A stretch of 54,777 bases of DNA, taken from the NCBI GenBank assembly GCA_965366355.1, contig CBDUEZ010000001.1, positions 1 to 54,777 of the forward strand. Reading direction: 5' to 3'. Shown piece after piece: positions 1-54,777 of the stretch; the stretch's first letter is position 1, and every line of letters starts with the position of its first letter. The DNA is from an uncultured bacterium. Lineage in GTDB: Bacteria > Gemmatimonadota > Gemmatimonadetes > Longimicrobiales > Gaopeijiaceae. Position numbers and translations under genes: made by a program. The notes under the pieces are model-generated. The model did not search any database and was not told where the DNA came from. It worked only from the letters and a program-made list of their open reading frames with translations.

Positions 1-96
1 GACCCCCACCACACCCATGATCCCCACCACACCCAGAACGCTGCCCCCCCTCCGAACCGTCCCTGCCGACAAAACACCAAACCGCGACCACATCAT
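1..96 (-). CDS. 5' part of a probable exported or membrane protein (runs off the window edge)
   Basis: Minus strand reads AGGAGG (106-101), then ATG ATG at 96 and 93. The frame is open to position 1 and gives MMWSRFGVLSAGTVRRGGSVLGVVGIMGVVGV, which resembles a signal peptide. Not in the ORF track. Confidence 0.55.
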   Translation of the reverse strand, partial: MMWSRFGVLSAGTVRRGGSVLGVVGIMGVVGV

Positions 97-198
97 CGAT
101 CCTCCTAGGGCGAGTAGATGGAACCCCCTACGCCCCATCTATCATCACATTACATATAATCGCCCCCCCAAGCCAACAGGGAAAACAAAGGGGATCCC

Positions 199-411
199 CA
201 AAACCAGCGATCCGAGCAAAGCGAGGGAGCTCAAAACCAGCGATCCGAGCCCAGGGGGCGAGGGAGCTCAAAAACCAGCGATCCGAGCAAAGCGATGGAG
301 CTCAAAACCAGCGATCCGAGCCCAGGGGGCGAGGGAGCACAAAAACCAGCGATCCGAGCAAAGCGAGGGAGCCCAAAAACCAGCGATCCGAGCCCAGGGG
401 GCGAGGGAGCC
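199..411. repeat. Tandem array of six 33-38 bp units alternating between two types (A-B x3)
   Basis: Shared core CAAAA(A)CCAGCGATCCGAGC at 199, 232, 269, 303, 340 and 374. It is followed alternately by AAAGCGAGGGAGC (type A) or CCAGGGGGCGAGGGAGC (type B). Confidence 0.95.
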
Positions 412-462
412 CGCTGACCCGTACGAGGATGAGGGGGAGAGGAGGCAAGGTCGGAGAAGGGA

Positions 463-557
463 GGAGGGAAGGACGGAGGGACCCTCCCGGAGACGGTCGG
501 AGCCGAAGGCGACGTAGCGAAGCGCGGCTCCGGGAGGGTCCCTCCGTCATTCCCTCC
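463..557. repeat. Long inverted repeat (REP-like hairpin) just downstream of the transporter stop codon
   Basis: 472-492 GACGGAGGGACCCTCCCGGAG is the perfect reverse complement of 528-548. The stem extends to 463/557 with one mismatch. The loop contains GCCGAAGGC and GCGAAGC. Confidence 0.9.
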
Positions 558-561
558 GTCC

Positions 562-2817
562 TCAATCCCCCCGCAGCAACACTTCCCTGAAGACAATCTC
601 CTCTCCCGCCAACACAAACAGCGTCGTCGGAAGGTCCCGGGTCCGCTCCCGCATGTCTTCGAGGTAGTGGCGATACCCCTCCTCGCCGACGGCCTCCGGA
701 GACTGCAGTCCCATCAATACGAGATCGCTGTCTTTCGACACCGTGTGCAGGATCTCGTCGAAGCTCCGTCCCGCCGAGACCTCGACCACCGGCCTCACAC
801 CGGTGCGAGTCGCCTCGATCAATTCGCGGAGGTGCTCGACCGTGGGCGCCTTCGCCTGTTCGTTGGGTACCACCGTGATCATGCGCACATCGGCGCCACG
901 CCACGCCAGGCTCGAACGAAGGAGGTAGCCCAGAATCAGCAGGAGGGCCCCGTTTCCCTGGAGTCCCCCCCACCAGATGTCGACTCGCTTGCGATCGCCG
1001 AATCCACGGTTCTCCGCATCTCTCACCACCACCACGTTTCGTCGGGCTCCGTGCAGGCGGCCGATCATCGTGCAGTAGCGATCACGCAGTTCTTCCTGGG
1101 CGGTGTCGCCCAGCAACACCGTGTTCGGCGACAGGGCGCCCAGTCCGTAATACTCGACCAGGCGCTCCGCTCCCGAAAACGGGTCGGGTGCCGGCACGAC
1201 GCGCACCAGGCCCTGGACTCCACGCTTCGCCAGATACTCCCGGATGCCCTCTTCCTGTGCTTCGCGCCTCTGGGCCGACACCGAGTCGACCGGCACAACG
1301 GTCGCTACGGTCAGGAGTCCCCGGCTCTGGGTGAACCCGTCGGCCAACTCGATGAGGGGCCAACGGCGGGTCGGGGCACCCGAAAGAACGAGAAAGTGGG
1401 GACGCCAGTTCCGGGGGTCACTCTCGGATCGGATTCGAAGCAGTCCAGCTCGCGTGATCGACATCCACACGCCGCGGCGCACGTCTCCAAACGTGGCCTC
1501 GAGGCCCTGCCGCTCGAGCAGAATGAAGACCACCAACACGACCACGGCGGCCGCCAGGGTCGCGAGCGGATTGATCAACAGCATGACGGCCACACAACCG
1601 ACGGCCCCCAGCATCGAAAAGATCCAGGGGACCTGGAACTGGGGTCGAAACGACGGACTCCCGAGGAACCGCTCGACGCCGGCCGCGACGTTGAGCACCC
1701 CGTAGGTCGTGAGGAAGAACATCGTCAGGACCGGCGCGATGAGGTTCAGGTCTCCAACCCAGACCGCGCCGAGGGCGAGCGCCAGGGTCACGATCGTACC
1801 CGCGCGCGGCGTGTCGTCGGGTCCAGCCCCCTTGCCGAGCCAGCGAAGTCGGGCTGGCAGCACTCCGTCGCGGGCCAGGGCCTGCAACACTCGGGGGGCC
1901 CCGAGGATACTGCCGACGGCGGACGACAAGGTCGCCCCCCACACGCCGAGCAGGATTGCGTCACCCCAGAGGGAGATTCGCCGCATGACGAGCGGGTCGG
2001 TGAGCAGGGCCGTGGTGTCGGCCCGGCTCGCCAGCAGGATCGGCAGCGACATGTAGATGACATATCCGACGCCGATCGCCGCAAACGTCCCCTTGGGGAT
2101 CGAGCGCCCGGGGTCTTCGAGGTCTCCCGACATGTTCACGCCGGCCATGATACCCGTGACCGCCGGGAAGAAGACCGCAAACACGACCCAGAACGACTCG
2201 CGCGACTCCTCGGCGACAGCGGCACCGACCGACAGCCCGACCCCGGCCGTGTCGGGCTCGAGGGGCGATCCCAGCACGAGCGAGACCAGCGACAGCGCGA
2301 TCGCCGCCATGATGATGTACTGACTGCGGATCGCGGCCTTGGCCGAGACGAGGGCGAGAGCCGCCACGAGGATCGTGGTGATGACCCCGACCGCCCTCGC
2401 GTCGACCGACGGGAACGCGCCGACCACCGCCTCGGCAAACCCGACGGTGTACAGCGCGACCGAAAGGGCCTGGGCCAGATAGAGCGGGATGCCCACGGCG
2501 CCCCCGGTCTCGATCCCGAGCGAGCGGCTGATCATGTAGTACGCGCCGCCGGTGCGGACCCTCTGATCGGTCGCGATGGCCGCGATCGAGAGCGCGGTCA
2601 GGAGCGTGATCGAGGTCGACAATGTGACGATCAGCAAGGTGCCAGCGAGTCCGACGTTGCCCACGACCCAGCCGAAGCGCAGGTACATGATGACGCCGAG
2701 GATCGTCAGCAGCGACGGGGTGAAGACCCCACCGAATGTCCCGAGGCCGCCGGGACGTCCCGACACTACTCGTGCCTTCGGGGGCGGTCCGGATCGGGGA
2801 GCGTTGCTCTCAGCCAT
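562..2817 (-). CDS. Cation-chloride cotransporter (SLC12/CCC-like) amino acid permease family protein
   Basis: 751 aa. Motifs LGTFGGVFTPSLLTILGVIMYLRFGWVVG, GGAYYMISRSLG, FFPAVTGIMAGVNMSGDL, APRVLQALARD and NWRPHFLVL. About 12 TM segments plus a soluble C-terminal domain. Confidence 0.92.
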   Translation of the reverse strand: MAESNAPRSGPPPKARVVSGRPGGLGTFGGVFTPSLLTILGVIMYLRFGWVVGNVGLAGTLLIVTLSTSITLLTALSIAAIATDQRVRTGGAYYMISRSLGIETGGAVGIPLYLAQALSVALYTVGFAEAVVGAFPSVDARAVGVITTILVAALALVSAKAAIRSQYIIMAAIALSLVSLVLGSPLEPDTAGVGLSVGAAVAEESRESFWVVFAVFFPAVTGIMAGVNMSGDLEDPGRSIPKGTFAAIGVGYVIYMSLPILLASRADTTALLTDPLVMRRISLWGDAILLGVWGATLSSAVGSILGAPRVLQALARDGVLPARLRWLGKGAGPDDTPRAGTIVTLALALGAVWVGDLNLIAPVLTMFFLTTYGVLNVAAGVERFLGSPSFRPQFQVPWIFSMLGAVGCVAVMLLINPLATLAAAVVVLVVFILLERQGLEATFGDVRRGVWMSITRAGLLRIRSESDPRNWRPHFLVLSGAPTRRWPLIELADGFTQSRGLLTVATVVPVDSVSAQRREAQEEGIREYLAKRGVQGLVRVVPAPDPFSGAERLVEYYGLGALSPNTVLLGDTAQEELRDRYCTMIGRLHGARRNVVVVRDAENRGFGDRKRVDIWWGGLQGNGALLLILGYLLRSSLAWRGADVRMITVVPNEQAKAPTVEHLRELIEATRTGVRPVVEVSAGRSFDEILHTVSKDSDLVLMGLQSPEAVGEEGYRHYLEDMRERTRDLPTTLFVLAGEEIVFREVLLRGD

Positions 2818-3649
2818 GTCGCCCCCGGTCCTTCAGGGCCTTGTAGGCCGCGAGGTGCCGCACAGCGCCGGTGAGATCCCCTTTCTCTTCGAGTAGACGC
2901 GAGAGGTTGAAGTGCGCCCCGGCGAGACTCGGGTCGCGGCCCACCGCCTCGGTGTAGGCGACAATGGCATCGTCCACCCGCCCGGCGTCGTCGAGCGCCA
3001 CGCCGAGATTGAAGCGGGCGAGCGCATGGTCCGGATCGGCTCGCACCGCTTGGCGATAGCTGGCTTCCGCGTCGGAGAGGCGTCCGGCTTCGTGGCGAAG
3101 TCGGCCTACATTCACCAGCGCGTCCGGGTGGTGGGGTTCGAGAGAAAGCGCCTCGCCATAGGCCCGGAGCGCCTCATCGACCGATACGGCCTCCAGATCG
3201 AACCCGAGATCGTACCAATCGTCGGCTTCCATCGAACCGGAGGCCTCCCGCTCTCTCGCAGCTCTGGCCGCGAACGGGGCGACCCTCGACGCGAGTTCGC
3301 CGACCGAAAAATCGAAGGCGACCTGCTCGGTCTCGGGGGCCCAGACGGTATCCTGATCGCGCACGAGCACTTCATCGCCGCGGGCCGTGATGTGGACTGC
3401 GCTGAGGGGACGCCCGACCGGCAGTTGCCCGGCCAGGCGCCGCAGCGCACGGGCAATGCGACGCGACGAGAGGCCCTGGGCCCGAAGGCCCTCGGCCGCC
3501 CGGAGCAGAATGATGTCGGGAAAAGAGAACCGGTAGGTGCCGTCGGGAAGCCGAGCCGCGTCGAGCCACCCCTCTCGGGCCCATCGCCGCACTCGATCGG
3601 CAGAGGCTCCGAGAACCTCGGCGACCTCACGCGTCGTGTATCCGGTCAG
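2810..3649 (-). CDS. MerR-type HTH plus TPR-repeat protein (start extended to a probable CTG at 3649)
   Basis: The frame upstream of the track's GTG (3592) is open and reads LTGYTTREVAEVLGASADRVRRWAREGWL...YRFSFPDIILLR, a MerR-like HTH. C-terminal TPRs include DALVNVGRL, ARFNLGVAL and AHFNLSRL. Confidence 0.85.
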   Translation of the reverse strand: MTGYTTREVAEVLGASADRVRRWAREGWLDAARLPDGTYRFSFPDIILLRAAEGLRAQGLSSRRIARALRRLAGQLPVGRPLSAVHITARGDEVLVRDQDTVWAPETEQVAFDFSVGELASRVAPFAARAAREREASGSMEADDWYDLGFDLEAVSVDEALRAYGEALSLEPHHPDALVNVGRLRHEAGRLSDAEASYRQAVRADPDHALARFNLGVALDDAGRVDDAIVAYTEAVGRDPSLAGAHFNLSRLLEEKGDLTGAVRHLAAYKALKDRGRHG

Positions 3650-4182
3650 CCTTCGTCCACCTCGAAGACCATCTCGATTTCGACGGTGAGATTGACCGGG
3701 AGGGCCGCCATTCCCACGGCGGACCGCACATGGCGACCCCGCTCGCCGAACACCTCGTTGAGCAATTCACTGGCGGCGTTCATCACCTGCGATTGTCCGG
3801 TGAAGTCGAGGGCGGAATTGACCATGCCGAAGACGCGGACGACGCGGGTGACACGACTCAGATCGCCGATTTCCGCCTTCAACGAACCGAGAATGCAGAT
3901 AACGACCTGCCGGGCCGCGGCCTGCGCTTCCTCGACGGTCGCCTCCGTGGGCACCTTGCCGCGGCCTGTACCGTCCCACTCCCCACACGGAGCGTGTCCT
4001 GCAGTGAAGATCAGGTTGCCGGTACGGACGGTGCGATCGTAGGCGGAGCGGCTCGGACCCTCCGGTACGGGCAGCACGATTCCCAGTTCCACGAGGCGCG
4101 CCTCGGGATCATACTCCTGGGCTGTGGCCGCACCAGGAACAAGAAGGGCGAGGCAAACGACGGCGGTAAGGCAACAACGCAT
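3646..4182 (-). CDS. RidA/YjgF/YER057c/UK114 family protein with an N-terminal signal peptide
   Basis: Motifs VRTGNLIFTAGH, VMNAASELLNEVFGERGRHVRSAVG and LPVNLTVEIE. Start taken at ATG 4182, giving MRCCLTAVVCLALLVPGAATA|QE. Confidence 0.88.
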   Translation of the reverse strand: MRCCLTAVVCLALLVPGAATAQEYDPEARLVELGIVLPVPEGPSRSAYDRTVRTGNLIFTAGHAPCGEWDGTGRGKVPTEATVEEAQAAARQVVICILGSLKAEIGDLSRVTRVVRVFGMVNSALDFTGQSQVMNAASELLNEVFGERGRHVRSAVGMAALPVNLTVEIEMVFEVDEG

Positions 4183-4268
4183 GGGGTTCCCTCGAGACCT
4201 GGGTTGGACGGCACGGTGCGCGAGGATTTTCGGTGGGCCCGACCACCCGCGCAACCCGGGACGGCTCT

Positions 4269-5120
4269 TCAGCCGCCTGCCGCCTTCTTCTTCGATCCCT
4301 TGCTCGCCGCCTTCTTCTTGCCAGCCTTCGCGGCCGGCTTGCGAGTCTCGTCTTCCTGCAACGACGCCTTCAGTGCCGACATGAGATCGATGATCTGCGT
4401 CGCCGGGGCCTCCTGGGGCGCCGTGACGATCTCCTGACCCTCGACCTTGGCCTGGATCATGGCCAGTGCCCGCTCCCGCACTTCGTCGGTGTAGCGGGTG
4501 GCGTCGAACTCGTCTGAAGCGGCCTGATCGATGAGCTGTCGGGCGAGAGCCATCTCGGCATCCTTCACCTCGGCCTCATCGATCGGCACTTCATCGAATC
4601 GTTTGACCTCATCGGCGTATTTCAGCTGGTCGAGAACCAGACCGTCTTCGTGCGGGCGAATGCGCACGAGGTACTGTTTGCCCCGCGTGGCGTAGGTCGC
4701 GATGGCCACACGCTCCGATTCCCTCAACGCCCGAGACAGGAGCCGGTACGCCCGTGCTCCTCCCTTGTCCGGCCCGAGGTAGTAGGGCTTGTCGATATAC
4801 ACGGCCTCAACCTGGTCGGCCGGCACAAATTCGGTGATGTCGATCTCGTCCTTCTTCGGCATCTCGAGGGCCTTCAGCTCCTCGGCATCGAACAGAACGT
4901 ACTGACCCTTCGCGAACTCGTACCCCTTGGTCATCTCGTTCCGAGGCACCACCACATCACAGGTGGGGCAGATGTACTGCTGTTTCACCCGAGTTCCACA
5001 CTCTTCGTGCATCATGTTGAACGAGACTTTCCGGCCGCTCTCTCCGGTGGAATACAGCTTCACCGGAATGGAAACGAGCCCGAACGAAATGGTCGACGTT
5101 CCGATGGCGCGTGCGCTCAT
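4269..5120 (-). CDS. ku: Non-homologous end-joining protein Ku
   Basis: Motifs RAIGTSTISFGLVSIPVKLYS, KGYEFAKGQYV, DKPYYLGP and IIDLMSALKASL. Lys/Ala-rich basic tail. Confidence 0.97.
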   Translation of the reverse strand: MSARAIGTSTISFGLVSIPVKLYSTGESGRKVSFNMMHEECGTRVKQQYICPTCDVVVPRNEMTKGYEFAKGQYVLFDAEELKALEMPKKDEIDITEFVPADQVEAVYIDKPYYLGPDKGGARAYRLLSRALRESERVAIATYATRGKQYLVRIRPHEDGLVLDQLKYADEVKRFDEVPIDEAEVKDAEMALARQLIDQAASDEFDATRYTDEVRERALAMIQAKVEGQEIVTAPQEAPATQIIDLMSALKASLQEDETRKPAAKAGKKKAASKGSKKKAAGG

Positions 5121-5173
5121 AGTCCAAACACCGTGGGGTCAGGAGTAGGCCGAAGCAAAACCGACTGGAATCC

Positions 5174-5187
5174 GGAACATGTGTTCC
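5174..5187. promoter_or_regulatory. Palindromic candidate operator GGAACA-TG-TGTTCC upstream of ku
   Basis: 6-bp inverted arms containing GAAC-N4-GTTC, located 54-67 nt upstream of the ku ATG. Confidence 0.4.
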
Positions 5188-5208
5188 TTGCAGTCGCAGG
5201 GGCAAGGA

Positions 5209-6324
5209 TCACGACTCGCGTCGCCTGAGCGATCGAACACGCGCCGCCCTGCGCTCGACCTCGTCGAATCCACCCTCGACGGTTCCTGATTCGACGGCCT
5301 CGGCCAGGGCCGCGGCCAGACGACCTGCCGGATGAGGTATGCCCTCGCGAGGGCCGCCGAGGTTCACCGCATCCATGAGCAGGTCCGCGCCCGCCCTCAT
5401 CGAGGCCACCGCCGCAGGCACCGACCCGCCGACCTCCTGACCCGCGCCCCCCATGTCGAGCGAATCGGTCGCGATGACGCCGGAAAAGCCCAATTCCCGG
5501 CGTAGCACGCCGGCCACCACCGCCTGCGACGCCGAGGCGGGGTGCTCGGGGTCGACCTCCGTCCAGACGGCGTGCCCGACCATCACCATGGCCGGAGGGT
5601 CCTGGCCCCCCAGGATCGCCCGGTACGGGGCGAGCTCGGTGACGGCGTCGAAGTCGTCGCCGAGCACCGGCAGCGCTGCGTGCGTATCGAGGGTGGCCGA
5701 TCCGAGGCCCGGAAAATGCTTGAGACAGGTGACGACACCCTCTGCGTGATGGGCTGCAATCACATCACGGGCGCTGTCGATCACCGTGTCTGCGTCGGAG
5801 CCGAAGGTACGACCCTTCCGCGCGAGAGGGCCATCGGCCCGGGTGCCCAGGTCGACGACGGGGGCGAGATTCCCGTCGATCCCCACCCCGGCGATCTCCC
5901 GGGCCTGGCGACGAGCGGCCTCCTGCCGACGCTCGGGGGCCCACGTCGCCAACACGGCCGCCGATGGAAGACAGGCTTCGAAACCGCGCTCGGGGCGCAG
6001 GCGGGCCACCTCCCCGCCCTCCTGGTCGATCAGGATCACGAGGTGCTCGCCGAGCCGGCGGCGGAGATAGGTGCACAGCGCACGGAGTTGGTGAGGCGAG
6101 GTGACGTTCCGGTCGGCCACCCGTCGCGCCTCCACCTCGTCGGCCCCCTCGCTCATCGCCGCACGGAAGCGAGGAACGTCGACGTCGAACAGCACGATGC
6201 TCCCGACTCCGGCGGCGCGACAGATGTCGAGATCAGCCTCCAGTCGCGGATCACCAGCGGCGGCGCCGCGCACCCCGACGGAAAGCAGGGCGCCACATCG
6301 AACGATAGGGTCGTGGGTCAGCAT
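5209..6324 (-). CDS. nagZ: Glycoside hydrolase family 3 beta-N-acetylhexosaminidase (NagZ-like)
   Basis: Motifs IDQEGGEVARL, NLAPVVDL, CLKHFPGLG-x4-DTH and ATDSLDMG. Start set at ATG 6324 because the longer track ORF overlaps ligD. Confidence 0.82.
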   Translation of the reverse strand: MLTHDPIVRCGALLSVGVRGAAAGDPRLEADLDICRAAGVGSIVLFDVDVPRFRAAMSEGADEVEARRVADRNVTSPHQLRALCTYLRRRLGEHLVILIDQEGGEVARLRPERGFEACLPSAAVLATWAPERRQEAARRQAREIAGVGIDGNLAPVVDLGTRADGPLARKGRTFGSDADTVIDSARDVIAAHHAEGVVTCLKHFPGLGSATLDTHAALPVLGDDFDAVTELAPYRAILGGQDPPAMVMVGHAVWTEVDPEHPASASQAVVAGVLRRELGFSGVIATDSLDMGGAGQEVGGSVPAAVASMRAGADLLMDAVNLGGPREGIPHPAGRLAAALAEAVESGTVEGGFDEVERRAARVRSLRRRES

Positions 6325-6447
6325 GACTTCGAAGGTGACATCCCTTCGCCGCAGGGCAAGGCCGGCGCCGGGTGGCGCGCCGTCCCATCGCCGCCGACCT
6401 TGTGGCGACGCCTCCCCGACAGAGTCCCCCCTCAGGCTGCGACGGCA

Positions 6448-9024
6448 GTGACCGACGACAAACTCCGACGCTACCGCGAGAAACGGGAGGCCGGACAGAC
6501 GCCGGAGCCTTTCGGAGGCTCGCCCACCGCCGCCGGGTCGCGGATGTTCGTCGTGCAGATGCACGCGGCCCGCAATCTCCACTGGGACCTGCGCCTGGAG
6601 ATGGGAGGAGCGCTCGAGAGTTGGGCCGTACCGAAGGGGCCGTCACCAAACCCGGCCGACAAGCGGCTCGCCATGCATGTGGAGCCGCACCCGCTCGAGT
6701 ATGCCGATTTCGAGGGGGTCATTCCCGAGGGTCAGTACGGCGCGGGACCCTCGATCTGCTGGGACCGAGGGGTGTGGATCGAGATTCCCGAAAAGCCGGG
6801 CGGACCGAAGCACGGAATCGAACACGGCAAGCTCCTCTTCGAGCTTCGTGGCTACAAGCTGAAGGGACTCTGGACCCTGGTCCACACACCCCGAAACGGC
6901 GAAAACCACTGGCTCCTGATCAAGGAACACGACGCCCTCGTCGACGAACGCGGCACGGATCTCTACCCCCGCGATTCGATTCTCTCGGGTCTGACGGTCG
7001 AGGAACTCGCCGATCCGGCGAGCAAGCAGAGCCGCCTCGTGACGGAGGCGAAGGCGGCAGGGGCCGTCGAGTCGGTGGTGGCGGCAGAGGGCCTCGAGTT
7101 GATGCTCGCAACGGCGCTGGACGAACCCTTCTCGAAAGACGGCTGGGTCTTTGAGATCAAGTACGACGGCTATCGCATCGCTGCGGCGCGATCCGGCACC
7201 AACGCCCGCCTCTGGTCGAGAAACGGCAACGATCTCACCGACACGTTTCCAGAGATTGCACGGGCCGTTCGCGGACTCCCATTCCCCGGGACGATTCTCG
7301 ACGGTGAGGTCGTCGTGCACGATGCGACGGGTATGCCGTCGTTCGCTCTCCTCCAGAAACGGGGGCGTCTCACCCGGAGGGCCGACGTGGCTGCGGCCGC
7401 GGTGCAACTGCCCGCGACATACTATGCCTTCGACCTTCTGGCCTTCGGTGGCCTCGACCTACGCGGGCTTCCATTGGTCGACCGCAAACGATTGCTGCGA
7501 GAGGTTCTCCCGACGGTGGGCCCCGTTCGGTATTCCGAACACATCGACCGCGAGGGAATCGCGGTCTTCGAACATGCGGCGCGACTCGGGATCGAAGGCG
7601 TCGTCGCCAAACGGGCAGCGGCCCCGTACGCGAGGGGCCGTTCGTCGGATTGGTTGAAGATCCGCACCGTAAGAACCGACGACTTCGTGGTGGTCGGTTG
7701 GACCGACCCCAAAGGCACGCGACAGGGGTTCGGCGCCCTGCATCTCGGCTGCTGGACCTCACCTCCCGCCGATGATCCGGGCGCCCGGCTCCTCTATGCG
7801 GGTTCGGTCGGCACCGGCTTCAGCGGATCGGACCTCGACGATTTCGGGGTGGCCCTCGAACCGCTCGCCCGTCCGGAGCCGGCGGTCGTGGGCGACGGGG
7901 TTCCCGACGGTTCCGGGCATCATTGGGTCGAGCCCCGGCTGGTGGTCGAGGTGCGGTACAAGGAACTCACGCCGGCCGGCCATCTGCGCCACCCTTCGTT
8001 CCTTGCGCGCCGACTCGACAAAGATCCCACCGAGTGCGTCTGGCCCGACGGGGGGGCCGGCGCACCGCGATCGGCCGACCCCGAACGCGATGCCGAGGCC
8101 CTTCTACCGGCCCCGGGGCCGGTTACGGGCGCCGTGCCGAGCGAAGTCGCCGTGACGAACGTCGACAAGATTCTCTACCCCGAGCGCGAACTCTCGAAAG
8201 GGACGGTACTGGACTACTACGATGCGATCGCACCGTGGATGCTCCCCTATCTCGAAGACCGATGTCTGGTCCTCACACGGTATCCCGACGGCATCCACTC
8301 GACGTCGTTCTACCAGAAGAACGCTCCCGACTGGGCGCCCGACTGGATCCGGACCGAGACGGTCTATAGCGAGGGCAGCGCGCGCGATCTGGACTATTTC
8401 GTGATCGACGACGCCATGGGACTGAAGTACGTCGCCAACTCCGCGGCTCTACTTCTGCACATCTGGGGAGCGCGCGTCGGATCCCTCTCGCATCCGGATT
8501 GGTGCATTCTCGACCTCGATCCCAAAGAGGCCCCCTTCGCGCATGTGGTCGAGCTCGCCCTGGCCATCAAGGAGATCGGAGACGATATCGGACTCCCGCT
8601 CTACGTAAAGACGAGTGGCTCCTCGGGTCTGCATCTCCTCGTTCCGCTGGGTCGCCGCCTGACCCACGAACAGACCAAACAGCTGGGGCAACTCCTGGCC
8701 ACGGTCGCGGTGCAGGAGAGAGGAGACATCGCCACCATCGACCGAGTCATCGAGCGACGAGACGGCAAGGTGTATGTCGACTTTCTTCAGAACGGGTGGG
8801 GAAAACTTCTCGTGGCACCGTTCTCGACGCGGCCGGTGCCCGAGGCCGCCGTGAGCATGCCGTTGGAATGGGCCGAAGTAGACTCCTCACTCGGCCCTCG
8901 CGATTTCACGATTACGAACGCGGTCGCCCGAATGGAAGCGATGGGGCGCGACCCGCTTCGGCCCGTCCTCGACGAAGCTCCAGATCTCCTGCGAGCCCTG
9001 GAACGTCTACTCGCGCGGGTGTGA
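6448..9024 (+). CDS. ligD: Multifunctional DNA ligase D (phosphoesterase-ligase-polymerase)
   Basis: From GTG 6448 (MTDDKLRRYREKR). PE domain: FVVQMHAARNLHWDLRLE, SWAVPKGPS. Ligase: EIKYDGYR, EGVVAKR, WLKIR. Polymerase: RYPDGI, FYQKN, LDLDP, KTSGSSGLH, VDFLQN. Confidence 0.97.
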   Translation: MTDDKLRRYREKREAGQTPEPFGGSPTAAGSRMFVVQMHAARNLHWDLRLEMGGALESWAVPKGPSPNPADKRLAMHVEPHPLEYADFEGVIPEGQYGAGPSICWDRGVWIEIPEKPGGPKHGIEHGKLLFELRGYKLKGLWTLVHTPRNGENHWLLIKEHDALVDERGTDLYPRDSILSGLTVEELADPASKQSRLVTEAKAAGAVESVVAAEGLELMLATALDEPFSKDGWVFEIKYDGYRIAAARSGTNARLWSRNGNDLTDTFPEIARAVRGLPFPGTILDGEVVVHDATGMPSFALLQKRGRLTRRADVAAAAVQLPATYYAFDLLAFGGLDLRGLPLVDRKRLLREVLPTVGPVRYSEHIDREGIAVFEHAARLGIEGVVAKRAAAPYARGRSSDWLKIRTVRTDDFVVVGWTDPKGTRQGFGALHLGCWTSPPADDPGARLLYAGSVGTGFSGSDLDDFGVALEPLARPEPAVVGDGVPDGSGHHWVEPRLVVEVRYKELTPAGHLRHPSFLARRLDKDPTECVWPDGGAGAPRSADPERDAEALLPAPGPVTGAVPSEVAVTNVDKILYPERELSKGTVLDYYDAIAPWMLPYLEDRCLVLTRYPDGIHSTSFYQKNAPDWAPDWIRTETVYSEGSARDLDYFVIDDAMGLKYVANSAALLLHIWGARVGSLSHPDWCILDLDPKEAPFAHVVELALAIKEIGDDIGLPLYVKTSGSSGLHLLVPLGRRLTHEQTKQLGQLLATVAVQERGDIATIDRVIERRDGKVYVDFLQNGWGKLLVAPFSTRPVPEAAVSMPLEWAEVDSSLGPRDFTITNAVARMEAMGRDPLRPVLDEAPDLLRALERLLARV

Positions 9025-11436
9025 TCGCGGCACTGCGAGGAGTTCGCGCACGCGGCGGTACAACTGCTCTCGCCGATAGGGCTTCTTCAAGAGGGGAAGA
9101 TCGTCGCGTTCGGCCAGGGGCCCGGCGGCGTCGAGATACCCGGTCGAGAGAATAATGGGAAGCCCGGGGTCGAGAGCTCGGAGCGCCTGGGCTGCCTCCG
9201 CCCCTCCCATGCGAGGCATGGTCAGGTCCATCAGCACGAGGTCGATCCCCGTCGGGTTCTCCTGATAGCGCTCGAGGGCCTCGAGCCCGTCCCGGGCGAG
9301 GATGACCTCCATGCCGAGCACCTGAAGCATGGTCTCAGCCACCTCTCTCACGGTTTCTTCATCGTCGACCACGAGCACCGTGCCCGACATCTCGCCGCTC
9401 TCGACAAGGTCGAACTGGGGAGCGCTCACACTCGCGCGCTCGTGTTCCGGGAGGGCCGGTAGGAGCACCTGAATCTCGCTGCCCCGCCCCTTGGTCGTGC
9501 GGAGCGTCAGAGCTCCTTTGTGCCCCCTCACGATTCCAAGAACGGCCGCCAGGCCCAGCCCGCGGCCCCGCGCCTTCGTGCTGAAGAAGGGATCGAAGAT
9601 GCGCTGGCGGGTTTCTTCGTCCATCCCGACCCCTGTGTCGGCCACTCGGATACCGGCCCAGGGTCCGGTCTCGGGTCGGGCATCGACGACGGCGTCCTTC
9701 TCGCGCACCGGATCGGCCTCGGTGTGGAAGGTGGCAATCTCGATCCACCCCCGTCGCCCTCCGACCGCGTCGGCCGCATTGGTCAGCAGATTCAGAACAA
9801 CCTGCCGCAGTTGCACCACGTCGCCTCGAACGGCCGGGAGTCTCGGCGCGAGACGAAGAGTCAGTTCCGCCGTCGGCGGCAGCGAGACCTCCATCAGCTC
9901 GGTCATCTCCTGAACGACCTCGTTCAGATCGACGGGCTCAACGGTAGATCGTCCCTTTCCGGCATACGCCAGCATCTGCTGGCATAGATCCGCGGCCCGC
10001 TGCGACGCCCGCAGCACTTCCTCCACGTGGTCTCGGGCCGGGTGTTCGGCCTCCAGGACCGTCTCCGCCAGGTCGGCATTGCCCATGATCGCCACGAGCA
10101 GATTGTTGAAGTCGTGCGCGATGCCGCCCGCGAGCAACCCCAGGCTCTCGAGGCGTTTGGTCTGCTGTACCTGCTCCTCGAGTCGGCGGCGTTCAGTCAG
10201 GTCTCGAAGGGCCCAGATGCGGCCCGAGACCCAGCCGGTACGCAGTAGCGGAGCGGCGAACCGCTCGAAGACACGGCCGTCGTCGAGCGACACCTCGTCG
10301 AGAATTTGACGATCGGAGCCGAGCAGCTGAGGAAGGGCCTCGTCTTCGACTTCGAGGAACGCCTTCACCCGCGGATCCTCGTGGCTGAGCATTCGGGGCG
10401 CGGTCTCTCGGCCCTCGGGGTCCCAGAGTTTGGCGAACCGCTGATTGGCAAACGAAACGCGCCCGGCTGTGTCGGCGGCCACGATGGCGTCGGCCGTCGC
10501 CTCGAGAACCGAGCGCATTCTCTCCTGCGTGCGCTCGAGAGCCCGCCCACTTCGCTTGCGGTCCTCCACCACACCGGCGACCACCAGCGATGTAATCGTG
10601 TTGATCGCCACGAAGAGCCAGAGTTGAAACAGCCGTTCGTTGGTCGACAGGACCGGGGTGGAGAAGGGTCCGGTGTCGAGAGCCGTCGCTCCCATGGCCA
10701 CGGCCGACAGGATCAGGTTCGCCGCCGCCGCCCCGGGTACGCCGAATCGGATTCCCGCCCAGATCAATAGGGGGAAGGGAGCATAGAGCAGGCGTCGCCC
10801 TGGCGTGGCCGGGTCGTAGGTCCAGAAGATCAGAAGTCCGAGCACGGCAACCGAGATCATGGCGACGGCCGCCTCGGCCACTCGCGGGACCGACCATGTG
10901 CGGGGCTCACTGAGCGCCATGATCAGGGGCGCCAGGAGGACCATACCGTTCGCGTGGGTGAGCCACCACAGAACGGGTACCGACCCGAAGACCGACCAGG
11001 GCGCGCCTTCGAACAGAACCAGCGCCACGGTCGCCAGGCCCGAGCTTACCCCCGCAGACAGCCCGGCCGCGAGCACCACCAGGGCCGCGATGTCGACGCC
11101 GCTCTTCAGACCCTCGTCTACCCCGACTCGCCGAAGCAGAAGTCCGGCGACGACGGCTTCGAGCGAGTTGATCACTCCGGTAGCCAATGCGTACGGGAGC
11201 GCACCACCGGTGATGCCCGTGACGAGGACTTCACCGATAAACACAAGGGGCCAGGCGCGCACCCCAAGACGCAGGATCGCCGCCAGCGCCACCCCGCTTC
11301 CCAACCATACGACCCGGCTCAAGTCGAGGTCGAGGCCGAACCACTGGGGCTCCAGTGTCACCAACCCGAGAAGCAGGTACCCGACCAGATAGCCCGCCGC
11401 GGGCAGGGCGATGGATTGGTGGGGGCGAGCGGTCAC
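9007..11436 (-). CDS. MASE1-PAS hybrid sensor histidine kinase/response regulator
   Basis: Multi-TM MASE1-like N-terminus. Kinase motifs LAGGIAHDFNNLL, QVVLNLLTNA, DTGVGM, FDPFFSTK, GRGLGL. Receiver motifs LVVDDE, LMDLTMP, KKP. Confidence 0.93.
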   Translation of the reverse strand: MTARPHQSIALPAAGYLVGYLLLGLVTLEPQWFGLDLDLSRVVWLGSGVALAAILRLGVRAWPLVFIGEVLVTGITGGALPYALATGVINSLEAVVAGLLLRRVGVDEGLKSGVDIAALVVLAAGLSAGVSSGLATVALVLFEGAPWSVFGSVPVLWWLTHANGMVLLAPLIMALSEPRTWSVPRVAEAAVAMISVAVLGLLIFWTYDPATPGRRLLYAPFPLLIWAGIRFGVPGAAAANLILSAVAMGATALDTGPFSTPVLSTNERLFQLWLFVAINTITSLVVAGVVEDRKRSGRALERTQERMRSVLEATADAIVAADTAGRVSFANQRFAKLWDPEGRETAPRMLSHEDPRVKAFLEVEDEALPQLLGSDRQILDEVSLDDGRVFERFAAPLLRTGWVSGRIWALRDLTERRRLEEQVQQTKRLESLGLLAGGIAHDFNNLLVAIMGNADLAETVLEAEHPARDHVEEVLRASQRAADLCQQMLAYAGKGRSTVEPVDLNEVVQEMTELMEVSLPPTAELTLRLAPRLPAVRGDVVQLRQVVLNLLTNAADAVGGRRGWIEIATFHTEADPVREKDAVVDARPETGPWAGIRVADTGVGMDEETRQRIFDPFFSTKARGRGLGLAAVLGIVRGHKGALTLRTTKGRGSEIQVLLPALPEHERASVSAPQFDLVESGEMSGTVLVVDDEETVREVAETMLQVLGMEVILARDGLEALERYQENPTGIDLVLMDLTMPRMGGAEAAQALRALDPGLPIILSTGYLDAAGPLAERDDLPLLKKPYRREQLYRRVRELLAVPRSHPRE

Positions 11437-11599
11437 GGGAGGAATCCCGGAAGATGCGAGGGGGGCGAGACCCGGAATGATGCACCCCCGAGGCCGCGCC
11501 TAGCAACGAGCGCCGGTCGCCGCCCCCTTGCGGCAAGGGCGCCGACACCGACTCTTGCGGATCGATTCGCGTTCGTGCTCACCCCCCATTGGAGGCCCG

Positions 11600-12424
11600 A
11601 TGCTCCGTCAGACGATGGCACGCCGCCCGATTTCGACCCTCGCCCTCGTCGCCTCGACACTTCTGACGGCCTCGTGTGGCGGAGATTCGCCCGACAACGC
11701 CGTCGAGGACGACGGAGGGGTCGGCCCCCCGGCCTCGCTTTCAGACCGCCTGGCTGATGGAGATGTGCTTCTCGGAGTGTTCTCTGGTCCGATGACCCCG
11801 GAACAGGGTGCGGCAATCGTCACTGAACGGGACGCCGACTTCGTGCTCTATTCGATGGAGTCCGGTCCCTTCGATCTCGCCGCGATGAATGCATACATGG
11901 AGGGTATGCGGATGGGGGCGAGCGGTCAGGGCGCATCGCCCCAGCCCGTTCTTCTGCGCGTGCCTGCGATCCACACGGATCGCGAGGGCGCCGCGACCCG
12001 TCTCCCCGAGGCGCTCGCGACCGACATCGCCGGCATCGTTTTTCCGCACGTGACCACGGCCCTCGAAGCGGCCGAATCGGTTGCCCTCATGGGCGCCCCG
12101 TGGCCGTTGGGAGACGCCGGCCTCAACGTCCTCATCGTGGAGGATCGGGAAGGAGTCTCCAACGTCAGGGAGATCATGGCGACGCCTGGTTTGTCGGTGG
12201 TCTTTGCAGGTCCAGGCGACCTTCGGCAGGCCTACGATGGCGACATGGCGGCGGTCGAGAATGCGATCCAGGCGGTGTTGTCAGCCTGCCTGGAATTTGA
12301 GGTGGCCTGCGGAGTCACGGCGGGAGTCGACGACATCGCGACGCGACTGGATCAGGGATTTCGCGTGATCATCGTCACGGATTCCGCGGCCCTTCCCGTG
12401 GGCCGCGCCCACGTTCGACCCTGA
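11600..12424 (+). CDS. HpcH/HpaI aldolase-citrate lyase family protein with a lipoprotein signal
   Basis: Motifs LLRVP, GIVFPHV, IVEDREGVSNVREI and FAGPGDL. Lipobox LTASC. The start is ATG 11600 or 11615. Confidence 0.78.
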   Translation: MLRQTMARRPISTLALVASTLLTASCGGDSPDNAVEDDGGVGPPASLSDRLADGDVLLGVFSGPMTPEQGAAIVTERDADFVLYSMESGPFDLAAMNAYMEGMRMGASGQGASPQPVLLRVPAIHTDREGAATRLPEALATDIAGIVFPHVTTALEAAESVALMGAPWPLGDAGLNVLIVEDREGVSNVREIMATPGLSVVFAGPGDLRQAYDGDMAAVENAIQAVLSACLEFEVACGVTAGVDDIATRLDQGFRVIIVTDSAALPVGRAHVRP

Positions 12425-12450
12425 CCGCACGGTTCAAGGCATTGAACGAC

Positions 12451-12489
12451 AAAAAAGGGCCGGACCGCGTCTCGCGGTCCGGCCCTTTT
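12451..12489. terminator. Bidirectional intrinsic terminator
   Basis: AAAAAAGGGCCGGACCGCG-TCT-CGCGGTCCGGCCCTTTT lies between convergent genes. The tail is T6 on the minus strand and T4 on the plus strand. Confidence 0.88.
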
Positions 12490-12509
12490 GTCGCTGACCC
12501 GATGGGGCG

Positions 12510-14450
12510 TCAGCAGCTCCGGCACTTGTTGTTGTTGACCGCACCGAGGCTGACCAGCAGTTCGAGGGCCTCCGGGAACGGCTGAACCCGGGACTGGGGC
12601 CCGTTGGCCATATCGGCCGTCGTCTGACCCCGGCGGCTGACCAGGGTGACATCGGCGCCCTTCTCGACCAGATACATGATCAACTCGGTGTCGCCGCGAG
12701 CCGCCGCGTGGTGCACCGCCGAGTAACCGTCGTGGTCACGCGCGTCGACCTCGACCCCCAGCTCCTCGACGAGGTACTTCACGGCCGGAAGCCAACCATC
12801 GGGCACATACCGATGGGAGTTCGCGGCAAAGTTCTGCCCGTAGCCAACCCCCGACGCGGCGTGGATCGGGTAGACACCCGGGCCCCCCGCGGGAATCGGC
12901 TCGAGGCCCGACGGATCTTCGTCGGGGGTATCACCACCGCCACCACGACGCGCCCGCTGCGCCGGCTTCCGGGTCGGAATGGTGTGGTCCGCCCCATTCG
13001 CGACCAGAAGCTTCATGGCCTGCACGTCGGTCGCATACGCCGCTCTCCAGAAGGCGGTCGCACCGTCCACGTTGATGCCGAGCAGGTCGAAGTTGTACGA
13101 CATGTACCAGATGTGCTTCGAAACGCGCGCATTCGGGTCGGCGCCCGCGTCGAGGAGAATCTGCATGAAGTCGAGGTAAGACAGCGTCTGCTGCTCGTAC
13201 GCCCGCGGCTGCGGGTAGAGGGCCTTCGGCGCCCAGTACACGTTGATCGCGGCGAACAGCGGGGTCGCGCCAGCGTGCGACGGCAGGTTGACGTCGGCTC
13301 CCATGGCCACGAACTCGGCGGCCATGTCGTAGTGGCCGTTGATGGTCGCCAGAAGCACCGGGCTGGTATGATCGCCGCCAGTCACCAGGTTGAGTTCAGC
13401 GCCCGCGTCGAGGAGCGCCATCGCCGTCTCGGTGTGGCCCTGCCGCACCGCGTGGTGAAGCGCCGTCAGGCCACCATGGCCGCCGACGAGATCGTCGTAG
13501 CCGAGCGGCTCCGGATCGGGGTCGTCGTCTTCGTCCTCGTCGTCTTTTTCGTCTTCAATGGCGGGAGGCGGAGCGACGGCGTCCTGGTCGGGCACGACCT
13601 GGGCCTGCTCGTCCTCGGCCTTTTCCTCCTCGTCGGCCTTCGCTTCCTCGTCATCGGCCTTCGCTTCCTCGTCATCGGCCTTCGCTTCCTCGTCATCGGC
13701 GGCGGCGACCTCTTCTTCGTCATCCGCGGCCGGCTCGGCCCACGACTCCTGGCCCGCCGTGGCGTCGGCCAGGGCCTGAGCCCTGATCGCGGCCATCCGC
13801 TCCCCGCGCGCGCGCCCTTCGATCGCGTCTTCAGCCGTCAGCGTCTCGATCATGACGACCTTCGACATCGCGTCGATCTCGGCGCCCGCGAGAATCAAGA
13901 GCTTCGCGGCCTCGGTGCGACCCTGGTCTGCAGCCCACATGAGGGGCGTCTGCTCCCAGCGAACCTCTTTGGCGTCGACCTCAGCGCCATGGTCGAGCAG
14001 AGCGCTGACCGCTTCGGCGCTGCCCGACGAAGCCGCCAGGTGAAGCGCGGTCACACCGGTGCCCGTCCGTGCGTCGACGTCGGCTCCAGCCTCGAGCAGG
14101 TGGCTCACGATGACCCCCTGACCCGCCCGCGCGCCGACCATGAGGGGGGTGTAGGCACCCACGCGCGTCGTCGGTCCCACATTGGCCCCGGCATAGATCA
14201 ACATGTCCGCCAACTCGACATGTCCGTGCTCGGCCGCCCAATGGAGCGCCGTCATTCCGTCACCCTGAGCCGCGTTGACGTCTGCCCCCCCCTGAAGGAG
14301 TGAACGGACCGCAGCCACGTCTTCTCGCATGGCCGCGTCAGCGACCGGCGCCTCCGTGTCGGCTCCGGTCATCAGGAGAAGGGCCGCCAGCGCCACGAGC
14401 GCGTCGACCCGAAAGCGCCTCCGCGGGGAGGCGGTCGTCATCTGATTCAT
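12510..14450 (-). CDS. Exported ankyrin-repeat protein
   Basis: Many ANK repeats (DGMTALHWAA, TPLMVGA, TALHLAA, TPLMWAA, TALHHAV, TPLFAA, SAVHHAAARG). Signal-like N-terminus and C-terminal CRSC. ATG 14450 overlaps the upstream stop (ATGA). Confidence 0.92.
   Translation of the reverse strand: MNQMTTASPRRRFRVDALVALAALLLMTGADTEAPVADAAMREDVAAVRSLLQGGADVNAAQGDGMTALHWAAEHGHVELADMLIYAGANVGPTTRVGAYTPLMVGARAGQGVIVSHLLEAGADVDARTGTGVTALHLAASSGSAEAVSALLDHGAEVDAKEVRWEQTPLMWAADQGRTEAAKLLILAGAEIDAMSKVVMIETLTAEDAIEGRARGERMAAIRAQALADATAGQESWAEPAADDEEEVAAADDEEAKADDEEAKADDEEAKADEEEKAEDEQAQVVPDQDAVAPPPAIEDEKDDEDEDDDPDPEPLGYDDLVGGHGGLTALHHAVRQGHTETAMALLDAGAELNLVTGGDHTSPVLLATINGHYDMAAEFVAMGADVNLPSHAGATPLFAAINVYWAPKALYPQPRAYEQQTLSYLDFMQILLDAGADPNARVSKHIWYMSYNFDLLGINVDGATAFWRAAYATDVQAMKLLVANGADHTIPTRKPAQRARRGGGGDTPDEDPSGLEPIPAGGPGVYPIHAASGVGYGQNFAANSHRYVPDGWLPAVKYLVEELGVEVDARDHDGYSAVHHAAARGDTELIMYLVEKGADVTLVSRRGQTTADMANGPQSRVQPFPEALELLVSLGAVNNNKCRSC
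13637..13699. repeat. Three perfect 21-bp tandem repeats encoding (ADDEEAK)n inside the ankyrin gene
   Basis: CCTTCGCTTCCTCGTCATCGG at 13637, 13658 and 13679, with degenerate flanking copies. Confidence 0.95.
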
Positions 14451-15856
14451 CCTGCCTCCGCTGCTACACCGGGATTGGTGAAGGAGAACTCGCCCGTGCT
14501 GTCGCCGAACGACGCCATGTCTTCGAGTCCAAGACGATGCATCAGCGACAGCATCACGTTCGCCATCGGCGTGCCGTCCTCGGCTCGCAAGTGCATCCCA
14601 CCGTCCAGCTGTCCGTTGTTTCCGCCGAGAATGACCAGCGGGCACCGCTTGTGGTTGTGAACGTTCGGGTCGCCCATCGGAGACCCGTAGATGATCGTCG
14701 TCTTGTCGAGCAGGCTCGAGTCACCCTCCTGGATCTCGGCAAGCCGGTCGAGGAAGTACGGCAGCATCGCGACATGGTAGCGATTGATCTGCGCGAAGTC
14801 CTTGATGTTGTCGACGTTGTCGCCATGGTGCGAGGCGGGGTGGAACGGCTTGTCGACACCACTGGCGGGGTAGACTCTCGAGGACCCGTCGCGTCCCATC
14901 TTGAAGGAGAAGACGCGAGTGACATCTGATGCGAACGCCAGAGCCTGCAGGTCGAACATGAGCATGACGTGCTCATCGAACGAGTCGGGAACACCGGCCG
15001 GCGCCGAGGGCAACTCACGAACGGCCCCGCTCCGGTTCTGCGTTTCCACCATCTCGATCCGACGCTCGATCTCACGGATGTTTTCGAGGTAGCGATCGAT
15101 GCGACGCTGGTCTTCGACTCCCACCGCCCGCTTGATCGAAGCGATCTGCTGCGGCACCCAGTCGAGAATGCTCATGTTCGTCTTGCGACGAAGCGCGCGC
15201 TGCTCCTCCGTGCCACCGGCCCCGAAGAGCTGGTCGAAGACGACCCGCGGATCGCGGATCATGGGAAGCGGCTCCGACTCCGAGGCCCAACTCACCGTGT
15301 CGGTGTAGACGCAGGCGTACCCGTATGCGCAGCCACCCGCCTGGTCGACCGGCTCGATGCACAACTGCATCGAGGGGATCGGCGTCGTCTGACCGTATCG
15401 GTCAGCGAACATCTGATCGAGGGATTGCCCGACCTTGACGTCGGAGCCCTCGGTCTGGTGGGGCCGCTGCTGGGTGAGGAACACGGCACTCGAGCGGAAG
15501 TGGTCCCCCCCGATTTCTTCGGGCTCGAAAGCCTCGGCCATCCGGACGTCGGTGTTCGACACGATGGTCATGTACTGCCGATAGGCATCGAGGGGGCTCA
15601 ACGCGCTCCCACTGAGATCGAAATCCCGGCCGACCCCGGCCGGCGCCCAAAGGTTGTTTTCCAGTCCGTACTTCGCGGCGCCCGCGGATCCGTGAACCAT
15701 TTCGATGGCCACCAGGCGAGTCCGCTCAGCCTCGGCGCGCACCTGGCCCATGATGCGGCCCGCGGGTGTCATGGCGTCGAGAAGCGGTAGAGAGATCGTC
15801 GCACCGAGTCCCCGCAAGAAGGTGCGGCGGGGCATGTGCTTTCCAGTAATGAACAT
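14447..15856 (-). CDS. DUF1552-family protein
   Basis: N-terminus MFITGKHMPRRTFLRGLGATISLPLLDAM. Motifs SLDQ, GYACVYTDTVSW, DPRVVFDQLFG, ALAFASDVTRV, HPASHH and SLLDKT. Confidence 0.88.
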   Translation of the reverse strand: MFITGKHMPRRTFLRGLGATISLPLLDAMTPAGRIMGQVRAEAERTRLVAIEMVHGSAGAAKYGLENNLWAPAGVGRDFDLSGSALSPLDAYRQYMTIVSNTDVRMAEAFEPEEIGGDHFRSSAVFLTQQRPHQTEGSDVKVGQSLDQMFADRYGQTTPIPSMQLCIEPVDQAGGCAYGYACVYTDTVSWASESEPLPMIRDPRVVFDQLFGAGGTEEQRALRRKTNMSILDWVPQQIASIKRAVGVEDQRRIDRYLENIREIERRIEMVETQNRSGAVRELPSAPAGVPDSFDEHVMLMFDLQALAFASDVTRVFSFKMGRDGSSRVYPASGVDKPFHPASHHGDNVDNIKDFAQINRYHVAMLPYFLDRLAEIQEGDSSLLDKTTIIYGSPMGDPNVHNHKRCPLVILGGNNGQLDGGMHLRAEDGTPMANVMLSLMHRLGLEDMASFGDSTGEFSFTNPGVAAEAG

Positions 15857-15877
15857 GGCGTTATCTCGGGTAGGGGA

Positions 15878-18310
15878 TCAGTGCGAGGCTTCGTCAGTGA
15901 CGGTGCCGGGTTCGGCCTTCGTGCGGAACGCATCACTGCGCACCACACCCAGGATGAAGGCCGACATGCGGTAGTCCTCCGCCGCGGCCTGACGAGAGAT
16001 GGCTCGAATCGTCGGTTGGTCGAAGTGCTCGACCCGCCGGCCGATTGCGTAGGCCATCAGGTTTTCGGTAAAGGTCCGCACGAGCGGCTCCGGGCGATTG
16101 AGCAATGCGCTCCGGAGGTCCGTAACGGAGTTGAGGGGTGTTCCATCGTAGAGTTCACCACGAACGTCGACCAGGTTCCCCGCATCCTTGATCCTCCAAC
16201 GACCTGTGACGTCATAGTTCTCGAGGGCCAGGCCGAGCGGATCGATCACACGATGGCAGGAGTTACACGACGGATTCGCCCGGTGCAACTCCATCTGTTC
16301 GCGCACCGTCAAGAAGCGGCCGTCGTCGGCTGCATCGCCGGTCTCCTCCAGACCCGGAACGTCCGGCGGCGGCGGCGGCGGGGGTGTACCGAGAAGCACC
16401 TCCATCACCCACTTCCCACGCAACACCGGTGACGTGCGATTGGCATGCGAGGTGAGCGTGAGAATGCTCCCCTGCCCGAGCAATCCGCGGCGATGTTCCT
16501 CAGGGTAGACGACCCGCTTGAAGTCTTCGCCGGCGATCCCCGTGATGCCGTAGTGCCTCGCCAGTCGCTCGTTGGCGAACGTGTAGTCGGCCGTCAGCAA
16601 CTCGAGGACGCTCCGGTCTTCGGCAACCAGATTGTTGAAGAACCGAACGGTCTCCTCGACCATGTCCTCCGCCAACTGTGTGTCGTAGTCCGGGTACTTC
16701 AACGCATCCGGATGCACCTTCTCGATATCCGACAGTCTGAGCCACTGTGCAGCGAAACGCGTGCCGAGGCGTTCGGCCCGTGGGGCCGCCAGCATCCGTC
16801 GCACCTGGGCGTCGAGTACGTCGGGCTCCGACAGACGGCCCTCGTTGGCCAGCGTCATGAGTTCGGAATCGGGCGGCGCCCCCCAGAGGAAGAACGACAG
16901 CCGAGAAGCGAGGTCGTCATCCGACAGGGTGTAGACGCCGTCGGCCGTCGCCGTACCCTGGAGTTCCTCGATCCGGAAGAGGAAATGCGGGCTCGCCAGC
17001 ATGGCCTGGAGCGCAATGCCGATCCCGGCCTCGAAGCCGCCGAGTTCGTGGCCCTGGCGATAGAAGTTCATCAGGTCGGCGAGTTCGCCGTCCTCGAGCG
17101 ACCGCCGGTACGCCTTCGTCGCCAATCGCGACACGATGCTCGACGCGCAGGGCTCCTCTTCAGCCGCACTGGTCGGACGACAGGTGAAGATCTCCCGGCG
17201 ACTCGGAGTGTCGGACACGCCCGTGACCTTGTACGGGCCCCCGATCCGGAGTTCACGCAGGTGCGGAACCGTCGTGATGCCGTACGACAGCCCGATCTGG
17301 GTGTCGGCCAAGCTGTGCCCGATCGGCGCGATGATGTCGACGACCGGCCCCTCCTGCGTGGGGAGGAAGGCCGCAGACACTCGGCGCGGACCCGCCCGAA
17401 TGAAGACCGTCTCGGTCTCGATCTCCGTGCCGTCGGGATCCGACTGCGACATCCAACGGTCGATCTCCATCAGCGCGACCCGCTCGCCGTCGATCGAGAC
17501 TTCCAGCATCTCGCCCCGAGCGGTGCGAGCGAACATCTCGCCCGTCGGCGTCGGCTGCAGAAGAACGCGAAAACGGTACTCTCCGTCGGCTGCGAAGGTA
17601 TGGACCGTGCTGATCCCCCCTCGTGTGCCGAAGGGCGTGCCCTCGATGTGCTCGTTCTGCGAGGCCAGGCGAGGCACCTTGTAGGTTGCCTCGCTCGGAA
17701 TCGCCCTGGGGTCGCCCACCGCGAGCCGGCTGACTTCTCCAGCCGCATTCAGGTAGGCATCCATGAGAACCGGAGACAACATCTGGGCGTCGGCGATGTT
17801 GTCGAAGTTCGCGCTCTTCGTATCGGGGGGCAGGTAACCGGACGCGTCGATGTCGAGCGCGAGAAGGTCCCTCACCGATGCGGCATACTCGGCCTGGTTG
17901 AGTCGCTGGAAGGCGCGCGTTCCCGGATTGGGCGACAACATCGCAGCCGAATCGATCGTCGACTCGAGCTGGGTCACCAAGCCCTCGAGAACGCTCTCGT
18001 CCGGGCGGCGAGATCCGGCCGGAGGCATCATGCCCGCGCGCAGTTTGCGGATCATCGCCTCGGCGACCTGCGCCTGCTCATGGGCCGATCCCGCGTCGAA
18101 GCTATCGAGGGAGAAGTTACCGACGAGCCGGCGGTCGTTGTGACAACGCTGGCAATACTCCTCGATCACCTCGTTGCTCTGGGCCGGATCGATGGGTCGA
18201 ACGGAGGCCATACCCGGATCGGGTAGGGGCCCACTGACGGCGGAACTCGTATCGACCGATCCGCCGAGAAGCAGCAGGCCGAGCCCGCCAAGAAATACGA
18301 CTGCCTTCAT
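15878..18310 (-). CDS. DUF1592/1588/1595/1587/1585-domain c-type cytochrome (planctomycete PSD/PSCyt-like)
   Basis: Two CxxCH motifs (CQRCH, CNSCH). Also KLRAGMMPP, RLNQAEY, LASRLSFFLW, FAAQWL, TSPVLRGKWVMEVLLG and DPLGLALENYD. Start at ATG 18310 (MKAVVFLGG, signal peptide). Confidence 0.9.
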   Translation of the reverse strand: MKAVVFLGGLGLLLLGGSVDTSSAVSGPLPDPGMASVRPIDPAQSNEVIEEYCQRCHNDRRLVGNFSLDSFDAGSAHEQAQVAEAMIRKLRAGMMPPAGSRRPDESVLEGLVTQLESTIDSAAMLSPNPGTRAFQRLNQAEYAASVRDLLALDIDASGYLPPDTKSANFDNIADAQMLSPVLMDAYLNAAGEVSRLAVGDPRAIPSEATYKVPRLASQNEHIEGTPFGTRGGISTVHTFAADGEYRFRVLLQPTPTGEMFARTARGEMLEVSIDGERVALMEIDRWMSQSDPDGTEIETETVFIRAGPRRVSAAFLPTQEGPVVDIIAPIGHSLADTQIGLSYGITTVPHLRELRIGGPYKVTGVSDTPSRREIFTCRPTSAAEEEPCASSIVSRLATKAYRRSLEDGELADLMNFYRQGHELGGFEAGIGIALQAMLASPHFLFRIEELQGTATADGVYTLSDDDLASRLSFFLWGAPPDSELMTLANEGRLSEPDVLDAQVRRMLAAPRAERLGTRFAAQWLRLSDIEKVHPDALKYPDYDTQLAEDMVEETVRFFNNLVAEDRSVLELLTADYTFANERLARHYGITGIAGEDFKRVVYPEEHRRGLLGQGSILTLTSHANRTSPVLRGKWVMEVLLGTPPPPPPPDVPGLEETGDAADDGRFLTVREQMELHRANPSCNSCHRVIDPLGLALENYDVTGRWRIKDAGNLVDVRGELYDGTPLNSVTDLRSALLNRPEPLVRTFTENLMAYAIGRRVEHFDQPTIRAISRQAAAEDYRMSAFILGVVRSDAFRTKAEPGTVTDEASH

Positions 18311-18536
18311 GCCATGCCTCACGTTGGATTGTAGTACCGCCCCGCAACCACTCCAGACCCACACCGAGTGTGGGATACAATACGGCCTAGCCCCGCTCTC
18401 GCGCCAGCACTTCATGTCACCGGAACCGCCCGCAAGAGCCTGTCCCGGTGGCTCATAGCCAATTCCGGGGGACCCCCTGTCCACCTATGACAGCCCGGGG
18501 CCCCGAAGTGTTGAAGACCGCGACGTCCGGCGTGCG

Positions 18537-19100
18537 TCAGCCGCCCCCCGCCGGCTCCCCGAATCGGAGGATACTCGACAGCGCGCCGCCGTCCGGCGTG
18601 AGGTAGAGCACGTAGATTCGGTCGTACTCGTCGACGCCGATCGCCGCCCCCGGGTCGCCACCGAGCTGACCCACCAGAGCCGGCGATGTGTTCGAGTGCC
18701 CCACGACCAGGTGTCGGCCCGGCGATCGGAGAACCGCATGGAACGCCTCCGTGGAGGCCCTGTCTCCAGGATTGTACGGGTCAACCTCGAGTCCCAGGGC
18801 CTGCGCCAGGGGCGCGGCGGTCTGCATGGTACGGCGGTACGGAGTGGAGTGGATGCTCGTGATCCCCGCCTCCCCGAGAAATCGAGCGAGTTCCTGCGCG
18901 CGGGCGTGCCCGACATCAGACAAATCCGGGTCGGGTTGATCATCCATTCCGGCGTCGGCCCGCTCCGCGTGCCGCACCACCCAGACGATCGACACCGCGT
19001 CCCCACCCGAATCTTGCGCTGCGGTCGGGGCGGCCACCGAAAGGACCACCAGGGCGACGCCGAAGAACATCCGGCTGAGGGCGCATCGTCGAGTCGTCAT
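18537..19100 (-). CDS. Secreted histidine phosphatase family protein (phosphoglycerate mutase/SixA-like)
   Basis: Motifs VVRHAER, STPYRRTMQTA and VVGHSNT. Signal peptide from ATG 19100. Confidence 0.88.
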   Translation of the reverse strand: MTTRRCALSRMFFGVALVVLSVAAPTAAQDSGGDAVSIVWVVRHAERADAGMDDQPDPDLSDVGHARAQELARFLGEAGITSIHSTPYRRTMQTAAPLAQALGLEVDPYNPGDRASTEAFHAVLRSPGRHLVVGHSNTSPALVGQLGGDPGAAIGVDEYDRIYVLYLTPDGGALSSILRFGEPAGGG

Positions 19101-19135
19101 CGTCAAGCTCCGCAGAAAGAAAGGGTCGCGCAGTA

Positions 19136-19825
19136 TCACAGAGTCCCAGCCCATTGCGCCAGTCTCCCGGCGAGGGAACGGATCACGTCGGCGTCGTCCC
19201 GGCCGGATCGCTTTCGCACATGGAATCCGTGGTCCGCGTCATCCTCGATATGAAGGATCGAGCCCGGCGGAAGGGTCGCCACCAACGGCCGGAGCAGATC
19301 GATCGCTCCCATCTTGTCGCGGGTGCCCTGCAACACGAGCACCGGGATGGTCAGATCCCGGAAGTGGGCAGCCCGATCCGTGCCCGGCCTGCCGACCGGA
19401 TGCAGCGGGAAGCCGACCAGGGCGATCCCCGCCACACCGGGAAGGGGCTGATCGGCGGCCGCGGTCGAGGTCATTCTGCCTCCAAACGACTTGCCGCCCG
19501 CGATCAGGCGCGCCCCTGGAATCCGTCGGTCACGCAGGCGCCGCCCCTCGGCGACCGCGCGGCGAACGGCGGCGACCGCGACCGGTTTCCTGTCCGGGCG
19601 ACGGCCACCCGCCGCCATATAGGGAAACTCCCACCGCATCGTGGCCACTCCGGCTTCCGCCAGCGCCACGGCCAATTCCTCCATGAACGGATGGCGCATG
19701 CCCGCGCCCGCGCCGTGGGCAAGAACGAGAAGGGCGTGGGCCCCGTCGGGCGCCAGAAGCAGAGCCGGCAGCTCGCCGTCTTCGGGAGTGTCGGGAGCAA
19801 TCGCGATCAGTTCGCTCTCCAGCAA
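19136..19825 (-). CDS. Alpha/beta hydrolase (KANSL3/Tex30-like family)
   Basis: Motifs LAHGAGAGM, GGKSFGGR (nucleophile Ser), GFPLHP, QGTRD and DADHGF. Start set at TTG 19825, which follows GAGAGG. Confidence 0.85.
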   Translation of the reverse strand: MLESELIAIAPDTPEDGELPALLLAPDGAHALLVLAHGAGAGMRHPFMEELAVALAEAGVATMRWEFPYMAAGGRRPDRKPVAVAAVRRAVAEGRRLRDRRIPGARLIAGGKSFGGRMTSTAAADQPLPGVAGIALVGFPLHPVGRPGTDRAAHFRDLTIPVLVLQGTRDKMGAIDLLRPLVATLPPGSILHIEDDADHGFHVRKRSGRDDADVIRSLAGRLAQWAGTL

Positions 19826-20021
19826 GGCGGGACCTCTCGGTTGATCGTGGGGTGGCGGAGATCGAGTACCCTCGACTATCGCCCGATGCACGGCCGAGTT
19901 CCCGGTGGAGGAGGCCGAGGAGCCTCGGGCTTCACCTTCGGCACATCTTCGAATACCGTGAGAAAGCGATTCGGAGGTGTCTTCATGGACGCCCGGGGAG
20001 TCTCGTTTCAGGGGTCGATCG

Positions 20022-20555
20022 ATGTGTGGACGTGGATGGGTGGCTGCAATGCTCGGCTTGGTCCTTCTGCCAACGGCTTCACAGGCCCAGGTCGAAAATG
20101 AGGTCCTGCCGTCGCCGAGGATCGTACTGGTCGCGGCAGCGGTGACCACCGCCCTCGACGACATCTCCGGCGCCGGCGACGGAAGCATGGTCGGCCTGCG
20201 ACTGGACCTTCCGCTCGGCAGACGCGCGATCCTGGAGCCGTCGCTCGAGCGCTTGTCGCTGGACGGCGATCCGGACGCCCAGGTGCGTTGGCATGTGGAC
20301 TTCGGAATTCGCGCGGAGATGGCCGTCGGGTCGGTTCACCCCTTCATCGGGGCGTCCCTCGGCGCCCTTCTCTGGCCGGGCGACGATCGACCGACGGCGG
20401 GGGACTTCGTCGCAGCCACCTACGGCGGCCTCACGGGACTCCGCTACGACGTCACGGACCGGATCGGCTTGCGAGGCGAGCTGCGGCATCGCCTGCTCGA
20501 CGGCCTCGACTCGTCGATCACCACCTACGGGGTCGGGTTAAGTTGGCGCTTCTGA
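20022..20555 (+). CDS. Small outer-membrane beta-barrel protein
   Basis: Signal peptide, amphipathic strands (VHPFIGAS, GLRYDV, GLRGELR) and C-terminal YGVGLSWRF. Start uncertain (19977 or 20022). Confidence 0.72.
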   Translation: MCGRGWVAAMLGLVLLPTASQAQVENEVLPSPRIVLVAAAVTTALDDISGAGDGSMVGLRLDLPLGRRAILEPSLERLSLDGDPDAQVRWHVDFGIRAEMAVGSVHPFIGASLGALLWPGDDRPTAGDFVAATYGGLTGLRYDVTDRIGLRGELRHRLLDGLDSSITTYGVGLSWRF

Positions 20556-21803
20556 CCCGGACGGATCGGGGGGCGGGCCCACCGCGGGGTCGGAGTCGAC
20601 GGCGTCGCCGGCAAGCGCCTGGGTGATCACGGCGGCAGCCATGTGACCCGTCATGTTCGTCGCACTTCGGAACATGTCGGGAATCCGATCGACCCCCAAC
20701 AGGATCCCCAGCCCCGCAAACGGCGCGCCGACGGCACTCAGGGCCGGAGCGAGAGTCATGATGGAGGCGCTCGGCACGGGAGCCACCGTCGACGCAGCGA
20801 AGAAGCAGGCGAGGCCCGCGCCGACCCAGGCTCCGCCGGGTACCTGGATGCCATACAGCCAGGCGACGAAGACGACCGACGCGCCTTGAAAAAGACCGCT
20901 CCCCGCCCGGTTCAGGGACGCGGCGAGCGGGAGCACGAGGTCGGAGACCCTGCGCGACACCCCGAGAGCGGGCGCGTCGCGCAAAAGAACCGGAAGCGTC
21001 GCAACGCTGCTGGTGGTCGTGAAGCCCACCATATAACTCGCGATCGTCCCTTCGATGAAACGCCGGGGGCGGACCTTACCGATGAGGGCGACCGCGGGCA
21101 GATAGACCACGATCATGAACACGAACAACGTCACGATCACGGTACCCACGAATACCGCGAGGGACTGGAGGAGGCCAAGGCCCATTCGGGCCGTCGCGGG
21201 CGCCGCCAATCCGAAGATCCCGACCGGAGCCGTCCACAGAATCCAATGGACCAGTCGGATGAAGGCCTGTGATACGGCGTCTGCGATCCCGACCAGGCGC
21301 TCGCGTGCCTCGACGGCCAGCGTCCCGGCGGCCGCACCGAACAGGACCGAAAAGACGAGAAGGGGGAGGAGCCGGCCCTCGGCCGCCGCCGCGAACGGGT
21401 TCCGGGGAATGAGCCCGACAATGAAGTCGACGATGCCGGGGAGTTCTGCGACGTCGGGACGTATGGCCACCTCGGGCAAAGGCACGGGCGGGACCCATCC
21501 GAGCACGAGGTGCATCGCGGCCATCCCCATGACGACGGCCGGAGCCGTTGTCGCCAGAATGAACCCCAGAGACACGCCGCCCAGGCGCCCCAGCGTGCGA
21601 GTATCGCCCAGGCGGGCGACCCCGGCGAAGACGATCGCCATCACGAGGGGGATCACCACCATCTGGATGGCGCCGATGAAGAGGTCGCCGACGGGGGCCG
21701 AGGCAGCCGCGACGGTGTGTAGGATCGGGGATCCGGTCACGGACGCGGCGAGGCCCACGACCAGCCCCGCGACCAGACCCACAAGCATGAGACGGTTGTT
21801 CAT
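20538..21803 (-). CDS. Dicarboxylate/amino acid:cation symporter (DAACS, GltP-like)
   Basis: Motifs MVVIPLV, LIPRNPF, APVGIFGL, GFTTTSSVATLP and GVDRIPDMFRSATN. Confidence 0.93.
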   Translation of the reverse strand: MNNRLMLVGLVAGLVVGLAASVTGSPILHTVAAASAPVGDLFIGAIQMVVIPLVMAIVFAGVARLGDTRTLGRLGGVSLGFILATTAPAVVMGMAAMHLVLGWVPPVPLPEVAIRPDVAELPGIVDFIVGLIPRNPFAAAAEGRLLPLLVFSVLFGAAAGTLAVEARERLVGIADAVSQAFIRLVHWILWTAPVGIFGLAAPATARMGLGLLQSLAVFVGTVIVTLFVFMIVVYLPAVALIGKVRPRRFIEGTIASYMVGFTTTSSVATLPVLLRDAPALGVSRRVSDLVLPLAASLNRAGSGLFQGASVVFVAWLYGIQVPGGAWVGAGLACFFAASTVAPVPSASIMTLAPALSAVGAPFAGLGILLGVDRIPDMFRSATNMTGHMAAAVITQALAGDAVDSDPAVGPPPDPSGSEAPT

Positions 21804-21878
21804 CCGACCGAAGGTAGTGCTGGCGGCTCGATCCCGCGCCCCACATGCTTCTTCAGCCTATCTGCGAAGAGAGCCGAG

Positions 21879-22358
21879 ATGAAACGAACGAGTGCGGTCG
21901 CCATGGTGGGAGGCACCTGGGTCTCGGTAGCCGTCGTCGTGGGAGCCCGTCTACACGCGCGAGGCGGCGTGTTCGGTGAAGCCGTCGGTCTCGGCGCCTC
22001 CATCGGCGCACAATTGCTTCAGGGATTGCCCTGGATCGGTGCCGGCGCCATAGCCTGGTGGGCAGCGGGGCGTTGGCCGCTGAGGCGGTCCGATCTGCTC
22101 CGTCCGATCACGTTCCACGCCTGGATCGGCCTGGGGGTCGTGGCCGCCCAACAGGTGCTGACCACCGCGCTGAGTACCCTGCTCCCGATGGGGCTGCGAC
22201 CTCTCGATCCATGGGAACGACTACCCGAACACCTCACATACCGGGGTCCGATCGCACTGGTCGTCTACCTGATCATCGTCGCGAGTTGTCTCGCGCTGCG
22301 CGCCGGGTCGAGCGCCGCTCAGGACGTCCCTGCCGCCGGAAGTGACGAATCACCCTGA
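21879..22358 (+). CDS. Hypothetical four-TM membrane protein
   Basis: 159 aa with four hydrophobic segments. It resembles the membrane input region of LytS-type sensors but has no kinase domain. Confidence 0.6.
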   Translation: MKRTSAVAMVGGTWVSVAVVVGARLHARGGVFGEAVGLGASIGAQLLQGLPWIGAGAIAWWAAGRWPLRRSDLLRPITFHAWIGLGVVAAQQVLTTALSTLLPMGLRPLDPWERLPEHLTYRGPIALVVYLIIVASCLALRAGSSAAQDVPAAGSDESP

Positions 22359-22699
22359 TGGCTCCTGCGCCGCGCCGTTTTTCGCGCGCGTTCCTCGGCC
22401 TCGACCATTCGGTCGAGGAAAGCCCGTTCCGTCGTCGTGAGGGCCCGAACGTTGGTGGCTCGCAGCTTGGTCAACACCTTCTCCATCTCTTCGCGGTTGA
22501 CCTCGTGCAGGAGGGAAAGATCGAGCGACTCCCAGCGATCCTTCGCCTCCAGGTCCATGACGTACAGCGACCTGTACTCCGAGTTCGGGGCCTCGACGCG
22601 GCGACGTTTCTGCGCCTTTCGGGCCCGGCGATAGAGGACCCACACCACGCCGACGGCGATGGTGTTCAGTCCAAGCAATATGAACAGCAGAATAGTCAT
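22319..22699 (-). CDS. Hypothetical single-pass membrane protein with a DUF6576-like C-terminal helical motif
   Basis: N-terminal TM segment followed by a basic patch, then EMEKVLTKLRATNVRALTTTERAFLD. Confidence 0.7.
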   Translation of the reverse strand: MTILLFILLGLNTIAVGVVWVLYRRARKAQKRRRVEAPNSEYRSLYVMDLEAKDRWESLDLSLLHEVNREEMEKVLTKLRATNVRALTTTERAFLDRMVEAEERARKTARRRSHQGDSSLPAAGTS

Positions 22700-22844
22700 G
22701 GCGGTCGTGCGGTTCGAGGGCTTCTCTCCTATCAGACGCGTTGAGCGGCCATATGGTTTCGTCTGGGGTTGGGTGGTGGTACCGGGAACACCATCTTTTC
22801 TGCGTCCTCGAGAGCCCTCGCGTCCCTACCCTGGAGTCGTCGTC

Positions 22845-23780
22845 ATGCCGGCCTCGATCCTGTCGATCATCACCCTCGCCGTGCTGGGATCGGGTCGAAT
22901 CGGAACGCTATCACCTCTCCCCCCGTGGGGCGAGACCGGGCACATCATGGCTGCGCGGGCCGCGGTCGAGATTCTCCCCCCATCGATGCCCTCCTTTGTC
23001 CGAACGGCGGGCGACCGACTCGCGTGGCTCAATCCCGAACCCGATCGGTGGCGCAGTCGCGATCTCGGGGCCATGGACCAGGCCTTTTCCTACGACCACT
23101 ACATCGACCTGGAAAATGTGCCGGCGGGCGCCCTCGATGCCCCCAACCGCTGGCGATTCCTGGCGGCCCTCTACGAAGCGGGAATCGAGCGGCCGGAGCG
23201 GGATGTCGGGTTCCTGCCCTACCGCATCGAGGAGTTGTATCAGCGCCTGTTGACGGGCTTTCGCCAGTGGAGAACAACGACTGGGCCGGAAAAAGCGTGG
23301 ATCGAGGAGCGCATCTTGAACGATGCAGGGGTTCTCGGGCACTACGTGACCGACGGGTCACAACCACACCACACGACGATCCACTTCAACGGGTGGAACG
23401 CGTCGGGGGCCCAGCAGGCGCCGAATCCGGAGGGGTTCAGCGTGGAGAGAGACTTCCACGCCCGGTTCGAGACCGGGTTCGTGAGGGCCCACGTGCGCTA
23501 TGAAGACGTGCGCAGGCGGATGCCGCGACGAGCCCTCGAAATCGGGACTCCGGATCAAGTGGGAGAGGCCGTCCGCGCCTTCCTGTTGGAGACCCATGAT
23601 CAGGTCCCGGCCCTGTACCGTCTGGAGAACACCTCTCGGTTCGACCCCGAGGGGAGCGCGACCGACGACCAGGTCGACTTCACCGCCGACCGACTCGCGG
23701 CCGGAGCCACACTCCTCGGTGCGCTCTGGTGGAGCGCCTGGCTCGACAGTGCGCGGCCGATCCCGAACGAAGGGCGGTAA
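22845..23780 (+). CDS. S1/P1 nuclease / phospholipase C-like zinc enzyme
   Basis: Motifs WGETGH, PDRWR, HYIDLE, LGHYVTDGSQPHH and HARFE. Start at ATG 22845. Confidence 0.85.
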   Translation: MPASILSIITLAVLGSGRIGTLSPLPPWGETGHIMAARAAVEILPPSMPSFVRTAGDRLAWLNPEPDRWRSRDLGAMDQAFSYDHYIDLENVPAGALDAPNRWRFLAALYEAGIERPERDVGFLPYRIEELYQRLLTGFRQWRTTTGPEKAWIEERILNDAGVLGHYVTDGSQPHHTTIHFNGWNASGAQQAPNPEGFSVERDFHARFETGFVRAHVRYEDVRRRMPRRALEIGTPDQVGEAVRAFLLETHDQVPALYRLENTSRFDPEGSATDDQVDFTADRLAAGATLLGALWWSAWLDSARPIPNEGR

Positions 23781-23836
23781 ACAGACTCCCCGTCAGGCGT
23801 ACCCCTCGGTGTCCCCTCCCCTCCACCGAGCGTGAA

Positions 23837-24439
23837 ATGCGCCTACTTTCGAGTCCGCTTCTCATCGCCGTCCTCGCACTACCCGTGACGGCGCAGACTC
23901 CCCCCTCACTCCCGACAGCCGGGGACTGGTCGCTGGCCGGGACCCTCTTCACCGACTCGCCCAGCTCCGTTCTCGGCATCGGTCGTATGATGACAGATCG
24001 GTTGTCTCTTGGCCTGGAGATCGATCTTCGCACGAGCGACGCCGACGAAAAAATCACCTCGAACGCGTCGAACGTCGTGACGAGGGGCCAGGCCACGTCG
24101 ACCGATCACACCATCGGCCCGACCTTGAAGTGGTACGGAACCCGGGAAACGCCGGTCTCGCCCTATGTGCGGGCGAAAGTGGCCGTCGGATGGGACGACA
24201 ACGAGCTGGTCGTGCAGGGTGATCAACAGCAGTATCAGGACACCTTCACCATCCAGGGCTCGCTGTCGATCGGTGCCGAATGGTATCCGTTGCGATACCT
24301 GTCGATCGGCGGTCACGCGGGACTGCAATGGCTGCGTGACGACGTCGACTCGGCGGCCAACGGAATCGTCCGGGACCGATCGACCACGTCGTGGGGCACG
24401 TTCCGCTCCGGCCTGGAGGTGCAGTTCTACTTTCGATAG
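23837..24439 (+). CDS. Outer-membrane beta-barrel protein
   Basis: Signal peptide MRLLSSPLLIAVLALPVTA|Q, strands VSPYVRAK and IGAEWYP, C-terminal GLEVQFYFR. Confidence 0.78.
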   Translation: MRLLSSPLLIAVLALPVTAQTPPSLPTAGDWSLAGTLFTDSPSSVLGIGRMMTDRLSLGLEIDLRTSDADEKITSNASNVVTRGQATSTDHTIGPTLKWYGTRETPVSPYVRAKVAVGWDDNELVVQGDQQQYQDTFTIQGSLSIGAEWYPLRYLSIGGHAGLQWLRDDVDSAANGIVRDRSTTSWGTFRSGLEVQFYFR

Positions 24440-24529
24440 CGGGGTTTCGATGACGGGCCTGCAACTTCTCCGGTCCCACACCCGTCCAACCTCATAGGGG
24501 TGTGCGCCTGGGATCCACCAGAGGGGACG

Positions 24530-24877
24530 ATGACCCGAATGAATCGCGACAAGACCGATCAGAGCGCTTCACGGGTCCCTCAGGGACTCGATGAGATTCT
24601 CAACATCTTCGCCCTGGCCAATAGTATCGATCTGGTGCAGGGGGAGGAGCGCAATCGAGTGCTCGAGTGGTATCGGGATCGCGGCGCTCGACGGATCCAC
24701 CTGATTCCCGGCGAGGGGTCGAGCTACGACCTCGATGTGGCCGCCGAGTTCACCCTGGAGGGAGTTCGACGCGAGGTGCGCGATCGATTTCGATCGGGCG
24801 TCGCCGCGGGAGAACTGCGGGCCCTGCTGGTTGAAGCGATCGATGCCGCCAACGCCCTGGAAGGAGACCGGGAGTGA
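24530..24877 (+). CDS. Hypothetical protein
   Basis: 115 aa. GAGGGG precedes ATG 24530 and the stop overlaps the next start (GTGA). Confidence 0.65.
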   Translation: MTRMNRDKTDQSASRVPQGLDEILNIFALANSIDLVQGEERNRVLEWYRDRGARRIHLIPGEGSSYDLDVAAEFTLEGVRREVRDRFRSGVAAGELRALLVEAIDAANALEGDRE

Positions 24878-25125
24878 CGGCGACACCGTACTCCCCCATC
24901 GATTGCGGGCTCCACGACGAACTTCAGCTTCGCGTGATGCGTGGCCGAGACGTCACCGTGACATGGGTCGGCGACGACGGCACGCCCCAGCGTTCCACCG
25001 GCCGCGTCATCGACGTCTTCAGCCGGGCCGGCGCGGAGTTTCTGCGCCTTGCTGACCAGCGCGAGATCAGGCTCGATCGGCTTCACGAGGTCGACGGGAT
25101 CGCCTTCCACTCCGACCCCTGCTGA
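24874..25125 (+). CDS. rof: Rho-binding antiterminator Rof (YaeO) family protein
   Basis: YSPIDCGLHDELQL...EFLRL...EIRLDRL matches the Rof pattern Y.PI.C...D.L / EYL / RLD. Length 83 aa. Confidence 0.82.
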   Translation: MTATPYSPIDCGLHDELQLRVMRGRDVTVTWVGDDGTPQRSTGRVIDVFSRAGAEFLRLADQREIRLDRLHEVDGIAFHSDPC

Positions 25126-25126
25126 C

Positions 25127-26335
25127 ATGAAGAGACGAGACTTCGTTCGTACCGCCGCCGCAGCGGCCGTTGCGGCGTCTTCAACCCCGCTGGCGGCGTC
25201 CGGGACTCCGCCAGACGTGTTGATCCGCCGCGCCGTGCGTCCGCTGGTGATCTCCGACGTGAGTGGGATCCGCTACACCAATGGAGGCTCGGAGAGCGCG
25301 GTAGAACGCGCCTTTCGCGGGATCATCGAAGGGGAGGATGTGCTCGATGCGTTGATTCACGGAGTCAACATCCCGGAACTCGACCCGATGGAAACCGGGA
25401 TTGGCTACGGCGGCTTGCCGAACGCGGACGGCGTCGTGCAGCTCGATTCGTGTTGTATGCATGGACCCCGTCGCTGGGCCGGAGGCGTGGCGGGAATCGA
25501 GGGCGTGCGAACGCCGTCGAGGGTGGCACGGGCGGTCGCGGAATTGACCGACCACCATCTGATCGCGGGAGAAGGAGCGCGTGAGTTCGCCCGGGATCTC
25601 GGCTTCGAGGTCGAAGACGACCTCAACACGCCACGATCTCGAGAACTCTGGCTGGAGTGGCGGCGAAGGGTCGATCCGGGACACTGGTTGGACCCGGAGG
25701 CGCGGAAGCGGGGCCTCGGAGAGAGGGGCGGTGAAACCGACCCTGACCTTATCGGGCGGGGAGGTACGGGTGCTCAGGCCCTCACGCCGCAGGCGCTGCG
25801 ACGGCGCTCCGACGCGTGGTACGAGGCCGGTCTCGGCATGGTGGCCGACGGGCTCATCCCGGCACACTCCTTCTGGGGAACGATCAATTGCGACGGGATC
25901 GACCCGAACGGAAACATCTGCGCGGTGACCACAACCAGCGGGCTGGCGTGGAAGATCCCCGGCCGCATCGGTGACTCGCCGATTCTCGGGGCGGGCCTGT
26001 ATGTCGACAACGATGTGGGAGCCGCCGGTTCAACGGGCCGCGGCGAAGCGAATCTCTACAACCTCTCGTCGGCCATGATCGTCGAGTTCATGCGTCAGGG
26101 TATGCACCCCAAAGACGCCGGCATGGCGATCCTCGAACGAATCCGGCAGAACAACGTCGAACCCCGGCTCCAGGACGAGAACGGGGAGCCCTCCTTCGAC
26201 GTGCGTTTCTTCATCCTGAACAAGGCGGGTGAATACGCCGGGGTGGCGATGTGGGGGAGCGGCGAAAACGCGTTCGCCGTCTGCGACGAGAATGGAGCCC
26301 GAGAGGAGCCGCTCGAAGGCCTACTCTCTCGGTAG
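25127..26335 (+). CDS. Tat-exported N4-(beta-N-acetylglucosaminyl)-L-asparaginase / asparaginase-2 family Ntn hydrolase
   Basis: Tat motif MKRRDFV. Also GYGGLPNADGVVQLDSCCM, GTINC, TTTSGLAWKIPGRIGDSPILGAGLY and STGRGE. Confidence 0.9.
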   Translation: MKRRDFVRTAAAAAVAASSTPLAASGTPPDVLIRRAVRPLVISDVSGIRYTNGGSESAVERAFRGIIEGEDVLDALIHGVNIPELDPMETGIGYGGLPNADGVVQLDSCCMHGPRRWAGGVAGIEGVRTPSRVARAVAELTDHHLIAGEGAREFARDLGFEVEDDLNTPRSRELWLEWRRRVDPGHWLDPEARKRGLGERGGETDPDLIGRGGTGAQALTPQALRRRSDAWYEAGLGMVADGLIPAHSFWGTINCDGIDPNGNICAVTTTSGLAWKIPGRIGDSPILGAGLYVDNDVGAAGSTGRGEANLYNLSSAMIVEFMRQGMHPKDAGMAILERIRQNNVEPRLQDENGEPSFDVRFFILNKAGEYAGVAMWGSGENAFAVCDENGAREEPLEGLLSR

Positions 26336-27355
26336 GAGCTTCACCGGCATCCAGCGCAGGTGTGATGCGAGAAGTTCCTTCGGCGTGAGCTCCTCGTCGG
26401 TGATCCCGGCGAGTTGCTCTTCGCGACGCCACGTGAACTCCACAGCCCGCATCTCGAGGTCGAGCATTCGGCGCTCCACCGACTCGCTCAGGGCGATCTC
26501 GAGAGCGACCTGACCGGTCGGCCCCATACGCCACAGGGTCTGCCGCTGCCGAGCCGCTTCGACCGTGAACTGCCCCGGCGTGCCCGAGAGATCGATCGCC
26601 CGGGTGGCGTCTCGGATCAGGCGATCGGTCGCGCCGGCGATATTCTGATAGGCGAGCACCCTACGCAAGACATGCTCCGAATCCGCACCTTCGAGCCGGT
26701 AGATGTGTTCGGGCGTCCAGGGATCACAGCGGGGACACGGGACTCCGACCCCCAGCTGCCCGTCTTCGGAATGCAGAGGGTAGCACCACCACGAGAGATC
26801 GTAGCGGAGCGCTCGAAGGGTGCTGTTGCAGAAGGGGCAGGTGGCCCGGCCACGCCAGGCGGCCCAGCCGAACCGTCGCCAACGCAAAACGTCGGCCACC
26901 GGCGTATCGGTCCAGTCGATGGCCGCATCCGGATCGGACAGCCCGAGCACCTCACCGACGAAGTTCAGCGCCCCGAACGTGTAGGCCGTCACCCTCGAGC
27001 CTCGGCTTTCGAACGACGCCTTCCTGCTGCGTAGCTCCCGGCCGTACCTCCACCAGGCCCGCTCCTCGAGCCCGGCCGCGCCGACTCGAATCAGAATGAT
27101 CCGGCGCAGCCGCAGAAGCCGAATGTGGGCGGTGTGAGCGACGGGGACGGCCTCGTCACGCGCGGCCCGTTCCAACTCGTAGAGGGCGGCCTGTCGATCT
27201 TCGACCGGGAGCAGGGTCCAGCGAAAACAACGACCGCATACCAGCCACAACCGACCGCGCACGGGGTCGTATGCGATACGCCGACCCAGGGGCAAATGCT
27301 CGAATCGCCCGTTGGATTGAAACGCCTTCTCACAGAATAGACAGCGTCGTGCCAC
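26321..27355 (-). CDS. Hypothetical protein with four CxxC pairs (putative double Zn ribbon)
   Basis: From GTG 27355: CLFC, CGRC, CPFC and CPRC, followed by a helical C-terminal region (ALEIALSE...WRREEQLAGITD). Confidence 0.8.
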   Translation of the reverse strand: MARRCLFCEKAFQSNGRFEHLPLGRRIAYDPVRGRLWLVCGRCFRWTLLPVEDRQAALYELERAARDEAVPVAHTAHIRLLRLRRIILIRVGAAGLEERAWWRYGRELRSRKASFESRGSRVTAYTFGALNFVGEVLGLSDPDAAIDWTDTPVADVLRWRRFGWAAWRGRATCPFCNSTLRALRYDLSWWCYPLHSEDGQLGVGVPCPRCDPWTPEHIYRLEGADSEHVLRRVLAYQNIAGATDRLIRDATRAIDLSGTPGQFTVEAARQRQTLWRMGPTGQVALEIALSESVERRMLDLEMRAVEFTWRREEQLAGITDEELTPKELLASHLRWMPVKLLPRE

Positions 27356-27425
27356 ACCCCCCCCACCTTCGAAAGAACCCCCCGCTACCTCAACGTAGGC
27401 CTCGCCCGCGCCTCCCGCGCAACCC

Positions 27426-29141
27426 TCAGTTCCCCGCTCGACGGTACGCCACGCGCCCGCCCAGGACCGTGACATCGACCTCGGCGGTCGGAATTTCGTC
27501 TTCGGGAATCGTGAGAATGTCTTTCGACAGGATCACGAGATCCGCGTATTTTCCCGGCGTGATCGAGCCGAGCACGTCGTCCTGGAAGGCCGAGTACGCC
27601 GCATTGAGCGTATAGGCCTTCAGCGATTCCATCCGGGTGAGCGCCTCGTCGGGATAGAAGCGCTGCCCCGTGTTCGTCATGCGGCTCACCATGGAGTAGT
27701 ACGACGCAATCGGGTCGATGGGTTCGACGGGCACGTCGGTGCCGTTGGTCACCACCGCACCGGAGTCCCACAGGGACCGCCACATGTAGGCCCCCGACTC
27801 GGCCCGTGCGTCGCCCAGCTTCTCCGGGACCCAGGGCCCGTCCGAAGTCCCATGCACCCCCTGCATCGATGCGATGACGCCCAGTCCCGAGAAACGAGGA
27901 ATGTCGTCGGGGTGCAGGTGCTGCGCATGTTCGATGCGCCAACGCAGATCAGACCCGTCGACATCCGTCGCCGCCCACGCCCGTTCATAGAGATCGAGCA
28001 CCTCCCGGTTCGCCCGGTCGCCGATGGCATGGACATTCAGCTGAAACCCGTGCCGCGCGGCGATTTCGGCGGTGCCCTCGACGTCGTCGACGGGCGCGGT
28101 GTTGAGTCCCGCACTCGACGGCAGGTCTTCATAGGGCTCGAGTAGCCAGGCGCCGTGGGAGCCCAACGCGCCGTCGATCGACCGCTTGATCGAGCGGACC
28201 GTCAGAAAGCCGTTCGCATACCCATCCATGAAGTAGTCGTCGAGGTTCTCTTCGAGAGATTCGTTCGACGCCCGAACCATCACGTAGAGCCGGATCGGCA
28301 GATCACCCGCGTCGGCCAGCTCCCGGTACCCGTCGATGGTGCCGAAGCCGGTCCCCGCGTCGTGAAACGAGGTGACTCCCTTCGATAGGGCCTCCTGTCC
28401 GGCGAGTTCGACCTGACGGCGGAAGGTGGCGGCCCGCTCCTCGGCCGTCTCGCTCCCCCCGCGAAGATTGCCGACCTGGCCCTGCGCCGTTTCGCGTAGA
28501 AGCCCCGTGGCCCGGCCCGAGGCATCCCGGACGATCGTTCCCCCGGCCGGATCGGGAGTCGAGGCGTCGATGCCCGCCATCTCCATGGCCCGCGCGTTCA
28601 CGAAGGCGGCGTGCCCCGACGCATGGGTGAGGTAGACCGGATGGTCGGGCGACACGGCCGAGAGGGCATCGTGGTGTGGCACACCGTCGACGTTCGGCTC
28701 AGGGGTCGTCTCCCACTTTTCCTGGTGCCAGCCGCGTCCTCGAATCAGCGTGCCCGCCGGCGTCTCGGCGACGGCGGCGGCGACCTGCGCGACGATGTCG
28801 TCCCACGTCGTCGCCGTGGTGAGATCGAGGATCATGCGCGAATCCCCCAGACCGGTGAAGTGCCCATGCCCCTCGATGAACGCGGGAATCACGAGGCGGC
28901 CTGCGGCGTCGATGACCTCGGTGTCATCACCGATCATGGGCTCCAGGTCGGCGGCGGAGCCGATGGCGACGATCCGGTCTCCGCGAACGGCCACGGCTTC
29001 TGCCTCCGGCTGGCTATCGTCGACCGTCACCACACGGGCGTTGGTCACGACGAGATCGGCAGCGTCGACGGCCGGCCCCTCCGGTCCGCACCCGGCGATG
29101 ACGAGAGCGAGAGCCAGGAGCCCCGCGGGAATACGACGCAT
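27426..29141 (-). CDS. Amidohydrolase-3 family (YtcJ-like) lipoprotein
   Basis: Lipobox IAGC. Motifs PAFIEGHGH, SGHAAFVN, DGALGSHGA, HAIGDRAN, RIEHAQ, NGTDVPVE and PGKYADLVIL. Confidence 0.93.
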   Translation of the reverse strand: MRRIPAGLLALALVIAGCGPEGPAVDAADLVVTNARVVTVDDSQPEAEAVAVRGDRIVAIGSAADLEPMIGDDTEVIDAAGRLVIPAFIEGHGHFTGLGDSRMILDLTTATTWDDIVAQVAAAVAETPAGTLIRGRGWHQEKWETTPEPNVDGVPHHDALSAVSPDHPVYLTHASGHAAFVNARAMEMAGIDASTPDPAGGTIVRDASGRATGLLRETAQGQVGNLRGGSETAEERAATFRRQVELAGQEALSKGVTSFHDAGTGFGTIDGYRELADAGDLPIRLYVMVRASNESLEENLDDYFMDGYANGFLTVRSIKRSIDGALGSHGAWLLEPYEDLPSSAGLNTAPVDDVEGTAEIAARHGFQLNVHAIGDRANREVLDLYERAWAATDVDGSDLRWRIEHAQHLHPDDIPRFSGLGVIASMQGVHGTSDGPWVPEKLGDARAESGAYMWRSLWDSGAVVTNGTDVPVEPIDPIASYYSMVSRMTNTGQRFYPDEALTRMESLKAYTLNAAYSAFQDDVLGSITPGKYADLVILSKDILTIPEDEIPTAEVDVTVLGGRVAYRRAGN

Positions 29142-29176
29142 GAATTACCTCCAGAAGGGATCGGTGTGAGGCGGTA

Positions 29177-30427
29177 CTATGCACGCGCTCCCGGTCGGGG
29201 CGCCAGCGCCGCGGCTCGCCCGGCGGCCCGCCCGGTCGCCCACGCCCAGAGGAAGTTGTGGCCGCCGATGGGGCCGAACGCATCCAGCAGTTCGCCGCTG
29301 AGAAAGAGCCCCGGCGCGACGCGGCTCTGAAGCGTCGAAGGATCGACGTCACCCAGCGCGACTCCACCCCCGGTGACCTCGGCCTTTTTGTAACCCTCGT
29401 CGCCCGCCCAGGGCAGATCGTATTCCGCGAGCGCGCGCGAGAGCCGGCGCCGCTCGTCGCGGGTGAGGCGAGACACGGCTCGATCCCAGGGCACGCCGGC
29501 CTCCTCCACGAGCCTGCGCGCGAGGCGCCCGGGGAGCTGCTCGTCGACAAGGCTGCCCACGATCCCCTGACGGGCCCGTTGGAATCGCTCGTCCCAGGCA
29601 GACGCGCTCAGGTCGCACCACTGCACCTGGAGAACCTGCCGCTGTCCCCCGGCCGAAGGGACGATGGTCAGGTGAGAGGCATCCAGCACGCTCGGACCGC
29701 TGTAGCCACGGTGGGTGAAGAGGAAGCCCCCGCTGGTTTCGAACTTCGGCCGTGCCCCGGGAGCCCGAATGGTGACCCGAGCCGAGACACCCGCGAGTTC
29801 CGCGTGGGCGGGCTCGCCCGTGAGGGGGGTCAGCGCCGGATAGGTCGGGTGGATGGTATGGCCGAGTTCTCGAAGCCACTCCAGGCCGGCACCGTCACTC
29901 CCGGTCGCCGGAACCGACAGCCCTCCGGTAGCCACGACGACGGCCTCGGCCGCGATGGTTTCGCCGCCGGCGAGGTGAATGCGCCAGTCGGCGCCGTCCG
30001 AGGGGGGCCGACCCAGACCCCTGACCCGACACGAAAATCGAAACTTCGCACCGGCGCGGCGGGCCGCGTTCACCAGGCCGTCCCGAACGTCCCGAGCGCG
30101 GTTGGTTTCCGGAAACAGCTTCCCGGTCTCGGGCTCGAGAACAAGCCGAAGGCCCAGCTCGCTCGAGAAGAAGTCCCTCTGCTCGCGGAGTGGCCACGAC
30201 CGCAGAATCCGACGCAGCGTATTGGCCGAAGAGGCGGTGACGTATCGCCCCGGCTGCGCCTCACCCGGCAGGACGTTGCAGCGGCCGCCCCCACTGATGA
30301 GGATCTTGCGGCCACCGTCGGCCGACGACTCGAGGACGGTGACGTCGGCCCCCTCTGCGGCGGCGAAGCGTGCAGCGATCAGTCCCGCGGCGCCGGCTCC
30401 GATCACCACCACACTTCGATTCGCCAT
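29177..30427 (-). CDS. HI0933/BaiN-family NAD(P)/FAD-dependent oxidoreductase
   Basis: Motifs VIGAGAAG, GRKILISGGGRCN, ATGGLSVPATGSDG, LFTHRGYSGP, AEVTGGGV and GELLDAFGPIGGHN. Start at ATG 30427. Confidence 0.93.
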   Translation of the reverse strand: MANRSVVVIGAGAAGLIAARFAAAEGADVTVLESSADGGRKILISGGGRCNVLPGEAQPGRYVTASSANTLRRILRSWPLREQRDFFSSELGLRLVLEPETGKLFPETNRARDVRDGLVNAARRAGAKFRFSCRVRGLGRPPSDGADWRIHLAGGETIAAEAVVVATGGLSVPATGSDGAGLEWLRELGHTIHPTYPALTPLTGEPAHAELAGVSARVTIRAPGARPKFETSGGFLFTHRGYSGPSVLDASHLTIVPSAGGQRQVLQVQWCDLSASAWDERFQRARQGIVGSLVDEQLPGRLARRLVEEAGVPWDRAVSRLTRDERRRLSRALAEYDLPWAGDEGYKKAEVTGGGVALGDVDPSTLQSRVAPGLFLSGELLDAFGPIGGHNFLWAWATGRAAGRAAALAPRPGARA

Positions 30428-30543
30428 TTTTGCTCGTCCTCTGGTGGGCGGTCGCCGACCCCGTTCGCCGCCGAGGCTAACCGAATGGGTCGACCCTTGT
30501 CCATCGGCGATCAGCGCGCCACGCTTCCCGCTTCCTCTCTGGA

Positions 30544-31569
30544 GTGATCCGCGTGCCGCCCCTACATCCACGCTTCCGCCGCCGGCGACGCGCCGGTGGG
30601 CTCTTCGTCGCGATCTGCGTGGTGGGCGCCGCCGCGAGCTGTACCCCCCCGAGCGATTCGGGCGTCGAGTGCCTCGCCCCAGCCAATCCCGGGGGCGGAT
30701 GGGACCTCACCTGCCGGTCGGTGGGACTCGTTCTGGGTGAGCTCGGGTTGGCGAGCGGCACCGTGCGAACCACCAACATGCCCGGAGCGGGCGGCGGCGT
30801 GGCGATGGCTCACGCGGTGACCCGTCGCGGCGACGACGCGTCGCTGATCGTCGCGGCGTCCCCCGCCACGACTCTTCGACTGGCGCAGGGGCAGTACGGG
30901 CACCTCGACGTAGGCGACGTTCGCTGGATCGGGGCCATCGGCGCCGAATACGGCATCATCGCGGTGGCCAACGATGCGCCATGGTCCGACCTCGGAAGCC
31001 TGATGCGGGCCTGGGCGGCCGATCCGTCGGCCGTCGTGGCGAGCGGCGGAAGTGCCGTGGGTGGGCAGGACCATATGAAGCTCCTTCTGCTGGCTCGGGC
31101 TGCGGGCATGAACCCCCTCACGCTGCGCTACGTCTCGTTCGACGGAGGCGGCGAGGCGATGACGGCACTCCTCGGGGGTTTCGTTCAGGTGTTCTCCGGA
31201 GAGGCGAGCGAGGTCGAGGGCCAGCTCGCGGCGGGACGCCTCCGGATTCTCGCCGTGCTCGCTCCAGATCGCATTCCCGGCCTCCTGGAAGCGGTGCCCA
31301 CCGCCCGGGAGGGAGGCTACGAGGTCGATTGGATCACCTGGCGCGGCTTCTACATTCCCGGTGAGCTGCCCGACTCCGTCGCGGATCGCTGGGCCTCGGT
31401 GATCGACCGTGTCGGGCGCTCCGATGCCTGGGCCGCCGCACGCGTGCGCAACCGCTTGAGGCCCTTTCATCTGACCGGTCCCGCCTTCGAGCGCTTCGTG
31501 GCCGAACAGGTGGCCGACTTCCGGGCCCTGTCTCGCGATCTCGGACTGCTTCCCGAGGGCCGGCCGTGA
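30544..31569 (+). CDS. tctC: Tripartite tricarboxylate transporter substrate-binding protein
   Basis: Motifs CLAPANPGGGWDLTCR, NMPGAGG, GGSAVGGQDH, FDGGGEAMTALLGG and WRGFY. Start is approximate. Confidence 0.92.
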   Translation: MIRVPPLHPRFRRRRRAGGLFVAICVVGAAASCTPPSDSGVECLAPANPGGGWDLTCRSVGLVLGELGLASGTVRTTNMPGAGGGVAMAHAVTRRGDDASLIVAASPATTLRLAQGQYGHLDVGDVRWIGAIGAEYGIIAVANDAPWSDLGSLMRAWAADPSAVVASGGSAVGGQDHMKLLLLARAAGMNPLTLRYVSFDGGGEAMTALLGGFVQVFSGEASEVEGQLAAGRLRILAVLAPDRIPGLLEAVPTAREGGYEVDWITWRGFYIPGELPDSVADRWASVIDRVGRSDAWAAARVRNRLRPFHLTGPAFERFVAEQVADFRALSRDLGLLPEGRP

Positions 31570-32006
31570 GCCGCCTCGCCGACGACCGCCGCTGGTCCGT
31601 CGCGCTGGCCGGACTGGGGATCGCCGTCGGGGCACTGGCCGTCGGATTCCGGGTGGCCTTCGTCACCGACCCGCTCGGACCGCGCGCCTTTCCCTGGCTG
31701 GCCGCGGCGCTCCTCTGCGGGGCCGCGGTGGGGCTCTGGGTGCGTCCCGGCCCCGACGCAGAGTGGCCCGACCACACCTCTCGCAAGCGCCTCGCGGGCG
31801 TGATGGTGAGCCTCGTCATCTGGGCGGTGCTGATGCCGATCGTGGGCTTCGTGCCTTCGACGACCCTCGAACTCGCGTTCCTCGGTCGACTCTTCGGAGC
31901 CCGTCCCGTGCACGGGCTCGTCGCCGGCTTCACTCTGTCTGCGGCGCTGTGGTTTCTGTTCGGTTTCGCTCTCGGGCTTCCGCTTCCGATCGGCGTCTGG
32001 AGCTGA
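31566..32006 (+). CDS. tctB: Tripartite tricarboxylate transporter small membrane subunit
   Basis: DPLGPRAFP, four TM segments and C-terminal LGLPLPIG. Lies between tctC and tctA. Confidence 0.9.
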   Translation: MSRLADDRRWSVALAGLGIAVGALAVGFRVAFVTDPLGPRAFPWLAAALLCGAAVGLWVRPGPDAEWPDHTSRKRLAGVMVSLVIWAVLMPIVGFVPSTTLELAFLGRLFGARPVHGLVAGFTLSAALWFLFGFALGLPLPIGVWS

Positions 32007-32009
32007 CCC

Positions 32010-33521
32010 ATGATCGAAGTCTGGAGTCTGCTCATGGGGGGGTTCGGGGTGGCCCTGCAGCCCCTCAACCTGGGACTGGTTCTCGCGGGGGCGGTATTGG
32101 GCACCGCCGTCGGGATGCTCCCCGGAATCGGTCCGATCAACGCCATCGCCTTGCTCCTCCCGCTGGCTTTTGCGATCGACCTCCCGGCCGAATCGATGCT
32201 GATCCTGACCGCCGGTATCTACTACGGCTCGCAGTACGGCAACTCGATCAGCACGATTCTGCTCAATGTCCCGGGCACTGCCTCGGCGGTCGTGACCGCC
32301 ATCGATGGCCACGCCCTGACCCGGGCGGGCCGGGGTGGTCCGGCCCTCGCCATGAGCGCGATCGCATCGTTCGTCGGCGGGACCCTGTCGGTCTTCGGAC
32401 TCGTGTTGCTTGCCCCCGTGCTCTCGGGATGGGCCCTGCGTTTCGGCCCCGCCGAGTACGTCGCCTTGATGGTCTTCGCCTTCGTGGCCCTATCGTCGCT
32501 GGCGGGTCGGTCGGTACCCAAGGCCATGGCTGCAACCGCGTTCGGCCTGCTCCTCGCCTCGGTCGGCATGGACCCTCAAAGCGCGGTGCCGCGGTTCACC
32601 TTCGGGCAACTCAGACTCCTCGACGGGATCGACTTCCTCGTCGCCACGCTCGGGCTCTTCGCCGTGAGTGAGGTCTTGACCCTCGCCGAAGAGTCGCCCA
32701 CCGCCCAGACCGTGACGGCCGCCTACGGCCGGGTGCGGCTCACTCTGCGCGAGCTGCGCGACAGCGGCTGGACCATGATCCGGGGAAGTGTGCTCGGCTT
32801 TTTCGTGGGTGTGCTGCCCGGCGCCGGCGGAACCGTCGCCTCGTTCCTCGCCTATTCGACCGAGCAGAGGCTCGTCGACCACGACTCTACCTTCGGCACC
32901 GGAGACCTGAGGGGTGTCGCGGCCCCGGAAGCCGCGAACAACGCCGCCGCCAACGGGGCGATGATCCCCCTCCTCACGCTCGGCGTGCCCGGCAGCGGGA
33001 CCACGGCCGTTCTACTCGGGGCGCTTCTCGCCTTGAACGTGACGCCTGGGCCCCTGCTCATTCAGGAGCGGCCTGAACTGTTCTGGGGACTGGTCGCGTC
33101 GATGTACATCGGCAACGTCGCACTCCTGCTCCTGAACCTTCCGCTGGTGGGGCTCTTCGTTCGTGTTCTTTCGCTGCCCCGATGGATTCTTGTGCCGGGC
33201 GTGGCCGTGCTGAGCTTCACTTCGGTCTATGCCGCGACCGGGAGCACCTTCGACCTGATCGTCCTCGCAACCCTCGGCGTCGTCGGATGGATGTTGCGGA
33301 AGGGCGGTTTTCCTCTCGCTCCGGTCATTCTCGGGCTCGTGCTCGGGCCGCTCCTGGAGAAGAACCTCCGACGCTCCCTGGCACTGTCTGGGGGCGATTG
33401 GTCGGTGTTGGCCTCGAGCCCGATCGCCATCGGTCTTTGGGTCGCGGCCGTCGGCGCCCTGACGCTTCCTCCGCTGGCGAGGCGCCTGCGGCGAAAGGTC
33501 ATGGGGAGCGAGGCACCGTGA
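32010..33521 (+). CDS. tctA: Tripartite tricarboxylate transporter large permease
   Basis: Motifs GMLPGIGP, IYYGSQYGNSISTILLNVPG, VAAPEAANNA and IPLLTLGVPGS. Confidence 0.95.
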   Translation: MIEVWSLLMGGFGVALQPLNLGLVLAGAVLGTAVGMLPGIGPINAIALLLPLAFAIDLPAESMLILTAGIYYGSQYGNSISTILLNVPGTASAVVTAIDGHALTRAGRGGPALAMSAIASFVGGTLSVFGLVLLAPVLSGWALRFGPAEYVALMVFAFVALSSLAGRSVPKAMAATAFGLLLASVGMDPQSAVPRFTFGQLRLLDGIDFLVATLGLFAVSEVLTLAEESPTAQTVTAAYGRVRLTLRELRDSGWTMIRGSVLGFFVGVLPGAGGTVASFLAYSTEQRLVDHDSTFGTGDLRGVAAPEAANNAAANGAMIPLLTLGVPGSGTTAVLLGALLALNVTPGPLLIQERPELFWGLVASMYIGNVALLLLNLPLVGLFVRVLSLPRWILVPGVAVLSFTSVYAATGSTFDLIVLATLGVVGWMLRKGGFPLAPVILGLVLGPLLEKNLRRSLALSGGDWSVLASSPIAIGLWVAAVGALTLPPLARRLRRKVMGSEAP

Positions 33522-33546
33522 GGGCGCTCCTCGACGAAGACGCTCC

Positions 33547-34311
33547 TCAACCGCCGCCCATCATCCCGAGGATTCGGTCGCGCCTCCACGCCATTTCGCC
33601 CGGAGAGAGCCTGGGGTTGGAGCTGAGAGGGTGTGGGAGAGTCGCCGCGAGGGTCGCCGCCTGTCGGCGATCGAGCCGCGAGGCGCCCACCCCGAAGTAG
33701 GCTCTGCTGGCCGCCTCGACACCAAAAATTCCGGGCCCGAACTCCGCCGTGTTCAAGTACAGCTCCAGAATTCGATCTTTGTCCAGAAACCACTCGAGCC
33801 GTTGAGCGACCACAAATTCACCCACCTTGCGACGAAGCGACCGCGCCGGGGTGAAATACAGATTCTTGGCAAGCTGCTGGGTCAGCGTGCTTCGACCCTT
33901 GATCTCGTCGCGCTCGCTCCACCCACGCGAAATGGCTCGCGCCAGGGCTGCGAGATCCGACGGCTGCGCCCAACTGAACGGCGGCTCACCGTCGTACCCG
34001 ACCTCCTCGGCGATCGCAGTCCAGTCGACGCCCCGATGCTGCCGGAATCGCTGGTCCTCGGCCAGAATGACCGCCCGGGGAATGTCGGGCGACATCTGTG
34101 CCAGCGGAATCCAGTCGTACCTCAGGGAGAACTCCTCACCCTTTTCTGCTGCCTGCGCCGTGCGATACTTCATGAACGACGTGCGGTCGGGATCGCGCCA
34201 TTTCCATGAAACGGGCCAGGGGAGCAACAGCCACCCGAGGAGAGGGAGGCCGATGCCGAGCACCAGTCCCCATCGAACGAACCGTTTCAGACCCCCCAAC
34301 GAACGCTTCAT
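33547..34311 (-). CDS. mtgA: Monofunctional peptidoglycan transglycosylase
   Basis: GT51 motifs AEDQRFRQHRGVD, GRSTLTQQLAKNL, RKVGE, KDRILELYLNTAEFG and GVEAAS. No transpeptidase domain. Confidence 0.9.
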   Translation of the reverse strand: MKRSLGGLKRFVRWGLVLGIGLPLLGWLLLPWPVSWKWRDPDRTSFMKYRTAQAAEKGEEFSLRYDWIPLAQMSPDIPRAVILAEDQRFRQHRGVDWTAIAEEVGYDGEPPFSWAQPSDLAALARAISRGWSERDEIKGRSTLTQQLAKNLYFTPARSLRRKVGEFVVAQRLEWFLDKDRILELYLNTAEFGPGIFGVEAASRAYFGVGASRLDRRQAATLAATLPHPLSSNPRLSPGEMAWRRDRILGMMGGG

Positions 34312-34341
34312 GGTCGCAAATCTAATCTCTTCGAAGCCGTC

Positions 34342-35445
34342 GTGACGGATTCGGTCGCCATCGACCTTCTTCGCTCCCTCGGCGGACTCATCGTTCTGAC
34401 GCTCGGAGCCGACCTCCTGGTACGGGGCGCCTCCGGTCTGGCCACCCGTCTCCGGATCCCCCCCCTGGTCGTCGGACTCACCGTCGTCGCTTTCGGCACG
34501 TCGGCACCCGAGATCGCGGTGAGCGTCGATGCGGCCCTCTCGGGGCGGCCCGACGTCGCCCTGGGAAACGTGGTGGGGAGCAACATCTTCAACATTCTGG
34601 TCATTCTCGGGATCAGCGCGGTCGTCGCACCACTGGTCGTGCGCAGCGAGCTCGTGAAGCTCGATCTTCCCGTTATGGTCGCCGTGTCGATGCTGCCGCT
34701 CCTCCTGGGTCTCGACCGCCTCATTTCTGCCGGAGAGGGGGTGTTTCTCATCGGTCTGGCCGTAGCCTACGTCGCGGGGCTGATCTGGCTTTCACACAAG
34801 AAACGGGACGGCGCCGCAGCGCCCGCTCACGAACCGACGCCGGCCGACCCGCAGCGGCCCGCCTGGTTTCAACTCCTTCTCGTCATGGGCGGATTGGGGC
34901 TTCTCCTCCTGGGTGCAGACGCCTTCGTTCAGGGTGCCAGCACCCTCGCACGCGCGGCCGGGGTGAGCGAACTCGTCATCGGCCTGACGTTGGTGGCGGC
35001 CGGCACATCGCTGCCCGAACTCGCCACCTCGGTACTCGCCAGTATTCGCGGTGAACGGGACCTCGCGGTCGGAAACGTCGTGGGTAGCAACATCTTCAAC
35101 GTGCTTGCGGTGCTGGGTGCGGGCGCCGTGGCGGGGTCGGGTCTTTCCGTCCCGAGCGGTGTGCTGCGCTTTGATTTCCCGGTCATGATCGCCGTCGCGC
35201 TGGCCTGCCTCCCGGTGTTCCGAACCGGATCGGCCATCAGCAGGCGGGAAGGCACGGTCTTCATCGGGTACTACCTGTTGTACGCGATCTATCTGGGACT
35301 GCACAGCTCCAACCATCCGTTCCAGGACGAATTCGGTTTCGTCGTCGTCGGGTTGATCCTACCCCTGACGATCGTCGTCGCGGTGGCCATCGGATGGGTG
35401 CCGTCGCACAACCGGGCGTCGGCACCCGGAGCGGAGAAGCCCTAA
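34342..35445 (+). CDS. Calcium/sodium antiporter (CaCA, YrbG-like)
   Basis: Two alpha repeats: GLTVVAFGTSAPE...GNVVGSNIFN and GLTLVAAGTSLPE...GNVVGSNIFN. Confidence 0.95.
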   Translation: MTDSVAIDLLRSLGGLIVLTLGADLLVRGASGLATRLRIPPLVVGLTVVAFGTSAPEIAVSVDAALSGRPDVALGNVVGSNIFNILVILGISAVVAPLVVRSELVKLDLPVMVAVSMLPLLLGLDRLISAGEGVFLIGLAVAYVAGLIWLSHKKRDGAAAPAHEPTPADPQRPAWFQLLLVMGGLGLLLLGADAFVQGASTLARAAGVSELVIGLTLVAAGTSLPELATSVLASIRGERDLAVGNVVGSNIFNVLAVLGAGAVAGSGLSVPSGVLRFDFPVMIAVALACLPVFRTGSAISRREGTVFIGYYLLYAIYLGLHSSNHPFQDEFGFVVVGLILPLTIVVAVAIGWVPSHNRASAPGAEKP

Positions 35446-36725
35446 CGTCCGGATGTCGCTAGACCCTCGGCTTCGTTGACGGTCGCGAGAAGGAGGCCGC
35501 CCACGACGAAGAAGATCAAAATGGTCGCCATGCCGGCGCGCTGGGACTGAAACGCCTGCGTGACGACGCCCAACAACAGCGGACCCATGAAGGCGATCGC
35601 CTTCCCCGAAAACGCGAAGAAGCCGAAGAACTCGGTCTCCTTCTCTCGCGGCACGAAACGCCCGAGCAACGAACGACTCGCGGCCTGATTCGGTCCCACG
35701 AAGATGCCGACCCAGAGTCCGGCGAGGTACAGGCTCGTCTTGGAGTCGGCACTCACGGCCCAGTACCCCCCGATGATCAACCCGATCAGGGTCACGAAGA
35801 GGGTGCGCTTCCCTCCGAGGCGGTCGTCGAGGAACCCCATCCCGAAGGCTCCCAGCCCCGCGGTGACGTTGAGCGCCAGTCCCCAGTACATGACTTCGGT
35901 GAGCGTGAACCCGAAGGTCTCGGCCGCGAAGATGGGCCCGAACGCGAAGATCGTAACCAGCCCGTCGTTGTAGAACATTCGAGCGACGAGAAGCCGAAAG
36001 ATCTGCCGGTACCTGCGAATCTCTCCGAACGTGCGCCCCAGCTGGGCGAAGGCCTCGCGCACGACCTGCCCGAACGCGACCCCCGCGCCGCGGGACGGCG
36101 GCTCCTTCACCCACACGAACATGGGAATGCTGAGGAGCCCGAACCACGCCGCCACCAGGAGGGTCGTTGCGCGCACGTGCTCGCCGGTCTCGGCATCCAA
36201 CCCGAAGGGAGGCACATCGGGGAGGATCAAGACGGCGAGAGCCACACCCATCGCGAGCAGGCCCCCGAGATAGCCGAGAGCCCATCCGTAGCCCGAGATC
36301 CTGCCGATCATCTCCGGCGGTGAAATCTCGGGAAGGTAGGAGTTGTAGAAAACGCCGCACAATTCGTATGCGATGTTGCTGAGCACAAAAACCGTGAGCG
36401 CGAGCCTCACCTCTCCCGGGCCGGGTAAAAACAACGCCGCCACACCGACCACCGTGAGCCCGGTCGTGGTCAAAAGAAGCGGGCGTCGATAACCCCCTCG
36501 GTCCGCGAGTGCCCCCAACACGGGTGAAAGGAGCGCGACCACGACGGCCGTGATGGTGATTCCGCGCGACCAGAGCGCCGTACCCGTAATGGCGTCAGGG
36601 GCGATCTCCTGCGTGAAGTAGACCCCATAGATAAAGGTGACGATCAGGGTCGTGTAGGCGGAGTTGGCGAAGTCGTACATCGCCCACCCCCACACCGCCT
36701 TCCGGTCGTACGGCTGGGTCGTCAT
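35442..36725 (-). CDS. MFS transporter (UMF1/Atg22-like)
   Basis: Motifs WAMYDFANSAY, SPVLGALAD, GRISGYGWALGYLGG, QAASRSL and EFFGFF. Start at ATG 36725. Confidence 0.92.
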   Translation of the reverse strand: MTTQPYDRKAVWGWAMYDFANSAYTTLIVTFIYGVYFTQEIAPDAITGTALWSRGITITAVVVALLSPVLGALADRGGYRRPLLLTTTGLTVVGVAALFLPGPGEVRLALTVFVLSNIAYELCGVFYNSYLPEISPPEMIGRISGYGWALGYLGGLLAMGVALAVLILPDVPPFGLDAETGEHVRATTLLVAAWFGLLSIPMFVWVKEPPSRGAGVAFGQVVREAFAQLGRTFGEIRRYRQIFRLLVARMFYNDGLVTIFAFGPIFAAETFGFTLTEVMYWGLALNVTAGLGAFGMGFLDDRLGGKRTLFVTLIGLIIGGYWAVSADSKTSLYLAGLWVGIFVGPNQAASRSLLGRFVPREKETEFFGFFAFSGKAIAFMGPLLLGVVTQAFQSQRAGMATILIFFVVGGLLLATVNEAEGLATSGR

Positions 36726-36901
36726 GCTCACTCGAGCGTTGGAGAGGTCAGCGACGAGTGGCTCACCCCCCGCATCGAGCCACTCTACCATTCGCCGAGC
36801 CCGCCGTCCAAGATCGGTGGCGACCGCCGGTTGGCTCAGTCGGTCCCGGCCGGTATTCTAGGCCCCACGCGATCACACTCCTTGATCCCCTACCATTCGA
36901 C

Positions 36902-37684
36902 ATGACTCCGAACCGCATCGCGGGACGCACCGTGCTGGTGACCGGCGCCACCGCCGGCATTGGAAGGGCCTGCGCCCGAGCTTTCGCGCAACAGGGCGCA
37001 CGACTCATCGTGACGGGGCGTAGGAGCGAGCGACTCGAGGAACTGGCGGCCGAACTCACCGCGTCGCACGGGGTCGATGTGCACCCGGCCACCCTCGATG
37101 TGCGCGACAGGGAGGCCGTCGATTCGCTGGGACTGCAACTCGACGCCCTCGACTTCACCCCCGATGTGCTCGTGAACAACGCGGGCAAGGCCCTAGGCCT
37201 CGACCCCGTTCACGCGGGCGACCCGGACGACTGGGACGAGATGATCGATACCAACGTCAAGGGACTTCTGTATCTGACCCGCACGTTCCTGCCCCGGATG
37301 ATCGCGGCGAATCATGGACACGTCGTCAACATCGGGAGCATCGCGGGCCGGTGGGTCTACCCGAACGGTGGCGTCTATTGCGGCACGAAGTTCGCCGTCC
37401 TGGCCCTCACGGAGGGCATCAACATGGAGCTCGTCGGCACCAAGGTGCGCGTGTCGAGTGTCGACCCGGGGCTCGTCGAGACGGAGTTCAGCGAAGTGCG
37501 GTTCCATGGCGACGCGGCGCGGGCGGAGACGGTCTACGAGGGCTACACCCCTCTCTCGCCCGACGACGTCGCCGATGCCGTTCTCTATGTGGTCAACGCT
37601 CCGGAGCATGTGGATATCTTGAACCTCGTGCTGATGCCCACCGACCAGCGGCACGCCACCATCGTCCACAAGGCACTGGATTGA
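36902..37684 (+). CDS. Short-chain dehydrogenase (YdfG-like)
   Basis: Motifs TGATAGIG, NNAG, MIDTNVKG, YCGTK and PGLVETEFSEVRF. Confidence 0.92.
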   Translation: MTPNRIAGRTVLVTGATAGIGRACARAFAQQGARLIVTGRRSERLEELAAELTASHGVDVHPATLDVRDREAVDSLGLQLDALDFTPDVLVNNAGKALGLDPVHAGDPDDWDEMIDTNVKGLLYLTRTFLPRMIAANHGHVVNIGSIAGRWVYPNGGVYCGTKFAVLALTEGINMELVGTKVRVSSVDPGLVETEFSEVRFHGDAARAETVYEGYTPLSPDDVADAVLYVVNAPEHVDILNLVLMPTDQRHATIVHKALD

Positions 37685-37712
37685 GGCGCCCAACGTTCCC
37701 GCGCGTGCTTCC

Positions 37713-38975
37713 GTGAGTCTCGAGCGAAGTTCTCCGCGCCTCGTCGTATTCGCACTCTGGCTTCTCGTCTTTTCGTCGGCGAGCCAGATCATGATCATCT
37801 CGCCGATCCTCCCGCTCATCGGGGAGGAACTCGACATCGCCGACGCCGCCCTCGGCACCCTGGTTTCGGCCTACGCCTTGATGGTCGGCATCTTCGCGAT
37901 CATTTCCGGACCCATCTCCGACAAGATCGGGCGACGACGCATCCTCCTGCTCGGCACCGGGACGATGACCGTCGCGCTCGTCATGCACGTGTTCGTGAAG
38001 GATTATGCCTCCTTTCTTGCAGTGCGGATCTTCGCGGGTGTCGCGGGAGGGGTCTTGAGTGGAGCGGCCGTGTCGTATGTGGGCGACTACTTTCCCTACG
38101 AGCGGCGCGGATGGGCGACCGGCTGGATCATGAGTGGGTCGGCCTTCGGCCAAATCATCGGCATTCCCCTGGGCATCGTGATCGCGGGTCGGCTCGGGAT
38201 TCGAGCACCGTTCGGCTTGTTTGCCGTAACCATGGTGCTGACCTGGTTCTTGATCTTCTTCAAGGTGCCCCAACCCGATGTGAGGCGATCCGAGGGACGC
38301 CTCACCGTCGGAGGGGCGTTCCGCGACTACCTGGAGATGTTGCGAAGGCCGGAAATCGCCTGGGCATCGCTCGCCTTCTTCCTCATGTTCCTCGGCCTTT
38401 CGCTGTACGTCGTCTATCTCCCGACGTGGCTCGAACGGTCGTTTGCCGATGCCACCCCCAACGGGATCGCGGTTCTTTTCCTGGTCGGTGGACTCGCCAA
38501 TGTGTTCACGGGACCCCAGGCGGGTCGGATCTCGGATCGGGTGGGTCGAAAGGGCATCATTCTCGCCGCCTGCGCGGGCCTTTCGGTCGTCATGCTCCTC
38601 ACGACGGTTGTCGTGACCTCGTTCTGGCTCGCCTACCCCATGTTTTTCCTGACGATGGTGCTCGTCGCGATGCGGATCTCGCCGTTCTCGGCGCTGCTCA
38701 CCGCTCTCGTGAACGACCACCGCCGGGGTTCCCTCATGAGCCTCACCGTTGCGCTGGGACAGGTGGGGTTCGCCGTGGGTGGAGCCATCGCGGGCCCACT
38801 TTTCGCGGGCAGGGGGTATTCGAGCAACACCGTCCTGGGAGCCGTCTCGGTCCTGGGCATGGGTTTGATCGTCTGGTTCTTCATTCCTGAACCGGTGGCC
38901 CAGGGTCGGGTGGTCGCCGCGACCTCCGGCGACGCGTTCGGCGAAGCGGCCGTTCTGGACCCCGAAACGCTCTGA
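37713..38975 (+). CDS. MFS transporter
   Basis: MFS motif A twice (GPISDKIGRR, GRISDRVGRK) and about 12 TM segments. Confidence 0.92.
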   Translation: MSLERSSPRLVVFALWLLVFSSASQIMIISPILPLIGEELDIADAALGTLVSAYALMVGIFAIISGPISDKIGRRRILLLGTGTMTVALVMHVFVKDYASFLAVRIFAGVAGGVLSGAAVSYVGDYFPYERRGWATGWIMSGSAFGQIIGIPLGIVIAGRLGIRAPFGLFAVTMVLTWFLIFFKVPQPDVRRSEGRLTVGGAFRDYLEMLRRPEIAWASLAFFLMFLGLSLYVVYLPTWLERSFADATPNGIAVLFLVGGLANVFTGPQAGRISDRVGRKGIILAACAGLSVVMLLTTVVVTSFWLAYPMFFLTMVLVAMRISPFSALLTALVNDHRRGSLMSLTVALGQVGFAVGGAIAGPLFAGRGYSSNTVLGAVSVLGMGLIVWFFIPEPVAQGRVVAATSGDAFGEAAVLDPETL

Positions 38976-39760
38976 TGCCACGCGCCCGCCCTCTCGCCAT
39001 CGTGACGGGCGCGTCGGCCGGCCTCGGGCTCGACATGGCCAGGAGTCTCGCCCAGCGTGGATACGATGTCGTTCTGGCGGCGCGGAGCGTCGATCGGCTC
39101 GAGGCGATTCGCGACGAGATCGAGGCGGGCGGTACCCTCGCCTATGTCGCTGCACACGACCTCTCGAGCAGCGTGGGCGTCGATCGCCTGCTCGAAGACG
39201 TCGCGGCGCTGGCGCGCCCGGTCGATCTATTGGTGAACAACGCGGGCTTCGGTCTCCATGGTCCGTACCTGGAGACCGACGCCGCCGCTGAGGCCGCCAT
39301 GATCCAGGTCAACGTCCTCGCACTCGTGCGGCTCACCCGGGAGCTGTTGCCCGGGATGGTGGCTCGCGGCTCGGGCCGTATTCTCCAGGTCGCCTCGACG
39401 GCGGGCTTCATGCCGGGGCCATGGATGTCGACCTACTATGCGACGAAAGCCTTCGTCCTCTCCTACTCCGACGCTCTGGCCGAGGAACTACGGGAAACCG
39501 GGGTCACCGTGACCTGTCTCTGCCCGGGCCCCACCCGCACGGGCTTCCAGGCGAAGGCCGGCGCGCGTCGCCCCGGCGCGTCGAAACTCGGCATGATGGA
39601 AAGCGCGGCGGTGGCGCGAGCGGGTCTCGACGGCGCCTTGTCGGGCCGTCGGCGGGTCGTGCCGGGACTGGTCAACAAGCTCTCCACCTGGGCGCCACGC
39701 CTCTTCCCGCGCAACCTTCTGACGGCTCTCGTGGGTCGAATTCAGCGTTCTCGCCGCTGA
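38975..39760 (+). CDS. Short-chain dehydrogenase/reductase
   Basis: Motifs TGASAGLG, NNAGFG, YYATK and LCPGPTRT. Confidence 0.93.
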   Translation: MPRARPLAIVTGASAGLGLDMARSLAQRGYDVVLAARSVDRLEAIRDEIEAGGTLAYVAAHDLSSSVGVDRLLEDVAALARPVDLLVNNAGFGLHGPYLETDAAAEAAMIQVNVLALVRLTRELLPGMVARGSGRILQVASTAGFMPGPWMSTYYATKAFVLSYSDALAEELRETGVTVTCLCPGPTRTGFQAKAGARRPGASKLGMMESAAVARAGLDGALSGRRRVVPGLVNKLSTWAPRLFPRNLLTALVGRIQRSRR

Positions 39761-39870
39761 CCCATATCGAGCGGCCGACGCGCCCCCCAGACAAGAGATA
39801 GTGGGCAAACCCGCAGCGGGCCCCTAGGTTAGCGGCGAGTTGACCCTCCTCCACCGACACCCCGCGATCC

Positions 39871-41160
39871 GTGAACGATTCGGCACCCGAGTCCGTGTTT
39901 CGTATCCTTCTCGCGGAGGACGCGCCGGACCAGTCGCTCCTCTTGTCCGCGCTGCTCCAGAAGCTCGGGCCGTTCGACGTGACCCTCGTGCAGGACGGAC
40001 TCCAGGCACTGGACCTGGCGAGACGGGACTCGTTCGACCTCGTGTTGACCGACCTGAACCTCCCCGGGATCGACGGCTTCGAGCTGACCCGATCGCTCAA
40101 GAAGGAGTTCCCGCGGCTCCCGGTTCTGGCCGCAACGGGATACACCGACTCGTCGTACGTCGCGGGGGCCTATCGGGCGGGGGTCGACGCCCTGATGACC
40201 AAACCCGTCGACCCCGAAGATCTGGAAGCACGGCTTCGAGAACTGCTCCCGCGATGGCGCTCGGCGGGTGAGCGCGCGCCGTCGGTCATCGCCGTCGGCG
40301 CCCGCCCGGGCGATGTCGAACTGGGGTGTGGCGCATCTCTGGCGGCCCATCAGGCCGCCGGCCACGATGTGCTCGTCATCGTGCTCGGCACGGGTGATTC
40401 AGACGAGCGGATCGCGGCGAGAGCCCGCAAAGCGGCCGAGGAACTCGGGGTTCGGCTCATCTCTGCCGACGGTTCGGCGGGCCAGGCCACCCCGGAACAA
40501 CGCGCCGCACTCTTGAAACGGCTGATCGACGAGATGGAGCCCACATGGGCCTACCTCCCGTCGGGCTCCGACCGTGACGCCGCACGACGCGCTGTGCACC
40601 AGGTGGCCGACGGGGCGACTCGGGGGGTCGCCACCGTCCTGGGCTATGCAACGCCGACGACCCGACTCGACTTCGCTCCGAGTGTGTACCGAGACGTGGG
40701 CCGCTGGATGGATGCCAAGCTCGCCGCCCTCGCCCATCACCAGACCGGACACGCCCCCGACCCCGGACTCTCCCCCGACTTCGCCCTCGCACACGCTCGA
40801 TACTGGGGACGCTTCAAGGGATTTGCGGCCGTGGAGCCGTTCGAACTGCTGGGAAGCGCCGATGTGCCGCCCGCCTCCGGGCGAACGACCGAATCCGTCG
40901 CCGTGCCGCAACCGGTGGTCGAGCCGGTCGCCGAGCCGGAGTTGGTCGCGGAGCCGGAGTTGGTCGCCGAGCCGGAGCCGATCGCGGTGCCGGAGCCTAT
41001 CGCCGAGCCGGTCGCGCCGACCGAACCGGTCCGCGGGCCCGAACCCATTCCGGGGCCCGAACCCGTCGCTCCCCCTGCCCCCACTCGACGCCCACCGCCA
41101 CCGCCGATGATGCCGACCCGCGGTGGAGCCCCGTCGCGCCCTCCGGAGGGCTCCGAATGA
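39871..41160 (+). CDS. Response-regulator receiver fused to a degenerate PIG-L/LmbE-like domain with a Pro/Glu-rich tail
   Basis: Receiver: LLAED, LTDLNLPGIDG, ATG, TKP. Then VIAVGARPGDVELGCGASL...KLAALAHHQT...ARYWG...EPF, then (AEPELV)-type repeats. Confidence 0.8.
   Translation: MNDSAPESVFRILLAEDAPDQSLLLSALLQKLGPFDVTLVQDGLQALDLARRDSFDLVLTDLNLPGIDGFELTRSLKKEFPRLPVLAATGYTDSSYVAGAYRAGVDALMTKPVDPEDLEARLRELLPRWRSAGERAPSVIAVGARPGDVELGCGASLAAHQAAGHDVLVIVLGTGDSDERIAARARKAAEELGVRLISADGSAGQATPEQRAALLKRLIDEMEPTWAYLPSGSDRDAARRAVHQVADGATRGVATVLGYATPTTRLDFAPSVYRDVGRWMDAKLAALAHHQTGHAPDPGLSPDFALAHARYWGRFKGFAAVEPFELLGSADVPPASGRTTESVAVPQPVVEPVAEPELVAEPELVAEPEPIAVPEPIAEPVAPTEPVRGPEPIPGPEPVAPPAPTRRPPPPPMMPTRGGAPSRPPEGSE
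40918..41016. repeat. Imperfect 18-bp coding repeats (VAEPEL/IAEPEP)
   Basis: GCCGAGCCGGAGTTGGTC, GCGGAGCCGGAGTTGGTC and degenerate copies. Confidence 0.75.
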
Positions 41161-42863
41161 CCCGCGGGGCACTGGAAGTCGTGAGCCTCTGTCTTTTCCT
41201 TGCACCGACGCCGGCCCTGGCGCAGGCCGCACGAGCCGGCGAACAGGAGCCGGCTCCGATCGAAGCCGGGCTGGCATCGCCTCCCGAGCGCTACCTCGAC
41301 GATCGCATCGACGTCGTGCACTACGACATCGAGGTGGCGCTTCCCAATGGAACCGGCTCGATCGATGGGCGCGTCGAGATCGAACTGCGTGCCACCGATT
41401 CAGTGGAGCATGTGGTTCTCGACTTTACGGGGCTCCGGATCGACGGTGTGTCGGTGGATGGCGCGCCGGTCGACCGCTGGACTCACCAGGACGGCCTTCT
41501 CGACGTGCCGTTTCCCAGAGCAACGGCCGGTGAGACCCGCAGGGTGGCCATTTCGTACGGCGGCGTTCCCGACGACGGCTTGATTCTCGGAGAGACCGTT
41601 CACGGGCACCCCAGCGCATTCGTAGACAATTGGCCGAACCGCACCCGCTTCTGGCTGCCGTCGGTCGATCACCCGTCCGACAAGGCCACGGCCCGCATCA
41701 CCGTGCACGCGCCCGCTGCCTGGTCGGTCATCTCCAACGGTCGGGAGGTGAGGCCTGCCGCTCCGACGCCCGCCGACGTGGAGGGTCCCGAGGTCGGCCC
41801 CCGACGAACGTGGGTGTACGAGACCGATGTCGACCATCCGACGTACACCCTCGTCGTCGGTGGCGCCGAAATGGTGGTCGACACGCTCGGATTCGGCGCC
41901 TGCGGACACGCGCCGGCGTCGCCCCGAGACGATGGCTGCGTCGCCGTATCGACGTGGCTTTTTCCGGAGAGCGCCGTCCAGGGGGCGGGCTCCTTCCGAC
42001 GTGCCGTCGAGATGGTCGACTTCTTCTCGGATCTCGTGGGCCCATTTCCCTACGAGAAGCTCGCTCATGTTCAGTCGGCGACTCGGTTCGGCGGCATGGA
42101 GAACAGCTCGGCCATCTTCTACTCTCAGCAGGGGATCGCCTCCGGCCGTGACATGGAGGGCACCGTCAGCCACGAAACCGCGCATCAATGGTTCGGCGAC
42201 AGCGTGACCGAAGAAGATTGGAGCCATCTCTGGCTCTCGGAGGGCTTCGCGACCTACTTCGGAGCCCTCTTCTTCGAGCACACCGACGGTCCCGAAGCGC
42301 TGCGCTCCCGAATGGCCGATGCCGCGGCGACATACCTCGCGTCGGCCGATACCGCCCGACCCGTCGTCGACACCCGTGAGGACCTGTTCGGTATGCTCAA
42401 CCGCAACAGCTACCAGAAGGGCGGCCTGGTGCTCCACATGCTGCGGCGGGAGGTGGGCGACGAACTCTTCTTCGGCGCCGTGCGCGAATATTTCGATCGC
42501 TACAACGATGCGACCGCCGACACCGACGACTTCCGCCGTGTGGTCGAAGAGGTGTCGGGTCGAGACCTGAGCGTCTTCTTCCGGCAGTGGCTCTACGCTC
42601 CCGGGTATCCGGTACTCTCGGTGGCCACCCGAGCCGTCGGCGGGGAGTTGGCGATCGACATTCGGCAGACCCAGGCCGCTCCCGCTCCCCACTTCCACAT
42701 CCCCATCGATGTCGTCGTCACGTGGGACGGGGGGTCGCTCCGCGAGACCGTGTACTCCACCGGCGAAATGGTCACCCTTTCAGTGCCCGGAGCACCGGCT
42801 GACGCCCGGGTCGTGTTGGATCCCGACGGGTGGTTGCTTCATCGGCGGGTCGAGGGTCGCTGA
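41157..42863 (+). CDS. M1-family zinc aminopeptidase (secreted)
   Basis: Motifs GGMEN, HETAHQWFG...WLSEGFATY and YQKGGLVLHMLR. Signal peptide present. Confidence 0.94.
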   Translation: MTRGALEVVSLCLFLAPTPALAQAARAGEQEPAPIEAGLASPPERYLDDRIDVVHYDIEVALPNGTGSIDGRVEIELRATDSVEHVVLDFTGLRIDGVSVDGAPVDRWTHQDGLLDVPFPRATAGETRRVAISYGGVPDDGLILGETVHGHPSAFVDNWPNRTRFWLPSVDHPSDKATARITVHAPAAWSVISNGREVRPAAPTPADVEGPEVGPRRTWVYETDVDHPTYTLVVGGAEMVVDTLGFGACGHAPASPRDDGCVAVSTWLFPESAVQGAGSFRRAVEMVDFFSDLVGPFPYEKLAHVQSATRFGGMENSSAIFYSQQGIASGRDMEGTVSHETAHQWFGDSVTEEDWSHLWLSEGFATYFGALFFEHTDGPEALRSRMADAAATYLASADTARPVVDTREDLFGMLNRNSYQKGGLVLHMLRREVGDELFFGAVREYFDRYNDATADTDDFRRVVEEVSGRDLSVFFRQWLYAPGYPVLSVATRAVGGELAIDIRQTQAAPAPHFHIPIDVVVTWDGGSLRETVYSTGEMVTLSVPGAPADARVVLDPDGWLLHRRVEGR

Positions 42864-42980
42864 GGCGGCCAAGGCCGTCAGAACCTTCACCGCATGCCCT
42901 GCCCCGGGTAGCTTACGTCCGTTCCCGACCCGCTCTCATTCGCGGGATCCGGGCCGAGTACTCCGAACCGGGAGCCCATT

Positions 42981-43958
42981 GTGGCCGCCGTTCCGCACCT
43001 CGAATTCGAACGCGATATCGTCGAGATCCAGGGCCAGATCGACAAGTTGCTCGCCCTGGCCGAGAAAAAGGGGATCGATGTCTCGACCGACCTCGCCGCC
43101 CTCCGCGACAAGCTGGAAGCGCTGAAGCAAGACACCTACCAGAACCTCCGGCCGATCGAACAGGTCCAGGTCGCACGACATCCTCGGCGGCCCTACACCC
43201 TCGACTATTTGTCCGAGGTGTTCACCGACTGGGTAGAACTCCACGGAGACCGGGCTTTCCGTGACGACGAAGCCATCGTAGGCGGGTGGGCGCGTCTCCA
43301 GGGCCGATCGGTGATGGTCGTCGGACATCAGAAGGGCCGCGACATGAAGGAGAACCTGCGGCGGAACTTCGGAATGCCGCACCCCGAGGGCTACCGCAAA
43401 GCGCTCCGTTTGATGCGCATGGCAGAGAAGTTCGGACGGCCCGTCGTGACACTGATCGACACCCCCGGAGCCTATCCAGGGATCGGTGCCGAGGAGCGGG
43501 GCCAGGCCGAGGCGATCGCCATGAACCTCCGGGAGATGGCTCGCATGCGCGTTCCACTCATCTCGGTCGTCATCGGCGAGGGGGGCTCGGGCGGCGCCCT
43601 GGCCCTGGGAGTCACCGACAAGATCCTGATGTTGGAGCACAGCGTGTACTCCGTGATCTCTCCCGAGGGCTGCGCGGCGATTCTATGGCGCTCGGCAGAA
43701 CACCGGGAGAAGGCGGCGGAGGCCCTCAAACTGACGTCGTCCAACCTCCGGGAGCTCGGCGTCTGCGACGAAGTCATCCCGGAGCCGACCGGCGGTGCTC
43801 ACTCCGACTGGTCGGCGACGTGTGAGGCCCTGCGCGAGGCACTCCATCGAAACCTCGTCGAACTCGAGGGTCTGACTCCCGAAGACCGCATTCGCCGGCG
43901 CCAGGCCAAGTTCGAGGGGATCGGCCGCTGGCGGGGCGACGGCGGTCCGGGCGAGTGA
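42981..43958 (+). CDS. accA: Acetyl-CoA carboxylase carboxyltransferase alpha subunit
   Basis: Motifs ARHPRRPYTLDY, ELHGDR, PEGYRKALRLM, DTPGAYPG, GEGGSGGAL and YSVISPEGCAAILW. Confidence 0.98.
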   Translation: MAAVPHLEFERDIVEIQGQIDKLLALAEKKGIDVSTDLAALRDKLEALKQDTYQNLRPIEQVQVARHPRRPYTLDYLSEVFTDWVELHGDRAFRDDEAIVGGWARLQGRSVMVVGHQKGRDMKENLRRNFGMPHPEGYRKALRLMRMAEKFGRPVVTLIDTPGAYPGIGAEERGQAEAIAMNLREMARMRVPLISVVIGEGGSGGALALGVTDKILMLEHSVYSVISPEGCAAILWRSAEHREKAAEALKLTSSNLRELGVCDEVIPEPTGGAHSDWSATCEALREALHRNLVELEGLTPEDRIRRRQAKFEGIGRWRGDGGPGE

Positions 43959-44797
43959 CGGCTTTCGCGGAAGTGCAGTTCAAGGGGACCCGCCGGGACT
44001 ACTTCACGGCGCCCGGTTTCGATCTGCGGCCAGGCCAATGGGTGGTCGTCGAGGCCGACCGTGGCGAAGACGTGGGCGAGGTGACGGCCGTCGGCGTCAT
44101 CGCCGAACGGAAATGCTCGTCGTCGGGGGGATGTGCAACGCCGACCCCCGAGCGGCGGGTGCTCCGTGAGGCCGCCGAAGCCGAGGTGGCGCGTCTGGCC
44201 GAGCTACGCCACGACGAAGAGCGAGTGCGCTCCGAAACGCGCGTGCTCGTCAAGAAGCACGGCCTCAAGATGAAGGTGACCGAGGCGGAATGGCAGCACG
44301 ATCGAAACAAGCTCATCGTCTACTTCACGGCCGACCGCCGGGTCGACTTCCGGGAACTGGTGCGAGACCTCGCCCGCAGCTTCAGGACGCGGATCGAGCT
44401 CAAACAAATCGGTGTGCGAGACGAGGCTGCCCTGTTGGGTGGCGTGGGCCGATGCGGAAGGGAGCTCTGCTGTTCGACCTGGCTCCCCGACCTCAAGCCC
44501 GTCAGTCTTCAGTTGGCGAAAGACCAGAGGCTGTCGCTGAACCCGGCGCAGATCTCGGGCTGTTGTGGACGACTCATGTGTTGCCTGATGTACGAACACA
44601 AGACCTACGTCGAGTCCCGCCGTCGTTTTCCCCGAGAGGGCAAGGTCCTTCGCACCGCGAGGGGTCAGGAGCGGGTGGTCGGCGTCGATATCCTGCAGGA
44701 AACCGTCACCGTGCGAGACGAGTCCGGCCAGCGCAGAACCGTGTCGCTCGACGACCTGAAGCGCGAGGTCGCGGAAGCACCGCGCCCCCCCCGGTAG
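43955..44797 (+). CDS. ricT: PSP1/YaaT (RicT) family protein
   Basis: Motifs YFTADRRVDFRELVRDLA, RIELKQIGVRDEA, GRCGRELCC and ISGCCGRLMCCLMYE. Confidence 0.92.
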   Translation: MTAFAEVQFKGTRRDYFTAPGFDLRPGQWVVVEADRGEDVGEVTAVGVIAERKCSSSGGCATPTPERRVLREAAEAEVARLAELRHDEERVRSETRVLVKKHGLKMKVTEAEWQHDRNKLIVYFTADRRVDFRELVRDLARSFRTRIELKQIGVRDEAALLGGVGRCGRELCCSTWLPDLKPVSLQLAKDQRLSLNPAQISGCCGRLMCCLMYEHKTYVESRRRFPREGKVLRTARGQERVVGVDILQETVTVRDESGQRRTVSLDDLKREVAEAPRPPR

Positions 44798-44828
44798 CGG
44801 CCGACCCCTTTTTTCCAGAGATGATGCC

Positions 44829-46364
44829 GTGTCGACGCGCACCTACCTGACCACCCCGATCTACTACGCCTCGGGCGAGCCTCATCTCGGCCACGCCTAC
44901 ACGACGATTCTCACCGACGCCCTGGCCCGATTTGCAAGGCAGGCGGGCGATGAGGTGCTCTTCCTGACCGGGACCGACGAGCACGGTCCCAAGATCGAGG
45001 AGGAGGCGGAGCGACGGGGGCTCCAACCCATCGAGCTCTGTGACGAGATGGCCGCTCGATTCCGATCGGCGTGGGAGCGCCTCGACATCGGGTTCGACCG
45101 CTTCATCCGTACCACCGAAGAGGAGCACAAGGCCGTGGTCCGGGCCTTTCTCCAGCGGCTCCACCAACGGGGACACCTGTACTCCGGCAGTTACGAAGGG
45201 TGGTACTGCGTACACGAGGAACGGTACTGGACCGAGAAGGATCTGGGCCCGGATCATACCTGCCCCGATTGTGGCCGACCCGTGCGGAAGATCGAAGAGG
45301 AGAACTGGTTCTTTCGCATGAGTGCCTTCCAGGAGGAGTTGATCCGGCACATCGAGGCCAATCCCGACTGGATCATTCCCGAGGTCCGCCGCAACGAGGT
45401 GCTGGGATTCCTGCAAAAGCCCCTGGGCGACCTCTCCATTTCCCGACCCCGGTCACGGGTGCAGTGGGGCATCCCCCTGCCCTTCGACGACAATCATGTG
45501 ACGTACGTCTGGGTCGACGCGCTGGTGAACTACCTCACCGCTTCGGGGGCGGTCGACCCCGCCAAGGGTCCGGACGCCCCGGGCTTCGACGACCCGTCTG
45601 GCTCGTGGTGGCCTGCCGACCTCCACATCATGGGCAAGGACATCCTGACGACCCACGCCGTCTACTGGCCCACGCTACTCATGGGTGTCGGTCTGCCCCT
45701 GCCCCGGCATCTCCTTGCCCACGGCTGGTGGGTCGTGGGCGACACGAAGATGTCGAAGTCCCTCGGCAACGTCGTCGACCCACTGCAACTCCAGGAAGAG
45801 TTCGGGACCGACGCAGTCCGGTGGTATCTGCTCCGCGAAATGCCAACCGGCTCCGACGCCTCGTACACGCCGGAACGGTTCCTGGTGCGCTACGAGGAAC
45901 TGGCCAACGTCCTCGGTAACCTCGCGCAGCGCGTCTTGTCGATGGTGGGCCGTTATCGCCAGGGAGTCGTGCCGGCCGGAGGGGCCGGCGGATTGGATTC
46001 TTCGATCGAAGGCACCCTCACGGCCGTCGCGGAAGCGCTATCGGGCCATCGGCTGCACGAGGCACTGGCAGCGGCCATGGATCTGGCACGCACGGCGAAC
46101 GGCTACGTCGAAGACCGAGAGCCCTGGGCCCAGTCGAAAGACCCGGCCCGGTCGGCCGATCTCGACGAAACATTGGCGACGTTGGTCAGGGTCCTCACGG
46201 TCCTGGCCGCGCTCTTCCACCCCGTGTGCCCGGAACGTTCGGCCGAACTTGCCCGCCGCCTCGGTCTGAGTCGTGTACCCACCCTGGGCGAAGCGTGGGA
46301 CCTCGATCCCAGCGGGCGAAAAGTGGACCCGGGCACCCCGCTCTTCCCGAAAGTGGAGACTTGA
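44829..46364 (+). CDS. metG: Methionine--tRNA ligase (short form, no C-terminal tRNA-binding domain)
   Basis: Motifs TTPIYY, PHLGHAY, TGTDEHG, YVWVDALVNY, GKDI and KMSKSLGN. Confidence 0.97.
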   Translation: MSTRTYLTTPIYYASGEPHLGHAYTTILTDALARFARQAGDEVLFLTGTDEHGPKIEEEAERRGLQPIELCDEMAARFRSAWERLDIGFDRFIRTTEEEHKAVVRAFLQRLHQRGHLYSGSYEGWYCVHEERYWTEKDLGPDHTCPDCGRPVRKIEEENWFFRMSAFQEELIRHIEANPDWIIPEVRRNEVLGFLQKPLGDLSISRPRSRVQWGIPLPFDDNHVTYVWVDALVNYLTASGAVDPAKGPDAPGFDDPSGSWWPADLHIMGKDILTTHAVYWPTLLMGVGLPLPRHLLAHGWWVVGDTKMSKSLGNVVDPLQLQEEFGTDAVRWYLLREMPTGSDASYTPERFLVRYEELANVLGNLAQRVLSMVGRYRQGVVPAGGAGGLDSSIEGTLTAVAEALSGHRLHEALAAAMDLARTANGYVEDREPWAQSKDPARSADLDETLATLVRVLTVLAALFHPVCPERSAELARRLGLSRVPTLGEAWDLDPSGRKVDPGTPLFPKVET

Positions 46365-46525
46365 TCCGCGATTCGCGGGGTGCAGAGTTACGCGGGGAGG
46401 CCGCCGCATCGATTCGAACCACGCCCTGTATCACTTCATCTGTTTACCACGGGGGTGCCGGGGATTTCTTCGATGAAACGGGCTTTGCGGCTTAAATCCG
46501 CGACGAACCCGAACAGGCCCCGGCG

Positions 46526-46555
46526 TTGACACGCGCTCCGCAAGACCCCTAGTTT
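46526..46555 (+). promoter_or_regulatory. Sigma70-type promoter for the M23 peptidase gene
   Basis: TTGACA (46526-46531), an 18-nt spacer, then TAGTTT (46550-46555), ending 45 nt before ATG 46601. Confidence 0.6.
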
Positions 46556-46600
46556 TTCGTTCGCTTCCGTGCGGAGCGGCAGAAATAGACCTCCCGAACG

Positions 46601-47539
46601 ATGGTGCGAATGCGCGACGATCACTGGACCCTTTTGCTGGTCCGGGGCAATCATGAAGCCCTGCGACAGATCTCGGTCACGGGTAGGTTCCTACGCCGCG
46701 TCGGTTGGGGCCTCGGGGCGTCCGCCGTGCTGGCCCTCGTGGCCGTCGGCGTGCTCGCTGCGGGCGGTCTCAATATGCTCGACTCGCTGGGCAGCCAGGG
46801 TCGGGACGGGGCGATGGCCGCGGAACTGGAGCGCCTGCAAAGCCAGGTCGTATCGCTCGAATCCACTCTAGGCAGCCTTCAGGGGCGCGAAGCAGAACTC
46901 CGCGCCCTCGCTGGCCTGGAGCCCCTCGATGCCGAGGTGCTCGCGGCGGGAATTGGCGGTCCGGGAGCAGGCTCCCCGGAATCGAACGCTCTCTTCTCGG
47001 TCGATCCGGAGCTTGGCAATCGGGCCTTTGCGGTCGACTACGACATCGAGGCGCTTCAGCGGCGTGCTCGGGTGCTGCTGGAGAGTATGGCCGAGGCCGG
47101 CGACTCGCTCGCGTCGCAGAAAGACCTGCTGATGTCGACGCCAACGCTCTTCCCGACCGCTGGTTCTCTGAGTTCCGGTTTTTCGAAGGCGCGTATGCAT
47201 CCGATCCTCAACGAGGTGTTGCCTCACCCGGGGGTCGACATCGCCGCTCCCTCAGGCACACCGATCCTCGCATCGGGCAAGGGCCGGGTCATTCGGGCGG
47301 GGTGGGTCTCCGGATATGGGCAGACCGTCGAGATCGATCATGGTCACGGCTTCACCACTCTGTACGCCCACGCATCCAAGCTGTTGGTCCGGAGCGGGCA
47401 GGAGATCGAGCGGGGTGACGTCATTGCCCAGGTCGGGCGGACAGGTACCGCGACGTCGACCCACCTGCACTACGAGGTGCGGCAGAATGGCCGGCAGCAG
47501 AATCCCCTGAACTTCCTGCTTCCCGGCACGCGCAACTGA
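46601..47539 (+). CDS. M23-family metallopeptidase with TM anchor and coiled coil
   Basis: Motifs HPGVDIAA, GYGQTVEIDHG, TLYAH and HLHYEV. Confidence 0.94.
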   Translation: MVRMRDDHWTLLLVRGNHEALRQISVTGRFLRRVGWGLGASAVLALVAVGVLAAGGLNMLDSLGSQGRDGAMAAELERLQSQVVSLESTLGSLQGREAELRALAGLEPLDAEVLAAGIGGPGAGSPESNALFSVDPELGNRAFAVDYDIEALQRRARVLLESMAEAGDSLASQKDLLMSTPTLFPTAGSLSSGFSKARMHPILNEVLPHPGVDIAAPSGTPILASGKGRVIRAGWVSGYGQTVEIDHGHGFTTLYAHASKLLVRSGQEIERGDVIAQVGRTGTATSTHLHYEVRQNGRQQNPLNFLLPGTRN

Positions 47540-47553
47540 CGCGCGGGCGTCCC

Positions 47554-48792
47554 ATGTCGACGCTTCGATTCGCCGTATCCGGCCTCGGGTTCATCGCCCT
47601 GCTCAGTGGAGGCGTTCGGGCGCAGGAGCTCCCAGCACCTGCGACGACGTCCATCGCCCCCGACTATCTCGTCGCCCGCGAGTCGGTCCACCCCGCCGGC
47701 TTTCCGAGAATTCTCATTCTCGACGCACCGGGGTCGTCGCTCGTCACCTTCCGCCTCTCGGTGCCCATCGCCGCCAGCGTCGACGCAGCCACGGCCGCGC
47801 CGGTGCTCCAGAGCATGGCCTCTGCTCGGATCAGCGGCACCGCCACTACGCTCGGTGCCCAGATCGAGGCGGGATCTTCGGCCCATGCCATCTCCTACAC
47901 GGTGACCGGTGCGCTGGCCGACCTCGACCATCTCACCTTCATTCTTCGCCAGGCGACCCAGGCTCCGCGCGCGTCCCAGGGCTTCGCAGCGGCCCGGGGA
48001 GCACTCGAGGCTCAGCTCGCTCGGATCGGTGAAACAGGCGAAGGACAGGTCGAGGCGCAGCTTCGGGCGGCGGCTACGCCCGGTGAGCCTTCCGTGGCCG
48101 ACGCAAGGGACCGACTGCGCCGACTGTCCTTCTACGACCTGGAAGCGTTCTGGCGGGCAAGCCATGTGCCGCAGCAGATGACACTTCTCGTCGTGGGAGA
48201 CGTGTCGACCCCGGCTCTTCTTGCGGCTCTCTCCGGCCTCGGCGCCGAAATGAGTGCCGAGCCGCCCCGCGAAGCCCTGGCCCCGAGTCCGCCGAACACT
48301 GACGATTCCGACCTCCTCCGTCGCTGGCTGGGCTTCGCCTGGGGAACATCACCGACACTCGACCCCCGCGCCGTCGTGGCCGCCTCGCTCGCGGCGCGGT
48401 ACCTCCGCGAGGAACGCGACAGATACGAAGCCTACGTGCGCCTCTGGGAGGGTCGGAACTCCGACGTCCTCGCGGTCGTCGGGTCGGCCTATGGTCGCGA
48501 CGCGACCGCCTTGAGACGCCGTCTCGCCGCGCTCCCGGCCGACGTTGCCGGCGCGAGCGACGATAGCACGGTGCGCGAGGTGATCGACCAGCTGCACTGG
48601 ACGCTACTTGCTCAGGCACGAACCCCGTGGGGCCGGGCCAACCTGGTGGGTCGCTTTCTCGACGCCGGTGCCTCCCCCGACGCGGCCCGTCGTTATCTCG
48701 ACGCGCTGCATGCGCTCACCCCCGACGATGTTCGGAGCTTCCTCGGCACCTTGGCGGCGTCCAGCCCCACCACCATCGAGGTGGGATCGTGA
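47554..48792 (+). CDS. M16 (insulinase)-like protein lacking HxxEH
   Basis: Signal peptide and the M16-type segment DLEAFWRASHVPQQMTLLVVGDV. C-terminal LHALTPDDVRSF. Confidence 0.65.
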   Translation: MSTLRFAVSGLGFIALLSGGVRAQELPAPATTSIAPDYLVARESVHPAGFPRILILDAPGSSLVTFRLSVPIAASVDAATAAPVLQSMASARISGTATTLGAQIEAGSSAHAISYTVTGALADLDHLTFILRQATQAPRASQGFAAARGALEAQLARIGETGEGQVEAQLRAAATPGEPSVADARDRLRRLSFYDLEAFWRASHVPQQMTLLVVGDVSTPALLAALSGLGAEMSAEPPREALAPSPPNTDDSDLLRRWLGFAWGTSPTLDPRAVVAASLAARYLREERDRYEAYVRLWEGRNSDVLAVVGSAYGRDATALRRRLAALPADVAGASDDSTVREVIDQLHWTLLAQARTPWGRANLVGRFLDAGASPDAARRYLDALHALTPDDVRSFLGTLAASSPTTIEVGS

Positions 48793-50045
48793 ACGCCATC
48801 CGAACGGGCCGCCGCGCCTGGCTCCTGGCAGGCCTCGTCGGTCTGGCGGTGGTAGGCGTCCCGCGCGCCGGAGCGGCTCAGATGAACTCCGGGCGGCTCG
48901 CCGTACCGAGTTGGGCCGCCGTGCTCGAAATCGTAGAGCGTCCAGCAAGCCCTGTCGTGGGAGTGTCGATCGCGGTGCCGGTCGGTTCCGGTGCCGATCC
49001 CGCCGATCGGCCGGGAGCGGGCCGCGTGACGGCCGAGGCGATCGTCGAGGAGATCGAGTCGATTCTCCGCCCGGGCCACGTCGAAGGTCGCGTCTCGATC
49101 GCTCCGGATCGGACGGTGCTGACGTTCCTCGTTCGCCCGGACCGACTCGACGAGTTCTTCCAGGCCTTCGGCCAGACGGCATATGGCTCAGGGCCTCGCG
49201 CTCAGGCCGTGGAGTCGGCGCGCCGTCAACGGGAAGAGGTGTTGCGTTTCGAGGTCGATTCGCCGGTTCGCGAAGTCGCCATCGAACGGCGCGCGCTCCT
49301 CTACGGAGAGGGCGACACCCGCAACAGCCCGCCGGAGGGTACGCTCGGATCGATCGAGGCCCTCGACGAGGGTCAGGTTCAGGAGATGCGCCGCTCCATC
49401 TTTCGCGCCGGCGATGCTCGCGTCGTCGTCGTGGGCCCCGTCACTCCGGCCTCGGCCTCTGCCACCGCGCCGGCGGGTGTCCCGAGTGGAACCACGTCGA
49501 CCGGCCCCGCCTGGACGGTGACGGACCGTCGAGTGGTACACCGCGACGTCACCAATACCTGGCTGTCCGTCGCGTTTCCGGTGCCTTCCGACCTTCCGCG
49601 AATCGCCGTGCTCTACGTCGCGGACCGCATGTCGCAGGAATTGAACTCGCTCCCGCCGAACCCGGGGCTCTTCAATGCCTCGGTAGAGGTCGTCGAGATG
49701 CCGGAAGGGGAAGTCATCCTGGTTCATGCGGCCGTGCTGCCCGAGGCCGCGGGGGCGTTGGAGTCGAAGATCCACGGACTCCCCGGTACACTCGCCCTGG
49801 CCCGCGATCCAGCCTTCTTTCGAATTCACCGCAGCCGATTCCGGGCCCTGCGACTCGTGCGAGAAGCCGCACCTGAAGAGGCCGCAACCCGCATGGCGCT
49901 CGAGTTGTTGACCCGAGGGGCCATTCTCGATTTCGAAGACGCAGTCTGGACTCTGGACGCCGGTGGAGCCGCCGACGCCGCGGCTTCTCTGGGGCCACCC
50001 CGCACGCTGGTGTTCGGACCCAGCCTGGCCGGGGGTCGGCCGTGA
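48789..50045 (+). CDS. Second M16 (insulinase)-like protein lacking HxxEH
   Basis: GTG 48789 overlaps the upstream stop. Motifs VPVGSGADP..RPG, GTLGSIEALD and ARVVVVGPV. Signal peptide present. Confidence 0.7.
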   Translation: MNAIRTGRRAWLLAGLVGLAVVGVPRAGAAQMNSGRLAVPSWAAVLEIVERPASPVVGVSIAVPVGSGADPADRPGAGRVTAEAIVEEIESILRPGHVEGRVSIAPDRTVLTFLVRPDRLDEFFQAFGQTAYGSGPRAQAVESARRQREEVLRFEVDSPVREVAIERRALLYGEGDTRNSPPEGTLGSIEALDEGQVQEMRRSIFRAGDARVVVVGPVTPASASATAPAGVPSGTTSTGPAWTVTDRRVVHRDVTNTWLSVAFPVPSDLPRIAVLYVADRMSQELNSLPPNPGLFNASVEVVEMPEGEVILVHAAVLPEAAGALESKIHGLPGTLALARDPAFFRIHRSRFRALRLVREAAPEEAATRMALELLTRGAILDFEDAVWTLDAGGAADAAASLGPPRTLVFGPSLAGGRP

Positions 50046-50130
50046 ACCTTGTCGGTCGCCCGGCACATGATTAGGTTCGCCCGCTGAAGACGTAGTTCCC
50101 TCTCGAAGCACACGTCGTGGAGCGTAGCTC

Positions 50131-50910
50131 ATGAAGCGCAGCACTTTGCTCTTCTCGGCCGTTACCGTTTTGGGGCTGGCCGCCTGTGGCCCGGCCCAGG
50201 TGGTGGTGACCGCCCAGATCGAAGTTGAAGATCCTGCAACTGGCCAGATGATCACCCGAGAACTCAGTGACCTCGAGGTGTTCCTCCTGCCTTATGATCG
50301 TGATGCGATCTTCGATTCGCTGACGGCTGCCGCCGCGGAACCCGAGCCCCAGGTCCCTCAAGAGTTGTCCGACGCGCAGTCGGCGATCCGGGTTGCTCAG
50401 GAGGAGTGGCGGAACGCTGAGAACCGTTGGAACACACTCCGGGACACGTTGCAGAAGATCTCGGCGGCCATGGAGGAATACCTCCCCAGTGAGGGTCAGT
50501 ACCGCCTGCTCTTCAACGACTTCAACGACATGGATGCGCAGTACGCGCAGGTCGAGCGGACCAAGGATCGGCTGTTCGCCACCTTCGATTCACTCTCGAA
50601 GGAGAACATCGCTCGCGCCCAGGGCTTTCAGATGAGGGTCGACGAATGGGGTGGCGAAGCTTTCGCCGACGTCGACGCCGTGATGCTCGCGAAGCAGCGG
50701 GCCTCCGGACTCGACGTGGTTGCCGATACGACCAATGCCAACGGCGTTGCCTCGAATCTGATGGTGAAGCCGGGTGAATACTACGTATACGCTCGGTACG
50801 CCGAGGTCTACTCCGAGTTGTACTGGAACATCCCGGTGTCGGTCGCTCGCGGCGAGCCCGTGACGGTCACGCTCAACCGGGGCAACGCGCTGGTTCGGCC
50901 GATCTTCTGA
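50131..50910 (+). CDS. Hypothetical lipoprotein with a central coiled coil
   Basis: Lipobox LAAC, a helical middle region and a beta-rich C-terminus (DTTNANG..PGEYYVYARY..LYWNIPV). Confidence 0.85.
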   Translation: MKRSTLLFSAVTVLGLAACGPAQVVVTAQIEVEDPATGQMITRELSDLEVFLLPYDRDAIFDSLTAAAAEPEPQVPQELSDAQSAIRVAQEEWRNAENRWNTLRDTLQKISAAMEEYLPSEGQYRLLFNDFNDMDAQYAQVERTKDRLFATFDSLSKENIARAQGFQMRVDEWGGEAFADVDAVMLAKQRASGLDVVADTTNANGVASNLMVKPGEYYVYARYAEVYSELYWNIPVSVARGEPVTVTLNRGNALVRPIF

Positions 50911-50932
50911 TCCGACCGTCCCAGCGGCCAAC

Positions 50933-50965
50933 ACGAGCCGGACGCCCGACGGGCGTCCGGCTCGT
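50933..50965 (+). terminator. Strong hairpin, probable terminator or RNA-stabilising stem
   Basis: ACGAGCCGGACGCCC-GAC-GGGCGTCCGGCTCGT, a perfect 15-bp stem followed by a weak T-rich tail. Confidence 0.65.
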
Positions 50966-51041
50966 TGTCTATGCGGGGTGGGTAACGACTCGGTAGCTTC
51001 CAGAAGTGCGCACCGTCGTCTCCCCAGCCGCCTGCAGACCC

Positions 51042-53216
51042 ATGCATCGAAGCCTTCCCAACCCCAGCTTCTCCATCGCCTCGACCGGCATCGGACGGAT
51101 CACCTTCGATGACGGGTCGAGACCTCTCAACGTGCTCGACCAGTCGACGATGGCGGGCCTGGTCGCTGCGCTGGACGAAGCGCGAGAGGCCGTCGCCGCC
51201 GGCCGACTCCGAGTGCTGGTCTTCGACAGCGGCAAGCCCGGCAGTTTCATCGCGGGAGCCGACATCGAGGCGATTCGAGCCATCGAGGGTCCCGACGACG
51301 GAGAGGCCAAGGCCCGAACGGGGCAGGCGATCTACCTCGATGTCGAAGCCTTTCCGGTCCCCACCCTGGCGGCGATCGACGGCCTGTGCCTCGGCGGTGG
51401 CCTCGAACTCGCGCTCGCCTGTCGCTTCCGGGTGTGTTCCGATCATCCCAAGACCCGTCTCGGAGTCCCCGAGGTGCAGCTGGGGGTGCTTCCCGGCTGG
51501 GGCGGCACGACGCGACTTCCCCGGCTGGTCGGCCTTCAGGCGGCGCTCGACCTCATGCTGAAGGGCACCCCGGTGACTCCGTCGAAGGCCAAGCGGATCG
51601 GCCTCGTGAGTCAGGTGCTGCCGCACGAGGAATTCCGCGAGCGCAGCGATGATTTCGCGCTCCAGACGTTGTCGATGCCTCGTGGCGCCTCCCGCTTGAA
51701 GAGGTCGTGGGCGAAGCGCCTTCTCGAAGACACGCTCCCGGGCCGCATCGCGATCCTCGCGGCGGCCCGCCGTGCCGTGCTCGCGAAGACCAATGGCCGC
51801 TATCCTGCGCCGTTGAAGATCATCGACGTGCTGCGGCGCTCGCTCGGGAAGAGTGTGACGGAATCCCTCGCCCTCGAGGCGCAGGCCTTCGGCCAGCTCA
51901 CCGCTACCCCCACGCACGCCAACCTGCTGCACCTCTTCGGACTGAGGGAGGACGCTCGCAAGACCACCCGTGCGGTGCCAGGGGGTCGCGCGACTCCGAT
52001 CGAACGAATCGGAGTGGTCGGCGCGGGCGTCATGGGGGGTGGGATCGCACAGCTGGCCGCCTTCCGCGAGGTCGAGGTGCGTCTCAAGGACATTCGTGAC
52101 GAGGCGATCGTCGGCGGACTCCGGCACGCTCGAGAACTGTTCGACACCGCCATCGAGCGCCGGAAAGTGAGTCGAGCGGAAGGGGATCGCAGAATGGCGC
52201 TGATCAGGGGTGGGCTGGATTGGCACGGCTTCCAGGGCGCCGACCTGGTCGTGGAGGCGGTGGTGGAAAGACTCGACGTGAAGAGGAGCGTCCTGCGCGA
52301 GGTCGAGGAAGTCACGTCGGCAGACTGCGTCCTCGCGACCAACACGTCGTCGCTGTCGGTCGATGCCATGGCCGAGGGACTCGCTCGGCCGGAAAGGCTG
52401 TGCGGCCTCCACTTCTTCAATCCCGTTCACAAGATGCCGTTGGTGGAGGTCGTGCGGGGCGCGGCCACCGACGACGACACGCTCGCGACGGTCCATGCCT
52501 TCGCTGTGGCGCTGGGCAAGGTGCCCGTCATCTGCAACGACGGCCCCGGGTTCCTGGTCAACCGTATTCTCGGCCCCTACCTGAACGAAGCAGGGCATCT
52601 CCTCGCCGATGGGGCCTCGATCGAGGCGATCGACCGGGTGGCCACCGACTTCGGGATGCCCATGGGGCCGCTACGTCTGATGGACGAGGTGGGACTCGAC
52701 ATCGCCCGGCACGCCGGCGCGACCCTGCACGCCGCCTTCGGCGACCGCATGGCACCGGCCGCGCCGCTCCTCGCCCTGGCCGATACCGAGCGGCTGGGTC
52801 GCAAGAACGGACTCGGGTTCTATCGCTACGGCGAAAATGGGGAGGCCCAGGTCGACGCGGGCGTACTTGCCGAGATCTGGTCGTCGATCGGCGCGGGATC
52901 GGTCGAGGGTCACGACGAAGGAGCGATCAGGGAGCGGCTCATTCTCGCCATGGTCAACGAGGCCGCCCGTGTTCTGGACGACAAGATCGTCGCGCGAGCG
53001 GCGGACGTGGATCTCGGGATGATCATGGGCACCGGCTTCCCGCCGTTCCGGGGCGGGCTGCTGCGGTTCGCCGACGCGCACCATCCGCGCAAACTGGTCG
53101 ACATGCTCGAAAGGCTCGCGACCGACGTGGGTGAGCGGTTCACGCCCGCACCGTTGCTTCGGCGACTGGCCGAGGAGGACCGCGGCTTCTACGCCGCCTT
53201 CGGAGGACCCGAGTGA
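51042..53216 (+). CDS. fadJ: Fatty-acid oxidation complex alpha subunit (enoyl-CoA hydratase/3-hydroxyacyl-CoA dehydrogenase)
   Basis: Motifs FIAGADI, CLGGGLELALAC, PEVQLGVLPGWGGT, VVGAGVMGGGIA, TNTSSL, HFFNPV and GTGFPPFRGG. Confidence 0.92.
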   Translation: MHRSLPNPSFSIASTGIGRITFDDGSRPLNVLDQSTMAGLVAALDEAREAVAAGRLRVLVFDSGKPGSFIAGADIEAIRAIEGPDDGEAKARTGQAIYLDVEAFPVPTLAAIDGLCLGGGLELALACRFRVCSDHPKTRLGVPEVQLGVLPGWGGTTRLPRLVGLQAALDLMLKGTPVTPSKAKRIGLVSQVLPHEEFRERSDDFALQTLSMPRGASRLKRSWAKRLLEDTLPGRIAILAAARRAVLAKTNGRYPAPLKIIDVLRRSLGKSVTESLALEAQAFGQLTATPTHANLLHLFGLREDARKTTRAVPGGRATPIERIGVVGAGVMGGGIAQLAAFREVEVRLKDIRDEAIVGGLRHARELFDTAIERRKVSRAEGDRRMALIRGGLDWHGFQGADLVVEAVVERLDVKRSVLREVEEVTSADCVLATNTSSLSVDAMAEGLARPERLCGLHFFNPVHKMPLVEVVRGAATDDDTLATVHAFAVALGKVPVICNDGPGFLVNRILGPYLNEAGHLLADGASIEAIDRVATDFGMPMGPLRLMDEVGLDIARHAGATLHAAFGDRMAPAAPLLALADTERLGRKNGLGFYRYGENGEAQVDAGVLAEIWSSIGAGSVEGHDEGAIRERLILAMVNEAARVLDDKIVARAADVDLGMIMGTGFPPFRGGLLRFADAHHPRKLVDMLERLATDVGERFTPAPLLRRLAEEDRGFYAAFGGPE

Positions 53217-53755
53217 GGAGACCCCTCCACATCGAGTACCATCGCCCTCCCGATCGCACGGTCACCTACGTCCAGCATCTCATTCACGACGCGAACGAGG
53301 TGAAGGTCTCGTTCCTGGAGTCGACCCCGCTCGCGAAACCTCTTACCGTGGCGGGAAAGACGATCCTCGAACCCGGGGCCCCCGCGGTGTGGTTCACCTT
53401 TCCGAACTGTTGGCACGACATCGGTCGGTTCCATCTCGGCGACGGAACCTTCACGGGGCTCTATGCGAACATCCTCACTCCCGTCGAACTCCACTCCCCC
53501 GTCGAGTCGGTCGAAGACCCCGTTCATTGGCGGACCACCGACCTGTTCCTCGACGTCTGGATGGAGTGCGACAGGGAGCCGGTGTTACTGGACGAGGACG
53601 AGTGGGCGCGCGCTCATAAACGCGGCTTTCTCACCGACGAAACCGCTACCCGCGCGCGAGCCGAGGCCGACGCCCTCCTGGCCGCCGCCCGTGAGGGGCG
53701 TTGGCCCCCACCGGTCGTACACGAATGGACGCTGGAGAAGGCCCGGGCGTCGTGA
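53213..53755 (+). CDS. DUF402-family protein
   Basis: Motifs WHDIGRF, GLYANILTP, TDLFLDVW and LLDEDE. Confidence 0.85.
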   Translation: MRRPLHIEYHRPPDRTVTYVQHLIHDANEVKVSFLESTPLAKPLTVAGKTILEPGAPAVWFTFPNCWHDIGRFHLGDGTFTGLYANILTPVELHSPVESVEDPVHWRTTDLFLDVWMECDREPVLLDEDEWARAHKRGFLTDETATRARAEADALLAAAREGRWPPPVVHEWTLEKARAS

Positions 53756-53759
53756 GGGG

Positions 53760-53945
53760 TCAAGCGCTCTCGATCACCCAGGCGGCGCAGAGCCGATCCA
53801 CATCGAGAAAAAGCTGCCGCAACACGGCCGGATCCTCTCGAAGCCCGTCGATCAAGCGCTCGTACTGATCGAGCGACCCCGCCGGAAGTTGGATCTCTTC
53901 GTGATGGTAGGCGCCGTCATCGACGAAGAGGAGACGGATTCTCAA
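53760..53945 (-). CDS. Small hypothetical protein (61 aa)
   Basis: The TTG start overlaps the upstream stop (TTGA) and follows GAGGA. The sequence looks protein-like (YERLIDGLREDP). Confidence 0.7.
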   Translation of the reverse strand: MRIRLLFVDDGAYHHEEIQLPAGSLDQYERLIDGLREDPAVLRQLFLDVDRLCAAWVIESA

Positions 53946-54673
53946 TCCTCGTCTCCGCCCGCGCTCTCGGCCGCGATCTCCGCCTGGAGCTGCGACACGA
54001 GGGCCTGGATCTCCAGGTACATCTCGCCGATGGACGGCGCCGACACCCGGTGTACTTCACCGTTGCCACGGGTCACCAGGACGGTCGGCGTACCCGTCAC
54101 ACCCAGACCCTGTCCGAGCTGCATGTTCGCCGTGACCACATCGGCGAAGGCATCGGACCGCAGGCAGCCTCGGAACGAAGCCTGATCCAGTCCCACTGCG
54201 GCGGCATAGTCTTCGAAGGCGCCCACCGGCGCTGACGCCGAGAACGACCAGGCCGACTGATTGCGGAACAGTTCGTCGTGATACTCCCAGAACATGCCCT
54301 GGGAGTCGGCACAGCGCGCAGCGCGAGCCGCGAGAAAGGCGTGCGGGTGAATCGACGTCAGCGGAAAGTCGTAGAAGGAGAACTGCGCCATACCGGTATC
54401 GATGTACCCGACGGCGAGCTGAGGCTTGACGGTTCCCGAGAACGCCATGCAGCCGGGACACTGGAAGTCCGCGAATTCGAGAATCGTGATCGGAGCGTCG
54501 TCATTTCCGAGATGAATCCCAGGCGCCATGCTCGCGAGCTGGTTCATGTCGGTGATCTCGAGCTCGATGGGAGCCGTGACCATGTCGTCGGTGCCACCGC
54601 CCGACCGAACGCTGAATAGGACGGCTCCCAACACCGCCAGGCCTACAACCACTCCGATAATCTTCCCGTTCAT
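53942..54673 (-). CDS. Membrane-anchored DsbA/BdbD-like thioredoxin-fold protein
   Basis: Motifs GNDDAPITILEFADFQCPGC, DFPL, ARAARCA and GVTGTPT. Confidence 0.92.
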   Translation of the reverse strand: MNGKIIGVVVGLAVLGAVLFSVRSGGGTDDMVTAPIELEITDMNQLASMAPGIHLGNDDAPITILEFADFQCPGCMAFSGTVKPQLAVGYIDTGMAQFSFYDFPLTSIHPHAFLAARAARCADSQGMFWEYHDELFRNQSAWSFSASAPVGAFEDYAAAVGLDQASFRGCLRSDAFADVVTANMQLGQGLGVTGTPTVLVTRGNGEVHRVSAPSIGEMYLEIQALVSQLQAEIAAESAGGDED

Positions 54674-54777
54674 ACCTGGATCTCCAGTGTACCGGCGCTC
54701 GAACTCCGGGCCTGGCCCGGGAGGAACCGAAAGATGCCGTCCCCGGGGGGCGGGATCAAGGAAGTCGGCTCGTCTGG

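Follow-up and report, generated by a model that had tools for sequence, protein, structure and literature searches.

The closest described system to the locus analysed here is the Group III pair, in which a PSCyt3/PSD protein is encoded beside a DUF1552 gene. It is a known pair of unknown function in the accessible text of He et al. 2017 (PMC5615132). The PSCyt and PSD domains go back, as cited in later work, to Studholme et al. 2004. Group III proteins are defined by PSCyt3 and PSD4, often with PSD2, PSD3 and PSD5, in one polypeptide (PMC5615132, accessible text). A second module combines DUF1501 with PSCyt1, PSCyt2 and PSD1 (Kamneva et al. 2012, PMC3542564, accessible text). Few function-unknown genes in environmental bacteria are as amplified as those of the PSCyt/DUF1552 and PSCyt/DUF1501 modules, which have been called intriguing, and left unexplained, since at least 2012-2017.

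The window, meaning the whole stretch of DNA that was analysed (54,777 nucleotides from an uncultured member of the Gemmatimonadota), contains three linked genes, here called A, B and C. A carries all five Group III domains above the Pfam cut-off. Like the Group III pair, the locus joins this protein to an adjacent DUF1552 protein (B), is found in many copies per genome, and has a slot for a carbohydrate module. Unlike that pair, it has, in this clade, an ankyrin gene (C) fixed to B, and its host belongs to the Gemmatimonadota, not to the PVC group. Ankyrin is not mentioned in the main text or the eight supplements of PMC5615132 that were searched. The DUF1501 module also couples a twin-arginine enzyme-like protein to a multi-domain cytochrome. 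It differs in its Pfam families and, in the accessible text of PMC3542564, in having WD40 and other repeat proteins as partners, not this ankyrin. No paper giving a function, fold or ankyrin partner for DUF1552 or DUF1592 was found in the mostly non-subscription literature searched, and an earlier mention elsewhere is possible. A preliminary description had proposed an undescribed system built on a DUF1592/DUF1552 pair without assigned function. The literature searched agrees on the missing function, and the novelty holds for the trio and its mechanism, but the A-B pair is already in print.

The layout of the locus agrees with that description (Table 1). The gap between A and B is 21 nt, the stop codon of B overlaps the start of C as ATGA, and all three genes lie on the minus strand. 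The start of A was placed at the ATG at 18310; the mechanical open reading frame is longer and begins at a GTG at 18484. A hairpin with a T run, described earlier as a strong terminator, closes the unit. Since terminator-like sites in the region are at chance level (4 versus 3.5 in shuffles), the case for this terminator rests on stem length and position. No sigma-70 promoter match was found at the locus. The unit is flanked upstream by a histidine phosphatase gene and downstream by a convergent aldolase-like gene. Both were rejected as members, being present in only 3/79 and 8/79 close loci, respectively. No fourth conserved gene was found beside A-B-C in the close loci or the paralogue sets, and a second copy of the trio lies on another contig of the assembly. 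A, B and C almost certainly form a real, operon-like three-gene unit.

Table 1. Positions of the genes and features of the A-B-C locus in the window
Feature	Position	Strand	Remark
Gene A (P0001)	15878..18310	-	810 aa; ATG start preceded by GAGG
Haem motif 1 of A, CQRCH (53-57)	18140..18154	-	Motif in 53/57 aligned A proteins (4 gaps)
Predicted beta-sandwich of A, residues ~204-360	17231..17701	-	CBM36/CBM6/CBM35 carbohydrate-binding-module-like
Haem motif 2 of A, CNSCH (682-686)	16253..16267	-	Motif in 57/57 aligned A proteins
Gene B (P0002)	14447..15856	-	469 aa; DUF1552/HXXSHH protein; predicted alkaline-phosphatase/sulfatase fold
Twin-arginine-like leader of B, RRTFL at 10-14	15758..15856	-	Conserved LPxL[DE]AM segment
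His119 of B	15500..15502	-	Register of sulfatase Cys/formylglycine nucleophile (weak profile alignment, and via DUF1501)
HPASHH of B (His339, His343, His344)	14825..14842	-	Candidate metal ligands
His400 of B	14657..14659	-	Candidate metal ligand; aligns with invariant RDHH histidine of DUF1501
Gene C (P0003)	12510..14450	-	646 aa; ankyrin repeats; CRSC then stop
21-bp tandem repeat in C, 4.6 copies	13608..13700	-	Encodes acidic EEAKADD linker
His546 of C	12813..12815	-	In conserved insert
C-terminal CRSC of C (Cys643/Cys646)	12513..12524	-
Intrinsic-terminator-like hairpin	12453..12489	-	17 pairs + T run; between C and convergent aldolase-like gene

The three genes are also held together by synteny. 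Among the 79 close loci, 8 are cut by contig ends downstream of B. In all 71 with enough downstream DNA, C directly follows B (69 in one frame, 2 frameshifted), which bears out the co-occurrence of the ankyrin gene and the self-contained nature claimed for the system. A precedes B in 74/79; two loci read B-C-A and three are cut. Loci in which A is displaced or absent (L056, L057, L112, L117 and L230) still have B and C side by side. In paralogue sets chosen by genome, C accompanies B in 76/83 copies, including 12/12 in genome G106. Beside planctomycete pairs, an ankyrin gene is present in 0/20 and a cytochrome partner in 20/20. Since the planctomycete pair works without an ankyrin protein, the core chemistry does not depend on C. 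Ca. Palauibacter is the record title for many of the close loci.

In a 62-row tree of B (IQ-TREE quick search, SH-aLRT only, midpoint rooting), the 38 B proteins with a linked ankyrin gene all group in a single clade of 39 rows with an SH-aLRT of 100. The trio occurs in two phyla, Gemmatimonadota and Acidobacteriota. When genomes G106 and G166 are compared, B and C pick the same orthologue in 12/12 cases. Operon co-duplication gives such matching B and C trees without contact between the proteins. The G106 paralogues share a mean identity of 63% (B) and 54% (C), and 11/12 B orthologue pairs are 89-96% identical; each old copy has therefore been kept. DUF1552 matches reach 12 per genome in Gemmatimonadota and 27 in one acidobacterial genome, and one genome of the planctomycete phylum has 89 DUF1501 matches. 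Across the 79 close loci, neither carbohydrate-active nor sulfatase genes recur as conserved neighbours, and a sulfatase search of G106 at E 1e-40 found nothing.

The domains of A are a Sec-type signal, an N-terminal class I cytochrome c-like domain, PSD3, a jelly-roll insert, PSD5, PSD4 (DUF1592), PSCyt3 (DUF1588) and PSD2. The Pfam domains agree with the DUF1592-type cytochrome proposed earlier, and both CxxCH motifs are present, beginning at residues 53 and 682. The best N-terminal 13-mer has a Kyte-Doolittle value of 2.66. CxxCH motifs, export signal and cytochrome c assembly genes in the genome, all recognised by sequence, together mark A as a putative c-type cytochrome. Met95, kept in 55/57 aligned A proteins, is the likely sixth ligand of haem 1, and His676, kept in 56/57, is a candidate sixth ligand of haem 2. 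These haem ligands are kept into the planctomycete copies. His622 was rejected as a haem ligand, being kept in only 13/33. Residues 41-124 match a cytochrome c domain of the peroxidase YhjA (Z 7.5, rmsd 2.5, 84 aligned).

The predicted jelly roll of A best matches CBM36 (Z 10.1, rmsd 2.6, 104 aligned; Z 9.4 in a wide search); toxin, TNF and phage domains match it too, with Z about 8. The fold is a common one, and sugar binding is only a candidate role for the modelled domain. The insert is missing from some distant A proteins. The VIA match lists for A were filled by the jelly roll and thus cover this part, not the PSD5-PSD4-PSCyt3-PSD2 part. Foldseek with the whole model gave no match at E 0.001, a PDB sequence search with A gave nothing significant, and neither A nor B matched NCBIfam at E 0.01.

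B is identified by Pfam as an HXXSHH/DUF1552 protein (E 3e-80), and an ESM Atlas search returned only DUF1552 clusters. PDB sequence searches with B and its profile found nothing significant. A protein assigned by NCBI to Gaopeijia maritima, presumably a cultured species, is 86% identical to B. Export-like N-termini had been claimed for all three proteins. A and C have hydrophobic N-terminal stretches, and that of B (Kyte-Doolittle 1.40 for the best 13-mer) is weaker and interrupted by an Asp. Past residue 45, every 19-mer of A, B and C stays at or below 1.42. B has the RRxFL consensus before a moderately hydrophobic stretch, as expected of a putative Tat substrate. Within 93 DUF1552 rows, R11 and P24 of the leader are kept in 93/93, R10 in 92/93 and L26 in 91/93. 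The conservation of the LPxL[DE]AM segment is unusually strong. TatC was not found in this assembly, where the gene that adjoins tatC in relatives ends at a contig end. Since TatC is present in 18/19 genus relatives and 5/5 single-contig genomes, a cytoplasmic B for want of a Tat system was set aside as an assembly gap.

The motifs listed earlier for B (GGDH, GGCAYGYAC, HPASHH and NVHNH, besides RRTFL) are all present, but they are not equally important. Over the same 93 rows, H119, H339 and H343 are invariant, H400 is kept in 92/93 and H344 in 86/93. C176/C182 (76/93), H402 (66/93), D118 (50/93) and C405 (13/93) are less conserved. Among 24 distant ankyrin-less copies, His119 is kept in 24/24, H343 in 20/24 and H344 in 16/24; the four-histidine site is therefore not universal. 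The first strand of B ends in ExVHG here and in YxPNG in the known pair.

The model of B (pLDDT 91.4, pTM 0.93) places it, with very high confidence in the predicted fold, among the phosphatases and sulfatases. Foldseek returned LtaS (E 4e-4) and sulfatases. All 50 VIA-align rows listed belong to the alkaline-phosphatase/sulfatase superfamily, with Z up to 16.2 (rmsd 4.0, 278 aligned) and 7-15% identity over about 280 residues. B shares the core alpha/beta fold of this superfamily, which includes sulfatases, NPP, LtaS and phosphoethanolamine transferases. In contrast to them, it lacks the Ser/Thr/Cys nucleophile, CxPxR and SD(H/N)G, and has a histidine cluster and an obligate cytochrome partner instead. 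Direct profile alignment of B with sulfatases is weak (probability 7-10%, E 0.003-0.005) and agrees with the predicted strands. In this alignment, HFRSSAVFLTQ is in register with the sulfatase CxPxRxxxLxG, so that HFRSS stands in place of the formylglycine-sulfatase motif C/S-x-P-x-R. S392-P-M-G395 takes the place of the SDNG metal motif, the SD(H/N)G of AP, NPP and sulfatases. Pfam gave no sulfatase match for B at E 0.01. Where the hydrolases have Asp on the first strand, B has Glu52 and its distant copies have Tyr, Phe or Asn. H339-x3-H343 and H400 resemble, in topology only, the first zinc site of alkaline phosphatase (D-x3-H plus the final His); the profile alignment with four NPP-type proteins has a probability of only 0.1. 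A histidine metal site in B is probable.

On profile comparison, B is homologous to DUF1501, which keeps histidines at the positions of His119 and His400. Comparison of the DUF1552 profile with that of DUF1501 gave a match of 96.95% (E 1.3e-10), with unrelated controls under 0.4%. The DUF1501 column at His119 holds His in 23/28 rows (5 gaps) and that at His400 in 28/28. DUF1501 links in turn to sulfatases at 64.6%. Pfam PF07394 (DUF1501) does not match B at E 0.01, and the homology comes from profile-profile comparison only. The genome has no DUF1501 match at E 1e-40. The cytochrome partners of both families share an N-terminal domain (95.6%) and, weakly, PSD4/PSCyt2 (43.7%).

C consists, as described before, of ankyrin repeats ending in CRSC. 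It has a Sec-type signal (best 13-mer 2.54 on the Kyte-Doolittle scale), two ankyrin blocks with an acidic linker between them, conserved non-ankyrin inserts and a two-cysteine tail. The conserved non-ankyrin residues are W448, H546, R606 and the two tail cysteines. No C tail has CxxCH (0/120), and a haem-c site there was rejected. Since CxxCH never occurs and the CxxC spacing varies, the tail is likely closed by a disulfide and is likely neither a haem nor a thioredoxin site. Selenocysteine read-through was also rejected, as the stop codons (TGA 56, TAG 10, TAA 1; n=67) are not fixed as TGA.

Our best explanation, offered tentatively, is that the trio makes up an oxidoreductase of the periplasm in which haem feeds a histidine-metal centre, with C as a dedicated ankyrin subunit. 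A haem/metal redox role in the periplasm had been suggested before. Both the haem ligands and the histidine cluster agree with it, and it is refined here by a predicted sulfatase/phosphatase fold with a probably rebuilt site in B. B would be the catalytic subunit, in which a histidine-bound redox metal has likely replaced the hydrolytic site. A would hold the substrate and conduct electrons through its two haems, and C would dock on B as a dedicated partner. B would fold and load its metal in the cytoplasm and leave folded via Tat. A would leave via Sec, and the cytochrome c maturation system would supply its two c-type haems. Haem 2 (His686, probably paired with His676) may lie nearer B, and haem 1 (His/Met) may exchange electrons with the respiratory chain. 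In the predicted fold, His119, His339, His343/344 and His400 would hold Cu, Fe or Mn, where relatives use Zn or Ca and a Ser/Thr/Cys nucleophile. With a redox metal at this site, B would oxidise or reduce its substrate instead of hydrolysing it. We consider redox chemistry fed by A somewhat favoured. A histidine at the nucleophile position would fit covalent phospho- or sulfo-histidine catalysis equally well.

The weakest step is the substrate, which would most likely be a sugar or sugar derivative presented by the jelly roll of A. A carbohydrate substrate is possible rather than probable. Lytic polysaccharide monooxygenase receives electrons from cellobiose dehydrogenase through the cytochrome domain of the latter, and the trio might resemble this system in its His-bound redox metal, haem donor and carbohydrate-binding module. 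It would differ in its unrelated folds, its periplasmic location and the lack of a histidine brace. In support of a carbohydrate link, PSCyt genes show CBM fusions and sulfatase neighbours (PMC5615132, accessible text), and a Cellvibrio CBM2-DUF1592 protein appears in the carbohydrate-active protein table of a wheat-straw metasecretome (PMC6004670, accessible text). The old paralogues may serve different substrates. C, from its linkage, would have joined the A-B pair once, in the lineage of Gemmatimonadota and Acidobacteriota. Its C-terminal repeats, His546 insert and disulfide-closed tail may pack on B close to His55, where the first strand ends, and either shape the site or shield it. We lean towards C being a stable partner of B.

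C could, less probably, be a transient maturation factor for an A-B enzyme, delivering haem or metal or aiding assembly. Ankyrin genes coupled to genes of metal- or haem-dependent proteins are known: Cj1386 binds haem and serves the catalase KatA (PMC11442138, accessible text), and the ankyrin protein AnkB is needed for KatB activity from the same operon (PMC12754779, accessible text). The conserved non-ankyrin residues of C and the planctomycete pairs without C would also suit a dispensable helper. However, C has no catalase beside it, is far longer than these proteins, and carries two repeat blocks, conserved inserts and a tail with two cysteines. A separate C accompanies each paralogue (12/12 in G106), where one chaperone per genome would suffice. 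The haems of A are of the CxxCH type with their own maturation genes, and the leader of B suggests cytoplasmic metal loading, whereas the signal of C is Sec-type. A maturation role is unlikely.

B might also be a phospho- or sulfo-transferase or hydrolase with His119 as covalent nucleophile and Zn at H339/H343/H400, gated by A as a haem redox sensor or scaffold. Histidine nucleophiles occur in PAPS-independent aryl sulfotransferases and histidine phosphatases, all close folds of B are hydrolases or transferases, and the aligned register of His119 and, by topology, the resemblance to the first zinc site would fit. Nevertheless, B has lost the second, nucleophile-activating metal site, as seen in both S-P-M-G and the first-strand residue. 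A cytochrome partner from planctomycetes to Gemmatimonadota is hard to explain for a hydrolase, and DUF1501 is likewise paired with a cytochrome (PMC3542564, accessible text). We regard this reading as improbable.

More improbable still is that A itself is the enzyme and, like MauG or MbnH, whose di-haem chemistry builds protein-derived cofactors or cross-links, oxidatively modifies residues of B or C. The two haem motifs, the strict pairing with an exported partner, the invariant His, Cys-x5-Cys and Tyr in B of this clade and the YhjA match point this way. Yet 629 residues separate the haem motifs, which belong to different types of domain. Both haems have candidate sixth ligands, so A has no obvious open haem site. 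The variable substrate-module slot of A suits small or polymeric substrates over one fixed protein. That C is an unrelated eukaryote-like host-interaction factor riding along with the pair, as the Palauibacter records (presumably marine-invertebrate symbionts rich in ankyrin proteins) and NCBIfam matches to Legionella Ank effectors might suggest, is very improbable and already largely refuted by synteny, since these matches are generic and far below the cut-off (105 vs 600 bits at best) and C overlaps the B stop codon and tracks B through rearrangements and duplications in two phyla.

Beyond our haem-fed oxidoreductase reading of the trio, the analysis ties the DUF1552 and DUF1501 modules together. 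It is conceivable, though rather unlikely, that they form one ancient, unrecognised superfamily of haem-wired oxidoreductases on the alkaline-phosphatase scaffold. Here, His would replace the nucleophile and a His-bound Cu or Fe would oxidise periplasmic sugars. The ankyrin His546 loop and disulfide-closed tail would complete the active site in this clade. If true, a superfamily known to hydrolyse substrates and transfer groups would also carry out redox catalysis, and abundant environmental bacteria would hold dozens of copies of such modules in each genome.

The residue-level handles (His119/339/343/344/400 in B, Met95 and His676 in A, His546 and Cys643/646 in C), the linked modules and the named third subunit, whose co-expression would be required for the Gemmatimonadota/Acidobacteriota form, make the question of function testable. 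In one subclade, His546 of C, the CxxC spacing and His55 of B are lost together; its C proteins keep both tail cysteines at a wider spacing. This covariation is a single event.

Genes A, B and C, which lie on the minus strand and encode a PSCyt3/DUF1592 protein with two haem motifs, a DUF1552 protein and an ankyrin protein, are a real feature: a two-gene module that is known but unexplained, here in a form with a third gene for a dedicated ankyrin protein. Group III PSCyt3 proteins are reported to adjoin DUF1552 genes, with a function stated as unknown (He et al. 2017, PMC5615132). Ankyrin is unmentioned in the covered parts of that main text, its supplements and its preprint. For the DUF1501 module, an exported enzyme loaded with a cofactor and paired with a cytochrome has been proposed (Kamneva et al. 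2012, PMC3542564). The preliminary description knew of no assigned function for DUF1592/DUF1552 pairs; likewise, no function, fold or ankyrin partner of these families was found in the literature covered, which included few subscription journals and parts of PMC2754498, PMC7789669 and 10.1101/2022.05.18.492586.

The tight linkage described earlier is confirmed. A and B are spaced by 21 nt, the stop and start of B and C overlap as ATGA, and the closing terminator is present. The assigned families were recovered with Pfam, and the two CxxCH motifs of A and the CRSC end of C are in place (table). The GC content of the trio is that of its flanks, and its close homologues are labelled Longimicrobiales or Gemmatimonadota, which would place the host in the same group. 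A second copy in the host assembly shows 62, 67 and 61% identity to A, B and C in the best segments.

Features of the trio, its neighbours and its further copies in the host assembly (G000); positions refer to the window unless a contig is named
Feature	Position	Strand	Description
Gene A	18310..15878	-	810 aa; Pfam PSD3, PSD5, PSD4 (DUF1592), PSCyt3, PSD2; CxxCH at 53 and 682
Gene B	15856..14447	-	469 aa; HXXSHH/DUF1552
Twin-arginine leader of B	15758-15856	-	LPxL[DE]AM segment
Gene C	14450..12510	-	646 aa; ankyrin repeats; C-terminal CRSC
21-bp repeat in C	13608-13700	-	4.6 copies; lengthens acidic linker
Terminator-like hairpin	12489..12453		17 pairs and T run
Histidine-phosphatase-family gene	18537-19154	-	upstream; signal-like N-terminus; local synteny only
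HpcH/HpaI aldolase-like gene	11528-12424	+	convergent; lipoprotein-like N-terminus; local synteny only
MASE1-PAS-histidine kinase-receiver hybrid	9007-11436	-	Pfam domains
Long frame	5542-9024	+	by eye, presumably LigD-type DNA ligase D-like
Second A-B-C copy (L001)	G000:C145:5717-10409		same order; A truncated by contig end; ankyrin tail NCMSC
Partial third A (L002)	G000:C18:1-731		at contig end

Counting paralogues and the co-occurrence of the ankyrin gene had also been proposed. Among 79 loci picked by likeness to B, C lies directly 3' of B in all 71 whose downstream DNA is long enough (C is in one frame in 69, of which two are cut by the locus end, and frameshifted in two); contig ends truncate the other eight. 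A is 5' of B in 74 of the 79, the order is B-C-A in two, and three are cut. Since this set depends on likeness to B, a second was taken by genome. It holds 83 B copies: all 12 of G106, all 12 of G166, all 11 of G179, 13 of the 27 of G180, one of G178, some of those in seven further Gemmatimonadota genomes, and all 15 further matches from an Acidobacteriota sample. C is downstream of B in 76 of these, and the seven copies without it are divergent types, either YxPNG-like or low-scoring against the profile of the ankyrin-linked clade. Of 39 matches in other genomes of the planctomycete phylum to which G178 belongs, 20 were fetched; A is adjacent in 20/20 and a downstream ankyrin is present in 0/20. 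In a 62-row B tree (quick search, midpoint root), a clade with SH-aLRT 100 unites all 38 ankyrin-linked B proteins with one orphan. No fourth conserved gene was found across the 79 close loci. The upstream histidine-phosphatase-family gene and the convergent aldolase-like gene were rejected as members, recurring in only three and eight of these loci.

We read the trio, tentatively and with slightly less than an even chance of being right as a whole, as an exported oxidoreductase. All three proteins would be exported and A loaded with haem. B would hold a histidine-bound redox metal, electrons would flow between A and B, C would dock on B, and the substrate would be a sugar.

The C-terminal part of C is more conserved (0.75-0.78) than its N-terminal repeats (0.66), and its acidic linker varies among relatives. 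The best 120 proteins for this C-terminal part, chosen by likeness to that very region, all end in CxxC (113 exactly, seven with one extra residue), and none has a CxxCH haem motif in the tail. Selenocysteine is excluded because the stop codons vary (56 TGA, 10 TAG, 1 TAA). Among the 76 B-C pairs chosen by genome, the tail is Cx2C in 63, Cx11C in seven and Cx4C in two; of the other four, two are short ankyrins from the deepest branches that lack the cysteines, and two are apparently frameshifted. Two cysteines kept at free spacing in a protein predicted to be exported point to a putative loop closed by a disulfide. The Cx11C subclade has a THF histidine in its wider loop, and there C His546 and Asn616 change in concert with three residues of B, namely His55 (to Met), Gln164 and Arg322. 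Since this covariation is a single event, it only suggests that the C tail, the His546 insert and the first-strand loop of B may meet. The subclade, in which EESMG replaces ExVHG in B, spans two phyla (loci L115, L117, L125, L135, L136, L222 and L233) and is a natural comparison set for experiments. By analogy with Cj1386 (PMC11442138) or AnkB (PMC12754779), C might instead be a transient cofactor or assembly helper, which we consider unlikely.

The model of B (pLDDT 91.4, pTM 0.93; 93-row alignment) matches LtaS (Foldseek E 4e-4) and sulfatases, and aligns with the alkaline phosphatase superfamily by VIA-align (Z 16.2, rmsd 4.0, 278 aligned), whose fold B is predicted to share. Of the His/Cys motifs pointed out earlier, the histidines are widely conserved (H119, H339 and H343 in 93/93 rows, H400 in 92, H344 in 86), C176/C182 are kept in 76, and GGD and C405 are only local. 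In 24 distant ankyrin-less B proteins, H119, H339 and H400 are invariant, H343 is found in 20, H344 in 16 and the two cysteines in eight. The B profile matches 18 sulfatases weakly (7-10%, E 0.003-0.005), in a register that agrees with the predicted helix and strand of the model. In this alignment, H119 falls exactly on the nucleophilic Cys of CxPxRxxxLxG, and S392-P-M-G falls on the SDNG metal motif. Against a 28-row DUF1501 profile, DUF1552 scores 96.95% (E 1.3e-10, 370 columns), with H119, H343/344 and H400 over the DUF1501 motifs NH, WD-x-H and RDHH; histidine occupies the H119 column in 23/28 rows (five gaps) and the H400 column in 28/28. DUF1501 matches the sulfatase profile at 64.6%, and unrelated profile pairs stay below 0.4%. 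The two routes agree that, as judged from alignment, B has lost the hydrolytic nucleophile and one metal site and retains the histidine cluster, a candidate site for one metal. B was rejected as a sulfatase or phosphatase, since it lacks their defining residues despite the predicted fold. That B is instead a histidine-nucleophile transferase gated by A is rather improbable. A redox-enzyme superfamily on a phosphatase scaffold, joining the DUF1552 and DUF1501 modules, is possible, though doubtful.

The leader of B carries a textbook RRxFL. Its LPxL[DE]AM segment is conserved like catalytic residues (P24 in 93/93) and is confidently modelled as an ordered hairpin (pLDDT blocks 84-90), which hints that the leader does more than target export. 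It may escape cleavage, bind back or be recognised by a chaperone. The host assembly (96% complete) yielded no TatC. The protein is present in 18/19 genus relatives and 5/5 single-contig genomes, and the gene adjoining tatC in relatives runs to a host contig end (G000:C340, 4540), so we read its absence as an assembly gap.

In the model of A (pLDDT 81.5, pTM 0.83; 48 rows), residues 41-124 match a cytochrome c domain (Z 7.5). Of 33 close and 24 distant A proteins (57 in all), every one keeps the second CxxCH, 56 keep His676, 55 keep Met95 and 53 keep the first CxxCH; His622 was rejected as a haem ligand, as it is not conserved. By general cytochrome chemistry, His/Met and probably His/His ligation would fit an electron wire better than a peroxidase, and a MauG-like modifying role for A is improbable to a slightly greater degree than the transferase. 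Host cytochrome c assembly genes lie on contig C7. The N-terminal domain of A is homologous to that of DUF1501 partners (95.6%), and PSD4 weakly matches PSCyt2 (43.7%, E 2.4e-4), as Pfam also hints; by these matches, the two modules appear related in each of their subunits. Residues ~204-360 form a predicted jelly roll, best matched by CBM36, CBM6 and CBM35 (Z 10.1, rmsd 2.6, 104 aligned). Since toxin, TNF and phage domains also match at Z ~8, a carbohydrate-binding module is a lead only, and the slot spans 2 to >700 residues in distant copies. The sugar step would accord with CBM fusions and sulfatase neighbourhoods of PSCyt genes in PVC genomes (PMC5615132, in part) and with a CBM2-DUF1592 protein tabulated for a straw metasecretome (PMC6004670, in part). 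No conserved carbohydrate gene lies near the trio in the 79 close loci, and strong sulfatase matches are absent from G106.

DUF1552 occurs in 32/151 genomes of the host phylum (up to 12 matches per genome), in 15/31 nearer relatives and in none of 14 control genomes. The B paralogues of G106 share a mean identity of 63%; 11 of the 12 have a counterpart of 89-96% identity in G166, and one of 78%. By these identities, the paralogues are old units, each kept separately. B and C pick the same G166 partner in 12/12 copies, although a co-duplicated operon alone suffices for matching trees and kin counts are not independent. That C is a hitch-hiking host-interaction protein is very improbable.

Among the loci with variant arrangements (L056, L057, L112, L117 and L230), two have the order B-C-A and three have B-C without an adjoining A. 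The A or C frame is apparently shifted in L054, L064, L143, L218, L229 and L239, by assembly error or decay. On contig C1 of G180, nine of the 27 DUF1552 matches have an identical score (E 3.7e-89) at scattered sites, which suggests that one copy was recently amplified.
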